Source of the DNA: an uncultured Actinomycetes bacterium
GTDB lineage: Bacteria; Actinomycetota; Thermoleophilia; Gaiellales; Gaiellaceae
Reading direction: 5' to 3'
Assembly (NCBI GenBank): GCA_963789895.1
Contig: CAWBMC010000002.1
Coordinates: 276,548-340,547 of the forward strand
DNA length: 64,000 nucleotides
The notes beneath the pieces are model-generated. The model had not been told where the DNA came from. It saw only the letters and a list, made by a program, of their open reading frames with translations, and did not search any database. Shown one piece after another: positions 1 through 64,000 of this stretch (positions are counted from its first letter, which is position 1; each line of letters opens with the position of its first letter). The translations under genes and the position numbers were made by a program.

Positions 1-854
1 ACGGCGATGCGCGGTGCGACCGGCGCCACCGGCTCGTCGCCGATGTGCTCGTCGATGATGTCGGACACCTGCCAGAGCAGCTTCACGTCGACGCCGGTGT
101 CACGACCGAGCCCGTGGAGCGCCTCCACGAGCGACTGCCCCGCAACGCGATGCAGGGTCAGCGCGAGGGGGTAGACGGCCGTCGCGATGAGATCCGCGCC
201 GACGCGTGTGGCGACGATGGCGTTGAGCAATCCGGTGCCGGCGGCGCCCTGGACGTGGAGCCCGACGGGAAGGCCGGTTGCCTCCTGGAGCCGCTGCACG
301 AGCTCCTCCGTCAGATGCGGGAGCAGCGCGTCCGTGGGATCGTTGAGGATGACCCTCGACGCGCCCAGGTCGGCGACGCGTCGCGCCTGCTCGACGAGCG
401 CGTCCACCTCGCCCGTGCGGCCGGGGCTGTAGACGAGGCCGACGTGGAAGCTGCGCCCGGCCGCGACGATGGCCTCACCGGCCTCCCGGAGGTTCGTGAC
501 GTCGTTGAGCGGATCGTGCAACCGGAAGACGTCGATGCCGTTCTCCGCCGCGCAGGCGACGAACCGGCGCGCGACGTCGGCGGACACCGGATGCGAGCCG
601 ACCAGGAAGCGCCCGCGGAGCGCGATGCCGAGGGGTGTCGTCGTGCGGGAGTCGAGGGCGCGGATCCGCTCCCACGGGCTCTCGACCCCCTTGCGCACCG
701 CCGCGTCGAAGGCTCCGCCGCCGGAGACCTCCAGGCTGGCGAACCCGGCGCGGTCGAGAATCTCCGCGATGCGGAGCACCTCGCCGGTCGGCACCTTGCC
801 CGCAAGCGGCTCCTGGCTGAGCAGACGGATCGTCGTGTCGACGAGCTGCGGCAT
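1..854 (-). CDS. Pyruvate carboxylase B / oxaloacetate decarboxylase alpha-like carboxyltransferase (DRE-TIM) domain protein with degenerate active site; runs off the window start
   Basis: Not in the ORF track; translated by hand from ATG 854: MPQLVDTTIRLLSQ...SLEVSGGGAFDAAVR..ESPWERIR...LRGRFLVG...AAENGIDVFRLHDPLND, matching PycB/OadA signatures. Confidence 0.85.
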   Translation of the reverse strand, partial: MPQLVDTTIRLLSQEPLAGKVPTGEVLRIAEILDRAGFASLEVSGGGAFDAAVRKGVESPWERIRALDSRTTTPLGIALRGRFLVGSHPVSADVARRFVACAAENGIDVFRLHDPLNDVTNLREAGEAIVAAGRSFHVGLVYSPGRTGEVDALVEQARRVADLGASRVILNDPTDALLPHLTEELVQRLQEATGLPVGLHVQGAAGTGLLNAIVATRVGADLIATAVYPLALTLHRVAGQSLVEALHGLGRDTGVDVKLLWQVSDIIDEHIGDEPVAPVAPRIA

Positions 855-875
855 CCGCTGGGGACCTTAGCGGCC

Positions 876-1442
876 TCAGGCGCGGCCGATGTAGCGCGCT
901 TCGCGCGGATCGACCTTGATGCGCTCACCGATGTTCACAAACAGCGGCACCTGGACGACGGCGCCCGTCTCGAGCGTCGCGGGCTTCGTCACGTTCGAGA
1001 CGGTGTCACCGCGAACCCCGGGCTCCGTGTCGCTCACGGTGAGCTCGACGGAGGCGGGCAGCTGGATGCCGGACGGCTTCGCGTTCACGTACAGCATCTG
1101 CACGGTGGACGACGGGAGCATGTACGCGAGCTCGCCCTCCACCTCGCGATGGGACAGGCCGAACTGCTCGAACGACTCCTCGTCCATGAAATGCGCCTCG
1201 CCGCCGTCGTCGTAGAGAAACTGGACGTTGCGCATCTGCGTGTGGACGCGGGCGAACTTCTCGCCCGCCCGGAACGTCTCGTCCACGACGGCACCCGAGT
1301 CGAGGTTCTTGAGCTTGGTGCGTACGAATGCACCGCCCTTGCCCGGCTTGACGTGCTGGAACTCGACGATGCGCCAGACCGAGCCCTTGTGCTCGATGTG
1401 CATGCCGTTTCTGAACTCGTTCGTGTTGACGATCTCGGCCAC
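876..1442 (-). CDS. efp: Elongation factor P
   Basis: VEFQHVKPGKGGAFVRTKLKN, KPATLETG..VQVPLF; probable GTG start at 1442. Confidence 0.97.
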   Translation of the reverse strand: MAEIVNTNEFRNGMHIEHKGSVWRIVEFQHVKPGKGGAFVRTKLKNLDSGAVVDETFRAGEKFARVHTQMRNVQFLYDDGGEAHFMDEESFEQFGLSHREVEGELAYMLPSSTVQMLYVNAKPSGIQLPASVELTVSDTEPGVRGDTVSNVTKPATLETGAVVQVPLFVNIGERIKVDPREARYIGRA

Positions 1443-1498
1443 GACGGCCGGCAGGGTACCTGCTGGGGCGCCCACCGCGGCGTGGTTGGATACCCCCG

Positions 1499-2554
1499 GT
1501 GAGCGTGCGGCGCGGTCGCGAGGTGTCACTCGACGAGGCACGGCGCATCGCGGTGCGGGCGCAGCTCCTCGACGGCTCGGCGACCGATGTGCTCGGCACC
1601 GTCCGCAGGCTCGGCTTCCTCCAGCTCGACCCGATCGCCACCGTGGCGACACCACAGGAGCTCGTCCTGTGGAGCCGGCTGGGCCGGTTCGACCGGACCG
1701 AGCTCGACCGGCTGTTGTGGCAAGAGCGGGCGCTGTTCGAGTGGAACGCGTACATCTGGCCCATCGAGGCGCTACCGCTCGTCAGGGGGTTGATGCGCCG
1801 CTGGCGCCGGTCGACGCGCTACGCGCACGAGCGCTGGGGCCACGCCTTCCTCGCCGAGAACCGGCCCTTTCGTCGCTACGTGCTCCGTGAGCTCGAGCGG
1901 CGAGGGCCGCTGCTCTCCAGGGAGATCGAGGATCGTGCCGCCGGCGCTCCCCAAGACCACCGCTGGTACGGCTCGCGCCGGGTCGGCCTGATGCTCATGA
2001 CGCTTCATCTGCGCGGCGAGATCGCGATCACCGGCCGACGTGGGAAGCAGCGGCTGTGGGATCTCGCGGAACGCTGGTACCCCGACGGAGAAGCCCTCCC
2101 GCTCGCCGCAGCCGAGCGGGCACTCGACGAGCAACGGTTCCGCTCGGTCGGCGTCCGGCTCGAGAAAGGCCGGTGGCTCGCACATCCGGACGCCGGTGAC
2201 GGCGCGGTGCCGGATCGCGCCACACTCCTGTCGCCGTTCGATCGCCTGATCCACGACCGTGACCGGGCCGAGGCGCTGTTCGACTTCCGCTACCGCCTCG
2301 AGATGTACGTGACGCCGGCGAAGCGCGAATACGGGTACTACGTCCTGCCTCTCCTCGTCGGCGACCGTCTCGTGGGCAGGGTCGAGCCGGTGCTCGACCG
2401 GCGAACGGGTGTGCTTCGCGTCGTCGGAGCGTGGGGTGACACCTCGCGCGCGGGCGAGGCGCTCTCGCGTCTGGCAGCGTTTCTCGGCGCAGAGCTGCCG
2501 TCGGGGCCGGACACACCGGCCCGACTCACGCGACCTGGATCGGATCCTTCGTGA
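1499..2554 (+). CDS. YcaQ/AlkZ (HTH_42) family interstrand-crosslink DNA glycosylase
   Basis: LGFLQLDPI (QxD motif), LLSPFDRL, RLEMYVTPAKREYGYYVLP. Confidence 0.9.
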   Translation: MSVRRGREVSLDEARRIAVRAQLLDGSATDVLGTVRRLGFLQLDPIATVATPQELVLWSRLGRFDRTELDRLLWQERALFEWNAYIWPIEALPLVRGLMRRWRRSTRYAHERWGHAFLAENRPFRRYVLRELERRGPLLSREIEDRAAGAPQDHRWYGSRRVGLMLMTLHLRGEIAITGRRGKQRLWDLAERWYPDGEALPLAAAERALDEQRFRSVGVRLEKGRWLAHPDAGDGAVPDRATLLSPFDRLIHDRDRAEALFDFRYRLEMYVTPAKREYGYYVLPLLVGDRLVGRVEPVLDRRTGVLRVVGAWGDTSRAGEALSRLAAFLGAELPSGPDTPARLTRPGSDPS

Positions 2555-3575
2555 ACGACGTGAGACGTTCGCAGCCGTCGTCCGTGACGAGGACGAGGTC
2601 CTCGATGCGGATCCCGAGCTCTCCGCTCAGGTAGATCCCGGGCTCCACGGTGACGACGTTCCCCGGCTCGAGCGTGTCCTCGGACTCCGGGCGGAGAACG
2701 GGCGCCTCGTGGATCTCGAGACCGACCCCGTGGCCGAGCCCGTGCCCGAATGCGTCGCCGAGACCCGCTGCCTCGATCGCGACGCGCGACGCGGCGTCCA
2801 CATCACGGCCGTGCGCACCGGGTCGCACCGCCGCGAGCCCATCGAGCTGCGCGCGCAGGCAGAGGTCGTAGAGCTCCCGCAGGCGTGCATCGTCACCTGT
2901 CAGGAACGTGCGCGTGCAGTCGGAGCAGTAGCCGTCGACGACGCAACCGGCGTCGACGACGACCGTGGTTCCGGCGGGGATCGGAACGTCGTCGCGGGCG
3001 TGCGCGTGCGGACGCGCCCCCATCTCGCCGAAGCCCACCATGGTGTCGAACGAGCTCCGGGTCGCCCCGAGCTCGCGAAACCGACGGTCGACCCACCAGA
3101 CGAGCTCGGCCTCGGTGCGGCCGACGAAGCGCTCGCGTGACAGCTCTGCGAAGACCGCGTCGGAGAGCGCCGCAGCACGTCGCAGAGCGGCGATCTCGGT
3201 CGCGTCCTTGACCGTGCGCAGCCTCTCGACGATCCCGGTCGTCGGGTGCAACTCGACGCCACCGCCGCGGAGCGTCTCGTACGCCGACACGCTCAGGTGG
3301 TCGGCTTCGAACCCCACCTCGCGGCCCGAGATCAGTTCGGCGAGCGCGAGGATCACGTACCGGCTCGTCTCGACGAACGTCACGCCGTCCACCTGGCTCG
3401 CCGCTCTCGCGGCCTCGGCGTACCGGAAGTCGGTATAGAGCGTCGTCTCCCCGGTGGGATCGACGAGAGCCGCCGCGTTCGAGCTCTCGAGCCCGGTCAG
3501 GTAGAGGACGTTGGCGCCCTTCGTGACCAGCAACGGCCGCTCGAGCCGCTCTGCGAGGAGCCCGAGACGGCTCAT
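2526..3575 (-). CDS. Xaa-Pro aminopeptidase (M24B, PepQ-like)
   Basis: [42 protein letters not shown]; usual aroQ-pepQ-efp synteny. Confidence 0.93.
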
Positions 3576-4003
3576 GCGCCCCCCTTCGACAGCAGCTCGA
3601 GGGCCTCTCGGTAGCCGTCGACACCCTTGCCGATCACGCGTGCAGTGGTCAGCCCTTCCAGAACCGAGTGCTGGCGCCACGTCTCGCGCTTCGTCACGTC
3701 CGAGATGTGCACCTCCACCACAGGCCCGTCGAACGGCTCGACCGCGTCGCGGATCGCCCACGAGTAGTGGGTCCAGGACGCGGGGTTGAGCACGAGCGCG
3801 TCGGCGCTGTCGAGAGCGGCATGGAGGAACTCGACGTACTCGCCTTCGTGGTTCGTCTGCCGGCAGCGCACCTGGAGATCGAGTGTGCGCGCCCAGGCGT
3901 AGATACGCGTCTCGAGATCCTGCAGCGAGTCCTCGCCGTAGAGGCCGGGGTCGCGGCGTCCGAGCAGGTCGAGGTTCACGCCGTTGAGGACATCGATCCG
4001 CAC
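3572..4003 (-). CDS. aroQ: Type II 3-dehydroquinate dehydratase
   Basis: LNGVNLDLLGRRDPGLYG, QTNHEGE, NPASWTHYS, EVHISD. Confidence 0.95.
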   Translation of the reverse strand: MRIDVLNGVNLDLLGRRDPGLYGEDSLQDLETRIYAWARTLDLQVRCRQTNHEGEYVEFLHAALDSADALVLNPASWTHYSWAIRDAVEPFDGPVVEVHISDVTKRETWRQHSVLEGLTTARVIGKGVDGYREALELLSKGGA

Positions 4004-4013
4004 CGGCGCGACT

Positions 4014-4442
4014 CTACTCGGCGCGGCCGGCGACGAGCGGCGACGCTGACCCCTCGCGGTGGACCGGAAGATGATCGGGAAACTCCTCCCACCCTGCTGC
4101 ACTGTCCGCGTGGATGTGGCGCATGACTCTCAGCCCAGCGTCGACGTCGAGTGCCCCGGCCGAGATAGAGACCCAGTCCGCGCCCGGACTGCTCCAGAAG
4201 AGCGACGAGCCGCAGGTGGAGCAGAACGATCGCTCGCGCTCGTTGTCGTCGAGGTACAGCGTCGGTACGACGTCGCCCAGCAGCGTGACGGCCGTCCGTG
4301 GTGCCCACGTGTACGCGGCCGCGTTGGTGCCCGCGCGCCGGCACAGCGAGCAGTGGCAGACGACGATGTCGCGGAGCGGCGGGTCGACCTCGAAGCGCAC
4401 GGCGCCGCAGAGGCAGCGACCAGGGACAGGCGCGCCGCTCAC
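4014..4442 (-). CDS. GFA (CENP-V/GFA) family Zn-binding protein
   Basis: GRCLCGAVRF, CHCSLCRR, RSFCSTCGSSLFW. Confidence 0.9.
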   Translation of the reverse strand: MSGAPVPGRCLCGAVRFEVDPPLRDIVVCHCSLCRRAGTNAAAYTWAPRTAVTLLGDVVPTLYLDDNERERSFCSTCGSSLFWSSPGADWVSISAGALDVDAGLRVMRHIHADSAAGWEEFPDHLPVHREGSASPLVAGRAE

Positions 4443-5884
4443 GAGGTGATCAGCTCGTCGAGCGCCGATCTGACATCCGCCTCGGGCAGCTCGACCCCCC
4501 AGCGCGGCTCACCCGGCGCGTCGAGCAGCACGAGACGCGGCCTCGCCCCTGCCGCCTTCTTGTCACGGCCGAGCGCCGCCCACGCGGCGTCGCGGTCGAG
4601 TCGCGGACGTTCCGGCGAGAGCACTCGCTCCACCGTGCGCCGTTCCTCCTCCAGACCCGACAGCCTGAGCGCGGCGAGCAGGCCGAGCGCGACCGCCTCG
4701 CCGTGTGGCAGGTCGTACCCTGCTGCGGCCTCGAGCGCGTGGGCGAAGGTGTGTCCGAGATTGAGCTGGTTCCGCGGCCCGCGATCGTATGGATCACGGA
4801 GGCAGACGGCGCCCTTGAAGGACGCGCAGCGGCGCACCTGCTCGTGCTCCGGGAGCTCCCAGAGCGGCTCACCGACGAGGAGACCCGTCTTCACGACCTC
4901 GGCGAGACCGTTTCGCCGCTCTCGGTCGGGCAGCGTCTCGAGCAGCGTCGGGTCGACCACCACACGTGCCGGCCAGTGGAAGCAGCCGGTGAGGTTCTTC
5001 GCGTGTGCGAGATCGATCGCGGTCTTGCCACCGATGGCGGCGTCGACCTGCCCGACGAGCGTCGTCGGCACGGGTACCCACGAGACACCGCGCATGTAGG
5101 TGGCGGCGGCAAACCCGGCCACATCGGTGGTCGCACCGCCGCCGAGGGCGACGACGACCCCGTCGCGGCCGATCGTGAAGCTCGACCAGAGCCGCTCCAG
5201 CACGGCCGGTGTCTTCGCAGGCTCTCCCTGCGGCACCTCGTGCACGCCGACATCTCGCGCGCCGAGTGCGAGCTGCGCGCGGACGCCGTGGATTCCCGCC
5301 ACGTGCTGGTCGACGACAACCTCGGCGGGACTGCCGCCGGGCACGAGATCGCCGAGAAGGTCGATCGCACCGACTTCGACGACGATGCCCGCCGCTGCGA
5401 GCACGACCGCCTCGGCCTCGTGTGCGCGCGCGTCGGCGACCTCCTCGTAGACGTCGCGCCGCGCTTCGAAGAGCTGGTGGAAGGCCGCTTCGTCCTGCGC
5501 CAGCGGGCGCTTCGCGCCGCGTGCCCGTTCCCACGCCGTCGCCGGATCGACGTCCAGAAGGACGGTGAAGGCCCGCTCGGCCAGGCGTGCGCGGGTTGCC
5601 TCAGAGACGACGGCGCCGCCGCCGAGCGCAACCACGATCGGCTCCGCCGCGGCGAGCGTCTCGCCGGCGACCTCCTCCTCGAGCGCCCGGAAGGCCGGTT
5701 CTCCGCGTGACGCGAAGAGCTCCGCCACGGGGGCTCCGGCGCGCCGCTCGATCTCCGCGTCGAGGTCGACGAAGGGGCGGCCGAGCCGCCGGGCCACGTC
5801 GACTGCCACGGTCGTCTTGCCCGCGCCCATGAACCCGGCGAGCGCGAGATGCCGTCCGAGCGCGTTCAGGCGGTCGGGCGCCAC
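4439..5884 (-). CDS. aroKB: Bifunctional shikimate kinase / 3-dehydroquinate synthase fusion (AroK-AroB)
   Basis: N-terminal GFMGAGKTT and ALGGG; C-terminal ALGGGATTDVAGFAAATYMRG, DAAIGGKTAID, LNLGHTFAHALE. Confidence 0.93.
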   Translation of the reverse strand: MAPDRLNALGRHLALAGFMGAGKTTVAVDVARRLGRPFVDLDAEIERRAGAPVAELFASRGEPAFRALEEEVAGETLAAAEPIVVALGGGAVVSEATRARLAERAFTVLLDVDPATAWERARGAKRPLAQDEAAFHQLFEARRDVYEEVADARAHEAEAVVLAAAGIVVEVGAIDLLGDLVPGGSPAEVVVDQHVAGIHGVRAQLALGARDVGVHEVPQGEPAKTPAVLERLWSSFTIGRDGVVVALGGGATTDVAGFAAATYMRGVSWVPVPTTLVGQVDAAIGGKTAIDLAHAKNLTGCFHWPARVVVDPTLLETLPDRERRNGLAEVVKTGLLVGEPLWELPEHEQVRRCASFKGAVCLRDPYDRGPRNQLNLGHTFAHALEAAAGYDLPHGEAVALGLLAALRLSGLEEERRTVERVLSPERPRLDRDAAWAALGRDKKAAGARPRLVLLDAPGEPRWGVELPEADVRSALDELITS

Positions 5885-6966
5885 CGGTCGGCGATGCGCT
5901 CGAGATAGTGGCGGTGCGCGGCGACCATGTCTGCGACGGCGTCTCCGCCGAGCTTCTCTCGCGCCGCGCCGGCGAGCTCCCAGGCCACCGCCGCCTCTGC
6001 CACGACGGCGAGGGCCTCCACCGCCTGCACGTCGCTGCGCTCGACGAGTGCCTGCGCCGCGTCGCCGGTGGCGAGATCGACCGAGTCCAGCGGGCGCATG
6101 AGCGTCGGCAGCGGCTTCATCGCCGCGCGGACGACGACGGGCTCGCCGTTCGTCATCCCAGCCTCGAGACCGCCCGCACGGTTGCTGCGGCGGCGCAACC
6201 CCGGCTCGATCTCGTCGTGCGCTTCCGTGCCGCGCCGCCGCGCGAGGTCGAGCCCGTCGCCGATCTCGACCGCCTTCACCGCCTGGATCCCCATCAGCGC
6301 GGCGGCGATGCGTGCGTCGAGCCGGTCGGCCTTCTCCGCGTACGAGCCGAGCCCGGGCGGGAGGCCGGTGGCGACGACCTCGACGATGCCACCGAGGGTG
6401 TCGCGGTCGGCGCGCGCCGCGTCGGTTGCCTCGCGCATGCCGTCGTCGGTCGTCTCGCCGCCGATCTCGACGGGCCGCCCCACGACCTCGATGCCGATCT
6501 GCCGGAGCAGCGCCTTCGCGACCGCGCCGGCGGCGACATGCACCGCGGTGTGGCGCGCGCTGGCGCGCTCGAGCGCGTTCCGGACATCCTCGTGGCCGAA
6601 CTTGAGCACGCCGGCGAGGTCGGCATGACCGGGCCGCGGCAGCGTCACCGCCTTCGTTCCCTTGCCCTCGGGCTCTCCCTCGGGTGGCCAGGGGCTCATG
6701 CCCCAGAGCCAGTTCTTGTGATCGCGGTTGCGCACCACGAGCGCGAGCGGCGTGCCGAGCGTGAGACCGTGCCGCAGACCCGCGAGCACCTCCACCTCGT
6801 CCGTCTCGAGCTGCTGACGCGGGCTCCGGCCGTACCCCTGCTGGCGGCGCCGCAGGTCGGCGTCGATCGTCTCCTTCTCGAGGAGCAGCCCGGCCGGCAG
6901 GCCGGTCAGGATCGCAACGAGCGCCGGCCCGTGCGATTCTCCCGCGGTTGCGAGCCGGAGCGTCAT
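5866..6966 (-). CDS. aroC: Chorismate synthase
   Basis: TAGESHG, PRPGHADL, ERASAR, SNRAGGLEAGMTNG, ERSD. Confidence 0.97.
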   Translation of the reverse strand: MTLRLATAGESHGPALVAILTGLPAGLLLEKETIDADLRRRQQGYGRSPRQQLETDEVEVLAGLRHGLTLGTPLALVVRNRDHKNWLWGMSPWPPEGEPEGKGTKAVTLPRPGHADLAGVLKFGHEDVRNALERASARHTAVHVAAGAVAKALLRQIGIEVVGRPVEIGGETTDDGMREATDAARADRDTLGGIVEVVATGLPPGLGSYAEKADRLDARIAAALMGIQAVKAVEIGDGLDLARRRGTEAHDEIEPGLRRRSNRAGGLEAGMTNGEPVVVRAAMKPLPTLMRPLDSVDLATGDAAQALVERSDVQAVEALAVVAEAAVAWELAGAAREKLGGDAVADMVAAHRHYLERIADRWRPTA

Positions 6967-7007
6967 GCCGCAAGCCTAGAGGGTCGTCTTGCGGGAGAGG
7001 AGGAAGG

Positions 7008-7277
7008 GTGCGCTACATGGTGATCGAGACATTTCCGCAAGGCCCGGCACCGGTGTACGCCCGGGCCGCGGAGCACGGGCGCATGCTGCCGGAGGGACTC
7101 TCGTACGTCGACAGCTGGATCGATGCCGCGCGGCTCGACCGCTGCTTCCAGCTGATGGAGACAGACGACCCAGCGTTGTTCGACGAGTGGTGCGGCCGCT
7201 GGAACGACCTGGCGACGTTCGAGATCGTGCCGGTGATCACGTCAGCAGAGGCGGCAGCGCGCGTCGCGACGAAGTGA
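7008..7277 (+). CDS. DUF3303-family small protein
   Basis: YMVIETF..PVYAR...GRMLPEGLSYVDSWI...RCFQLMETDD...FEIVPV; AGGAAGG RBS-like sequence upstream of GTG. Confidence 0.8.
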   Translation: MRYMVIETFPQGPAPVYARAAEHGRMLPEGLSYVDSWIDAARLDRCFQLMETDDPALFDEWCGRWNDLATFEIVPVITSAEAAARVATK

Positions 7278-7296
7278 GCTCCTCGAGGGCCACCGT

Positions 7297-7425
7297 CTAC
7301 TCGTCGTACGAGACGAGCTCGAGGAGGCTGCCATCGGGGTCGCCAAGCAGCGCGTACCGCTGGCCCCAAAACGCGTCCGTGTGCGGTTCGCCACAACGAA
7401 GGAACTGGCCCTGCAACTCGAACTC
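7297..7425 (-). pseudogene. C-terminal remnant of a VOC/glyoxalase gene
   Basis: DAFWGQRYALLGDPDGSLLELV-stop is a typical VOC C-terminus; no credible N-terminal half upstream. Confidence 0.6.
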
Positions 7426-7636
7426 TGTTTGCCTAGGCTCCTCGTGGCCTCGCGCGCCCGAGGGTGCGTTTGGCGGATTGCGGGCTTTCGGCCGGAATCC
7501 TGGCCGCAGGGCCAGTCCGGAATATCCTACGCCTTCTTGGTGCGTGAGAGAAGCACGCGAGGAAGGCCCGCGTACGTTGTGGGGCGCTTCCATGCGTTCC
7601 CAAGGTTTGGCAGACCCGGTGGTTGAATCCAGGACC

Positions 7637-8062
7637 ATGGATCCGCTGGCCTGGGTGTGCGAGCAGGGGATTGTGTTGCAGTCTGCTCGCGGCCCGGTGC
7701 CCAATCTTGCCGAGCAGATCGCCGGCGAACCGATCCGCGGCAGCTGGTGGGGCCACCCAGCCGGCCGTGAGATCTTCGCCGTTCTCAACCGCCTTCTCGC
7801 CTCCGAGGATGTCGTTGCAACTCGCCTGATCGAGGGCAGAGTCACGCTCGTCCACCGACGGATCTGGCCGGCGCTTGTCCGGGTTGCCGACCGCTTCCCC
7901 GCTGAGCGGCTTGCAGCGGTTGACGAGCAGCACACCGCCACCGGAGCCCACCAGACCGTCGAAGTCGCGTTCCCCGGGTGGGTCCCACCCGAAGACAGGG
8001 CCGCGGCGACGCTTCTCAGCGTCGACGAAGCGCTCGCGCAACTTCCGATCTGCCTGCGCTGA
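7637..8062 (+). CDS. Conserved hypothetical protein (short AlkZ-related winged-helix type)
   Basis: SARGPVPNLAEQIAGEPIRGSWWGHP, TRLIEGRVTLVHRRIWPAL. Confidence 0.7.
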   Translation: MDPLAWVCEQGIVLQSARGPVPNLAEQIAGEPIRGSWWGHPAGREIFAVLNRLLASEDVVATRLIEGRVTLVHRRIWPALVRVADRFPAERLAAVDEQHTATGAHQTVEVAFPGWVPPEDRAAATLLSVDEALAQLPICLR

Positions 8063-8108
8063 CGACGATGCAAAACAGCATGCCCCAGCGACGCTTGAGC
8101 GGCCGGCT

Positions 8109-8471
8109 CTATTGACGCCGAACAAGTCTCGACGCAAGCCAGCCCACCGCCACGCCTACGGGAAGCCCGATGAAGAAGAACGCGAACGCCGGGCCCATGT
8201 TCGCGTCGCATTCATCGCCGGCGCAGCCATCAGGCGCCCCGGGCCCACCGACGATGCGCGCCAACGCAAGCGCCGTCACAGCCGCGACAACACCGAAGAC
8301 CCCGAACCGGAGCCAGCCAAGGCGTCGAGCGACAACGAGCAACCCGATGCCGACAACCGCCAGGACGGCGACATCGCGCCAGGGTTGCCCCACAAGGACA
8401 CCGCACACCAGTGCAGCGACCACGGCGACAACGACCCCGACAGACCTCACAGAGCGAGATCGGAGCGTCAC
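8109..8471 (-). CDS. Hypothetical membrane protein (about 4 TM)
   Basis: Hydrophobic stretches and a CxxxxC loop; start codon uncertain. Confidence 0.55.
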   Translation of the reverse strand: MTLRSRSVRSVGVVVAVVAALVCGVLVGQPWRDVAVLAVVGIGLLVVARRLGWLRFGVFGVVAAVTALALARIVGGPGAPDGCAGDECDANMGPAFAFFFIGLPVGVAVGWLASRLVRRQ

Positions 8472-8710
8472 GATCCGACAGGTATCGGTTCACGCTGCGT
8501 ACAGGTTGACCACGCCGTCACCTCGCTCCACGGCACGCAGCAGATCGGGCGACACGGTGCGCCAGTGTTCGGGAATGTCACATGACGAATTGAGCCCGGA
8601 TCGGCTGGAGCAGCGATGAGTTTTCTGTGGTCTGTCAGTCTCTTGCTTTGCGCGTGTCCTTGGCAGGGTGAGATGCGGCCCGGAGCAGGCCGCCGAGAAA
8701 CGAGGATGAG

Positions 8711-9058
8711 ATGACGCGGTATCTGATCTCGTTCGACGAAGGTGCGATGACCTTCCCCGAGGAGGACCTGCCCGACGTGGCCGAGGCTGCCCACGCGGTG
8801 GTTCAAGAGGCCATGGACGCCAGAGTGTGGGTGTTCGGCGGCGGGCTGTCTTCCCACGAGGAGTTGAGTGTGGTGGCCACCGATGGGACGGTCACCGATG
8901 GCCCGTATCCGGAGAGCAAGGCGTACATCGGCGGATTCTCGGTCGTCGACGTGCCCTCACGCGAGGAGGCGCTGGAGTGGGCTGCCAAGATCGCCGTTGC
9001 CTGCCGCTGTGCTCAAGATGTCCGCGAGTTCCTGCCCGACCCGGCGGTAGGCAACTGA
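8711..9058 (+). CDS. YciI family protein
   Basis: VFGGGL, VTDGPYPESKAYIGGFSVVDVPSREEALEWA. Confidence 0.9.
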   Translation: MTRYLISFDEGAMTFPEEDLPDVAEAAHAVVQEAMDARVWVFGGGLSSHEELSVVATDGTVTDGPYPESKAYIGGFSVVDVPSREEALEWAAKIAVACRCAQDVREFLPDPAVGN

Positions 9059-9213
9059 TCGAACCTCACATAGCCAACTCATGCCCACGGCTACGAACGG
9101 AACAACCGCCTGCCCCAGCGTGCGGGAATGTCGCCTGACGAGGACGACCGGCTCCGCTCCGATGCCGGGTCGAGCGCCTCCTGCATCTCATACGATGGCG
9201 GAGGAGGTGCAAC

Positions 9214-9807
9214 GTGACGACGTCCGATCCGATCGCCGACATCATCGGGGACTATCGAGCGTTCGCGGCGATGCAGCGCGACCGTCTTCTTGCCCGCGGC
9301 ATCGACATCTCACCGTACGCGCTCAGCCACCTCGCTGTCCGCGTCGCCGACTGGGACCTGTACGTCCATCAGCGGACGCTGCTCGAGCGCCATGCGAGGG
9401 CGAACCTCGAGAACGTCTGGAACGGGCGACCGATCTCCTTGCTCGTGCTCGCCGAGCCGCTCGATGTCCTCGATGGGACTCCGCTCTCGCGCATCGAGCT
9501 CATCCCGCCCGTTCACCAGCGTGTCTACCGGATGGGCCTCGAGCACCTCGGCGTCGTCGTCGGTGAGGAGATCGACGACTTCTCGCGAGTGCATCGCGCC
9601 GCGCTGACTGGGCAGCAGTTCCAGAGTCCCGACGTCGAGCCGGTCTACGTGCTGTTCGAGGACTTCACCCACGTGAAGTTCTACCGGCGCTCCTTCTTCG
9701 ACGTCGTCGAGGACGAGGAAGGACGCTTCGAGGGCTTCAGCCACGTCGACGACTGGGTGCCGCAGCGCCTCGTCACCGCCACCGGCCCGAACCCGCTGCC
9801 GCGGTGA
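9214..9807 (+). CDS. YecM-like VOC family protein
   Basis: SHLAVRV, ENVWNGRPI, IELIPP, GLEHLG, VKF; GGAGGAGG RBS. Confidence 0.75.
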   Translation: MTTSDPIADIIGDYRAFAAMQRDRLLARGIDISPYALSHLAVRVADWDLYVHQRTLLERHARANLENVWNGRPISLLVLAEPLDVLDGTPLSRIELIPPVHQRVYRMGLEHLGVVVGEEIDDFSRVHRAALTGQQFQSPDVEPVYVLFEDFTHVKFYRRSFFDVVEDEEGRFEGFSHVDDWVPQRLVTATGPNPLPR

Positions 9808-9838
9808 CCCAGGCGGCTGCCGAGCTACAAGACCGCCC

Positions 9839-9873
9839 GCTGCCCGAGTGTTCAGGAATGTTCCCTGAGCACG
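9839..9873 (+). repeat. Direct repeat copy 1 (gctgcccgagtgttcaggaatgttccctgagcacg)
   Basis: 30/31 identical to 12658-12688; internal imperfect palindrome tcaggaa-tg-ttccctga. Confidence 0.85.
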
Positions 9874-9944
9874 ATTCGTCGTGAGACGCTGCGTGACCAC
9901 GGTTGTGTCGTTCGAAGCAGTGTTGCCGAGGGCTCGGTTCGCCG

Positions 9945-11854
9945 TCAATTGGGCATCTGCGGCACAGCCTGCGCTCGAAGTCGCGCAGCTTCTTGTGCAA
10001 CCTTCGCCCGGATCTCCGGGGGCACGTCGGGATTGATATCGACGAGCGCGACGGCGTCGTCGACGAGTCCGAGCTCGACGTCCGCGCCCGGCGGCAGCCG
10101 TCCCTCCAGATACCAGCTCACGGTCGACTCGACGAGGCGGTCGTAGCGCAGGGAGGCAGACGCGAGAACGTGCGGGCCGAATTGCGAGCGATCCTCTCCG
10201 CCATTCGCGACGCCCCACACGCCGCGAATGGCGGCGGCCGTGAACGCGCCCAGCGCGCAGTCGCCTGCCACGGCGAAGACGACGCCTGAGCCGGCGTCGA
10301 TCTGCCGGTTCGCGATCCTCTCGCAGATCGCCTGGTCGTCGTACTCGAATGAGTATTCACTGCGGATATTCACGCCGGGAAGCGCGCGCCGCACCCCCGT
10401 CGAGAACCCTTGAACCAAGATCCGCTGTTGCGGGAAGTTCGGCTCTCCGCTGATGATCGAGACCATGTGCCGGCGGTTCTTGGGCAGTGTTCGCCGGGCC
10501 TCCATGAGGCCGCTCAGGTAGCCGGCGAGATGGGCAGCCTCGCCGGCTCGTAGCGTCAGCGCGGTGGCATTGGAGGCACCTCCGAGCTCGACCCCCTGCA
10601 CACAGCAGTAGTCGAGGAAGACGAACCGCGTCTCGGGGTGCTGGGGGACGACGTCGAAGAACCGCGGCCCCGTGAGCCCGAGAGGCCACAACACGAGGTC
10701 GAACTCACCGGATCGGAGCCGCGCAGACAGCCTCTCCACATCTTTTTGCGAGCCCGGCTCGAAGCCCCCCAACGGCGGGCGGCGCGGGAATAGGTCGACG
10801 ATCTCGGTCTCGAGCTCATGATTGTGTTCAGCTTCCAGGAGCCCGTCCACAAACGACCCCCAACCCGCTTCGTCGCGGCTGCCGAGGCCGCCTGGATCCC
10901 ACATTCGGATCAGGGCGACCCGAGTCGAGCCCCTGGACCCTGGCAAGCCTGCATCGGTCAGGACGAACTGGCGGAGAGCAACCGCCGTCACGGCGACAGC
11001 CAGCGCACCCGCCAGGACAATCGCAGACAGTCTCCGTGCTCTCGGCCTCGTTGGCTGACCGTCGCGGGTCTGCACCGGCCGCGCCGGCGTCCGAAGGTGA
11101 GGCTCCTGCCGGACGATCTGCCCTGCGAGGCGCTGAAGCTCCTCGCCCGGCCGGAGGCCGAGCTCGCCGAGGTCGCGCCGTGTCCGCTCGTAGACCTCGA
11201 GGGCCTCGACGTGGCGACCCGAGCGATAGAGCGCGACCATGAGCTGTGCGACGAGGCGCTCGCGATACGGTGTCTCCTCGACCAGCCGGCGCAGCTCCCC
11301 GAGGAGCTCGGCATGGCGGCCGAGAGCCAGGTCCGCATCGACGCGGATCTCAGACGCCCGCAGGCGAAGCTCGTCCAGGCGCTCGGCTTCCGCACGGCTC
11401 TCCCGGTGCAGCGTCACATCCGCGAGTACGGGGCCGTGCCAGAGGCCGAGTGCCTCCTTCGCGATGGACGCGGCGCGTGGATGGTCGCCGGCGTCCAGCG
11501 CCTGGGCTGCGTGGTCTACGAGGTCCTCGAAGACCTGCGAGTCGAGAACCGCCCTACCGAGGTCGATCCGGTAGCCGCCCCCCCGTCGCTCGATGGCAAC
11601 CCCGTACGGGGAGAGAGCCCGGCGCAGCCGGGACACGTATGACTCCAGGCTGTGCGCTGCGGACGCCGGGGGATCATCGCCCCAGACCTCGTCGACCAAG
11701 AGCTCGGCGGGCACGACCTCGTACCTGCGGAGAAGCAGGGCTGCGAGAAGAGCCCGCTGCTTGTGCCCGCCGAGCTCGAGTGCGCGTTCCCCGACCTCGG
11801 CCTCGAGCGCGCCGAGAATGCGAAACCGGAGAGGTGGTGACTCGCCCGTGCCAT
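9945..11854 (-). CDS. SARP (OmpR wHTH + BTAD) regulator fused through a TM helix to an extracytoplasmic BMP/PnrA-type binding domain; 5' end appears frameshifted
   Basis: In frame upstream of the tracked start: FRILGALEA..LELGGHKQRALLAALLL; also LWHGPVL, PYRERLVAQLMVALYRSGR; TM LSAIVLAGALAVAVTAVAL; BMP-like AAHLAGYLSG, QIDAGSGVVFAVAGDCALG, HVLASA. Confidence 0.88.
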
Positions 11855-11894
11855 CTAGCTAACCACGCTTGGCGGTTCCCGGACAGCAGACGAC

Positions 11895-11923
11895 TTCGAG
11901 CTTCTTGCGAGCCGGCTGCAAGG
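11895..11923 (+). promoter_or_regulatory. Putative SARP operator: three direct repeats with 11-bp phasing
   Basis: ttcgag (11895), tgcgag (11906), tgcaag (11917), upstream of the divergent gene at 11973. Confidence 0.65.
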
Positions 11924-11972
11924 ACGCCCATGAACCTCCAGGGCGACATGAGTTCCCCCAACGGAGGTAGAC

Positions 11973-12467
11973 ATGAAAGCGATACAGGCCCTACTCGCCG
12001 CGCTCGTCGCGACGATCATCCTGGCGTCTGTTGCGGCGGCCGGCCCTGAGGCAGCGAAACAGCGGGTGGTGATCGACATGAAGATCTACCCGCAAGAGAC
12101 GTTTGCGCTCACGCCGATGCAGGCCGGCGCGCTGAAGCCGGATTCAGGCACGATCAGCAGCAACTGGACGAGCATCCCGGAGCGAGTTGTGATCCGTAAC
12201 GGGCAGAGAGTCGGCATCTACGACGGTGCCGTGACGACGCTTACCGGGAAGCGGGGAACCCTCACGATTCGCGACCGGAACGAGTGGATCGACTTCGGAT
12301 ACGACGGGAACGGCGACGGCGAGAGCGACGGCATCGGCATCACCACCTGGAAAGTCGTGCGCGGGACCGGCCAGTACGCCGGGATCGTCGGCAAGGGCCG
12401 GGGTGGCCATATAGGTCTCGGTAACCCGTGGTATGCACGCTACGAGGGCTTCCTGACCCGTCCGTAG
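11973..12467 (+). CDS. Secreted hypothetical beta-rich protein
   Basis: GGAGGT RBS; signal peptide MKAIQALLAALVATIILASVAAA; TWKVVRGTGQYAGIVGKG (AOC/dirigent-barrel-like); DGNGDGESD loop. Confidence 0.85.
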   Translation: MKAIQALLAALVATIILASVAAAGPEAAKQRVVIDMKIYPQETFALTPMQAGALKPDSGTISSNWTSIPERVVIRNGQRVGIYDGAVTTLTGKRGTLTIRDRNEWIDFGYDGNGDGESDGIGITTWKVVRGTGQYAGIVGKGRGGHIGLGNPWYARYEGFLTRP

Positions 12468-12657
12468 ATGCGCTGAAACAGACGGGGCGGTGCGCGAGGG
12501 CGCGCCGCTCCGTCCGCCGGCTGGATGGCTCTCTAACGCGCCGGCCCTCCTCCAACCCGCGCTCGTCAGCCGCAGAGCTCGCGAGCTCAGACCGACGGAA
12601 GCGTTGCGCCCCGTTCGACCAGTTGATGAGTGCTAGTGGCTGGTGAGGCCAGAACAG

Positions 12658-12693
12658 GCTGCCCGAGGGTTCAGGAATGTTCCCTGAGACACG
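12658..12693 (+). repeat. Direct repeat copy 2
   Basis: gctgcccgagggttcaggaatgttccctgagacacg, matching 9839-9873. Confidence 0.85.
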
Positions 12694-13030
12694 CGGCGCT
12701 CAGTCAGCGTTGACCTGGCGTGTCCCGGTTACGAACGCGCACTGGGGCGAAGAGCGATGATCACGCCGACGTAGAAGCACATCGCATCAAGAACGAGTTC
12801 GACGCGATGCCCGACCCACAGCAGGCCGTCGAGAAGCTCGAACAACTCACCGGCCGCCAACCCCTGCAGCACGGAAGCTGACCCCCTGACGATCGCTGGG
12901 AAGCGGACGCCGGCCAACAGCTACCAACGCGTTGCGGACGTTGATGGTCGAACCGAACGACCCTACGCGGAAGCGGCGTGGTGACCGTGGCTTGCCCCAG
13001 CGTGCTCTCGCTTGAGAGACGATCGGCCGG

Positions 13031-13774
13031 TTAGGAGGCGCGGAGCGCGTCCCGCATCGTCTGGATCGGCGCCGGCAGGCCCGTCCAGCGCTCGAAGGAG
13101 GCGACACCCTGGAAGAGGAGCACGTCGAGGCCGTCGACGACGATGTCGCAGCCCGCCTGCTCCGCCGCCGCCACGAGTGCCGTCGCCGAGCCGTCCGCGT
13201 TGTAGGCGAGGTCGACCACCTGCATGCCCGGTGACGGCGGCACGATCAGCTCCTCCTTCACCGGCGTGCAGTTGACGAGCACGTCGAACCCGTCGCCCGT
13301 CGGCGGCCAGTCCGCGTCGCGCCGGCCGCGGACGACGACCTCGGCGCCCACCCCGACGAGCGCGGCGGCGACCGCCTTCGACGCGCCGCCCGTCCCCAGC
13401 ACGAGCACGCGCCGGCCGTGCGCCTCGATCTGGTCGGTGACCGCGGCGCCGTCGGTCGAGCTGCCGAGCACGTGACCGTCGCGCACGACGAGCGTGTTGA
13501 CGGAGCCGGCGCGCTCGGCCACCTCGTCGAGCTCGTCGCAGAGCGCCATCACGGCCTCCTTGTGCGGCATCGTCACGTTGGCTCCCGCGAAGCCGGTTGC
13601 CACGAGCCCGCGGACGCCGTCGCCGAGCAGCTCCGGCGCGGTCGGTAGCGGCACGTAGGCCCAATCGAGCCCCAGGGAGTGAAACCCCGCGTTGTGCATC
13701 CGCGGCGACAGCGAGTCGGCCCGCGGCCAGCGGAACAGCCCGACGAGCGTGGTCGTGCCGTGGATCTCGATCAC
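13031..13774 (-). CDS. aroE: Shikimate dehydrogenase
   Basis: SLSPRMHN, GANVTMPHK, GSVNTL, GTGGA, NCTP, DGLDVLLFQG. Confidence 0.93.
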   Translation of the reverse strand: MIEIHGTTTLVGLFRWPRADSLSPRMHNAGFHSLGLDWAYVPLPTAPELLGDGVRGLVATGFAGANVTMPHKEAVMALCDELDEVAERAGSVNTLVVRDGHVLGSSTDGAAVTDQIEAHGRRVLVLGTGGASKAVAAALVGVGAEVVVRGRRDADWPPTGDGFDVLVNCTPVKEELIVPPSPGMQVVDLAYNADGSATALVAAAEQAGCDIVVDGLDVLLFQGVASFERWTGLPAPIQTMRDALRAS

Positions 13775-13817
13775 GTGCGCAGCCTAGAAGCTACGACGCC
13801 CCACCGGGTCATCGCCT

Positions 13818-14681
13818 TCAGGAGCAGGCATAGCCGTACTCGCACACCTTGCGCAGGAACTCGGGCTCGCTGGCGGTGAAGAAGTGGCGCTTCGTACCGG
13901 GGACGCGCACGTAGTAGAGGTAGTCGACGCGGGCCGGGTGCGCAGCCGCCTTCAGGGAGGCGAGACCGGGGTTCGCGATCGGCGTCGGCGGCAGCCCCGG
14001 GAAGCGGCGGGTGTTGTACGGCGAGCCGCTGCGGATCGCCGCCTTCGTGAGCGACTCCGTGCCGGGGATGTGCAGTCCGTAGCGGAGCGTCGCGTCGATC
14101 CCGAGCGGCATCCGGTTCCGCAACCGGTTGTAGATGACAGCGGCCACGAGCCGCCGCTCCTTCGGCACGACCGTCTCCTTCTCGATCATCGAAGCGATCC
14201 TGAGCACGTCGTACGGCGTCAGGTTCTTCGACTTCGCATAGCGGAGGTCGAGCGAGCCGAACCGGCGGCGGAAGGCGGCCAGCTGGTCGGCGACCAGCTC
14301 CTTCCCCGTCGTGTACTGGGAGAACTCGTACAGCGCCGGAAAGAGGAAGCCCTCGATCGAGCGGTGCTTCCAGTCGGCCAGGAACGGCTTCGGCGGCCGC
14401 GCCGCGCCGGTCGCCGCGAGGTAGGCCTGCTTCGTGAGCCGGGGCGTGACACCACGCTTCTGCTTCGCTATGGCGCGCACCGCGTCGACCCGGTCGCCCA
14501 TCTCGGCGACGCTGAAGCCCTCCGGGAAGATGATGCGCAGCCGCTCCAGCGGCGGCGTCGTCTCCGTCGGCGGCGGGGTCGGCTCGCTGTCCGACCCGCA
14601 GCCCGCGGCGATCACGGCGACGACCGCGAGGCAGACGAAGGCGAGCTTGTGTTGATTCAACACAAGCTCAGGACCCACCAC
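13818..14681 (-). CDS. mltG: Endolytic transglycosylase MltG
   Basis: EGFLFP, IASMIEKE, VIYNRL, SPYNT, GLPPTPIANPG; lipobox-like AAGC. Confidence 0.93.
   Translation of the reverse strand: MVGPELVLNQHKLAFVCLAVVAVIAAGCGSDSEPTPPPTETTPPLERLRIIFPEGFSVAEMGDRVDAVRAIAKQKRGVTPRLTKQAYLAATGAARPPKPFLADWKHRSIEGFLFPALYEFSQYTTGKELVADQLAAFRRRFGSLDLRYAKSKNLTPYDVLRIASMIEKETVVPKERRLVAAVIYNRLRNRMPLGIDATLRYGLHIPGTESLTKAAIRSGSPYNTRRFPGLPPTPIANPGLASLKAAAHPARVDYLYYVRVPGTKRHFFTASEPEFLRKVCEYGYACS
14643..14669. repeat. Palindromic element (gagcttgtgttga-t-tcaacacaagctc)
   Basis: Perfect 13-bp arms; related copies at 40785 and 56807. Confidence 0.9.
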
Positions 14682-15066
14682 GCGATCGACCGCCGTCGAG
14701 CCAGCTCTGCAGGAGGTGGGCGGCTGCAAGCGCGTCGTCCGGGGTGTCGGACGCGTGGCGCTGGGCGAGCGTCGTCGTGAAGCGCTCGTCGTACATCTCG
14801 ACGGGGACGGCGATCCGCTCGGAAAGCACGGTCACGAAGGCGTCCGTCTCGAGAGCCTGCTGCCCCCGCTCACCGCGCAGCGTCAGCGGCAGCCCCACGA
14901 CGACACGCTCAGCGTCGAGCTCCTCGACGAGCGCCGCGATCCGGTCCAGCCCCGCCTCCGCCGCTGCGCGCTCGACGACGCAAACGGGTCGGGCCAGCGT
15001 GCCGGTCGCGTCGGAGACGGCGACGCCGGTCCGCGCGGCACCGTAGTCGAGCGCGAGCACGCGCAT
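14668..15066 (-). CDS. ruvX: RuvX/YqgF pre-16S rRNA nuclease
   Basis: LALDYGAARTGVAVSD, VVGLP, DERFTT; alaS-ruvX-mltG synteny. Confidence 0.95.
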   Translation of the reverse strand: MRVLALDYGAARTGVAVSDATGTLARPVCVVERAAAEAGLDRIAALVEELDAERVVVGLPLTLRGERGQQALETDAFVTVLSERIAVPVEMYDERFTTTLAQRHASDTPDDALAAAHLLQSWLDGGRSRGGS

Positions 15067-15068
15067 CG

Positions 15069-17624
15069 TTACAGGGCCTCGGTGAGAAGCCGCTCGGCCT
15101 CGGCGAGTGCCTCGGCGAGCCGCTCCGGATCCTTGCCGCCTGCACGCGCCATCGTCGGCCGCCCGCCGCCTGACCCGCCGACGAGAGCAGCCGCACCCTT
15201 GACGACGTCCCCCGCGCTGACCTTGTCCGCCACGGCCTGGTCGAAGTTGGCCACGATCTGCACGCGGCCGTCGTCGACGGCGCCGAGCACGACCGCTGCC
15301 GGCGCGTGCCGCTGCTTCAGCCGGTCGGAGAGCTCGAGCAGCGCGTCGCCGCTGAATCCCTCCACAGCCTGGACGACGACGTTGAAGCCGTTCAGCTCGC
15401 GCACGTCCGGCTCCGGGTCGGCACGTGCGGCGGCAGTCGTTCCCTTGCGCCGGATCTCCTTGCGCAACTCGTCCATCTCACCGCGGATCTCGTCCAGCTC
15501 ACGCGAGCGCGCATGCAGGTATGCCCATGCCTCGCCCGAGGTGACAGCCTCGATGCGACGCGCGCCGGAACCCACCGACGACTCGGTGAGGATCGCGAAG
15601 GCCCCGATCTCGGCGGTCGAGCGCACGTGTGTGCCACCGCACAGCTCGGCCGAGTAGCCGGGGATCTGCACCACGCGGACGATGTCCCCGTACTTCTCGC
15701 CGAAGAGCATCATCGCGCCGAGCGTCCGCGCCTCCGCGATGGGAGTCTCGAACGTGACCACGGGGTGGTTCTCGAAGATCTTCTCGTTCACGCGGCGCTC
15801 CACCTCGTCGCGCTGCTCCGGTGTCAACGGCTGGTCGTGCGTGAAGTCGAAGCGCAGCTTGTCGGGGCGCACCGCGGAGCCGGCCTGCTTGACGTGCTCG
15901 CCGAGCACGTCGCGCAACGCCTGGTGCATGAGATGCGTCGCGGTGTGGTTCGCCATCGTCGGGAAGCGGGCACGCCAGGAGACCACTGCCTTGACCCTCG
16001 CCCCTGGTGTGAAGCCTTGGCCGCGGAAGACGAGCACCTGGTCGTCGCCCAGGCGATGTGCCTCGACGAGCTCGGCCCGCACCGACGGGTCGTCGTCGAG
16101 CTCGATCCAGCCGGAGTCCGTCACCTGACCACCGCCGGCCGCGTAGAAGGGCGACTCCCGCAGCTTGGCGAGGAACGTGCCGTCGCCGAGCTCCGCGACG
16201 GCACCGAGCTGCGTCAGCGCCTCGGTCTTCGCGTAGCCGACGAATGCGGTGACAAAGCCGGCGCCGGCGGCGAAGTCGGCAGCCTGCTGCGTCGAGCCCT
16301 TCTCCCCCGTGCCGCGCGAGATCTCCCGGTGCCGATCCATCTCCTCCCGGTAGCCGTCGACGTCGACGCGTTGACCGCGTTCGGCCGCCAGCTCGACGGT
16401 GAGCTCGATCGGAAAGCCGTAGGTCGCCGCGAGCCGGAACGCTTCATCGGCGCCGATGTCGGCACCGCCCTCCAGCGACTCGAACTCGCGCATGCCACGC
16501 TCGAGCGTCTCGCGGAAGCGCTCCTCCTCGGCGCGGACGACGCGCTCGATCTCGGCGGCGTGCTCGACGACCTCCGGGTACCAGGGCCCGACCTGCGCGA
16601 CGACGATCGCAGGCAGCGGGTAGACGGACGGGAGACCGATGCGGCGGGCCTGGACGACGGAGCGCCGGATGAGGCGCCGCAGGACATAGCCACGCCCCTC
16701 GTTCGACGGCGTCACTCCCTCGGCGATCAGGAACGTCGTGCCCCGCCCGTGGTCGCAGAGCACCCGATGTGCCTTGGTGGCGGCGGGTGACGTGCCGTAG
16801 GCGACGCCGGACTCCTGCTCGATCCAGTCCATGATGAGCTGGAAGCCGTCCGTGTCGAAGATCGAGTCGACATCCTGGAGCAGCATCGCGCCCCGCTCGA
16901 GCCCGAGACCGGTGTCGATGTTCTGCTGCGGCAACGGGGTCAGCGACCCGTCGCCGGCGAGGTCGAACTCCATGAAGACGAGGTTCCAGAACTCGATGAA
17001 GCGGTCGCAGGCCTCGCAGTTGGGGCCGCAACTCGGCCGACCGCAGCCATGTTCCGGGCCGCGGTCGTAGTGGAGCTCCGAGCAGGGGCCACACGGGCCT
17101 GTCTCTCCGGCGGGGCCCCAGAAGTTCTCGGAGCGGGGAAACGGGACGATCCGCTCTCGCGGCAGGCCCTTGCGCAGCCAGGCGTGGACGGCCACCTCGT
17201 CTTCGCCGAGCCCGAGCGTCGGATCGCCTGCGAAGACGGTGGCCCAGAGACGATCCGGCTCGAACCGCAGGTGCTCGACGACGAATTCCCAGGCGTAGTC
17301 GACGGCCCCGTCCTTGAAGTAGTCGCCGAACGAGAAGTTGCCGAGCATCTCGAACATCGATGCGTGCCTGGCGGTCAGGCCGACCTCGTCGAGGTCGGTG
17401 TCCTTCCCGCCCGCGCGAAGGCATTTCTGGACGGTTGTGAAGCGCGGCGCCGGCGGTTCCTTCGCACCTGAGAAGTACGGCTTCAACGGCTGCATGCCGG
17501 CCGAGATGAAGAGCGTGGAGGGATCCTCAGGCGGTGGCAGCAGCGACCACGAGGGAAAGCGCAGATGTCCGCGCTCCTCGAAGAAGCCGAGGAAGCCCTC
17601 GCGAAGCTCGGCGGTCGTACGCAC
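15069..17624 (-). CDS. alaS: Alanine--tRNA ligase
   Basis: AGMQPLKPYF, FEMLGNFSFGDYFK, NHTATH, ELCGGTHV, GGGRPTMARAGG. Confidence 0.98.
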   Translation of the reverse strand: MRTTAELREGFLGFFEERGHLRFPSWSLLPPPEDPSTLFISAGMQPLKPYFSGAKEPPAPRFTTVQKCLRAGGKDTDLDEVGLTARHASMFEMLGNFSFGDYFKDGAVDYAWEFVVEHLRFEPDRLWATVFAGDPTLGLGEDEVAVHAWLRKGLPRERIVPFPRSENFWGPAGETGPCGPCSELHYDRGPEHGCGRPSCGPNCEACDRFIEFWNLVFMEFDLAGDGSLTPLPQQNIDTGLGLERGAMLLQDVDSIFDTDGFQLIMDWIEQESGVAYGTSPAATKAHRVLCDHGRGTTFLIAEGVTPSNEGRGYVLRRLIRRSVVQARRIGLPSVYPLPAIVVAQVGPWYPEVVEHAAEIERVVRAEEERFRETLERGMREFESLEGGADIGADEAFRLAATYGFPIELTVELAAERGQRVDVDGYREEMDRHREISRGTGEKGSTQQAADFAAGAGFVTAFVGYAKTEALTQLGAVAELGDGTFLAKLRESPFYAAGGGQVTDSGWIELDDDPSVRAELVEAHRLGDDQVLVFRGQGFTPGARVKAVVSWRARFPTMANHTATHLMHQALRDVLGEHVKQAGSAVRPDKLRFDFTHDQPLTPEQRDEVERRVNEKIFENHPVVTFETPIAEARTLGAMMLFGEKYGDIVRVVQIPGYSAELCGGTHVRSTAEIGAFAILTESSVGSGARRIEAVTSGEAWAYLHARSRELDEIRGEMDELRKEIRRKGTTAAARADPEPDVRELNGFNVVVQAVEGFSGDALLELSDRLKQRHAPAAVVLGAVDDGRVQIVANFDQAVADKVSAGDVVKGAAALVGGSGGGRPTMARAGGKDPERLAEALAEAERLLTEAL

Positions 17625-17722
17625 AGGGCCGATCGTAGCGGCGGGTCAGACTGCGGCTCGTGCGTCGTGCCGCCGCAGCAGCGAGGCACGCGTTTCCGAC
17701 CGCGACCTCGCCGAGGCGCGCC

Positions 17723-18307
17723 TCAGGCAGCCTCGTCGGGAGGCTCGGGCGCAGGCGGCGGCTTCGGCGTCGGCTCCGGCCGCGGCCACGGCTCAGGTTC
17801 CGGTTGCGGCGGCGGGGGTGGCGTCGGCGCGGGGCGCTCCGCAGTCGGTGGCGTTCCCGTGGCGCGCAGGTCGTCGGCGAGATCCGCCTCGCGCTGCCGG
17901 GCCGCGTCCTTCGCCGCCGACATGGCGTCGCCGACGCTGCCGGTCTTGCGCAGCCACGAGAACCCGTGCGCGATGCCCGCCGCGACGCCCGAGACCTTCT
18001 CGACCGGCTTCGCGATCGCATAGCTGACCGCCCGCACCGCCGTGTCGGCGCTGTCCGCCATGGAGACGGCGCTGTCCGTGACGCTGTCCGCCTTGTCGAG
18101 CTGGTAGTTGATCCGGTCGACGGTGCCACCCGTCTTCACGATCACGGGCAGCAGGTCGCGCTCGGTACCGCGGATGAGCGACGAGACACGCCCGAAGAGC
18201 CCGCCGAGCTTGATCAGCATGTAGAGCGAGCCGAGACCGATTGCGACGAGGAACACCGCGAGGCCCCAGTAGGCGACGTCCCCTCCGGTGACGGCCAGCA
18301 CGCTCAC
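17723..18307 (-). CDS. DUF948-like membrane-anchored coiled-coil protein with Pro-rich tail
   Basis: N-terminal TM, heptad region, PEP repeats. Confidence 0.7.
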   Translation of the reverse strand: MSVLAVTGGDVAYWGLAVFLVAIGLGSLYMLIKLGGLFGRVSSLIRGTERDLLPVIVKTGGTVDRINYQLDKADSVTDSAVSMADSADTAVRAVSYAIAKPVEKVSGVAAGIAHGFSWLRKTGSVGDAMSAAKDAARQREADLADDLRATGTPPTAERPAPTPPPPPQPEPEPWPRPEPTPKPPPAPEPPDEAA

Positions 18308-18345
18308 CGGCGGGATCCTAGCGGCTCGCTCGTCTCGCCCTCACA

Positions 18346-19614
18346 TCAGACCGTGCTGTGGATCGCGACGATCGAGCCTGCGCCGACGACGGCATCGTCG
18401 ACGTACACCGCTGCAACCTGACCCGGGGCGACCGCCTCGACAGGCCGATCGAACCGGACACGGAAGCCGCCCTCCGTCTCCTCCACCGTCGCGGGAGCCG
18501 CCGACGCACGGTGGCGCACCTTCACGTCGGCCCGTTCGCAGTCCACGTACAGGCGGCCGCGCGCGGTGAGCTCGGTGCAGGCGAGCGACCGCCGCGGTCC
18601 GACGATCACGGTGGCGCTCTCGGGCTCGGTGCGCAGCACGTACAGGGGCTCGGCACCGGAGAGCCCGAGACCACGCCTTTGCCCGGCCGTGAAGCCCCAG
18701 ACCCCCTCGTGCCTGCCGATCGCATTCCCGTTCTCGTCGTCGATCGTGCCCGGCTCGTCGGCCACCCCGGCGCGCCGCAGAAAGGTCCTGTAGTCGCCCC
18801 CGCCGAGGAAGCACGCCTCCTGACTCTCGGCCCGCCGCGCAGCATCGAGACCAGCTGTCGCGGCCTCCGCGCGGGTCTCGTCCTTCATCTGCTCGCCGAG
18901 CGGGAAGCCGATCCCCTCCAGCAGCTCGGGGTCGACGGTCGCGAGCATGTACGACTGATCCTTGGCCGTGTCGGCTCCGCGCGCGACGAGCCGGACGCCG
19001 TTGCGCTCGACGACGCGCGCGTAGTGGCCCGTCCAGAGCGCGCCGGCTCCGGCGCGCCGCGCAAACGCGTGTAGCGCGTCGAAGCGGAAGGAGCCGTTGC
19101 AGCGCGTGCAGGGATTGGGTGTCAGCCCGGCCGCGTAGCCGTCGACAAACGGCGCCACGACAGCGTGGCGGAACTCGTCTCGGAGATCGAGCGTGATGTG
19201 AGGCAACCCGCGCTCGTGGCACGTCTGGCGTGCGGCGACCACAGCCGCGGGCGAGCAGCAGACCCGGTCGACATTCGGGCCCTGAGGGTCGACCCACAGC
19301 CGGAGGGTCACCCCCAAGGCGTTGGGCGCGGCGCGCACCAACGCGACGGCGCTGTCGACACCGCCGCTCATGGCGACGGCGACGCGCCCGGGGTCGGGCG
19401 CGGCCGTGAACACCTGCGCCAGCGCGTTCGCCAGCGCGTCGGCGGCGAGGGTCTCACCCGGGACGGCAGCTGCCTCGAGCAGCGTCAGACCCGCGAGGGG
19501 CCGAGCAAGGCCCGGCGCATCCGCCTCGACGATGCGGTCACCGTCGACCACGAGCCGCACCGCCGCATACGCGTCCCCGCGTGCCGAGTCGCCGACAACC
19601 TCGATTGGCGCCAT
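18346..19614 (-). CDS. mnmA: tRNA 2-thiouridylase MnmA with N-terminal extension
   Basis: VAMSGGVDS PP-loop, PNPCTRCN, TGHYARV, KDQSY, ESQEACF, TAGQRRGL, PGQ. Confidence 0.95.
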   Translation of the reverse strand: MAPIEVVGDSARGDAYAAVRLVVDGDRIVEADAPGLARPLAGLTLLEAAAVPGETLAADALANALAQVFTAAPDPGRVAVAMSGGVDSAVALVRAAPNALGVTLRLWVDPQGPNVDRVCCSPAAVVAARQTCHERGLPHITLDLRDEFRHAVVAPFVDGYAAGLTPNPCTRCNGSFRFDALHAFARRAGAGALWTGHYARVVERNGVRLVARGADTAKDQSYMLATVDPELLEGIGFPLGEQMKDETRAEAATAGLDAARRAESQEACFLGGGDYRTFLRRAGVADEPGTIDDENGNAIGRHEGVWGFTAGQRRGLGLSGAEPLYVLRTEPESATVIVGPRRSLACTELTARGRLYVDCERADVKVRHRASAAPATVEETEGGFRVRFDRPVEAVAPGQVAAVYVDDAVVGAGSIVAIHSTV

Positions 19615-19856
19615 CCGCTGAGGCTAGCGCCCGCCCGGCCGTCTCTGCCCCGAGCGCGGTCGGTCCGCGCGAGCATCGCGGCCGCGCGCCGCACCCCCCG
19701 CAGTGGGGGTGCGCGTCCCTGAGGTCACGCTATCGCGGAACTCCGCACACATGTGTGTCGAGTTCGTGCCGGGAGCGTGCCGCCCCCTCGCGAGCGCCAG
19801 AGACGACCAGAGCCCGGTGCCGAGCGGCCGATCTGCGCCCGGCTCGCGCCCGCTCG

Positions 19857-20258
19857 TCAGGCGGGTGCGAGCAGCTCGAGCCGGTTGCCCCACGGGTCGA
19901 CTGTATGCAGCCGAAGCCGGCCGGGGATCTCCGCCTCGTCCGCGTACTCGACGCGTGCGCCCGCGTCGGTCAGCGCCTGCGCGATCCGCCGCAGAGCCTC
20001 AGCGGAGCCGACACTGAGACCCGCATGTGCCTTCACGGCCGGAGTGAACGGCTCGGCCACACCCACGTGCAGCTCCTGCGACCCGACGCGAAACCAGCAG
20101 CCGCCGCGCTCGGCCAACATGGGTGGCTTGGGGATCTCCTCCAGCCCGAGCAGAGCGCCATAGAACCTGCGCGCCTCCGCCTCGCAGCCCGCCGGCGCCG
20201 CAACCTGGACGTGATCGATGCCGACGATCTCACGCTCGAGCGGCGTCGTTCCGCTCAT
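19857..20258 (-). CDS. VOC/glyoxalase family protein
   Basis: IDHVQVAAP..EAEARRFY..LLGLEEIPKP, DPWGNRLEL. Confidence 0.9.
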   Translation of the reverse strand: MSGTTPLEREIVGIDHVQVAAPAGCEAEARRFYGALLGLEEIPKPPMLAERGGCWFRVGSQELHVGVAEPFTPAVKAHAGLSVGSAEALRRIAQALTDAGARVEYADEAEIPGRLRLHTVDPWGNRLELLAPA

Positions 20259-20294
20259 CGACGGCGAGCCGCCGGGGCGGGACCCGGACGAAAG

Positions 20295-20454
20295 GTGCTC
20301 CACCCTGCCGATGATGCCCCGGACCGGAAGCGAACCTTGCGCTCCCAGGTGGGTGCCGGGCGGGGGGTCGGCAACGCCTTTCCCCGACCCAAGCTCCCTT
20401 CGTGATCGTGTTGGTTCACGGATTGAGCCCGGGGCCACGCACAGGGTCGAGCAC
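20295..20454 (-). ncRNA. ssrS: 6S RNA (probable)
   Basis: Long terminal stem (gtgctc-gaccctg..gccccgg / ccggggc..cagggt-ggagcac); 6S-like motifs UGAACC, GGGAGC, GGCACCCACCUG, AGGUUC; downstream of hisS-aspS like B. subtilis 6S-1. Confidence 0.8.
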
Positions 20455-20462
20455 GCTCGACT

Positions 20463-20891
20463 CTACCCGCTCGTGTCGGCTGCGAAGCGCCACTGCACAC
20501 GCTGGATGCCGTCGAGGCCGAGTCGTCGCGCGATTCCCTCGGTCAGCTCGAACTGGTTTCCGGGACTCTTGAGCTTGGTGTCGATCACCTCGGTGAACAG
20601 CGTTTCGTTCCCGTAGCGGATCAGGATCTTGGTTCCGCACGGGAGCACCGGGTGCGTCACTCCGAGCGAGCGGCTGGTCAGGGTGAGGCCGCACGTCGTC
20701 TTTTCCGCGTCGCCGGCCGGGCCGCGCGATGCTGCCAGCGCCTCGTACCAGCCGCCCGGCGCGACTGCCCCGAGCGACGCGGCCCGTGCCGTGTCCGCAC
20801 CGCGCCGCTCCTGTACCGCCAGGGCGACGAGCCCGGCCAGGAGCGCAGCCGCCGCGAGCACGAGCAGGCGCCGGACGACGGAGGCGCTCAG
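20463..20891 (-). CDS. RlpA-like double-psi beta-barrel secreted/membrane protein
   Basis: TTCG..LT..SLGVTHPVLPCGTKI..TEVID..FELT; start either the CTG overlapping the aspS stop or the GTG at 20861. Confidence 0.75.
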   Translation of the reverse strand: MSASVVRRLLVLAAAALLAGLVALAVQERRGADTARAASLGAVAPGGWYEALAASRGPAGDAEKTTCGLTLTSRSLGVTHPVLPCGTKILIRYGNETLFTEVIDTKLKSPGNQFELTEGIARRLGLDGIQRVQWRFAADTSG

Positions 20892-22633
20892 GGCTCCTCC
20901 GCTGTGACGAGCGCGATCCCGAGCTCGTCGAGCTGCGCCGACGTCACCGCAGACGGCGCTCCCGACATGGGGTCGAGCCCGGCCTGGTTCTTCGGGAAGG
21001 CGATCACGTCACGCAGGTTCGACTCGCCGGCCAGCACCATCGTCATGCGGTCGATGCCGAGGGCGATGCCGCCGTGCGGAGGCGCCCCCATCGCGAGCGC
21101 ATCCAGGAGAAATCCGAACTTCGCACGCTGGTCTTCGGCGCTCAGGCGCAGCAGATCGAAGACACGCGCCTGGAGGTCGGACTCGTGGATCCGGAAGGAG
21201 CCGCCACCGAGCTCGTTCCCGTTGACGATGATGTCGTACGCGTCCGCGAGCGCCCGATCAGGCTCGTCGGCGAACCGCTCGACCCAGTCGTCGGTCGGCC
21301 GGGTGAACGGATGGTGGACGGCTCCGAAGCGAGCTTCCTCCTCGCTCCACTCGAACATCGGGAACTCGGTCACCCAGAGAAAGGTGAACGCCTCGTCGTC
21401 GATCAGACCGAGCTCACGGCCGAGGTGCAGGCGCAGATGCCCGAGCACTCTCGACGTCGCCGGCCGGTCGTCCGCCGCGAAGAGGAGCGTCTCGCCGGGC
21501 TCGATCGCAAACGAAGAGACCTCGGACTCCGAGAGGAACTTCGCAATCGGGGAGCGCAGCTCTCCACTTTCTTCGTCGCGGATGAGGTATGCGAGACCCT
21601 GCGCGCCGCGCTCCTTGGCCAGCTCCTCGAGTGCTCCGATCTCCGTGCGCGAGAACGCCTGCGGGACACGGAGAAAGCGCACGGTATCGGCCGACGCGAA
21701 CACCCCGAACTCGGAGCCGCGGGTCGCCGCGGTCGCGTCCTCGAGCTCGAGCCCGAACCGGGTGTCCGGCTTGTCGGAGCCGAAACGGCCGTCAGCTTCC
21801 GCATACGTCATCCGCGGCCACGGCGTGGAGATCTCGATGCCGAGGCATTCTCGCCAGATGGCGGCGAACATCTCCTCCATCAGCCCGAACAGCTCCTCGC
21901 GGTCCGGGAACGACATCTCCGCGTCGAGCTGTGTCAGCTCCTGCACCCTGTCGGCGCGGAGGTCCTCGTCGCGGAAGCAGATCGCGATCTGGTAGTAGCG
22001 GTCGAAGCCGGCCACCATCGTCAGCTGCTTGAGGATCTGCGGGCTCTGAGGCAGCGCGAAGAAGCGTCCCTTGTGGAGCCGGCTCGGGACGATGAAGTCC
22101 CGCGCCCCTTCGGGCGTCGGCTTGAAGAGGATCGGCGTCTGGATGTCGAGAAACCCGCCCGCCTCCATGTGCCGGCGGATGATCGCGACCATCTGGGCTC
22201 GCAAACCCAGGTTGCGTTGCAGCTTCTCGCGTCTCAGGTCGAGCCAGCGGTAGCGGAGGCGCAAGGTCTCGTCGACGTTCTCCTCGTCGAGCTGGAACGG
22301 CAGCGGCGTCGAGCGCGAGACGACGACGAGCTCGTCGACCTGCAGCTCGACCGCGCCGGTCGGCATCCGCTCGTTGACCGTCTCGGGGGAGCGCGCGACA
22401 ACCTCGCCGCGGGCCTGCAGGACGAACTCGTTGCGCACGTCCTTGACCAGCTCCGCCGCCGCCGGCGCGCGCTCGGGGTTGATCACGAGTTGCGTGAGGC
22501 CGGTGCGGTCGCGGAGGTCGACGAACACGAGCCCGCCGTGGTCTCTGCGCCGGGCGACCCAACCGGCAACGGCGAGCCTCTGCCCGACGTGCTCCGCGCG
22601 GAGCTCGCCGCACATCAGGTCGCGCCAGCTCAC
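20888..22633 (-). CDS. aspS: Aspartate--tRNA ligase
   Basis: RRDHGGLVFVDLRD, TPEGARDF, ALPQSPQ, CFRDEDLRADR, GAPPHGGIALGIDR. Confidence 0.98.
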   Translation of the reverse strand: MSWRDLMCGELRAEHVGQRLAVAGWVARRRDHGGLVFVDLRDRTGLTQLVINPERAPAAAELVKDVRNEFVLQARGEVVARSPETVNERMPTGAVELQVDELVVVSRSTPLPFQLDEENVDETLRLRYRWLDLRREKLQRNLGLRAQMVAIIRRHMEAGGFLDIQTPILFKPTPEGARDFIVPSRLHKGRFFALPQSPQILKQLTMVAGFDRYYQIAICFRDEDLRADRVQELTQLDAEMSFPDREELFGLMEEMFAAIWRECLGIEISTPWPRMTYAEADGRFGSDKPDTRFGLELEDATAATRGSEFGVFASADTVRFLRVPQAFSRTEIGALEELAKERGAQGLAYLIRDEESGELRSPIAKFLSESEVSSFAIEPGETLLFAADDRPATSRVLGHLRLHLGRELGLIDDEAFTFLWVTEFPMFEWSEEEARFGAVHHPFTRPTDDWVERFADEPDRALADAYDIIVNGNELGGGSFRIHESDLQARVFDLLRLSAEDQRAKFGFLLDALAMGAPPHGGIALGIDRMTMVLAGESNLRDVIAFPKNQAGLDPMSGAPSAVTSAQLDELGIALVTAEEP

Positions 22634-23901
22634 GATCCCGACAGTCTGCCGACGATCTCGGCGTGTCCAACCGTCTCGTCCGAGACGCCGGCGGTCCGTA
22701 GCGTCGCGGCGTCCACCCCGACGACGACGGTGACCCGCGATCCGAGGCGGCCGGCCTGGGTCAGCTGCCCCTTGAGCGAGCGGCCGGCGTAGTCCGTGTC
22801 ACACGAGACACCGGCCGCGCGCAACGACGCGAGCCAGCTCTGCACCACCGACCGCGGCGCGCCGTCGTCGAGCGCGAAGAACACGTCGATCGCGGGCGAC
22901 ACGGCGGTGGCGACGCCTTCCTCCTCCATCGCGATCACGAGACGCTCGATCCCCGCGCCGAAGCCGACCCCGGGCGTCGGCGGCCCGCCGATCTCCTCCA
23001 CGAGGTAGTCGTAGCGGCCACCACCCGAGATGGTCGAGTTTGCTCCCTCGAGCGGGCCGATGAACTCCCACGTGGTGCGCGAGTAGTAGTCGAGCCCGCG
23101 TACGAGCGTGGGCACGAGCTCGTACCCGACGCCGACGGCGTCGAGGTCGGCGCGTACGCGAGCGAAATGCGCGACGCATTCGTCGCAGAGCGACTCGCCG
23201 ATGGTCGGTGCCTCGCGGAGTGCCTCCTGCACGGCGGGCGGCTTGGCGGCGATGTTGTCGAGCGCCCTGAGCGGGGACACCGCCGCCTTGGCTCTCGTCT
23301 CGTCGTCGAGGCGACCGTCGTTGGCGGCCAGCCAGGCGCCGAGCCGCTCGAGATACGCCGGCCGACAGGTGCGGCAGCCGATCGAGTTGAGCGTCAGCGT
23401 GTACGTGGTCACATCGAGACGCCGTAGGAGGGTGTCGTAGAGCTGGATGATCTCGGCGTCGAGCGCGGGATCGTCCGAGCCGATCGCCTCGACCGAGGCC
23501 TGCCAGTGCTCGCGATACCGTCCTCTTCCCGGTGCGCCATACCGGTACATCGGCGCGATCGTGAACATCTTCGCCGGCTGTGGATCACGGTGCATGCCGT
23601 GCTCGAGGTAGGCGCGACAGATCGGAGCGGTGCCCTCCGGTCGCAGCGTCAGCGAGCGGTCGGAGCGATCGGTGAAGGTGTACATCTCCTTCTGCACGAC
23701 GTCGGAGCCCATGCCCGACGTGCGGACGAAGAGGGCCGTGTCCTCGAATACCGGGGTCTGGATCGACCGGTAGCCGTAGAGGTCACAGAGCCGTTGGATC
23801 TCTCCGGTCACGCGGCGCCAGAGCGGCATCTCGGCCGGCACGACGTCGTGCGTGCCGCGTGGCCGCTCGATCTTCCCCCGCTCTCCGTCGCCGCCGGACA
23901 C
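22630..23901 (-). CDS. hisS: Histidine--tRNA ligase
   Basis: PRGTHD, LRPEGTA, LVRGLDYY, GGGRYD, GFGAGIER. Confidence 0.98.
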   Translation of the reverse strand: MSGGDGERGKIERPRGTHDVVPAEMPLWRRVTGEIQRLCDLYGYRSIQTPVFEDTALFVRTSGMGSDVVQKEMYTFTDRSDRSLTLRPEGTAPICRAYLEHGMHRDPQPAKMFTIAPMYRYGAPGRGRYREHWQASVEAIGSDDPALDAEIIQLYDTLLRRLDVTTYTLTLNSIGCRTCRPAYLERLGAWLAANDGRLDDETRAKAAVSPLRALDNIAAKPPAVQEALREAPTIGESLCDECVAHFARVRADLDAVGVGYELVPTLVRGLDYYSRTTWEFIGPLEGANSTISGGGRYDYLVEEIGGPPTPGVGFGAGIERLVIAMEEEGVATAVSPAIDVFFALDDGAPRSVVQSWLASLRAAGVSCDTDYAGRSLKGQLTQAGRLGSRVTVVVGVDAATLRTAGVSDETVGHAEIVGRLSGS

Positions 23902-23944
23902 CGTTTGGCAAGGCTAGCGGCACCGTCGCCCGGACACCCCGTGG

Positions 23945-24607
23945 TCAGTCGACCGCGGTCTGCGGTGTCTCGCGCAGCCCGCCGAGGAACGGGTTGCTGC
24001 GGAGCTCCGCACCGAGGGTCGTGTCCGGCCCGTGACCGGGGTGGACGACCGCCTCGGGTGGGAAGCGGTCGATGAGCGTCTGGATCGATGCGACCAGCGT
24101 CGGCCAGTCGCCGCCCGGCAGGTCGACACGACCGACGCCGCCCCGGAAGAGAACATCCCCCGTGAAGAGGTGACTGGCGGTCGTGTAGGCGACGTGACCC
24201 GGAGAGTGCCCGGGCACCGCGACGACGTCGAAGTCGATCCCGGCCGCACGGATCGTCTCGCCGCCGCCGACGAGTGTGGCGTCACCGTCGAACGGCGGCA
24301 CCGCGATGCCGCTCGAGCCGTAGACGTCACCGGGACGCCGGAAGATCCACTCCTCATCGCGCGGCAGCCAGACCGGCGCTCCGGTGCCCTCCGCGAGCTC
24401 CGCCAGCCCCAGGAAGTGGTCCCAGTGGCAGTGCGTGACGAGGATCGCGGCGCAGCCGGCTCCGGACGATGCCAGCCGCAGACGGATCTCTGCGGCCGGA
24501 CCGCTCGGATCGACGACGACTGCCTCCGCAGCACCGCGCTCCCGCCGTACGAGATGACAATTGGTCCCGATCGGGCCGAGCTCGAGCGTGTCGACGGCGA
24601 GCGCCAC
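23945..24607 (-). CDS. MBL-fold metallo-hydrolase (glyoxalase II-like)
   Basis: THCHWDH, PGHSPG, TGDVLF, PGHG. Confidence 0.92.
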   Translation of the reverse strand: MALAVDTLELGPIGTNCHLVRRERGAAEAVVVDPSGPAAEIRLRLASSGAGCAAILVTHCHWDHFLGLAELAEGTGAPVWLPRDEEWIFRRPGDVYGSSGIAVPPFDGDATLVGGGETIRAAGIDFDVVAVPGHSPGHVAYTTASHLFTGDVLFRGGVGRVDLPGGDWPTLVASIQTLIDRFPPEAVVHPGHGPDTTLGAELRSNPFLGGLRETPQTAVD

Positions 24608-25011
24608 TAGGCGCCGCGGGTCTTCGCGAGCCGCTTCTGCTGCGACCGCCACATGAAGCGGTCCATGAAGTAGCTGAACGGCACGAAGACGGCCAGCAGC
24701 AGCACCGTGTTGACGACCGCGGCGCCGTAGCCCTTGTTCCCGTTGAGAAGGAGCACGGTGGCGAAGAAGATCGGCGAGAACATCGCGCCCCGCTTCAGCA
24801 CCCGGTTCCAGCTCGGTTCCTGCACGACGCCGCGACCGCGGGAAACCTTTGGTTTCGACCCCTTCGCGGAGTCCGGACGCTTCCCCTCGCCCGCCGGTCG
24901 CAGCTCGGTCGAGCGCAGCACGGTCTCGTTGCCCTCCCCGTCGATCTCGACGAGGTCATAGTCGTGACGCTTCTCCTTCTCGCGCTTGCGGCGCTGTTTC
25001 CGTGTCGCCAT
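24607..25011 (-). CDS. Hypothetical membrane protein (basic N-terminus, 2 TM)
   Basis: MATRKQRRKREKEKRH...; two C-terminal hydrophobic helices; coupled to the downstream gene. Confidence 0.75.
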   Translation of the reverse strand: MATRKQRRKREKEKRHDYDLVEIDGEGNETVLRSTELRPAGEGKRPDSAKGSKPKVSRGRGVVQEPSWNRVLKRGAMFSPIFFATVLLLNGNKGYGAAVVNTVLLLAVFVPFSYFMDRFMWRSQQKRLAKTRGA

Positions 25012-25016
25012 GAGCG

Positions 25017-26243
25017 TTATCGTGCCACGCGCGACCAGGCAACCGAGCCGTTCTCGATCACGGTGTGCACGACGTCGCCGGCGAGGTGGTAGGCGAGGTG
25101 GCGCCAATCGGCGGCATCGAGCAGCACCAGGTCGGCGGCATATCCGGGCGCGATCCGCCCCTTTCGGTCTGCGCGTCCGAGCACGTGGGCGGCGTTGACG
25201 GTCACGGCGCCAAGTGCCTCCGAGGGCGACAGCTTCATCTGCGTGCAAGCGAGCGTGCACACAAGTGGCAGGCTCTCGCAGAATGCCGAGCCAGGGTTGA
25301 AATCGGTCGCCAGCGCGATTGCCGCACCCGCGTCGACAAGCCCGCGGGCGGGCGGCATCGGCCGGCCCAGGAAAAGTGCGCTTGCCGGGAGGAGCACGCC
25401 GACCACCGCGCTCTCTGCAAGCCGGCGCACCCCCGCAGGCCCCGTCGCCTCCAGGTGGTCGACCGACCGCGCGCCAAGCTCGATCGCAAGCTCGATGGCC
25501 CCCATCTCGTTGAACTGGTCGCCGTGCAACCGCAGGACGAGCCCGGCCTCCGCGCAGGCGACGAGATAGCGCCGTGCCTGAGCCGCGTCGAACGCGCCCT
25601 GCTCGAGGAACACGTCGGCGGCCTCGGCGAGCGGTGCGGCAGCCGGAAGGACGTCACCGAGCAGGAAATCGAGGTACGCGTCGGCGTCGGCGTACTCGGG
25701 CGGCACCGTATGCGCCCCGAGCCACGTGACAACGCCGCCGGCCGCTCCGACCGCTCGGAGTTGTGCGATTTCCGTCTCGAGGTCGAGCCCGTACCCCGAC
25801 TTGCCCTCGAACGTCGTCGTCCCATGGGTGCGCATCCAGCCGCGGTGGCGCTCGACAGCCGCGAGCAGCTCATCGGCGCCCGCCGCTCGCGTGGCGCGAA
25901 CGGTCGACAGGATGCCGCCACCCGCCGCATGTAGCTCCTCGTAGGTCGCCCCCGAAGCCCGGAGGGCGAACTCTGCGGCCCGGTCGCCGACGAAGGCCGG
26001 ATGTGTGTGGCAGTCGACGAGACCCGGCACGGCCGCACAGCCGCGACCGTCGATCTCGACGACCTCTCCGTCGAGCCGGGGCAGGTCCCGCATGCGACCC
26101 ACCGCTGCGATTCCGTCCTCGTCGCACAGGACGTACCCGTCCTCGACGACGTCGACCGCGTCGAGATCCGAACCGCGCAGCGGCGCGGCGCGACCCGCGG
26201 GCGACGCTGCCTGCGCCAGATCACGGACGAGCAGGCGACTCAC
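25017..26243 (-). CDS. hutI: Imidazolonepropionase
   Basis: [35 protein letters not shown]. Confidence 0.96.
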
Positions 26244-27931
26244 GTGACCGATGGGAGGTCGAGTCCCCGCTCGGTCGCGCACTCGAGCGCCTCGGCGTAG
26301 CCGGCATCCGCGTGCCGCATCACCCCTGTGCCCGGATCGGCGGTGAGCACCCGCTCGAGACGGTCGGCGGCGTCGTCGGTGCCGTCCGCGAGGACGACCA
26401 TGCCGGCGTGGATCGAGTTGCCGATCCCGACGCCACCGCCGTGGTGGACGGAGACCCACGTCGCCCCGCACGCCGTGTTGAGCAGAGCGTTGAGGATCGG
26501 CCAATCGGCGATCGCGTCGGACCCGTCACGCATTGCCTCGGTCTCCCGATACGGAGAGGCGACCGAACCGGAGTCGAGGTGGTCACGACCGATCACGACC
26601 GGACACGACACCCGGCCTGATCGCACGAGCTCGTTGATGGCACGCCCCGCCTGGGCCCGGTCCCCGTAGCCGAGCCAGCAGATTCGAGCAGGGAGCCCCT
26701 GGAAGGCAACCTTCTCGGGTGCGTAGGCGAGCCACCGCTGCAGCAGCTCGTCATCCGGGAAGAGTTGCGCGAGCTCGGCGTCGATGACCTCGATGTCCTT
26801 CGGGTCGCCCGACAGCACAGCCCACCGGAACGGACCGACTCCACGGCAGAAGAGCGGCCGGATATAGGCCGGGACGAAGCCCGGGTATGTGAACGCTTCG
26901 GTCAGGCCGCTGTCATAGGCCTCCCCGCGAAGGTTGTTGCCATAATCGAAAACATAGCATCCCATGCGGACGAACTCGAGCATCGCCTGGACGTGCTCCA
27001 CGATCGACCGGCGTGACAGCTCGAGGTAGCGTGCGGGATCGAGCCGCCGGAGCTGCGCGGCCTCCTCGAAGGGCACCTCCGCGGGCACGTAGCCGACGAG
27101 TGGGTCGTGCGCCGCCGTCTGGTCGGTGACGAAATCGAAGTGCTCTCCGCGCCGAGCGAGGACGCCGAACACGTCCGCCGCGTTTCCGAGGAGCCCGATG
27201 CTCAGCGGCCGGCGCTCCGCCGCGGCCGCTCGCACTCGAGCGACCGCGTCGTCGAGGTCGGCGGCCACCTCGTCGAGGTAGCGAGTCTCGAGGCGCCGCT
27301 CGATCCGTGTGGGGTCGACCTCCACGCAGAGGATCGCGGCACCGGCCAGCGTCGCCGCCAGCGGCTGCGCACCGCCCATGCCACCGAGGCCGGCCGTGAG
27401 GATCGTCTTGCCACGCAAGTCGGGCGAGCCGAAGTGGGTCTCCCCTGCCGCGCAGAACGTCTGGTACGTCCCCTGCAGGATGCCTTGCGTGCCGATGTAG
27501 ATCCACGATCCGGCCGTCATCTGTCCGAACATCGTCAGACCCAGGGCCTCCAGCCTGCGGAACTCTTCCCACGACGCCCACCGCGGCACGAGCAGCGAGT
27601 TCGCGATCAGCACCCTGGGTGCGCCCGCGTGCGTCCTGAAGACGCCGACCGGCTTGCCCGACTGCACGAGCAGCGTCTCGTCGTCACGGAGCCGGAGGAG
27701 CGTCCGCACGATCGCTCGCAGAGCGTCATGCGAGCGTGCCGCCCGGCCGGTGCCGCCGTACACGACGAGCTCCTCCGGATGCTCGGCCACGTCGGCGTCG
27801 AGGTTGTTGAGGAGCATGCGAAGGGGCGCCTCCGTCTGCCACGACCCCGCGTGCAGCTCCGGGCCGTGCGGCGCCCGGATGGACGTCAGGTCGCCGCACA
27901 GCCGCTCGACGAGCACGTCCGTGTCGCTCAC
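26240..27931 (-). CDS. hutU: Urocanate hydratase
   Basis: [43 protein letters not shown]. Confidence 0.98.
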
Positions 27932-28013
27932 CGGGGCTCCTTCCGGCCGACCGACAGCGACAGATCGTCGTCGAAACCGGGATGGCGACGAGGCGACCTC
28001 GACAGCACCGGGC

Positions 28014-29547
28014 TCAACCGATCATTCCGACGGCAGCACCGAGTGCCTCGTCCAGACGTCCGTCGCGCACGGCGTCCGCGACGCTCTCGATCTCACTCGA
28101 CATCGACCGGTCCTCGCGCAGGCGCGGCGACAGCGTGCGGACGAACGTCCGGGCGGCGGCCACGCCGCGACCGGGTTCGAGCGGCGCGAGAAACTCGATC
28201 GCCTGCGCGCCGGCGAGCAGCTCGATCGCCAGCACGCACTCCGCGTTCGCGAGCACCTGCAGCGCTTTCAGCCCGGCGGCGTTCCCCATCGAGACATGAT
28301 CCTCCTGGCCGGCGCTCGTGGGGATCGAGTCGACCGAGGCAGGGTGCGCCAGCGCCTTGTTCTCCGAGACGAGGGCCGCAGCGACGTACTGGAGGATCAT
28401 GAACCCGGAGTTCAGGCCTTCCTCCGCTGGAACGAGGAACGGCGGGAGCCCGTCCGACAGGGCCGGGTTGACCAGTCGCTCGACCCGACGCTCCGAGATG
28501 TTCGCCAGCTCGGCGACCGCGATCGCCAGCGTGTCGAGCGCGAACGCGATCGGTTGGCCGTGGAAGTTCCCGTTGGAGACGATCTGGCCCTCGTCGACGA
28601 GGACGAGCGGGTTGTCCGTGGCGGCGTTCAGCTCGACGGCAACCGTCCCGGCCGCATAGCCGAGCAGGTCGCGGCTTGCCCCGTGCACCTGTGGCGCGCA
28701 GCGAAGCGAGTACGCGTCCTGCACCTTGTCGCACCAGCGGTGGGACTCGATGATGGCCGAGCCTTCGAGCAGCGTCCGGATGTTGGCGGCGCTCCGCTGC
28801 TGCCCGGGCAGCGGCCTCGCATCGTGGATGGCGGGATGGAAGCTCGTCCGCGAGCCCTGCAGCGCTTCGAGTGACATCGCGCACGCGACGTCCGCGGCGC
28901 GGGCGAGCCTGTTCGCTCGAGTGACGCCGAGGGCCGCCATCGCCGTCATGAACTGGGTGCCGTTGATCAGCGAGAGGCCCTCCTTGGGGGCGAGGCGAAC
29001 CGGGGTCGATCCGGCTCGCGCCAGCGCCTCGTCACCCGCGAGCAGCTCCCCTCGGAACCATGCCTCCCCCTCTCCGACGAGCGGCAGCGCGAGATGGGCG
29101 AGCGGCGCGAGATCGCCGCTCGCCCCGACCGACCCCCGCGCCGGAACGCGGGGGAGCACACCCTTCTCGAGCAGCTCGAGCAGGAGCTCCACGGTGGCGA
29201 CCTTCGCGCCCGAATACCCCTTTGCCAGCGCGTTCGCGCGCAGGAGCATCGCCGCGCGCGTCACCTCGGGCGGATACGGGTCGCCGACACCGCAGGCGTG
29301 ACTCCGAAGCAGTCGCAGCTGGAGCTCGTCGACCTGGTCCTCGGGGATCGTCTCCGAGACGAAACGGCCGAAGCCGGTGTTGACGCCGTAGGTGTGCTCG
29401 TTCCGATGCGCGTCGACGAGCGCCCGCGCACGCTGCAGCCGCTCGAGCGCGATGGCGACCCAGCTCGGCCGGTCTGTCGCCGACGGCGACGTCCCAGACG
29501 TCGTCGACGGTGAGGTCGTCGCCGGTGAGGATCAGCGGCTCCGCCAC
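28014..29547 (-). CDS. hutH: Histidine ammonia-lyase (frameshift near 29455)
   Basis: [17 protein letters not shown] (ASG MIO motif), [16 protein letters not shown]; first about 30 codons in another frame. Confidence 0.93.
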
Positions 29548-29711
29548 GGCCGCGAGTCTAGAGGCTGGAGGCGCAGCGCGACCGGCGGCCGCCGCGGTCC
29601 AGCGGCCACCGATCCCCACTCCGCCGCCCCCGACAGGGGGTGCTCGGGGCCCCTGCAGTCACGCTACCGGCGCAGGCGTCACCGCTGTGTGACGTCTTTG
29701 TGCCGAGATCG

Positions 29712-30614
29712 TCAAGGCGCAATCTCATCGAGACCGTCGAGCAGCCGGAGCTCGAGGACCCGGTCGGACGAGAGTCCGGACAGCGCCAACGCGGGTGCGG
29801 CGGCGGCCGTCACCACCGACGCCGGGAGCAACCCGACGAGCTCGCCGCCCGCAACCGCCACCTCGTAGCGGGCCGCCTCGGCGCGCACGCGCGCCACGAC
29901 CACGTGCAACGAGGTCTCATCGACGTCGAGCAGGTTCAGCGAGACCTGCACGCGTCCGGTCTTCGCCAGCGGCAGCCCGAGCGCCTGAACGCCGGGCAGA
30001 CCGCCGCTCGACTCCCGCACCGCAGCGGCGATCGAGCGCGCCACGTCGACGTCGCCGGTGTCGAGATCGACGTTGAACGCAACGAGCGGCCGCCTGGCAC
30101 CGACGAGAACCGCACCCGCCCGCAGATCGAGACGCGGCGGGCCTGCGTCCGGCGTCAACTCGCCCTCGTCGATGCGGCGCTGCAGCTCGGCTGGACCGCC
30201 ACGGCGGAAGAAAGCCGGCGGCCTGCCCCCACCGCTCTCGGCGTAGAGGAAGACAGGCAGCTCGAGCTCCTCCCCCACCCGATGCGCCACCCTGAGCGCC
30301 ACCGCCCGCGCCCGGTCCATGTCGGCCGGCACGAGCGGCACGAGCGGAACGACGTCCGCCGCTCCGACTCGTGGATGGATGCCGTCATGACGACTCAGGT
30401 CGATCCGCTCTCGGGCTGCAGCGATCCCCGCGACCAGCGACTCCACGAGCTCGTCGTCGCCACCGACCAGCGTGAATACCGACCGGTGATGATCGGCGTC
30501 CGAGTGCACGTCGAGGAGGCGAGCGCCCCGACTCGAGAACGCTGCGGCGAGGACGCCCACGATCGCGGTGTCGCGGCCCTCGGAGACGTTCGGGACCGAC
30601 TCGAGCGGCAACAT
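29712..30614 (-). CDS. ftcD: Glutamate formimidoyltransferase (no cyclodeaminase domain)
   Basis: ESVPNVSEGRD, DADHHRSV, HPRVGAADVVP, LVAFNV, ELVGLLP. Confidence 0.92.
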   Translation of the reverse strand: MLPLESVPNVSEGRDTAIVGVLAAAFSSRGARLLDVHSDADHHRSVFTLVGGDDELVESLVAGIAAARERIDLSRHDGIHPRVGAADVVPLVPLVPADMDRARAVALRVAHRVGEELELPVFLYAESGGGRPPAFFRRGGPAELQRRIDEGELTPDAGPPRLDLRAGAVLVGARRPLVAFNVDLDTGDVDVARSIAAAVRESSGGLPGVQALGLPLAKTGRVQVSLNLLDVDETSLHVVVARVRAEAARYEVAVAGGELVGLLPASVVTAAAAPALALSGLSSDRVLELRLLDGLDEIAP

Positions 30615-30656
30615 CGCGCCTACTCTACGACCCATGCGCGAGCCGACCGCCCCCGT

Positions 30657-31259
30657 GTGAGCAGCGTCCGCGCGCTGGCAGTGCTTCAGCGCGAGAACAG
30701 GCGCTGCCGGAGGTGCCTCGAGGCAGGGTTCGCGGTCGTGCCGCCGCCCGTCGTACCGAAGCAGACGCGGTGCCGCGCGTACCTCTTCGGTCTTGCACCG
30801 GGTGCGGTCGAGGCGGACACGGGCCGACCTTGGCAGGGACGTGCAGGTCGGACGCTGCGTCGGTGGCTGCGCATGGACGAGGAGACGTTCTTCGCGACGT
30901 TCTACTGTGCGGCGGTCACGCGGTGTTACCCGGGCAAGGCGGCCTCCGGCCGCGGCGACCGGACTGCGACCGTCGCCGAGCAGGAGCTCTGCGCGAGCTG
31001 GGCGGAAGCGGAGCTTGAGCTCCTCCGGCCGACGCTCGTCGTCACGGTCGGGCTGACCGCGGCGCGACGGCTGCTCGGCATCCGCACCCTGACGGACGCG
31101 ATCGGCAAGAGCTTCCTCACCCGGGAGGCGATCGCGATCCCGCTGCCACACCCTTCGGGGGCGAGCGGTTGGCTCAACGAGCCAACCAACCGGGCCCGCC
31201 TCGGCAAGGCACTGACCCATGTCCGCCGCGAGCTCGAGCGGATCGACCGCGAGCTCTGA
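30657..31259 (+). CDS. Uracil-DNA glycosylase family protein (family 4/5-like, Fe-S Cys)
   Basis: CRRC, FGLAPG, RCYPG, PLPHPSGAS. Confidence 0.88.
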   Translation: MSSVRALAVLQRENRRCRRCLEAGFAVVPPPVVPKQTRCRAYLFGLAPGAVEADTGRPWQGRAGRTLRRWLRMDEETFFATFYCAAVTRCYPGKAASGRGDRTATVAEQELCASWAEAELELLRPTLVVTVGLTAARRLLGIRTLTDAIGKSFLTREAIAIPLPHPSGASGWLNEPTNRARLGKALTHVRRELERIDREL

Positions 31260-31295
31260 CGCAACCTGCGCCTCCACTGCCCGTAGGATGCGGGC

Positions 31296-32201
31296 ATGGT
31301 GCCTGCCGGACGTGGTGCCGCTGGACGGCGCGACACGGAGCCCGAGCACCTCATCGAGGAGCCGGTCTCGGCGGAGGCGCTGCGCGAGACGAGACTGACG
31401 CCGACCGAGGCCGTCGCCGGCATGCGCATCCGCCTACCGGTGCGGGGCAACAAGCCGCTGCGCCGAGCGCTCGAGCGCGCGAACGCGGACAACGAGCTCA
31501 AGGCCTGGTGGCACGTGTCGAACGTCAACGCTGTCGTACGCCTCGAGATCAACGACCACTCCTGGGTGCACATCCAGATCGTGGCCAACATCGCGCTCAA
31601 GCTGCTTCGCGAGCTGGTCAAGCACGGCGTCGAGCCGTCCGTCGTGCGCGACTACGGGATGACGAACGACGAGGCGGAGACGGTCGTCGTGCTCGCCGCG
31701 CTGACCCACTGCGTCGGCATGTCGGTGCACCGTCGTGGCCATGAGGACTGGAGCCTGTTTCTCGCCGAGCCGAAGCTGCGTGAGCTGCTCGACGGCATCT
31801 ACGAGGAGCCCGACCGGACGGTACTCGTCTCGGAGGTGCTGCAGGCGATCACCAGTCACCGCGCCGACGGTGAGCCGCTCTCGCTCGAGGCGGGCATCCT
31901 GCGCGTCGCGGATGCGCTCGACATGGCCAAGGGACGCTCGCGCATCCCGTTCGAGAAGGGACGAGTCTCGATGCACTCGCTCTCGGCGGCGGCGATCGAG
32001 GAGGTACGGATCGGCGACGGCGAGGACCGTCCCGTCCGGATCGAGATCGTGATGAACAACTCGTCCGGGCTCTTCCAGGTCGACGGGCTGCTGCGGGCGA
32101 AGCTCCGCGGCTCCGGGCTCGAGCCGCACGTCGAGGTGATCGCCCACATCGACACGGACAGCGAGAAGCGCCTCGTGCCGATGTTCCGCCTGGATCCGTA
32201 A
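31296..32201 (+). CDS. HD-superfamily phosphohydrolase
   Basis: NDHSWVH, LTHCVGMSVHR, VADALDMAKGRSRIP. Confidence 0.85.
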   Translation: MVPAGRGAAGRRDTEPEHLIEEPVSAEALRETRLTPTEAVAGMRIRLPVRGNKPLRRALERANADNELKAWWHVSNVNAVVRLEINDHSWVHIQIVANIALKLLRELVKHGVEPSVVRDYGMTNDEAETVVVLAALTHCVGMSVHRRGHEDWSLFLAEPKLRELLDGIYEEPDRTVLVSEVLQAITSHRADGEPLSLEAGILRVADALDMAKGRSRIPFEKGRVSMHSLSAAAIEEVRIGDGEDRPVRIEIVMNNSSGLFQVDGLLRAKLRGSGLEPHVEVIAHIDTDSEKRLVPMFRLDP

Positions 32202-32347
32202 ACCGCCCGAAGCACGCGGCAGAGTCGGAGGCGGACGCGGCGCGGCCGCGAAGCAGACGCCTTCAGGGATTCTCGCGCGCGGGGATCCGCTGGTGGCGGA
32301 TCCCCGCGCTGCGGACAGGCGGAGCGTCTACCATGCCTGCGGCCCGT

Positions 32348-32418
32348 TGCGGGGTCGTCTAACGGTAGGACGCCGGATTCTGGCTCCGGAAGTTGGGGTT
32401 CGAATCCCTGCCCCGCAG
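32348..32418 (+). tRNA. tRNA-Gln(CTG)
   Basis: Acceptor tgcgggg/ccccgca; anticodon arm ccgga-ttCTGgc-tccgg; T-loop gttcgaatc. Confidence 0.95.
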
Positions 32419-32421
32419 CCT

Positions 32422-32458
32422 CGGCGACGCCCCCGCGAGGGGGCGTCGCCGTTGTTCT
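32422..32458 (+). terminator. Intrinsic terminator after tRNA-Gln
   Basis: cggcgacgccccc-gcga-gggggcgtcgccg followed by ttgttct. Confidence 0.8.
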
Positions 32459-32616
32459 GCACGGCAACGATCGTGACAGCGATTTCAAAGGTTTTGTAAG
32501 GAATCGCACGTACCTTTGTGCACTGTCCGGCGCGTCGAGTACTGTGAGTGGATCGAGTGACACGACCGGCTCCGTTCGGCGAGCCGCGCCCCTGTCCCCG
32601 CTCAGGAGGTAGAGGT

Positions 32617-33177
32617 CTGAAAGCCCTGGTGTTGGGCCTGTGTGCCCTGATGATCATCGCGTTCGGCTCCGCCGCGCAGGCGCAGCCGACAGCGCAGACG
32701 CTCGCGCGTCACGTGCAGACGCTCGAGCAGGACAGGCGGGTGATCCGGTTCTTCGAGCAGCATCCGTGGCTCCTCACCGATCGCGCGGTCGGCCCCGAGG
32801 CGCGGCGGCAGCTACGGCTTCATCGAGCCAGCCTACGCAGCCACACGGCAGCCGCGGCGCGCGTGAAGGCTCGGCTGTCGCGAGTCCACACGACACGGTC
32901 GTTGCAGGCGATCCGGAAGGCCGGTCCGCGAAAGGCGATCTGTCACGTCTTCGGCACGCACTTCTGCGGCGAGGCGTTGCTCGTCGCCCGGTGTGAGTCG
33001 GGGCTGCGGATCGGCGCGCGCAACGGCCAGTACCTCGGTCTCTTCCAGATGGGCTCGTCGGAGCGGCGGCGCTTCGGGCACGGCCCGACGGCGTTCCTCC
33101 AGGCGGCGGCGGCACACCGGTACTTCGTCCTCTCCGGGCGTGACTGGAGCCCGTGGTCGTGCAAGCCGTGGCGCTGA
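32617..33177 (+). CDS. Secreted lysozyme-like/transglycosylase-domain protein
   Basis: Signal peptide, then EALLVARCESG, NGQYLGLFQM, DWSPW; probable CTG start after AGGAGGT. Confidence 0.8.
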   Translation: MKALVLGLCALMIIAFGSAAQAQPTAQTLARHVQTLEQDRRVIRFFEQHPWLLTDRAVGPEARRQLRLHRASLRSHTAAAARVKARLSRVHTTRSLQAIRKAGPRKAICHVFGTHFCGEALLVARCESGLRIGARNGQYLGLFQMGSSERRRFGHGPTAFLQAAAAHRYFVLSGRDWSPWSCKPWR

Positions 33178-33202
33178 GCGGGCGGGCTTGACACTCCTGG
33201 GC

Positions 33203-33248
33203 CTGGGGATCAATCTGGGGACGAACCTGGGGATCAGCCTGGGGACAG
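33203..33248 (+). repeat. 4 x 12-bp tandem array of CTGGGGA(T/C)
   Basis: ctgggg at 33203, 33215, 33227 and 33239. Confidence 0.85.
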
Positions 33249-33327
33249 AACGTTTCGTGCGCAAACTGCGGCACCCGGCCACCCCGCCGGGTATCCACGG
33301 GGTCGCATGCATGCTAGGTGTCCGGTA

Positions 33328-33552
33328 GTGCCATGGCTGAGGCGGACCAACGACCGCTTGAGGCCGCTCGACGAGGCGGCCGCGTACGCCCGCTGCCACG
33401 GTGACCGCGACGAGTCGGTTCGCATCGTGAAGCTCCCGCCTCGCCGGGCCCGCTACGACCTCCTCGCCACGGGCGAGGAGATCCGGCGTCACTTCGAACA
33501 GCGCATCGACGCGCGCGACATCGACGACCTCTCGAGCCCGGCGCAGGGCTGA
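33328..33552 (+). CDS. Small hypothetical protein
   Basis: Protein-like ORF LDEAAAYARCHGDR.. with GC3-biased codons. Confidence 0.65.
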   Translation: MPWLRRTNDRLRPLDEAAAYARCHGDRDESVRIVKLPPRRARYDLLATGEEIRRHFEQRIDARDIDDLSSPAQG

Positions 33553-33641
33553 CCCGCTCGGGGCGGTGCCGGGTGGCCCCGATCGGGTCGACGGCGCGCC
33601 GCTGGTGACTGATTCCGGTCGGCTACGATGTGCGACCGTAC

Positions 33642-33714
33642 GGCCCATTCGTCTAGTGGCCTAGGACACCGCCCTCTCACGGCGGCGGCACGGGTTCGAA
33701 TCCCGTATGGGCCT
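33642..33714 (+). tRNA. tRNA-Glu(CTC)
   Basis: Acceptor ggcccat/atgggcc; anticodon arm ccgcc-ctCTCac-ggcgg; T-loop gttcgaatc. Confidence 0.95.
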
Positions 33715-33874
33715 TACAGCCCCCTCAGCCTGTCTCACCGGAAACCCTGCAAACGCGGGGTTTTCGGCTTCTAAGCAGGGATTGCGCCCCCGCTCGCGCG
33801 GTGATCGTCCGCGCGAGGGATGCGGCGAAAGCCGGTCCCGTGCAGACCCCGCTGCAGACCTCGAGGGAAGCTGC

Positions 33875-34297
33875 CTACAGCTGGCTGTCGAGCGACTGAT
33901 CGGTCGGCGTGTTCTCGAGACAGTGCTCGACTGCCCGCACAGGCGCGTCGGACTCGTTCAGCTGCCAGTAGGCGACGTTGCCGCGGTGATGAGCGAGATC
34001 CCCAACGCGCGCTATCCGTCCGAGCATCTTTTGCGCCCGGTATTCGGTCTTTGCCGCGTTCACCTCGCTTGACGCAAACGCGACCGTGGCCCAGGCGCGC
34101 TCAACCACAACCTGGAACGTGCCCCCGGACGCGTCGCCGTCAACGTAGTGGGCGTCGTTTGGCCACACCTTCACTCCGGCCGACTCGACGAGACATTTCT
34201 TGATCGACGCCGCGGTGTAGAAGCCGCCGCTCCCGTGCGACGTGCCCCCACCGCAGCCTGCGGCAACCAGGAGCAGGAAGAGCCCGATTAGTGCCAT
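33875..34297 (-). CDS. Hypothetical lipoprotein
   Basis: MALIGLFLLLVAAGC lipobox; paired KCL...HCL cysteines. Confidence 0.7.
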   Translation of the reverse strand: MALIGLFLLLVAAGCGGGTSHGSGGFYTAASIKKCLVESAGVKVWPNDAHYVDGDASGGTFQVVVERAWATVAFASSEVNAAKTEYRAQKMLGRIARVGDLAHHRGNVAYWQLNESDAPVRAVEHCLENTPTDQSLDSQL

Positions 34298-34446
34298 CTG
34301 TCGCGTACAAGGAATGATCCGTCTCAGGAGCCGTCCCGTACAGGCCAGGATGGCCACCGGAAGGGCTAGTCCCCACCTTTTTTGAGGGGCTGCTGGCACT
34401 CTCGTCTCAAGGCGTCGGTTTCTCTCCCCGCTAGCTGACAACGGGG

Positions 34447-34655
34447 TTACCAGACGAACCATTCGCGGGATCGGCGCGTTGGGGCTTCGACGGACGGGGC
34501 TCTCGGCTTGCTCCGTCGGCGTTTCGGGTGGCCGGCGGCTCTGGGGCCGTCAACCTTGCCGTGGCATGAGCGGCAGAGGGTGATGCAGTCGTCGGCGTGG
34601 ACGGTGCGGTGGTCGCCGCCGAAGGCGGGGTCGATGTGGACGGTGAGTCCTTCTC
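34447..34655 (-). pseudogene. 5'-truncated HNH endonuclease (phage type)
   Basis: Hand translation: GLTVHIDPAFGGDHRTVHADDCITLCRSCHGKVD; no start codon; broken at the att-like repeat. Confidence 0.65.
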
Positions 34656-34721
34656 GGCCTTACATCGCCCCGCGAAAGCGGGGTTTCGCTTTGGTGCGGC
34701 AGATGCGCCAGGATCGACGGG

Positions 34722-35702
34722 ATGAGGGGACTGTCCCGTCTTGCGCCTGGGCTCGCGCTCGTGGGCGCATGCGGTGCGGTGGGGTGGCTCGTGCACGCCG
34801 CCGTCCCGGTGGCGTCGCCGTTCGTGGTCAGCCTCGCCATCGGCGCGGTCGCCGCCAACACGGGTCTTGTACCGCGGCAGGCCGCACCCGGCATCGACGT
34901 CGCCGCGAAGCACCTGCTCCGCGCCGGCGTCGTGCTGCTGGGCTTCGAGCTGTCGTTCGCGGACGTCGTCCGGCTGGGCGCACCGGGCCTCGCGATCGTG
35001 ATCGCAGTCGTCGCTGCGACCTTCGCCGGCACGCTGTGGGCCGGCCGACGGCTGGGCGTCGGCCATGACCTGACGCTCCTGATCGCTGCCGGCTTCGCGA
35101 TCTGTGGAGCGTCGGCGGTGGCGGCCATGAAGGAGGCGACCGACGCCGACGACGACAGCGCCGCCTACGCGATCGCGCTCGTCACCCTCTGCGGCACGCT
35201 CTCGGTCTTCCTCCTCCCCCCGCTCAGGCACCTGCTCGGGTTGAGCGCAGTCGACTTCGGCTCATGGGCCGGCGCGGCCGTGCACGACGTCGCGCAGGTG
35301 GTCGCCACCGCCTCCACCGGGGGCGAGGCCGCGCTCACCGCGGCGGTCGTCGTCAAGCTGACCCGTGTCCTCCTGCTCGTGCCGCTGGTGGCGGCGGTCA
35401 GCCTCGGTCGCTCGGCGGCGCGCGGAGCAGGCGTCGAGCGGCGTGGCCCCGTGATCCCGGGCTTCGTGATCGGCTTCGCCGCCGCCGTGGTCGTGCGGAC
35501 GACCGGCGTCCTGCCCGCGGGCGTGTTGGACTCCATCTCGACCGCACGGACGGTCCTGTTCGTCTGCGCGCTCGCGGCGATCGGCGCCGGTGTGCATCTG
35601 AGGACGCTCGCGCGTCTCGGCGGGCGGCCGCTGGTGCTCGCGCTCGCCTCGTGGGCGATCGTGGCGACGATCGCCTACGGCGGGGTGCTGCTCGTCGGAT
35701 AG
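34722..35702 (+). CDS. YeiH family (putative sulfate exporter) membrane protein
   Basis: LLRAGVVLLG, ICGASAVAA, VHDVAQV, VKLTRV. Confidence 0.9.
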   Translation: MRGLSRLAPGLALVGACGAVGWLVHAAVPVASPFVVSLAIGAVAANTGLVPRQAAPGIDVAAKHLLRAGVVLLGFELSFADVVRLGAPGLAIVIAVVAATFAGTLWAGRRLGVGHDLTLLIAAGFAICGASAVAAMKEATDADDDSAAYAIALVTLCGTLSVFLLPPLRHLLGLSAVDFGSWAGAAVHDVAQVVATASTGGEAALTAAVVVKLTRVLLLVPLVAAVSLGRSAARGAGVERRGPVIPGFVIGFAAAVVVRTTGVLPAGVLDSISTARTVLFVCALAAIGAGVHLRTLARLGGRPLVLALASWAIVATIAYGGVLLVG

Positions 35703-35714
35703 GCGGCGCCCGGG

Positions 35715-38700
35715 TTACCGGTCGACGTCGACGATCTCGTCGACCGCCACATCTGTGAGGCGGGTCGTGCGACCGTCCGGGTAGCGCACCACCAGCTCCT
35801 GCACAGACGACGCGTCGCCGAGACCGAAGTGCGCGCGCGGATCCTCCGCCGACAGGTAGCTGCTGCCCGCATGCAGCTCGCGCACGAGCCGGCGGCCGTC
35901 GTCGAGCACGACCGTGATCCGCGCGCCCGGGGAGAACCGCGCCAGGCGCACCTCGAGCCAGTGCCCGGTGGCCCCAGTCGTCCGCAGCAGCACCAGCCGT
36001 CCGCCGATCGTGTTGATCGCGAAATCGAGATCGCCGTCGTTGTCGAAGTCGGCCGCTGCCAGACCCCGGCCGTTGAGGCGCGGTGACGGCCGCAACCCGA
36101 CCTGACGGCTCGCATCGACGAGAGTCCCCGCCTTGGTCTGCGCCACAACCTGGATCGGCCGCGCGTCGCGCTTCGGGTGCAGCACCGGGATGGCGCCGTT
36201 CGCGACGACGAGGTCGAGCCTGCCGTCCAGGTCGAGATCCGAGAACGACGCACCCCACCCGGTGGGGCTCGAACCGAGGGCCGCGACGAGCTCCGCCCGC
36301 GCGTCCGCGAACGTCGCGCCGCGCCCCCGGAAGACCGCATGGAGCTGCCCGCGGGAGTTCGTCACGAGCAGGTCAGGGCGCCCGTCGCCCGAGTAGTCGC
36401 CCACTGCGATCCCCATGCCGGCGTTCGGGTCGGCGACGCCCGCACGCTGCGCCCGATCCACGAGACGGAAGCCGAGCCCCGCCGGGTCCGCCTTCGCCCC
36501 GCCCGGCTGCGGCACGATCGAGTAGAGCCGGTTCGGATCGAGGTCGTTCGCGACGTACAGATCGAGCCGGCCGTCGCCGTGGAGGTCGGTGAACTCTGCG
36601 CCGAGGCTGTGGTCGAACGGTGCCTTGTCCAGCCCGGCCGCCCTGCCGACCTCACGGAACCGCGCCCGGCCCTTCGCGCCCGAGCCCACATTGAGGTAGA
36701 GCAGATCGCGCACACCGAGATGGTTGGCCGGGAACCCCTCGTCGGAGCCCTGCACCGGGAGGTTGTCCTCCGTGTACCCGCCGACGAAGAGGTCGGGGCG
36801 CCCGTCGCCGTTCACGTCCGCCACCGCTGCCCCCGTGTGCCAGCCCGAGGCGTTGATGCCGGCCGCGCGGGCGCCCTCCGAGAAGGTGCCGTCGCCGTTG
36901 TTCCACAGCAGCGCGTCGTAGCTGTCGGTCGGGACGTTGTACCCGGCGCTCGTCACGAACACGTCAGTCCGGCCATCCTGGTCGAGATCGGCCGCCACGC
37001 ATCCGTCGCCGCGCAGAGGGAGATCGGCATGCGAGGCAGCGCTGACGTCGACGAATCGCCCCCGCACGTTGTGGAAGAGCGCCGAGCGCGGCAGCCCGCC
37101 GTGCTGCTCCCATGTCGCGTAGTCCGCGTCGGAGTACGAGTTGACGACGAACAGGTCGAGCCACCCGTCGTTGTCGTAGTCGAGCCAGCAGAGCCCGCCG
37201 CCCATCATCGCCGTCCGATCCAGGCTCACCCCGTAGCGGAACACCCCCTGCCGGAAGCCGAGTCCGACCTGGGCTGCGACATCCTGGAGCTTCAGGCCCT
37301 CGAACCCGGACGCGTGGCGATCATCGGTCGAGCCGGAGGCCAGCGACGGCGCAGCACCCGCGGGCGCCGCGCCACGCGAGTCGACGATCACGTAGCGCCG
37401 GCCCTGCAAGATGAGCTCGAGCGTCTGTGCGAAGGGCGCCGGATCGCTCCGTTGGACAGCCTTCGCCGGTGACCCGGCATAGGTGACGACTCCCAGTGTC
37501 CCCTGCAGAGCGGCGACGACGAGCGGCGGCCCCTGACCGTCACCGGGCTCGAGCGTCAGCCGCAGCCGCTCGACGCGATAGGTCGGGACGGCGATCGGCG
37601 CGCCCTTCGCCTCGAGGATCCGTTGCAGCAGGCCAGCGAGCCATTCACCGTTCGCACCAACCGCAGCGCGGGTGACACTCCGCCGCCGCAGCGCCTCGCT
37701 TCCGGCCGCGAGGTCGGCGACGAGGTCGCGCGCGATGCGGAGCGACATGGGCCGGCCGATCTTCGATGCGACCACGCTCGACGGCGCCACCGTCACCACC
37801 GGCAGCGAGCGTGCCGACTCGACGGGAACGATCGCAGCTGCCTCCGCGCTCGACCGGGCCGGGATGCCCGCGAGCACGAGCAACCCGACGAAACCGACGG
37901 CGCCCGCAAGTGCCGCCGCCCCCATGACGACACGCCTCGCCGCGCCCGTGCCGAGGTCGCCGCCGAGCCTGGCCGCACGCGCGACGACCAATCGCTCCAC
38001 GAACGGGCGCGCGAGGCAGACGAGCGCCAGCGCACCGAGCACTGCGACCTTGCTCGCGAACTCGGTCGTCTGCGGGGCGATCAGCAGCACCGCGAGCAGG
38101 CCCACGCCGATCGCGTAGACGCGGCGTCCGGTGCGCCCGTCCGGGACGGTCTTGGGGTCGGTGATCATGAAGAACAGGAAGACGAGGATCTCCGGGGAGG
38201 TGACGAGCACCCACCAGAAGCTCCAACCCGTGATCGGGCCCAGGTGCCAGCGAGCGGTCATCTCGTGCCCACTCGCCGCGAGCACGGCCATCCCGGTGGC
38301 AAACGCGACCCAGAACCAGATCGCGATCGACAGCAGGTGCAGCCGGAGGAGGATCGCAAAGCCGCCCGCGACGATGATCACCAGCGCCAGCACGAGCCAC
38401 GGCGAGAACGGGGCCCACCAGAACTCGAGCGGGTCGGCGTGCGCCGACCCGAGCAGCAGGAAGCAGAGCACGAGGCCGAAGTTCGACGGGTTGAAGATGT
38501 GGCGGCCCCGGTAGCGGATCACGTACTTCGAGAGCAGCGCCACGGCGGCGGTCGCCGCGAAGATCCAGGCGCCGTTCATGCTCCACCAGTCGCCGTGCTT
38601 CGTCCCGGGCACGCGGAGGATGAACGCGACGCCGTTCCCCGTCAGCAACGCGCTCGCCGGCCACAGGATCACGTGCTGGCGCGAGAACGCGATCCCGACC

Positions 38701-38909
38701 TCGAGCACCGCACATGTGACGAGCGCCACGAGGATCTGGGCGATCGAGAGCCGAAAATGGAACGCCACCTGGCCGAGCACCTGCAGCGACACGATCACGA
38801 CGGCCAGGTGCAGACGCGGGTCGCGCCAGGTCGGCAGCAACACCGGGTACGGCGTGCCACGGATCCGTAGCGTCGGCCTGCCGACACCGGCTAGGGCAGG
38901 CGCGCTCAT
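35715..38909 (-). CDS. Fusion of an RnfD/NqrB-like (UnbU-type) membrane domain and a CRTAC1/FG-GAP-ASPIC/UnbV domain
   Basis: SALLTG, SKYVIRYRGRHIFNPSNFG, FFMITDPKT; then DYDNDGWLDL-type repeats, RGLAAADFDNDGDLD, GSSYLS..HFGLG. Confidence 0.88.
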   Translation of the reverse strand: MSAPALAGVGRPTLRIRGTPYPVLLPTWRDPRLHLAVVIVSLQVLGQVAFHFRLSIAQILVALVTCAVLEVGIAFSRQHVILWPASALLTGNGVAFILRVPGTKHGDWWSMNGAWIFAATAAVALLSKYVIRYRGRHIFNPSNFGLVLCFLLLGSAHADPLEFWWAPFSPWLVLALVIIVAGGFAILLRLHLLSIAIWFWVAFATGMAVLAASGHEMTARWHLGPITGWSFWWVLVTSPEILVFLFFMITDPKTVPDGRTGRRVYAIGVGLLAVLLIAPQTTEFASKVAVLGALALVCLARPFVERLVVARAARLGGDLGTGAARRVVMGAAALAGAVGFVGLLVLAGIPARSSAEAAAIVPVESARSLPVVTVAPSSVVASKIGRPMSLRIARDLVADLAAGSEALRRRSVTRAAVGANGEWLAGLLQRILEAKGAPIAVPTYRVERLRLTLEPGDGQGPPLVVAALQGTLGVVTYAGSPAKAVQRSDPAPFAQTLELILQGRRYVIVDSRGAAPAGAAPSLASGSTDDRHASGFEGLKLQDVAAQVGLGFRQGVFRYGVSLDRTAMMGGGLCWLDYDNDGWLDLFVVNSYSDADYATWEQHGGLPRSALFHNVRGRFVDVSAASHADLPLRGDGCVAADLDQDGRTDVFVTSAGYNVPTDSYDALLWNNGDGTFSEGARAAGINASGWHTGAAVADVNGDGRPDLFVGGYTEDNLPVQGSDEGFPANHLGVRDLLYLNVGSGAKGRARFREVGRAAGLDKAPFDHSLGAEFTDLHGDGRLDLYVANDLDPNRLYSIVPQPGGAKADPAGLGFRLVDRAQRAGVADPNAGMGIAVGDYSGDGRPDLLVTNSRGQLHAVFRGRGATFADARAELVAALGSSPTGWGASFSDLDLDGRLDLVVANGAIPVLHPKRDARPIQVVAQTKAGTLVDASRQVGLRPSPRLNGRGLAAADFDNDGDLDFAINTIGGRLVLLRTTGATGHWLEVRLARFSPGARITVVLDDGRRLVRELHAGSSYLSAEDPRAHFGLGDASSVQELVVRYPDGRTTRLTDVAVDEIVDVDR

Positions 38910-38954
38910 CGAGCATTCATGGTACTGAGGCGACGTCGACGGGAGAGATTTTGC

Positions 38955-38982
38955 TCAGGTGAGCGCGTCTGCCAGCCGATAC
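38955..38982 (+). promoter_or_regulatory. Putative sigma28/WhiG-type promoter
   Basis: TCAG-N16-GCCGATAC, ending 7 nt before the GTG at 38990. Confidence 0.6.
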
Positions 38983-38989
38983 AGGGATC

Positions 38990-39274
38990 GTGACGGCAAC
39001 GGACCTGGATCCGCGCCTGCTTCCGGACGACGAGCTCGGAGCGCTCTTGACGGAGCTCGGCGACGAGGAGAAGCAGCTCTCGAAGCGCCGCGACGCCCTG
39101 CACCGGCGCATCGACTTCGTCCGCGCCGGCGGCGGCGGCCACGAGGACGCCTCCACCGAGCTGCTCGAGTCGCTCACCGGCGAGGAGAGCTACGTCTCGA
39201 AGGAGCGCCAGGCGCTGCAACGGCGCATCGATCTTCTCCGCTCCGAGCAGCTCCGGCGCCACGCCACGCGCTGA
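38990..39274 (+). CDS. rsiG: RsiG (AmfC)-like c-di-GMP-binding anti-sigma factor with twin motifs
   Basis: EKQLSKRRDALHRRID and ESYVSKERQALQRRID match E-X3-S-X2-R-X3-(Q/H)-X3-D twice. Confidence 0.8.
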   Translation: MTATDLDPRLLPDDELGALLTELGDEEKQLSKRRDALHRRIDFVRAGGGGHEDASTELLESLTGEESYVSKERQALQRRIDLLRSEQLRRHATR

Positions 39275-39281
39275 CGCCGCG

Positions 39282-40801
39282 TCAGGCCGCGGTCACGAGC
39301 TCGGCCACCAGCGGCGCCGTGTCGAGCGGGTCGAACCCGATCCGGGCCGCGATCTCCTCCGACGACGGGCGCGTCCCTTCGAGGAAGAGGCCGCGCAGGA
39401 GCTCGCCCGTCCGTGGGCGCCGCCACCAGTCCGGTGCCACCTCGCTTCGGAGCCAGACGCGGAGCTGCGCCGAGCGCACCCAGGCGCGGAGGTAGTCGGC
39501 CGAGTAGAAGCCGGAGTCCATGTCGGCCAGGTGGTTCTCTTCCGGGTAGGCGACGCCGGTCGCGGCGGTCAGGCGCTCTGCGTAGCCCTCGGACGTGCCG
39601 CCGTCGTCGCCGAAGCGGTGCCAGAAGTCGAGCTCGAAGCCGAGCTTGGCCGAGTAGCGCCTGAAGAGCAGCGCGTTGACGAAGCCTGCGGCAGCGGCGT
39701 GCTCGATGCGCCTCCGTCTCGCCGAGCCCGAAGTGCTCGGCGTGCCAGCCCGGCTCACGGACGATCGAGTCGAGCAGGAACGAGTAGATCTCGGTCAGCG
39801 CGTGGTCGCGGGACAGCCGCCGGTACGCGTACGGAAGCGCCGGATCGCAGCCCGCGTAGTGCAGCGCGTGACCGGCCTCGTGGAGAAAGGCCTCGTAGTC
39901 GTGCAGGCCGCCCTGCGCGCGGGTGATGAGATGCACGAGCCGCGGCGGGTCCGAGGGGATGACACACGCGCGCGGCGACTTCTGCGGCCGGTCGTCGAGG
40001 TCGAGCCGGATGCCGCTCGCGGCTTCGAGGTCGAGGCCGAGCGCGTCGAGTGTGGCGCTGCACACCGGCACCGATCGCTCGCGCGTGTACGTCGTCTCGA
40101 GCGGTGACAGCCGTCGCAGCCACGCCACGTGCGCGAACGACGGGATTGCAGCGCGCTCCTCTCCGAGGAGGCGGTCGAACCACCGGTCGCGTGCCGTCGT
40201 GTAGGCGGCGGTCGTCGCCTCGCGCGTGGCGTCGAGCACCTCGAGCAGAGGCGCGAGCGCGATTCCCTTCTCCGCCTCGTTGCGCGCCACCGGGTTCGCC
40301 TCGCCGGAGAGCTCGGCAGCGAGCTCCTCGTGCGCCGCCAGGAGCGACCTCCGGTCGTCGTTGAACGACGCGGACACCTGCAGCCCCACGGCGCCGAGCT
40401 CGTCCCGCTCGGCGTACGAGACAAGCGTCGCGAGACGCGCTTGAGCGCGTGCGCAACGGCAGCTCCTCCCCCTGCCACGGGACACGGGCCGCGAGGAGCG
40501 CGTTCTCGAGCGCGTCGTCGCGCTCTGCCAGCTCGCGTACGAGGATGCCGCCCTCGCACATGAGCCGCAGCCTCGTCAGCCTCTCCCGGCCGTCGTCGGC
40601 GACCTCCGTCTCGTCGTGCGCGAGCGCGTCGAGCTGCTCCCGCGTGAAGAGATCCTCGTAGCGGGCGACGATCGCCGCTTGCTCCGACGTCTCCTTCTCC
40701 CCCACCCGCACCGCGCGTGACTCCTCGGAGCGCTCGAAGAGATACGCGGCGAGGCGCTCCTCGAACGCGTCCGCGCCGCGTACTTTGTGGTGATTCACCA
40801 C
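39282..40801 (-). CDS. Gluzincin metallopeptidase (M3/M32-like); frameshifts near 40445 and 39710
   Basis: RPQKSPRAC, LHEAGHALH (HExxH), downstream TEIYSF, YSADY; coding split across three frames. Confidence 0.75.
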
Positions 40802-40803
40802 AA
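40785..40803. repeat. Palindromic element variant (ttgtggtga-t-tcaccacaa)
   Basis: Same family as 14643 with a compensatory T>G / A>C change. Confidence 0.8.
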
Positions 40804-40811
40804 GCGGGGTT

Positions 40812-42071
40812 TCACGCGGCGAGCTCCGACGCGTGCCGGAGACGCTCGAGGGTCACGTCGCGGCCGAGCAGCTCGAGCGACTCGTAGAGCCCCGGCGACA
40901 CCCGCGAGCCGGTGACGGCGACCCGGATCGGCGCGTACACCTGGCGCGGCTTCTGACCGAGCTCGTCGCAGAGCGCCTTGAGCCGCGCCTCGATCGTCCC
41001 CGCCTGCCACGGGTCGACCTCGCGCAGGGCCGCCTCGGCGTGCTGCAGGATCGAGGCGTCGAGATCGGACGGGTCGGGTTCGACGTCATCGAAGAGAAAA
41101 CCGGCGAAGGCCGGGAACTCGCCCAGCCGTCCGATCTTCTCCTGCACGAGCGGCGCCGCCTCGCGCACCCGCTCCGCAGGCCAGTCGAGCCCCCGCTCAC
41201 GGAGAAAGGCGACAAGCGTCTCCGCGTAGCGGTCGGGCGGCAGCGCCCGCAGGTAGACGCCGTTCATCCAGTCGAGCTTGTCGTAGTCGAACGTGGCCGG
41301 GCTGGCACCGACACGCTCCAACGTGAAGCGGTCGACCAGCTCGCCCGGCGCCATGATCGTCGTCTCGCCGTCGGGCGCCCAGCCGAGCAGGGCGAGGAAG
41401 TTCATCAACGCGTCGGGCAGGTAGCCCGCGACACGGAACTCGTCCACGGAGACTGCCCCGTGCCGTTTGCTCAGCTTGCGGCCGTCGGGGCCGTTGATGC
41501 TCGGCACATGCGCGTAGACGGGCGGCTCGTGACCGAGCGCCTGCAGGATCTGGATCTGCTTCGGCGTGTTCGAGACGTGGTCGTCGCCGCGGATCACGTG
41601 GCTGATCGCGTCGTCCATGTCCTCGACCGGCGAGGCGAAGTTGTAGGTGGCACGACCGTCGGAGCGGACGATGACGAGGTCGTCCAGCTGGTCGTTCGGG
41701 AACTCGATGCGGCCGCGAACCGCGTCCTCCCAGCCGGTGACGCCGTCGTCGGGCATGCGAAAACGGATCGCGCCCTCGTCCTCGTACGCCCGCCCCTCGG
41801 CGACGAGGCGCGCCGCGAGCTCGCGACAGCGCTCCATCGCGTCGAGCTGGAAGGTCACCGGCCCGTCCCACTCGATCCCGAGCCACGTGAGGGAGCGCTG
41901 GATCTGCTCCGTCGCCTCCTCCACCTCGCGGCTCGTGTCGGTGTTCTCGATCCGCAGCAGGCACTCGCCGCGACGGCCGCGCGCGAAGAGCCAGTTGAAG
42001 AGGAACGTGCGCACACCGCCGATGTGCAGGAAGCCTGTCGGGGACGGGGCCATGCGGACGCGGACGCTCAT
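40812..42071 (-). CDS. gltX: Glutamate--tRNA ligase (compact form)
   Basis: RMAPSPTGFLHIGG, HVIRGDDH, KLSKR, SPGLYE anticodon domain. Confidence 0.95.
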   Translation of the reverse strand: MSVRVRMAPSPTGFLHIGGVRTFLFNWLFARGRRGECLLRIENTDTSREVEEATEQIQRSLTWLGIEWDGPVTFQLDAMERCRELAARLVAEGRAYEDEGAIRFRMPDDGVTGWEDAVRGRIEFPNDQLDDLVIVRSDGRATYNFASPVEDMDDAISHVIRGDDHVSNTPKQIQILQALGHEPPVYAHVPSINGPDGRKLSKRHGAVSVDEFRVAGYLPDALMNFLALLGWAPDGETTIMAPGELVDRFTLERVGASPATFDYDKLDWMNGVYLRALPPDRYAETLVAFLRERGLDWPAERVREAAPLVQEKIGRLGEFPAFAGFLFDDVEPDPSDLDASILQHAEAALREVDPWQAGTIEARLKALCDELGQKPRQVYAPIRVAVTGSRVSPGLYESLELLGRDVTLERLRHASELAA

Positions 42072-42087
42072 CGAGCGGCCATGGTAG

Positions 42088-42265
42088 TCACGACGTCGCG
42101 ACCGCCCCCGGAGCGGGTGCGCGTATCGCGCGCACCGACTGCACTGCCGCGATCACGGCCGACGCAGCGAGGAAGATCGTCAGGGCGGATCGTCGTGGCG
42201 CTGAAGAGCAGGCGAAACTGCCGCTCCTGGAGCGTGCCGAGACGACCGCGCAAGGACACGGACAC
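42088..42265 (-). pseudogene. MFS transporter with large internal deletion
   Basis: N-terminus RLGTLQERQFRLLFSATTI joined out of frame to C-terminus ALTIFLAASAVIAAVQSVRAIRAP-stop. Confidence 0.6.
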
Positions 42266-42284
42266 CGCCGAGTAGCGTACGCAT

Positions 42285-43157
42285 GTGCTGTTCGGCGCCC
42301 ACGTCTCGTCATCCGGTGGGATCTCGAACGCGATCGACCGGGCTGCCGAGCTCCGTTGCGACGCGGTCCAGGTGTTCACGCAGAGCCCGCGCATGTGGCG
42401 ACCCACGGCACACACGCCGGAGCACGTGGCACGGTTCCGTGAGCGGCGGGAAGAGACGGGGATCGGAGCGGTCGTCTGTCACGCGCTCTACCTCGTCAAC
42501 CTCGCGAGCCCCGACCCGGTGATCCACGGAAAGTCGGTTGCGGCCATGCGCGCGACGCTCGAAGCGGCGGCTGCGATCGGCGCCGACGCGGTCATCTTCC
42601 ACCCCGGCTCGCACCTCGGCGCCGGGATCGCGGCCGGCGTCGAGCGATCCGTGCCCGCGCTCCGCGAGCTGCTCGAGCTGACCGACGACCGCCTCTGGCT
42701 GCTGCTCGAGAACTGCGCCGGCGCCGGGGGCACGATGGGACGTTCCCTGACGGAGCTCGCGGCGATCGTGGACTCTGTCGACCGCCACCCCCGGCTCGGC
42801 GTCTGTCTCGACTCCTGCCACTGGTGGGCATCGGGTGTCGACGTCACCGATCCCGCGGCGCTCGACGCGGCGGTGACGGAGCTCGACACGACGATCGGTC
42901 TCGACCGGCTGCGGTGCCTCCACGTCAACGACGCTGCCTCCGCACTCGGGTCGAATCTCGACCGGCACGCCTCGATCGGCCAGGGCGAGATGGGCTCGAA
43001 GATGTCCGTCTTCCTCGCCCACCCGTCCTTCCAGGGTCTGCCGGCGATCCTCGAGACGCCCGGTCCCGACGGCCACGGCCCCGACGCTGCGGAGGTGCAG
43101 GCGCTGCGCGACCTGCATCGCCGCGGTGTGCGCAACGCACGGCGGCGCTCTGTCTGA
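42285..43157 (+). CDS. nfo: Endonuclease IV
   Basis: GAHVS, QVFTQSPR, HALYLVNLAS, HPGSH, LLENCAG, CLDSCH, HVND, DRH, ILETP. Confidence 0.96.
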   Translation: MLFGAHVSSSGGISNAIDRAAELRCDAVQVFTQSPRMWRPTAHTPEHVARFRERREETGIGAVVCHALYLVNLASPDPVIHGKSVAAMRATLEAAAAIGADAVIFHPGSHLGAGIAAGVERSVPALRELLELTDDRLWLLLENCAGAGGTMGRSLTELAAIVDSVDRHPRLGVCLDSCHWWASGVDVTDPAALDAAVTELDTTIGLDRLRCLHVNDAASALGSNLDRHASIGQGEMGSKMSVFLAHPSFQGLPAILETPGPDGHGPDAAEVQALRDLHRRGVRNARRRSV

Positions 43158-43158
43158 G

Positions 43159-43215
43159 GTGCCAGGCACGAGAACACGTCTCGCGCCGCCATGTCCTCAT
43201 GCCTGGCACGAGGAC
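43159..43215. repeat. REP-like GTGCC(A/T)GGCAC hairpin between convergent genes
   Basis: gtgccaggcacgagaaca ... tgtcctcatgcctggcac inverted pair. Confidence 0.7.
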
Positions 43216-43255
43216 GCGGCTCTCGCGGGCGTGTCCGAAACGGACGCTGACGCGG

Positions 43256-43681
43256 CTACGGACGCTGGTCGGACAGCTCCGCGATGACGCGGAAGCTCGG
43301 CCGCTCGGCAGCCACCTCGAAGAACTCGGGGTTGCGGCAGCCGACCTCGTCGAGCCGGTGCTCGTAGCAGGCGCTCACCTCTGAGCGGCACATCGGCAGG
43401 GGCGCACGCCGGGCGCGCACGGCGCCGAAGCCGTCTGGCCGCTCCTCGGCGGCACGCAGCAGGTCGAGGTCGATCTCGACGTCGAAGACCTTCTGCAGGC
43501 AGCCCATGTAGGTGTGCCCCCACGCCTCGTACGCGTACACGAACGGACAGCTGCGCTCGAGGCACGAGCCCGGATGCACCACCTTGTCGCAGAGCACCTC
43601 GCAGCGGCGGCATTCGACCTCGTCCTGGGGCCGCAGCGGGAGCTCCGTGCGGCGGAGACGGGCCGGGGCGATGTCGCTCAC
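43256..43681 (-). CDS. Cys-rich hypothetical protein
   Basis: CRRCEVLC, CLERSC and further Cys (9 in 141 aa). Confidence 0.75.
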   Translation of the reverse strand: MSDIAPARLRRTELPLRPQDEVECRRCEVLCDKVVHPGSCLERSCPFVYAYEAWGHTYMGCLQKVFDVEIDLDLLRAAEERPDGFGAVRARRAPLPMCRSEVSACYEHRLDEVGCRNPEFFEVAAERPSFRVIAELSDQRP

Positions 43682-43828
43682 AGCACGGATCGTGGCAGCG
43701 ATTCGATAGCCGCCGCAAGACTTGACATGCCGGCCGGATGAGGCTAGGCGGCTCGTGACGCAATCGCACAAACAGCGCTCGCGGCGGCGTCGGGTTGCTG
43801 ATCGGCAGCCGGGTAGGGTTCGCGGGCG

Positions 43829-44875
43829 ATGCTGCGGAAGGCTCTCCTCGCCTCGCTCGCACTCACGCCCGTCACGATCGCGCTCGACCACTTCGCCGAT
43901 CTGAGCGCGACGACGGCGTTCGTGCTCGCGGCGCTCGCACTCGTCCCGCTCGCCTGGGTGATCGGCGAAGCGACGGAGCACGCGGCCGAGCACACGGGGC
44001 CGGGCATCGGCGGCTTCCTGAACGCCACCTTCGGGAATGCCCCCGAGTTGATCATCGCGCTGCTGGCCGTCAACGAAGGGCTGCCGGAGGTCGTTCGTGG
44101 GTCGCTGACCGGGTCGGTGGTCGGCAACCTCCTGCTCGTGCTCGGCTTCTCGCTCGTCGCCGGGGGGCGTGGCCGGGTCGACCGGTGGTCGACGCTCATG
44201 TCACTCAGCGTGGTCGGCATCGCGGTCGCCCTCCTCTTCATCCCGTCGGTCGTGAGCTGGGAGGGAGATCCGAACCGGCATGCGGTCGCCGTGCTGTCGA
44301 TCCCCGTCTCCATCGCGCTGCTTCTGCTCTACATCGGCACCACCTGGTACTCGCTCCGCCGGCACCACATCCAGCACGTCTCGAGCGACCACATGGTCGA
44401 AGGCTGGTCGTTCCGCCTCTCGCTCGTCGTGCTCGGCGTGGCCACGGTCGCAACTGCGTTGGTGGCGGAGATCCTCGTCGGGTCGCTCGAGACGTTCGCC
44501 GACCAGTTCGGCCTGAGCGACTTCTTCGTCGCGGCGGTGATCGTCGCCATCGTCGGGAACGCAGCCGAGCACGGCGGTGCCGTGCTCGTCGCACGCCGCG
44601 GCAAGATCGAGCTCGCCACGGAGATCGCGCTGTCATCCGCGGCGCAGGTCGCCGTCTTCCTCATCCCCGCGGTGGCTCTGCTGTCGTGGCTGATCGACCC
44701 CCTCGCGCTGGCGTTCCGCCCTGTCGAGATCGGTGCGCTCGCGGCCTCGACCGGCCTCGTCGCAGTGACGCTGGCCGATGGCCGCTCGAGCAGGGCGAAG
44801 GGGCTGCTGCTCCTCGGTGCGTATGCGATCGTCGCGGCCGCCTTCTACGCGGTCGGCGATCGCGCGGCTGGTTAG
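43829..44875 (+). CDS. Ca2+/H+ exchanger (CAX/ChaA family)
   Basis: LNATFGNAPEL, IVGNAAEH alpha repeats. Confidence 0.93.
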   Translation: MLRKALLASLALTPVTIALDHFADLSATTAFVLAALALVPLAWVIGEATEHAAEHTGPGIGGFLNATFGNAPELIIALLAVNEGLPEVVRGSLTGSVVGNLLLVLGFSLVAGGRGRVDRWSTLMSLSVVGIAVALLFIPSVVSWEGDPNRHAVAVLSIPVSIALLLLYIGTTWYSLRRHHIQHVSSDHMVEGWSFRLSLVVLGVATVATALVAEILVGSLETFADQFGLSDFFVAAVIVAIVGNAAEHGGAVLVARRGKIELATEIALSSAAQVAVFLIPAVALLSWLIDPLALAFRPVEIGALAASTGLVAVTLADGRSSRAKGLLLLGAYAIVAAAFYAVGDRAAG

Positions 44876-46206
44876 GACGAATCCTCTCCGAACGTCGACG
44901 GATGGCGCGTCACCGGGTAGGTGGCGAAATAGAGCTTCACGATCTCTCCGTGCTCGTCGCGCACCGCACGCACGAGCTCGCCCTGCTCACGCCCCTCGAC
45001 CACCCGCCAGCGATCGCTCCCGTCCGGCGCCAGGTACGACGTTCGTCGCCCGGGCGGGCCGTCGACGAGCTCGGCCTCCAGGCGCCCGGCACGGTACGAG
45101 ACGACGAGCCGGGAGCCCTCCGTCCACCAGAGCCCGAGCAGCGGCTCCGCCTCCCGGGGCACGTCGCCGGCAGCCCAGAGCGAGGGCGTGCGCGGGTCGG
45201 CGTCGAGCGCTGCGCAGGCGAGGTCGAGCGCAAGCCTCTCCGGATCGCCACCGGCGGCGGTGTTGGTCAGCACGGCTGCGCCCGTCCGCTCCTCGCGGTC
45301 GACGAGCATCGCGGCAAGGAACCCGGGCATGGCGCCGCCGTGACCGGCGAAGACGCGGTCGCCCCGGCGGTAGAGCTCCAGACCGAGGCCCCAGGCGACC
45401 GTCCAGCGCTCGTGGTCGACCATGGTCTGGACGCGCGCCATCTCGTCGAGGCTCGATCCGGTGAGCACGTCTTCCGATCCGGTGCAGAGAAAGTCCGCCC
45501 ACCGCGCGAGGTCGCGCGCGGTCGACCACAACCAGCCCGCTGCGCCCGTCGACTCGGTCACCTCGGGGTCGGGTTCGACCCGCACCCGATCCGCATACGG
45601 GTGCACGAAGTACGGCGTCGCCTTCGGTGCGTCCGGGCGTAGCCTCGTTCGCTCCAGCCCGAGGGGATCGAGGACCCGTTCCTGCAGTGTCCGCTCGTAC
45701 GACTCGCCGGCACGTGCCACCACCTCGCCGAGCGCCGCGAAGGCGAGGTTCGAGTAGTGCCAGAGACGACCCGGCTGCAGAACCTGCTCGGCGTCGGCCA
45801 GCCCGCTGACGAGGTCCTCGCGGCTCGGCGCTTGCATCGTCTCCCAGATCTCTCCCGGTGGCTCGCGCTGGATCCCGGAGAGGTGCGAGAGCGCGTGACG
45901 GATGGTTGCCCCAGCGGGGAACTCGGGCAGATACGTCCCGATCGGTGCGTCCAGCTCGAGCCGGCCCTCGTCGCGCAGCTGCAGGATCGCGACCGCCGTG
46001 AACGTCTTCGTGATCGAGCCGATGCGGTAGGCGTGGTCGACCGTCGCCGGTTCCGCTCGCTCGACGTCGGCGAGACCGAGCGCGCTCTCCCACACGACGT
46101 CCCCGTCGCGAAACACGACGGCGACGACCGACGGCAGCCGCCGGTCGGCCTGCGCGACGGCGACGAGGCGGTCGAGCTCGGTCGTGAGCCGGTCAGGCAC
46201 GGACAC
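44872..46206 (-). CDS. Serine hydrolase, beta-lactamase class C family
   Basis: IGSITK (SxxK), [13 protein letters not shown]. Confidence 0.9.
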
Positions 46207-47236
46207 CGATGCCGAGCGCCTCCGGGACGAGCGCGCAGGCGCGGTCGACCTCGTCCTCCGTGACGTCGAGGTGCGTCACAGCCCGGATCACGGTCGGATG
46301 GATCGTCGACGACAGGCCGACTCCTGCCTCGCGCAGCCTTGCCAGTGCGTCGTCGCGACCGAGCCCGAGCGCTCCGACGTCGATCTGCACGAAGTTCGTC
46401 TCCGCCTGCGCCAGGTCGACCGGCAGCCCCGCTCCGTGCCATGCCTCGGCGAGACGGCGCGCGTGCGCGTGGTCGTCGGCGAGCCGTTCGACGTGGTGGT
46501 CGAGCGCGTACACGCCCGCGGCGGCGACGATGCCCGCCTGGCGCATGGCGCCACCGAAAAGGTGCTTCTCGCGCCAGGCGCGCTCGATGAGCGAGCTCGA
46601 GCCTGCGAGCAGGGCCCCGAGCGGGCAACCGAGCCCTTTCGACAGGCAGACGGTGACCGTGTCCATCGACGCCGCGATCGCGGCGGGGGCCACGCCCTGG
46701 GCAACAGCAGCGTTCCAGAGCCGCGCGCCGTCGAGGTGCACGGCGAGGCCCCGATCCCGGGCGGCGGTGACGACGGCGCCGAGCTCGTCCAGCGGCCAGC
46801 AGCGCCCGCCCGAGCTGTTGTGCGTGTCCTCGAGCGCGAGCACGGTCGCGCGCTGGTCGGCCGCCTTGGTGCTCGGCTGCGTCGCCGCGGAAAGCTCCTC
46901 GACCGTGATCCGGCCCTCGTGGCCCTCGATCGTGTCGACGAGCAGCCCTGCGTGCACTGCCGCGCCCCCGTACTCGTAGATCACGACATGGGCATGGCGC
47001 TCCGCGATCAGCACGTCGCCGGGTCGCGTGTGCAGCTTGAGCGCGATCTGGTTCGCCATCGTCGCCGTCGGCAGGAAGAGCGCGGCTTCCTGCCCGAGGA
47101 GCGCCGCGACCCGCTCCTGCAGCAGGGTCACGGTGGGGTCCTCGCGCTTCTGCTCGTCCCCCACCGGCGCCGCCGCGATCGCGGCGCGCATGCCGTCCGT
47201 GGGCCGGGTGGCGGTGTCCGAGCGGAGGTCGATCAC
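46193..47236 (-). CDS. ltaE: Low-specificity threonine aldolase
   Basis: [34 protein letters not shown]. Confidence 0.93.
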
Positions 47237-47259
47237 GCCGGGGACGCTACCGTGACTGC

Positions 47260-48273
47260 ATGGATCTCGTCGCTCTCGAGGAGACGCTGGCAGCGCACGG
47301 CGAGCCGGCGTTCCGGGCCGGCCAGGTGTGGGGCTGGGTCGCACGCGGCGCCGGCGGCTACGACGAGATGACAAACGTCCCACTCTCGCTGCGCGCACTC
47401 CTCGCGGGGACCGTCCCGTTCTCGACGCTGTCGCTCGTCACCGAGGCGCACTCGAGCGACGGGACGGTGAAGGCGCTCTTCCACACCGCCGACGGGCATC
47501 CCGTGGAGGCCGTGTTGATGCGCTTCCGGGACGGCCGCCGCTCGGTCTGCGTCTCCTCGCAGTCCGGCTGCCCACTCACGTGCACGTTCTGCGCCACGGG
47601 TGCGATGCGCTTCGGGCGCAACCTGACGGCCTCCGAGATCCTCGACCAGGTGCTGCATTTCCGGCGCGTCGAGCCGGTCGACCATCTCGTCTTCATGGGG
47701 ATGGGTGAGCCGCTGATGAACCTCGAGGCGGTGATCGGCGCAGCCCGCCGCCTGCCGGACGTCGGCGTCACGCATCGCCGCACGACCGTCTCGACAGTCG
47801 GCTGGCTGCCGGGCCTGACGTCGTTCGTGGACGACGTGGCCGAGCCCATCCGCCTCGCGCTCTCCGTCCACGCCGCGGACGCCGAGCTGCGCTCACAGCT
47901 GATGCCCGTCAACGACCGCTACCCGCTGCCCGCGGTGCTCGCCGAATGCCGTCGCTACGCCGAGCGGCGGCGCCGGCGCGTGTTCGTCGAGTACGTGATG
48001 CTCGCCGGCGTCAACGACTCCCCGGCACAGGCCCGCGCGCTCGGGCGGCTGCTGGGCACCGACCACTTCAAGGTCAACCTGATCCCGTACAACCCCACCG
48101 GGCGCTTCGACGGCTCATCGCGCGACACGATCGAGCGCTTTCGCGTCGAGCTCGAGCGAGCCCGCGTTCCGGTCACCGTCCGGCTCACCCGCGGTCGCGA
48201 CATCGCCGCCGCGTGCGGCCAGCTCGCCGCGTCGCCACGGGCACGCCGTGCCACTGCAGCGGCGCCCGGCTAG
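47260..48273 (+). CDS. rlmN: Dual-specificity RNA methyltransferase RlmN
   Basis: [32 protein letters not shown]. Confidence 0.95.
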
Positions 48274-48279
48274 GGGGCG

Positions 48280-49740
48280 TCAGACCAGGAGATCCGAGCC
48301 GACCGCGCCGAAGTCGTGGCTCACGACCGGCTGCTTCGCCGCCTTGACCTCGTCGAGGCGCCGTACGGGCCGCGTATGCGGCGCTTCGTGGAGCACCTCC
48401 GGGGACTCGGCCGCCTCGCGCGCGATCTGCCGCATCGCGTCGACGAGCTCGTCCAGCCGCTCCCTCGTCTCCGTCTCGGTGGGCTCGATCATCAGCGCCT
48501 CGGGCACGACGAGCGGGAAGTAGATCGTCGGCGGATGGATGCCGAAGTCCATCAGGCGCTTCGCGACGTCGAGCGCGGTGACCCCGTGCTCACGCTTCAA
48601 CGTGCGGGCGGAGAGCACGAACTCGTGCATGCAGTGCCGGTCGTACGGCAGCTCGTAGTCGTCCCGCAGCCGAGCGAGCAGGTAGTTCGCGTTCAGCACG
48701 GCCATCTCGGACATGTCCCGCAGGGCGGGTCCGTAGGCGCGGATGAAGGCGTACGAGCGCACGAAGACGCCGAACGCCCCGGCGAAGCCGCGCACACGGC
48801 CGATCGTCTGTGGGCGATCGTGGTCGAGCCGGTACCGGTCGCCGTCACGGACGATCACGGGCGCCGGCAGGAAGGGCGCGATGTCGTCCCGCACAGCCAC
48901 GGGCCCGGCGCCGGGGCCACCCCCTCCGTGCGGTTGCGAGAACGTCTTGTGCAGGTTGTAGTGGACGATGTCGAAGCCCATGTCGCCCGGCCGGGACTTC
49001 CCGACGACGGCGTTGAGGTTGGCTCCGTCGTAGTAGAGGAGCGCTCCGGCCGAGTGGAAGATCTCGGCCACCTCCTCGATCCCCTCGTCGAAGAGACCGA
49101 GTGTGGATGGATTCGTGAGCATCAGCCCTGCCGTGCGCTCGTTCACCTTGCCGCGCAGGTCGTCGAGGTCGAGGTTCCCCCGCTCGGTCGTCGCGACCTT
49201 CTCGAGCGTGTAGCCGGCCATCGTGACGCTCGCGGGGTTGGTGCCGTGGGCGGTGTCGGCGGTGATGATCGTGTCCCGCTGCTCCCCCTCGCCGCGGGCG
49301 GCGAAGTAGGCGCGCATCAGCATCAGCCCGGTCAGCTCGCCCTGCGAGCCGGCGGCCGGCTGCAGCGTCACGGCCGGCAGCCCGACGACCTCGGACAGGA
49401 TCCGCTCGAGCGCCCACATGAGCTCGAGCGCCCCCTGCGCGCCGTCGTCCTCCTGCAGCGGGTGCAGGTCGCGAAACCCGGGCAGCATCACGGCCCGCTC
49501 GTTGACGCGCGGGTTGTGCTTCATCGTGCAGCTGCCGAGCGGGTAGAAGCCGGTGTCGATGCCGAAGTTCCGGTCTGCGAGCGCGGTGAAGTGCCGCACG
49601 ATCTCGTTCTCCGGCACCTCGGGCAGCCGCGGCGGCACCGCGCGGCGGAGCGCGGCAGGGACGTCCGGCACCGGCAGATCCGGCCGCGGCGGTCGCCCGG
49701 CGCGCCGGCCCGGGCGGCTCTTCTCGTAGATCAGCTCCAC
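48280..49740 (-). CDS. gcvPB: Glycine dehydrogenase subunit 2
   Basis: YPLGSCTMKHNP, NLHKTFSQPHGGGGPG, MIEPTE. Confidence 0.96.
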   Translation of the reverse strand: MELIYEKSRPGRRAGRPPRPDLPVPDVPAALRRAVPPRLPEVPENEIVRHFTALADRNFGIDTGFYPLGSCTMKHNPRVNERAVMLPGFRDLHPLQEDDGAQGALELMWALERILSEVVGLPAVTLQPAAGSQGELTGLMLMRAYFAARGEGEQRDTIITADTAHGTNPASVTMAGYTLEKVATTERGNLDLDDLRGKVNERTAGLMLTNPSTLGLFDEGIEEVAEIFHSAGALLYYDGANLNAVVGKSRPGDMGFDIVHYNLHKTFSQPHGGGGPGAGPVAVRDDIAPFLPAPVIVRDGDRYRLDHDRPQTIGRVRGFAGAFGVFVRSYAFIRAYGPALRDMSEMAVLNANYLLARLRDDYELPYDRHCMHEFVLSARTLKREHGVTALDVAKRLMDFGIHPPTIYFPLVVPEALMIEPTETETRERLDELVDAMRQIAREAAESPEVLHEAPHTRPVRRLDEVKAAKQPVVSHDFGAVGSDLLV

Positions 49741-51077
49741 GAGCAGACCTCCGCGAGCACCGCGGCGAGCCGGTCGACGTCCTCCACCGTGCGCCGCTCG
49801 GTGAGGGCGACGAGGAGCACGTCGTCCATCCCCTCGTAGTCGCGACCGAGTGGATACCCGGGGTGCACGCCGTGCTCACGCGCGCGGCGGACGACCTCTC
49901 GGGCGTCGATCGGCGTGCGGAAGGCGACCTCCTTGAACACGGGTCGCTCGAACGCGAGCGGCAACTGGACACGCTCCTGCGCGTAGCCCGCGAGCGCCAT
50001 GCAGGTCTCGCCCACCTCGCGCAGCCCGTCGGGCCCGAGCCAGCACAGCGTGATCAGGCCGCCGAGCGCGAGCAGCGTCTGGTTGGTCGTCATGTTCGAC
50101 GTCGCCTTCTCCCGACGGATGTGCTGCTCGCGGGTCTGGAGCGTCAGGACGAACCCGCGCTTGCCCTCCAGATCGGTCGTCTCGCCGACGATCCGCCCCG
50201 GCATACGGCGGATGAACTCGTGCTTCGCCGCCAGGAACCCGTAGTGCGGGCCACCGTAGGACTGGTAGCACCCGACCCCCTGCCCTTCGCCGATCGCCAT
50301 GTGCGCGCCGTAGGCGCCGGGCGCCTCGAGCAGCCCCAGCGAGACCGGGTCGACGTGGGCCACGGAGACGCCGCCGCCGGCCGAGCCCGCGGCTGCCAGC
50401 TCGGGCGCAGGCTCGAGCACCCCGAAGACGTTCGGCTGCTGGAAGATGGCGATCGCCGCGTCGGCGGCCGCCGCGGCGAATCGCTCCGGGTCGGTCGCGC
50501 CGCCGTCGTGCGGCACCTCGACGACCTCCATGCCGAAGCCGGGGGCGTAGGTCTTCACCACCTGGCGCACCTGCGGGTTGAGCGCCTCGGCGAGCACGAC
50601 CTTGCTGCGACCGGTGTGGTGGCGCGCGATGAAGCACGCATCCGCGGCGACCGTGCAGCCGTCGTACCCGGACGCGTTGGAGACGTCCATCCCGGTCAGC
50701 TCGCAGATCGCCGTCTGATACTCGAAGATGGCCTGCAGCACGCCCTGGCTCATCTCCGGCTGGTACGGCGTGTAGGCGGTCAGGAACTCGCCCCGTCCGA
50801 GGAACGTGTCCACGATGGCGGGGACGTAGTGGTCGTAGATGCCCACGCCGAGAAAGGACAGCTCGTGGTCGGTCGACGCGTTGCGCTCCGCCAGCGCCGC
50901 GAGATGACTGAGCAGATCGGCCTCACCCAGCGCCGCCGGCACCTCGAGCTCGCGGTCGAGGCGCACGCCCGCGGGGATCTGCTCGAACAGGTCGTCGATC
51001 GAGTCGACGCCGATTGCGGCGAGCATCGCCTCACGGTCGGCGTCGGTCTGCGAGAGGTAGCCGGGCGGTCCGCTCAC
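49731..51077 (-). CDS. gcvPA: Glycine dehydrogenase subunit 1
   Basis: TAYTPYQPEMSQG, TLQTREQHIRREKATSN. Confidence 0.96.
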   Translation of the reverse strand: MSGPPGYLSQTDADREAMLAAIGVDSIDDLFEQIPAGVRLDRELEVPAALGEADLLSHLAALAERNASTDHELSFLGVGIYDHYVPAIVDTFLGRGEFLTAYTPYQPEMSQGVLQAIFEYQTAICELTGMDVSNASGYDGCTVAADACFIARHHTGRSKVVLAEALNPQVRQVVKTYAPGFGMEVVEVPHDGGATDPERFAAAAADAAIAIFQQPNVFGVLEPAPELAAAGSAGGGVSVAHVDPVSLGLLEAPGAYGAHMAIGEGQGVGCYQSYGGPHYGFLAAKHEFIRRMPGRIVGETTDLEGKRGFVLTLQTREQHIRREKATSNMTTNQTLLALGGLITLCWLGPDGLREVGETCMALAGYAQERVQLPLAFERPVFKEVAFRTPIDAREVVRRAREHGVHPGYPLGRDYEGMDDVLLVALTERRTVEDVDRLAAVLAEVCSWS

Positions 51078-51469
51078 TGCTCGGCGACGTGGGCGCGATA
51101 GGCGCCCGAGTCCATGAGGGCGTCGACCTCGGACGGATCGGACAGTCGGATGCGCACGAGCCACCCCGCACCGTACGGATCGTCGTTGACCGTCTCGGGT
51201 TCGTCGGCGACCTTCTCGTTCACCTCGAGGATCTCGCCGGAGAGCGGCGCGACCACGTCCGAGACAGCCTTCACCGACTCCACCTCGGCGTACGGCTGAC
51301 CCGCTGCCACCTGTCCTCCGGCGGTCGGGGCCTCGAAGTGGACGAGCTCGCCGAGCGCGTCCTGCGCGAACCAGGTGATGCCGAGCACGGCCTCGTCGCC
51401 CTCGATGCGGGCCCAGTCGTGCTCGGGGTGGTAGCGAAGATCGTCCGGATAGCTCTCGGGCGCAGCCAC
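51074..51469 (-). CDS. gcvH: Glycine cleavage H protein
   Basis: GITWFAQDALG, VESVKAVSD (lipoyl-Lys), NDDPYGAGW. Confidence 0.97.
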   Translation of the reverse strand: MAAPESYPDDLRYHPEHDWARIEGDEAVLGITWFAQDALGELVHFEAPTAGGQVAAGQPYAEVESVKAVSDVVAPLSGEILEVNEKVADEPETVNDDPYGAGWLVRIRLSDPSEVDALMDSGAYRAHVAEQ

Positions 51470-52534
51470 TAGCGCTCCTCTCGGCGGTAGATGGGTTTCT
51501 TGACGACGCGTGCACGCCGCTGCTTGCCGCGTACGTCGATCGTCAGCTCTGTCTCGGGTGCAGCGCTGTCGGCCGGGACGTAGCCCATGCCGATCCCGAC
51601 GTCGAGCGACGGCGAGTGGGTGCCGGACGTGACGAGGCCCCCGCCGTCGATCGGCATGCCCTGCCGTGGGATCGCCTTCTCCTCCATCACGAACGCGGCG
51701 AGCCGCCGCTGCGGGCCGCTTTCGCGGACCCGGCGCAGCTCGGCGACGCCGGTGAACTCCTTCTCGAGCACGCACGTCCAGGCCAGCCCGGCGGAGATCG
51801 CATCCGTCTCGGGGGTGATGTCGTTGCCGTGCAGCGGGTAGCAGACCTCGAGCCGCAGCGTGTCCCGTGCCCCGAGCCCGCACGGCGTGGCGCCACGCCC
51901 GGTGACGGCGTCCCACAGCTCCACCGCGTCGTCTGCGTCACAGAGAAGCTCGACGCCGCGCTCGCCCGTGTAGCCGGTGCGGCAGACCATCACCTCGACG
52001 CCGTCGACGTCGCTCATCGCGTGGGTGAACGCCGGTGCGTCGGGCAGCCCGAGGCGCTCGATCGACTCCGGGCCCTGCACCGCGAGCAATCCGTACTCGT
52101 CCGACGCGTCACGCACCTCGGAGCCGCGGATCTCACGCTCCTTGATCCAGGCGTAGGCCGCCGCACGGTTGCCGGCGTTGACGACGAGCAGGTAGTGGAA
52201 GGCGCTGATCCTGTAGGCGATCAGATCGTCGACGATGCCCCCGCTGTCGTTCGTCAGGAGCGTGTACTGCGCCTCGCCGTCGAGCGAGGCGCCCGAGGTC
52301 GTTGGAGAGGAGCCCCTGCAGCAGCTGCTCCGCGTTCGGCCCCTCGACGTGGAGCTGCCCCATGTGCGAGACGTCGAACACGCCCCACGACCTGCGGACG
52401 GCGAGATGCTCGGGGATGACGCCCTCGTACTGCACGGGCATCTCCCAGCCCGCAAACGGCACCATGCGGGCTCCGGCGCCGACGTGCCGCTCGTAGAGCG
52501 GCGTCCGGCGCAGGTCGGCTACGGCGGCGTCCAC
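51469..52534 (-). CDS. gcvT: Aminomethyltransferase (frameshift near 52285)
   Basis: [22 protein letters not shown], then [18 protein letters not shown]. Confidence 0.94.
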
Positions 52535-52583
52535 GGGCGCGACTCTAGCCGCGCACCGTCGGCTGTCCGCGCCGGCCGGGTGT

Positions 52584-52617
52584 GGTGCCTGCCGGTGCCT
52601 GCCTTCAGGCAGGCACC
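52584..52617. repeat. Hairpin ggtgcctgcc-ttca-ggcaggcacc with duplicated arm, between ftsZ and gcvT
   Basis: Perfect 10-bp stem; possible terminator or REP. Confidence 0.65.
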
Positions 52618-52670
52618 AGGGGCGTGCGGCTGCGAGGGTACGGGCCCGCCGTCGGCGGGCTCCGCGTACG

Positions 52671-53741
52671 TCAGTCCTCGCGAAGGAAGGACGGAACGTC
52701 GATGTCGGCGTCCGCACTCGCGCTGCGCGAGCTGCTCGTGGCCGCCGCTCCGGCCATCGCCGCGGCCGGCTCGACGCGGCGCCGGCGGGCTCTCCCGCCG
52801 CCGAAGCCGGTCGCGATCACGGTGACGCGCACTTCGTCCTTGAGCGAGTCGTCGATCACGGCGCCGAAGATGACGTTCGCGTTCGAGTCGGCGTGACCGG
52901 TGACGACCTCAGCCGCCTCGTTCACCTCGAAGAGGCCGATGTCGGGCGGCCCGGTGATGTTGAGGAGCACGCCGGTGGCGCCGTCGAGCGTCGTCTCGAG
53001 CAGAGGCGAGGAGACGGCGGCGGTGGCCGCCTCGGCGGCACGGTTTTCGCCGGACGCGGTGCCGATCCCCATCAAGGCAGATCCGGCGTCGCGCATGATC
53101 GTGCGCACGTCGGCGAAGTCGAGGTTGACGAGCCCGGGCACGGTGATCAGGTCGGTGATCCCCTGCACGCCCTGGCGGAGGATGTCGTCCGCGATCCGGA
53201 ACGCCTCCGTCACGGGGGTGCGCTTCTCGACCACCTCGAGCAGGCGGTCGTTCTCGATCACGATCAGCGTGTCGACGCGGTCGCGCAGGCCCTGGATGCC
53301 GACCTCTGCCTGGTCGGAGCGGCGACGGCCCTCGAACCCGAACGGCTTCGTGACGACGCCGACGGTGAGCGCCTCGAGCTCACGACCGAGCTCTGCGACG
53401 ACGGGTGCCGCACCGGTGCCGGTGCCACCTCCCTCGCCGGCGGTGACGAAGATCATGTCGGCGCCCTTGAGCGCCTCCTTCAGCTCGTCGCGGCTCTCGA
53501 CCGCCGCGGCGAGACCGACGGCCGGGTCGGCGCCGGCGCCGAGCCCGCGCGTCACCTTGGAGCCGATGTGGATCTTCACGTCGGCGTCGGTCATCAGGAG
53601 CGCCTGCGCATCCGTGTTGACGGCGATGAACTCGACGCCGGTGAGACCGGACTCGACCATGCGGTTGACGGCGTTCGTGCCGCCGCCACCGACGCCCACG
53701 ACCTTGATCACTGCCAGATAGTTGCCGCTGGGAGTACTCAT
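52671..53741 (-). CDS. ftsZ: Cell division protein FtsZ
   Basis: [26 protein letters not shown]-terminal DIDVPSFL. Confidence 0.99.
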
Positions 53742-53758
53742 CTCAACCTGCCTCGACG

Positions 53759-54718
53759 TCAAGCTCTCATCGAGCTAGTGGGTGTGAACGTGCGTCCTGC
53801 GTGTCCCATTCGTATCCAGGGTACGAACTCCTTGTCGGCATTGTCAATGGGAATCTCAAGGTAAGGTCGAGATCGTACTCTCAACCTCAACTTGAGGTAA
53901 GGGTCGGTTCCGGCCACCGGGCGCTCGGGCACGCTGACGTCGAGGTAGCGGGATCCTGGCTGGAGAAGCGGGATCAGGCGACGCGCGACGGCGAGCTTCA
54001 GGGCGACGTCGGCTGCGTCGCCGAGGCGCACCTCGAGCCCCGAGCGGAGCCGCAGCGTGAGCGCATCCTCCGTCGCCTGCACGGAGATCACACGGGACGG
54101 GAAGCGGTGACCGGCGAGCGGCGAGACCGCCGTGACGGCGGTGCGGAGGTCGCCGACGACGGTCGCGCCCGGCGTGAGCGTGGCAGCAGCCTGACCCACC
54201 CAGATCCGTGCCAGCCCCGGGCGCGTGCCCGGCCGCACTCTGGCCACGACGCGTCCGCGGGCGGAGACGACGTAGGCCCGCGCGCCCTGGCGGATCACTG
54301 CCACGGGGTGCTCCGGCACGACGCGGACGGCGAGTGTGTGCGGGAAGGCGCGGTCGAAGGTGGCCGAGGCGACAGTCGGCACCGACTCGACGGCGCTCTC
54401 GGCTGCGGCGAGGTCGACCGCGAGCAGGCTCTCCCCCCTGGTCCGCGCGAGCGCCCGCTCGACCTGGGTCACGACGCCGTCGGGCGCGCCGTCGACGGTG
54501 ACGGTGCGCACCGCGAACATCGACGTCTCGCGCGCTGCGACGTAGGCGAGCGCCGCCCCCGCGAGGAGCGCGAAGGCGATCAGGAGCGAGCGGGCCGACG
54601 GTGCCAGCCAGTCGAGGTCGAGGCGGCCCACACGACTCCGCCGCGGGAACGAGACGACGACGCTCGCCGTGCGCGCCCGAGGGCGCGCACCGCGCTTTGC
54701 TCGCTCCCCGGTCGGCAC
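53759..54718 (-). CDS. ftsQ: Cell division protein FtsQ/DivIB (true 3' end probably near 53860-53900)
   Basis: TM, POTRA ([11 protein letters not shown]), [10 protein letters not shown]; position before ftsZ. Confidence 0.88.
53818..53900 (-). promoter_or_regulatory. ftsZ promoter with upstream palindromic operator-like boxes
   Basis: TTGACA (53847-53842)-N18-TACCCT; acctcaagttgaggt palindrome at about 53884-53898; second box ctcgaccttaccttgag. Confidence 0.65.
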
Positions 54719-54751
54719 GGGACGATCTTCGCCGTCCTGCGCTCCGGGTCC

Positions 54752-55631
54752 TCACCCCAGCGCCATGCCTCCGAGCAGGACGACTTCGTGCTCGAGCTCG
54801 ACGCCGAACTGCTCACGGGCACGGCGTCGCGACTCGGCCATCAGCGCCAGGCAGTCCGCGGTCGTCGCCCCACCGGCGTTCTCGATGAAGTTCGCGTGCA
54901 TCGGCGAGACGACGGCGCCGCCGACGCGGTGCCCCTTGAGTCCGCAGAGCTCGAGCATCCGACCGGCCCCCAGCCTCACCGGCGGGTTCTTCCAGACGGA
55001 GCCGAACGTCCGCTTCGTCGTCGGTTGCGTCGCCTTGCGGCGCGCCACGAGCTCTGCGACATCGGACCTTGATCTCGGCCGGCGGCCGGGGGCGCAGCCG
55101 GTATTCGACGCCGGCCACGATCTGCCCCGGCCCGAGGTCGGAATGACGATAGGTGAGCCCGAGCTCGGCCGCCGTCAGCCACCCCGCGCCATCGCCGGTC
55201 ACGACGAGGGCGCGCTCGAGGATCGCCGCCCAGTCCGAGCCGTACGCACCGGCGTTCATCCGCACCCCGCCACCGGCCGTGCCGGGGATGGCACATGCGA
55301 ACTCGAAGCCACCGAGCCCCGCCTCGCGCGCCCGATGCAGGCAGACCGCATTCGTCGCACCGCCCCCGGCCAGAAGCAGATCCCCGTCGGCGCGTGCCGC
55401 CGCCAGCTCGCCGGTGAGCCGCAGCACGAGCGCGTCGACTCCGTCGTCGGCGCAGAGGACGTTCGAGCCGAGCCCGATCACGACCGGGGCCAGCCCTGCT
55501 CGTTCGGCATGGGCGAGCGCCTCCTCGAGCTCGGGCAGCGTCGAGGGCTGCGCAAACAGCCGGGCGGGGCCGCCGGTGCCGATCGTCGTCCAGCGGTCGA
55601 GCGACACGTCCTCTGCGATCGACACGGTCAC
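54752..55631 (-). CDS. murB: UDP-N-acetylmuramate dehydrogenase (frameshift near 55060)
   Basis: TTIGTGGPA, GLGSN, IPGTAGGGVRMNAGAYG, FGSVWKNP, HANF. Confidence 0.92.
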
Positions 55632-56839
55632 GCGGGTAGACCGTCCACGATCGCACGCGCGATCTGCCACGGCTCCCCCACGCCGAAGGTGACGATCACG
55701 TCGCCCGGCCGCGCCATGTGCAACGCGAGGGACGTTGCGTCGGCGAGCGCCGGCGCCCAGCCCGCCCGCACGTGCGACGGCAGGCGCTCGAGCACGGTCA
55801 CGCCCCGAGACGCCGTCGCGCGGCTCGTCGCGGGCGCCCGTCACCTCGGTCACGATCGCCGCGTCCGCGTGGCCGAGCGCGTCAGCGAGCTCGTGGGCCA
55901 GATGCCGCGTTCGCTCGTAGACGTGCGGCTGGTAGACGGCGATCAGGTTGCCGGCCGTCCGCTCTCGCGCCGTCGCCAGCGTCGCGCGCAGCTCGGTCGG
56001 GTTGTGCCCGTAGTCGTCGTAGACGGTCACACCGCCACGCTCTCCCACCAGCTCGAAGCGCCGGCCGACACCGGCGAAGCGCGCGAGCGCGCTCTCCGCG
56101 ACAGTCGTGGCCACCCCGGCTCGTTCGAGGGCGGCCCGTGCCGCGGCGGCGTTGAGCCGGTTGTGCTCGCCGGGCACGGCGAGCTCGACGTCCGACCGGT
56201 TCGAGCTCCCAGCCCCGCACGACGTCCGGCACCTCGGCCAGCCAGGCTTCGAGCTCCTCGCGGAGCTCGGCCTCGGAGGCGTAGGTGGCGTGGTGGTCGA
56301 GCTCGACGTTCGTGACGACTGCGATCCGCGGTCGCAGGGAGAAGAGCGACCGATCGGACTCGTCACCCTCGACGACGAGCCATCCGCTGCCGACGCCTGC
56401 GTTCCCCTCGAGCTGCGGAACGACACCGCCGATGATCCACGACGGGTCGTTGCCGGTCTCGCGCAGCGCGAACGCGATCATGCCCGCCGTCGTCGTCTTC
56501 CCGTGCGCACCGGCGACCACGATCGACGGCTGCGCGGCGACGAGCTCGGCGAGGAACGCCGCGCGCGGCGTGCCTTCGATCCGGTCGCGGTGGGCTGTGG
56601 AGACGACGACCTCCCAACCCTGCGGGCGGTCTCGGCTCCCCGCCGAGGTCGATCTCGACGCCATCCAGCGTCTCCATGAAGATCGTCTCGCGCACGTCCC
56701 AGCCACGCACCTCCGCGCCGAGCGCGCGCGCCGCGTTGGCGTACGCGGACATCCCCGACCCGCCGATGCCGACGAAGTAGAGGCGGCGTCCCGCGAGCGG
56801 TGCCTGCTTGTGTTGATTCAACACGAAGTCACCCGTCAC
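55628..56839 (-). CDS. murC: UDP-N-acetylmuramate--L-alanine ligase (several frameshifts)
   Basis: VGIGGSGMS, GAHGKTTT, EGDESD, DDYGHNP, YQPH. Confidence 0.9.
56807..56828. repeat. Palindromic element (cttgtgttga-t-tcaacacgaag)
   Basis: Core identical to the 14643 copy. Confidence 0.85.
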
Positions 56840-57907
56840 CCCCGCGCCAGCGCGATCAGCTCGTCGGCGATCGCCTCGGCCGCGTCCGGGCGCGCGAGCG
56901 CGAGCATGTCGGCGCGCATGGCGACGAGCCGGTCGGGGTCTCCGAGCAGCTCCGCGACGAGGCCGGGGACCCGCTCGACGTCGGTGTCGGCGACCACGAC
57001 AGCGCCGCCGCCACGTTCGAAATGCCGCGCGTTGAGCGTCTGGTGATCGGCAGTCGCGTGCGGGTACGGCACGAGCACGGCCGGCGTACCGGCAGCGGCG
57101 AGCTCCCACACGGTGCCGCCGGCACGAGAGACAGCCACGTCCGCCGCCGCGAGGGCGTCGCCGAAGTGGTCGGTCTGCGGCAGGAGCACGTACCCCGGCC
57201 GCGTCACCCTGCCGGCGAGCGAGGCGTGGTCGCGCTCACCGCAGATGTGCAGCACGGCAGGCCCGGCTCTCCCCCCACGCGGACACGGCCATCTCGTTCA
57301 GCGATCGCGCGCCCGCGAGCGCGCCGAAGACGGCCACGACGGGCTCGTCGGGCTCGAAGCCGAAGCGGGCGCGCCCCTCGGCACGCGTGGCGCCGCGATG
57401 GGCGCGCGGGATCGGCCGGCCGACGACGCGATACTTCCCGCCGCTGCGCCCCTCGACCTCGTAGGCGAGAAAGACGCTGCGGGCGAACGGCGCCGCGAGG
57501 CGGTTGGCGAGGCCGAGATGCGCGTCCGCCTCGGTCAGCGCGGTCGGGATTCCGCGCAGCCGGGCCGCGAGCACCATCGGCCCGGCCACGAACCCGCCGC
57601 CGCCGAGCACCACGTCGGGCCGTCGCCGTCCGAGGATCCGCAGGCAGAGAAAGGGTGCGCGCACTGCGCGGACGCACGCGCGGACGAGGTCGAGACCAGG
57701 GCGTCGCGGGATGCCGGAGACAGGGAACGTGTCGAGCTCGAAGCCCGCCTCAGGCACCAGCCGCGACTCGACGCGGTCGGGGCTGCCGGCGAACGTCACC
57801 GTCACGCCGCGTTCCCGCAGCACCTCCGCCACTGCGAGGGCGGGCCTGACGTGACCCGCGGTCCCGCCGGCCGCGACCACGCACACGAGCTTCGACGACG
57901 CGCTCAT
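56836..57907 (-). CDS. murG: MurG glycosyltransferase (frameshift near 57265)
   Basis: GGTAGHV, GGGFVAGP, SRAGGTVWEL, HQTLNA. Confidence 0.92.
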
Positions 57908-58976
57908 TCACGGCGATGTTAAGGAGGATCCCGACCGCGGCGAGCAGTACGACGAGAAACGAGCCTCCGTAGGAGACGAACGGCAGCGGGATACCGGTCA
58001 GCGGCGCGATGCCGAGCACCGCCGCGAGGTTGACCGCAGCCTGCCCGCAGACGAGGGTCGTGATCCCCGCCGCGAGCCGCTTGCCGAACGGGTCGGCGCA
58101 GCCGATGGCGACCCGGAAGCCCGCCCAGGCGAAGACGAAGAACGCGGCCGCGACGAGCGTTGCGCCGATGAGGCCGAGCTCCTCGCCGATGACGGCGTAG
58201 ATCATGTCCGTGTGGGCCTCCGGCAGGAAGTTGATCTTCTGGATGCTCCGCCCCAGCCCCTCCCCGGTGACGCCGCCGGAGCCCATGCCGATCATCGCCT
58301 GCACCGTCTGGAAGCCGGCGCCCTCGGGATCCTGCCACGGGTCGAGAAAGCTGAGCACGCGCGCGCGCCGGTAGGGCTCGAGCCAGATCGCCGCCGCGCC
58401 GAACGCGAGCGACAGCGTCGTCGCTGCGAGCAGCAGCCGCACCGGTGTCCCGGACACGAGCAGGAGGCCGGCGACCATCAGGCAGAGCGCGATCGTGGTG
58501 CCGAGGTCCGGCTCGAGCAGGATCAGGACGCAGAAGACCGCCACGACCAGTCCGACGGGCTTCAGGAGCTGGCCGAACGTCCGCGGGGCCGGTCTTCGCG
58601 CGAGCACCGCCGCGACCCAGATGCAGATTGCGATCTTCGCGAACTCGGACGGCTGGATGCTGATCGGCCCGGCGAGAAACCATCGTCGCGCGCCGTTGAT
58701 CTGCGGCGCGACGGCAAGCACGGCGACGCACGCCACGAATGCGGTCACGAGCAGGATCGGCGCGAGCGGCCGCAGCCGGTGATAGTCGAAGCGCGAGAGG
58801 AGCAGCATCGCGGTGACGCCCACGAGCGCGTACAGCCCCTGCTTGATGAGGAAGTACATCGGGTCGCCCTCGCCGAGCGCCGCCGACGCGGACGTGGCGC
58901 TGAAGACCATCACGAGCCCGAACGCGACGAGGCCGAGCGTCACCAGGACGAGGACGCGCTGCTCGAGCTGTCTCAC
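57750..58976 (-). CDS. ftsW: Peptidoglycan polymerase FtsW
   Basis: NGARRW, QPSEFAK, EPDLG, LPEAHTD, LPFVSYGG. Confidence 0.95.
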   Translation of the reverse strand: MRQLEQRVLVLVTLGLVAFGLVMVFSATSASAALGEGDPMYFLIKQGLYALVGVTAMLLLSRFDYHRLRPLAPILLVTAFVACVAVLAVAPQINGARRWFLAGPISIQPSEFAKIAICIWVAAVLARRPAPRTFGQLLKPVGLVVAVFCVLILLEPDLGTTIALCLMVAGLLLVSGTPVRLLLAATTLSLAFGAAAIWLEPYRRARVLSFLDPWQDPEGAGFQTVQAMIGMGSGGVTGEGLGRSIQKINFLPEAHTDMIYAVIGEELGLIGATLVAAAFFVFAWAGFRVAIGCADPFGKRLAAGITTLVCGQAAVNLAAVLGIAPLTGIPLPFVSYGGSFLVVLLAAVGILLNIAVNERVVEARVRGRGRRDRGSRQARPRSGGGAAGTRRDGDVRRQPRPRRVAAGA

Positions 58977-60219
58977 CCGGCGAGCTTCGCCACCAGGCGG
59001 CGGAACTCCTCCCCTCGCTGCTCGAAGCTCGTGAACTGGTCGAAGCTCGCGCACGCCGGCGAGAGCAGGACGACGTCGCCGGGAACCGCGGCGGATGCCG
59101 CCGCGGCGACGGCTTGCTCCAGATCGCCCGCACGAACGTAGCCGACGCCACGCGCCGTGAGCGCGGCGGCGATCTCGTCGGCCGCCTCGCCGATCACGTA
59201 GGCGCGGTCGCCGTCGGCGAGTGCATCGGCGAGCGGCGCGTAGCTCTCCTGCTTGCCCCTGCCACCGAGGATCACGTGCAGCCGGCGCTCCGGAAACGAC
59301 GCCACCGCGCGCAGTGCCGCGGCCACGTTCGTCGCCTTCGAGTCGTTGACGTAGAGGACGCCGCCGAGCTCGGCGACGGTCTCGATACGGTGCTCGACAC
59401 CGGGGAAGGTACGCAGCGCCGCCGCGATCGCCTCGTCGGGTACTCCGATGGCGCGGGCGGCTGCGGTTGCGGCGGCGGCGTTCTCACGGTTGTGCGCCCC
59501 CGGGATGAGCGGCTCGGCGGGCAGCGGATCGTCGGCAGCGAACTCGACGCGTCGCCCCCGTCCCGGGACGGCAGCGAAGCCGCGCGGCACGACGGCGACG
59601 TCGTCCGCCTCCTGGTTCGCGAAGACGTGGAGCTTCGCCGCCGCGTAGTCCTCGAAGGAGCCGTGCCGGTCGATGTGGTCGGGCTGCAGGTTGAGCAGCA
59701 CCGCGACGCGCGGCCGAAGCGCGTCGACGTCCTCGAGCTGGAACGAGGAGAGCTCGCAGACGACCCACGCGTCCGGCTCCGCCGAGCCGACGAGCGACGT
59801 CAGCGGCCGACCGATGTTGCCCGCCACCTCGAGCGGGCATGCCCGCCGCGTCGAGCATCGCTCCCAGGAGCGCCGTCGTCGTCGTCTTGCCGTTCGTGCC
59901 GGTGATACCGACGAGCGGGTTCGGGAGCAGGCGCGCCCCGAGCTCGATCTCCGAGACGATCTCGACGCCGCGGGCACGCGCGGCGTCGACGGGCGGCGCG
60001 TCGCCGGGCACCCCGGGGCTCTTGACGACGAGGTCGACTCCGTCGAGAAGCTCATCGTCCCAGCCGCCGAGCCGAGCCTCGATCTCGAGACCGGTCACGT
60101 CGACGTCCGGGTCGCGGTCGTAGGCGACGACGTCAGCCCCCTCGCCCGCGTAGCGCCGCCACCGCCGCGCGCCCCGAGCGCGCGAGCCCGACGACGAGGA
60201 CGCGCCGCGGCACCGTCAC
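58973..60219 (-). CDS. murD: MurD ligase (frameshifts)
   Basis: [43 protein letters not shown]. Confidence 0.93.
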
Positions 60220-61231
60220 AGCTGGAAGCGCAGGTAGTAGCGGTAGTAGAGGACGAAGCCGACGGCGCAGAGGATGGCGCCCACGATCCAGAAGCGCACC
60301 ATGATCTTCGTCTCCGACCACGCCTTCATCTCGAAGTGGTGGTGGATCGGCGCCATCAGGAACACCCGCTGGCCCGTGCGCTTGAAGCTCGCCACCTGGA
60401 TCATCACGGAGAGCGCCTCGATCAGGTAGATGCCGCCGATGAAGACGAGCAGCACCTCGGTCTTGGTGAAGATGGCCAGGGTGGCGATCGCCCCGCCGAA
60501 CGCCATCGAGCCGGTGTCGCCCATGAACACCTCGGCCGGGAAGGCGTTGAACCAGAGGAAGCCGATCACGCCGCCGATCAGCGCCGCCGTGACGATGGCG
60601 ATGTCCAGGTACTCGTCGCTCCGGAGTCCCGGCTCGCCCGAGCGGATCCAGGTGATCGCCGCGATCGCGAGCAGGGTGAGCAGCGAGACCGCGCAGGTGC
60701 CGGCCGCCAGCCCGTCGAGACCGTCGGTCAGGTTGACGCCGTTTGCCGTGCCGGCGATGAGGATGAAGAGGAACGGGAAGTAGAACCAGTGCAGGTCGAT
60801 GTTGACGTCGACGACCGGGAAGTAGATCTGCGTGTCCATGTAGCCGACCTGCGTCGTGGCCCAGCCGACGCCCGCGGTGACGGCGGCCAGCAGAAGCAGC
60901 TTCCAGCGCCCGGAGAGCCCGAGCGAGCGGCGCCTGCGCACCTTGAGGTAAGTCGTCGGCGAAGCCGATCGTCGCGCACGCGAGCGTGGCCACCATCACC
61001 GTCACGCCCGGGACCGTGTAGAGCGAGACGACGACGAACGGCAGCACCGCCGCGAACAGGATCAGCAGACCCGCCCATCGTCGGCGTCCCCGCCTTGACG
61101 AAGTGGTGCTTCGGTCCTTCCTCGCGGATCTGCTGACCCACGCTCTGGCGGCGCAGCCAGGCGATGAACTGAGGCCCGATGACGACGGCGATCACCATCG
61201 CCACCAGCCCCGCGACGAGAACCCTCACCAT
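60216..61231 (-). CDS. mraY: Phospho-MurNAc-pentapeptide transferase (frameshifts)
   Basis: KAGTPTMGG, NLTDGLDGL, FMGDTGS, MAPIHHHFE. Confidence 0.94.
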
Positions 61232-62509
61232 GCGGAAGCGATCTTCTCGATCTCCGCCGCGATGCCTTCGAGGCCGACCGCCCGCGACGCCTTGACGAGA
61301 ACCGCGTCACCCGGCTGAACGAGCTCGACTGCGTCGGCGAAAGCGCCCGCGTCCGGGATCCAACGCTCCTGTGCCGCTCCTCCGAGGTAGGCGCGTGCGG
61401 GCTCGCCGACCGCGACGAGCACCTCGAGCCCGACGGCGGCGATCAGCTCGCCGATCTCTGCGTGATAGCGGTCGCTCTCGGCGCCGAGCTCGGCCATCTC
61501 GCCCAGCACGGCGACCCGCCGGCGGCCGTCGCGCTCGCTCCGTGAGATCCTCGAGCGCGGCGCGCATCGAGGTGGGGTTCGCGTTGTACGCGTCGTTGAC
61601 GACGAAGCCGCCGCCGCGCAGCGGGTGCGTCTCGCCGCGCCAGGGGGACAGCTCGATCTGCGCGGCGCCTTCCTGCGGCGCGCTCGAGCGGCAGGCCGAG
61701 CGCGTCGTATGCGGTGAGCGCGGCGAGGACGTTCTCGGCGAGATGTCGCCGGTCGAACGGGAGCTCGAGGTCGAGCGCACGACCACCGACCCAGAAGCGC
61801 CAGCGCCCATCGTCGAGGCGGTCGACGGTCGAGCGGTCGAAGCGGCGGATCTCGACGGGCACGCGGCCGAGGTACGGCTCGAGCTCCGGCGCGTCCGCCG
61901 GGAGGACGGCGACGCCCCCTGCCGGTAGCGCCTCGATCGCCTCCGCGTTGGTGCGGGCGACGTCGTCGACCGTGCCGACCAGCTCGAGGTGCTCGGGGCC
62001 GATGGACGTCACGACGACGACGTGCGGCTGGGCGACGGCGCACAGCTCGGCGATCTGACCGGCACCGCGCATCCCCATCTCGGTCACGAGCACGCGTGTC
62101 TCCGGCTCGAGGCGCAGCACGGTGAGCGGTAGTCCGATCTCGTTGTTCTGGCTCGCCTCCGCCGCACACGGTCGGCGTCACGGCTGCGCACAAGGCTCCC
62201 AGCGCATCCTTCGTCGACGTCTTTCCGGTCGAGCCGACGACGGCGACGACGCGTGCGTCGGAGCGCGAGCGGACGAGGGAGGCGAGGGTTGCCAGCGCGC
62301 GCGTGCTGGTCGTCGGGGACGAGAGCGGCCGCACCGCGATCGAGCGCGTCGTCGACGAAGCTGACACCCGTGTTCAGCGCCACGAAGAGATCGCCCGGCT
62401 CCGCGACGCGCGAGTCGGCATGGACGCGGCGCACGAGCCCGCCTGCCGGCGCACCGCGCAGCTCACCCAGCGCGAGCCCTGCCAGCTCCTCCCAGGAGAG
62501 CTCGATCAC
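61225..62509 (-). CDS. murF: MurF ligase (frameshifts)
   Basis: DSR, GSTGKTSTK, EMGM, DAYNANP, LGEMAELG, VKASR. Confidence 0.92.
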
Positions 62510-62603
62510 GCGCCGTGTCCTGTGCCGCGCGGTCGACGGCCGTCGGGTCTGAGCCTGGTCTCGTCCCTTCGAGACGGCTGCATGTGTGCCGATTCTGTGC
62601 CGG

Positions 62604-64000
62604 TCAATCCACAGCCTCCCGCCGAAGGACCGCGCGCGCGACGTCGCGGTCGTCGAAGGGCTGCACGACGCCGTCGATCTCCTGACCCTGCTCGTGGCCC
62701 TTGCCGGCGATGACGACGACGTCACCTTCTGCCGCCATCCGGAGCGCCGTTTCGATCGCGGAGCGGCGGTCCGGGTCGATCTCCACGTCCGTTCCCGTCC
62801 CCTGGACGACGTCCTCGATGATGGCGAGCGGCGCCTCCGACCGTGGGTTGTCGCTCGTCACGATGACGACGTCGGCGCGTGCGCGTCGCGACCTGACCCA
62901 TCGGCCGCCGCTTCTCCTTGTCTCGGTCGCCACCGGCGCCGAAGACGGCGATCACCCGACCCGGGCCGAGATCGCGTGCCGCCTGCAACACGGTGTCGAG
63001 CGCGTCCGGCGTGTGCGCGTAGTCGACCACGACGGCGAACGCCTGCCCTTCGTCGACGGCCTCGAACCGACCCGGCACCCCCCGGACAGCACCGACGCCG
63101 CGTCGGATCTCGTCGTCGTCGAGGTCGAGCAGGAGCCCGGCCGCCACGGCGCCGAGCACGTTCTCGACGTTGAAGATCCCGAGCAGCGCCGTCTCGATCT
63201 CGATCCCGGCGGCCGTGAAGCGGGCTCCGCGCGGCCCGAGCACGAGACCGTCCGCCCGCACCTCCGCCTCGGGGCGGAGCCCGTACGTGACGAGCGGCGC
63301 GCGGTGTGCGCCGGCGAGCTCGTCGGCCAGACGCCGGCCGTACGGGTCGCCGATGTTGATCGCGGCCGGTGGCGGCACGACGCCGGTGAACAGCCGGCGC
63401 TTGGCCTGGAAGTACTCCTCCATGTCGCCGTGCAGGTCGAGGTGGTCCTGCGTCAGGTTCGTGAAGACGAGCGCCTCGAAGCGGACGCGGTCGAGCCGCC
63501 GGAAGTGCGACCCGTGCGACGAAGCCTCGAGCGCGGCCGCGTCGTCGCCGGCGGCGAGCCATCTCGCGCGAGCAGCCGCTGCAGATCGACCGACTCCGGC
63601 GTCGTGTGCGGCGCTGCCCGCGGCACACCCCCCACGATCCATTCCACGGTGCCGACGAGACCGGCCCGCCGCCCTGCGGCCTCGAGGATCGAGCGCAGCA
63701 GGATAGGCCGTCGTCGTCTTGCCGTTGGTGCCGGTCACACCCGCGATCTGGAGTCGCTCGCTCGGGTGGTCGAAAAGCTCGTCGGCGGCGACGGCCATCG
63801 CAGCCCGGACGTCCGCGACGACGAGCTGGGGCACGACGACATCGAGCGGGACGCTCGACGACGAGTGCCACCGCGCCCGCCTGCACTGCCTCGGCGGCGA
63901 GGTCGTGGCCGTCGACCCTGCTGCCGCGGACGCAGCAGAAGAGCGAGCCCGCCGTCACCCGGCGCGTGTCGTAGGCGACGTCTGTGATCTCGACCGGTCG
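62604..64000 (-). CDS. murE: MurE ligase (frameshifts; 5' end outside the window)
   Basis: [36 protein letters not shown] (meso-DAP type), AGKGHE. Confidence 0.93.

Follow-up and report, generated by a model that had tools for sequence, protein, structure and literature searches.

The pair formed by the anti-sigma factor RsiG and the sigma factor WhiG is described as the sole known sigma/anti-sigma pair that is targeted by c-di-GMP (PMC8325347). The RsiG of S. venezuelae (also known as AmfC; PDB 6PFJ and 6PFV) is a monomeric anti-sigma factor of WhiG that carries two c-di-GMP motifs in a single chain, and the RsiGs of R. radiotolerans, Conexibacter and Thermoleophilum (PDB 7LQ2-7LQ4) are homodimers of a chain with one motif; the evolution of the family has been told as a transition from the single-motif dimer to the twin-motif monomer. 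In a PNAS paper of 2021 and a preprint of 2026 (10.64898/2026.01.14.699351), reciprocal best hits led to one RsiG per genome, with one second copy in Acidothermus. The gene that we analyze here lies in a 64-kb stretch of DNA (the whole of this stretch is hereinafter denoted the window) and encodes a compact paralogue of this anti-sigma factor that retains both c-di-GMP motifs.

The 94-residue protein and its family

The mini RsiG-like gene (Table 1) reads from a GTG codon which, in the open reading frame, is the earliest usable start downstream of an in-frame TGA (38960-38962). The earlier note on this DNA had described a 94-aa protein with twin motifs on either side of a GGGG turn, and we were able to verify both the coordinates and the motifs in the sequence, each of the latter preserving the intact pattern E-x3-S-x2-R-x3-(H/Q)-x3-D. 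The assignment of this minimal hairpin to the RsiG family, also made in that note, is borne out by several kinds of evidence. The HMM search which the note had called for yields a match to the Pfam RsiG profile (PF22802) above the cut-off (48.5 bits against 27; E 6.9e-13, in two stretches). A search of the PDB with the profile of the mini family retrieves, at E <0.1, RsiG chains only, namely those of R. radiotolerans (7LQ2-4, E 2.3e-9) and S. venezuelae (6PFJ/6PFV, 2e-8). Furthermore, the motif residues are invariant among the close homologues, and a hairpin is predicted by AlphaFold2. In the NCBIfam collection, nothing meaningful was found for this protein, an FtsL domain scoring below the threshold (18.8 bits, the cut-off being 55). 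The possibility of a spurious open reading frame at 38990-39274 is ruled out by the conservation of the protein and by the invariant motifs. A longer N-terminus, such as is annotated in some of the homologues, is likewise ruled out by the in-frame TGA at 38960, the conservation upstream of the start being that of DNA and not of protein.

Table 1. Features of the mini RsiG-like gene, its surroundings and two related loci elsewhere in the genome (window coordinates unless a contig is given)
Feature	Position	Strand	Basis or remark
Divergent neighbour, 1064 aa: RnfD-like membrane domain (sub-threshold), FG-GAP repeats, UnbV/ASPIC C-terminus	35715-38909	-	Domain search
-35 element, sigma-28/WhiG-type: CTCA 38954-38957 (= TCAG 38955-38958)	38954-38958	+	Sequence; conserved in orthologous loci
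-10 element, sigma-28/WhiG-type: GCCGATAC	38975-38982	+	Sequence; ends 7 nt 5' of the GTG
Mini RsiG-like CDS, 94 aa	38990-39274	+	GTG start, TGA stop (39272-39274)
N-terminal segment, residues 5-16 (D-L...L...E-L), ahead of helix 1	39002-39037	+	Aligned to R. radiotolerans RsiG residues 37-48 (PDB 7LQ4)
c-di-GMP motif 1 on helix 1, residues 27-42: E27, S31, R34, H38, D42	39068-39115	+	Sequence and conservation
GGGG turn joining the helices, residues 47-50	39128-39139	+	Sequence; the predicted non-helical stretch is 49-51
c-di-GMP motif 2 on helix 2, residues 66-81: E66, S70, R73, Q77, D81	39185-39232	+	Sequence and conservation
Three long overlapping ORFs in different frames, convergent on the mini gene	39190-40801	-	No Pfam match
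Canonical RsiG, 165 aa, two perfect motifs	G000:C2:176109-176606 (outside the window; L001:1234-1731)	+	124.6 bits to PF22802
Group-2-like sigma-70 factor (regions 1.2-4)	G000:C2:183886-184776	-	CTCA-N17-GCCGATA at about C2:184785-184812, 7 nt from the GTG

The AlphaFold2 model, obtained with an alignment of 112 sequences, is a helical hairpin that consists of helices 13-48 and 52-93 (mean pLDDT 90.7, pTM 0.74). Going by this prediction, the 94-aa protein would possess the antiparallel coiled coil that is central to the RsiG family. When the predicted hairpin is compared with the PDB using Foldseek, there is no match at E<=1e-3, and just generic helical hairpins are retrieved; the top query-normalised TM-score, 0.82, is that of S. 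venezuelae RsiG (6pfv_B), with E-values that are weak throughout. Of the parts beyond the coiled coil with which RsiG touches sigma-2 and sigma-4, the N-terminal segment is kept and the long loop is absent; the C-terminal sigma-4-binding helix is absent as well because just 13 residues follow motif 2.

This protein is not an isolated case but one of a large family of twin-helix proteins of about 70-130 aa. A word-based search returned 25 close homologues (68-89% identity), mostly of 94 aa and mostly beginning at the equivalent GTG or ATG, among which all motif residues, the Gly turn and the residues D7, L11, E15 and L16 are invariant. In an exhaustive profile search over 1.84 billion cluster representatives, 240 clusters (at 50% identity) matched the mini family with E<=1e-3. 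Among the best 150 of these 240 clusters, the majority are represented by proteins within the size range given above, in which a single stretch matches across both helices. Two strict motifs are found in 71 of 148 representatives, and the spacing from motif to motif is mostly 37-40 residues in the mini family (39 in the present protein), compared to 60-101 for the long RsiGs that this search also retrieved. Across 112 members of the family, motif 1 retains the E in 99%, the S in 99%, the R in 100%, the H/Q in 98% and the D in 81% of the sequences (with E in another 11%); the respective values for motif 2 are 96%, 97%, 100%, 100% and 74% (again with E in another 11%). The glycines at positions 47 and 48 are kept in 70-77% of this wider set, and the N-terminal D7 and L11 in 69% and 70%, respectively. 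The conserved features that are particular to the mini family include a phenylalanine after the Asp of motif 1 and the lack of a glycine after the His. In the ESM Atlas, there are clusters of 79-113-aa proteins under the automatic name 'RsiG-like domain-containing protein'. Our search of the literature turned up no paper in which the term 'RsiG-like' is used and none describing a mini RsiG hairpin, so that a family of compact RsiG paralogues with a WhiG-type promoter of its own is apparently undescribed in the searchable literature.

Turning to the genomic surroundings, the start region of the divergent 1064-aa neighbour is also located upstream of the mini gene in two of the compared loci (L012 and L039) and is absent in two others (L011 and L026). 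One of the three convergent open reading frames on the other side contains an HExxH-like sequence, HEAGH; these frames could be either a frameshifted metallopeptidase-like gene or an artefact of ORF calling in high-GC DNA.

Coexistence with canonical RsiG and the origin of the mini form

The earlier note proposed that the mini protein is this lineage's own, stripped-down RsiG, which would have to be either an intermediate on the path from the single-motif to the twin-motif form or the product of a fresh, independent duplication. Such a reading derives some appeal from the combination of small size with two motifs, as well as from the presence of true single-motif RsiGs, the type known from Thermoleophilia and Rubrobacteria, in sister families of the same order; nevertheless, it now appears highly improbable. 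It is largely refuted by the gene content of the source genome, and the distribution of the mini form and the relationships between the helices also speak against it.

To begin with, a canonical RsiG resides in the same genome. The source assembly (2.54 Mb in 2 contigs, 74% complete) contains a second RsiG locus, with two RsiG matches in a single frame that are much stronger (68.5 and 65.9 bits). This is the gene for the 165-aa protein of Table 1, which is flanked by a CDP-alcohol-phosphatidyltransferase-like gene and by FHA-domain and MerR-family genes, and the long form of RsiG is present in 21 of the 24 congeners. The second half of the canonical protein, including its C-terminal tail, looks like the single-motif RsiGs of the sister families.

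The distribution of the mini form does not fit the note's proposal either. Used as the query, the mini protein has matches in 43 of the 110 species of the genus; a close orthologue (81-83% identity) is present in only 3 of the 109 other species, and the remaining matches are paralogues (37-50% identity) which are scattered patchily, in up to four copies per genome, sometimes in tandem. In every sampled genome that bears a mini form, the long RsiG accompanies it. In a draw of 300 genomes from the phylum, which included about 20 genomes of the same class, the strong two-helix matches are confined to this genus; a weak match of a single helix in one unpublished genome (G540) is given no weight in our conclusions. 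Tandem pairs of diverged mini-RsiG-like genes were noticed in several genomes and metagenome contigs, including L043 (at about 3900-4700), L041 and L044, and also at G133:C7:872830-873421 and G267:C5:785193-785774; in L043, each copy of the tandem has one GCCGATA element.

Within the same order, two sister families (f4 and f5) have true single-motif RsiGs of about 85-95 aa, measured from the probable start codon, that are extended at the C-terminus, and three others (f1-f3) have long twin-motif RsiGs (L071-L081, genomes G025-G040); in the twin RsiG of f3, the second half resembles the single-motif protein. The occurrence of single-motif and twin-motif RsiGs within one order may bear on the site of the internal duplication in the family.

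The relationships between the helices were analyzed using 38-residue segments cut around each motif. Helix 1 of the mini proteins forms one class and helix 2 another, both at nearly equal distances from helix 1 of the long form, helix 2 of the long form and the single-motif helices, and the two mini helices are no more like each other than either of them is like the long or single helices. The helices of the long and single-motif forms are closer to each other and have in common a Gly after the His, which the mini forms lack. In the maximum-likelihood tree of the helices, separate starred clades (SH-aLRT 96) hold 15 of the 18 rows for mini helix 1 and the full 18 for mini helix 2, the long and single helices being intermixed, although with its 38 columns this tree is too short to tell whether the mini and long forms share a duplication. 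As far as such short alignments can indicate, this topology argues against a recent independent duplication and equally against an intermediate position of the mini form. Nor is the mini protein an ordinary twin RsiG acquired from Actinomycetia, the outcome that the earlier note had named as contradicting its view. Given that the mini form coexists with the canonical protein, paralogy, and not internal duplication alone, would have contributed to the diversity of the RsiG family.

The promoter, the sigma factor and the predicted regulon

The suggestion, in the earlier note, of a WhiG/sigma28-type promoter placed so as to yield a leaderless transcript has gained considerably from comparison with other genomes. 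The promoter can be read as TCAG-N16-GCCGATAC or as CTCA-N17-GCCGATAC, the two readings together spanning 38954-38982, and it fits both published forms of the actinobacterial WhiG consensus, T(A/C)AA-N16-GCCGATAA and CTCA-N16-17-GCCGA (10.64898/2026.01.14.699351). With the -10 element only 7 nt away from the start codon, the mini transcript is predicted to be leaderless, its 5' end falling at 38990 or 1-2 nt from it. On its own, a single promoter-like match in the 64-kb window is insignificant, with 0.72 expected when one mismatch is allowed. The evidence comes from the conservation of its position and from the genome-wide enrichment of the motif in its exact form. Each of the nine distinct loci with an orthologue (51-83% identity at the protein level) has CTCA(G/C)G and (G/A)CCGATA(A/C/G) at a fixed position, separated by a 15-nt variable spacer and followed by a gap of 7-8 nt to the GTG, within upstream DNA that has otherwise diverged to the point of being unalignable. 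Among the diverged paralogues, TCA(A/G) or CTCA-N15-17-GCCGATA is frequent just upstream of the gene. Within the interval from -100 to +30, GCCGATA occurs in 18 of 32 distinct mini-RsiG-like genes versus 0.1 expected from the genome density; these counts, like that of the nine loci, overstate the independence of the observations since orthologous promoters share descent. Neither a sigma-70-type promoter nor an intrinsic terminator was detected near the mini gene, and no WhiG-type promoter element was found upstream of canonical rsiG in the same genome.

So is the cognate sigma factor there? In the 74%-complete assembly, no FliA_WhiG match rises above the cut-off, and the four best matches (<=116 bits) are group 1/2 sigma factors. 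Formally, this is the absence of a sigma-28 gene which the earlier note had listed as evidence against its proposal; the assembly, however, is incomplete, and whiG is present in 20 of the 24 congeners (206-293 bits, most near 290), including G019, the species with the 83%-identical mini orthologue, whose WhiG matches that of S. venezuelae with 288 bits. We infer that the absence of whiG from the present assembly is most simply accounted for if the gene lies in the quarter of the genome that the assembly lacks. The alignment of the WhiG proteins of the genus keeps both the K-x3-G-R motif, which provides c-di-GMP contacts, and the T-L-x2-Y-E-x-L motif, which provides RsiG contacts. A conserved sequence, ACGGCGTATTCT, is located upstream of whiG in six congener loci (L056, L013, L016, L057, L060 and L063), ending 5-8 nt before the predicted whiG start in four of them and about 45-50 nt before it in L016 and L060; this may be a housekeeping-type -10 element, with a leader that is short or absent in the first four loci.

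On the scale of the whole genome, CTCA-N16-17-GCCGATA occurs 11 times, compared to about 0.7-1.4 occurrences expected. Of the 17 matches to a slightly wider pattern, 8 are followed by an ORF (>=60 aa) whose start codon lies at a distance of exactly 7 nt from the -10 element, and in 2 more this distance is 8 nt, so that leaderless transcripts are seemingly the rule in the predicted regulon. The genes downstream of the motif encode PilB (T2SSE and MshEN domains), PilT, a GGDEF-EAL protein, an HD-GYP-type protein with MASE3, a LuxR-type regulator and a group-2-like sigma factor. The DGC/PDE and pilus genes which the earlier note had recommended looking for are thus present, several of them behind WhiG-type promoters, and by virtue of its own WhiG-type promoter the mini gene would join the genes for the type IV pilus ATPases and for the enzymes of c-di-GMP turnover in one predicted regulon. 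The same mix of type IV pilus and DGC/PDE genes is reported for the WhiG regulon of R. radiotolerans (PMC8325347). The source genome has 12 GGDEF domains; no FlhA was found in it, at 74% completeness. The loci of the predicted regulon include, in the source genome (G000), C2:233822, C2:1139533-1140705, C2:1014395-1016386, C2:665777-667171 and C1:286914, where the start codon typically lies exactly 7 nt past GCCGATAN.

Orthologous promoters are also detectable in congeners, with 8 matches in G019 (none in the reversed-pattern control) and 9 in G004 (2 in the control). The two WhiG-less genomes of the order that were searched contain 2 and 0 motif matches, and G012, a congener that does have WhiG, contains a single match, with no enrichment of the exact motif. 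The promoter of the group-2-like sigma gene is located about 7 kb from the long rsiG here, and in G019, G004 and G012 the same sequence is again found at 6-8 kb from this gene, a recurrence that suggests a putative cascade from WhiG to a second sigma factor. In practical terms, the leaderless layout, with the -10 element followed by 7 nt, is a convenient criterion by which WhiG targets could be predicted in lineages that are uncultured.

Possible role and comparison with known systems

What, then, might the mini protein do? A WhiG-type promoter in front of the gene points to a feedback loop in the RsiG-WhiG circuit. In the scenario that we favor, the gene would be transcribed into a leaderless mRNA from a promoter read by WhiG, such that synthesis of the protein would require free WhiG, as is available once c-di-GMP has fallen and canonical RsiG has released the sigma factor; the mini protein would then bind c-di-GMP and feed back on the RsiG-(c-di-GMP)2-WhiG switch. 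Its likeliest mode of action would be that of a second, inducible c-di-GMP-dependent inhibitor by which WhiG is re-captured through its sigma-2 domain. The individual links in this chain differ in strength. Binding of c-di-GMP, which in the RsiG family takes place as an intercalated dimer of the nucleotide, is likely because the motifs are conserved; the dependence of transcription on WhiG, the contact with WhiG and the sign of the feedback are points that we infer, each separately; and the negative feedback on the cognate sigma factor that the earlier note envisaged is plausible. The whole chain, in which a WhiG-induced, c-di-GMP-dependent inhibitor re-captures WhiG mainly via sigma-2 and so closes a negative feedback, is put forward tentatively, with somewhat less than even confidence.

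The emphasis on sigma-2 comes from the parts of RsiG that the mini protein has kept and lost. According to the crystal structure paper (7LQ4), D39 of R. radiotolerans RsiG contacts R43 and N47 in the sigma-2 domain of WhiG, and in the alignment with the PDB sequence D7 of the mini protein is the equivalent of D39. The retention of this residue together with the loss of the loop and of the sigma-4 helix favors an inhibitor that would act mainly via sigma-2; at the same time, because the sigma-4-binding regions of both solved complexes are absent, full anti-sigma activity is uncertain.

The same losses can be interpreted in the opposite sense, namely that the hairpin binds the nucleotide but not WhiG and competes for c-di-GMP with canonical RsiG, thereby locking the switch in the WhiG-ON state, with a bistable positive feedback as the outcome. 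This would suit a protein that has both motifs intact but neither the loop nor the C-terminal parts for binding sigma-4, whose gene has a WhiG-type promoter and which occurs in several copies per genome, some of them in tandem, as might be expected of a dosage or buffering role; moreover, RsiG proteins alone do bind c-di-GMP with micromolar affinity. Yet the Kd of free RsiG, 6-25 uM, is roughly 7-17 times weaker than that of the ternary complex with WhiG, so that a sink of this kind would require high expression, and the N-terminal D-L...L segment, the sigma-2 contact in the R. radiotolerans complex, is conserved even though it is unneeded for nucleotide binding. We consider a c-di-GMP sink unlikely, if still a serious contender. 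It is, in our assessment, rather improbable that the mini protein serves as a c-di-GMP adaptor for some other partner, be it the group-2-like sigma factor with the WhiG-type promoter, canonical RsiG itself or a component of the pilus: no gene neighbour or operon partner is conserved, the upstream flank itself being common to only some of the loci, and WhiG is the sole known partner of any RsiG-family protein. What speaks for an adaptor is that the mini proteins form an old clade, distinct from the others and marked by conserved features of its own, that canonical RsiG is always found alongside it in the genomes sampled and that the sigma gene driven by the WhiG-type promoter is conserved near the long rsiG.

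Returning to the favored scenario of an inducible inhibitor, and leaving aside the choice between the two signs of the feedback, a broader generalization could be entertained, although we are inclined to doubt it: the mini twin-motif hairpins might represent a so far undescribed architecture, the third within the RsiG family, that adds to the circuit either a negative layer, with WhiG re-captured via sigma-2 only, or a positive one, with c-di-GMP titrated off canonical RsiG, and in which the geometry of the nucleotide site may differ from that in the known complexes. With about 80 structured residues, the mini protein would be the smallest natural scaffold for an RsiG-type c-di-GMP site.

Among the systems described so far, S. 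venezuelae RsiG has the same overall plan as the mini protein: both belong to one Pfam family and carry twin motifs on antiparallel helices of one chain, helix 1 of the mini protein has a His, as is the case in many homologues, and the predicted hairpin superposes on the coiled coil with the query-normalised TM-score given above. The crystallised S. venezuelae chain, however, has 176 aa, compared to the 94 aa of the mini protein: a long loop shields c-di-GMP and contacts WhiG, in place of which the mini protein has a Gly turn of 3-4 residues, and C-terminal helices engage sigma-4, which have no counterpart in the mini protein. Furthermore, the mini protein is a paralogue encoded beside canonical RsiG, under a WhiG-type promoter of its own that canonical rsiG lacks in this genome.

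The single-motif RsiGs, for their part, include the best sequence match in the PDB, that of R. radiotolerans, and share with the mini protein the similar small size and the N-terminal D-L..L..E-L segment; type IV pilus and DGC/PDE genes are part of the predicted WhiG regulon in the source organism as they are in R. radiotolerans. In contrast to these proteins, the mini form has two motifs per chain, so that no dimer would be required to form the antiparallel pair, and the Gly-linked C-terminal helix by which the single-motif form binds sigma-4 is missing. In 7LQ4, the two central guanines are read by the two R66 side chains, for which R34 and R73 are the candidate counterparts in the mini protein. 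The Gly that follows the Q/H in the single and long forms alike is absent from the mini form.

In terms of circuit logic, an analogy is offered by FlgM, the small flagellar anti-sigma-28 factor that is controlled by secretion and whose own gene has a sigma-28-dependent promoter, so that feedback is built into the system. FlgM and the mini protein have no relationship in sequence or fold, and secretion is the control in the one case and c-di-GMP would be in the other; the likeness, which is purely an analogy, is that in both cases a small protein inhibits, or in the case of the mini protein would inhibit, the sigma-28-family factor that drives, or would drive, its own gene.
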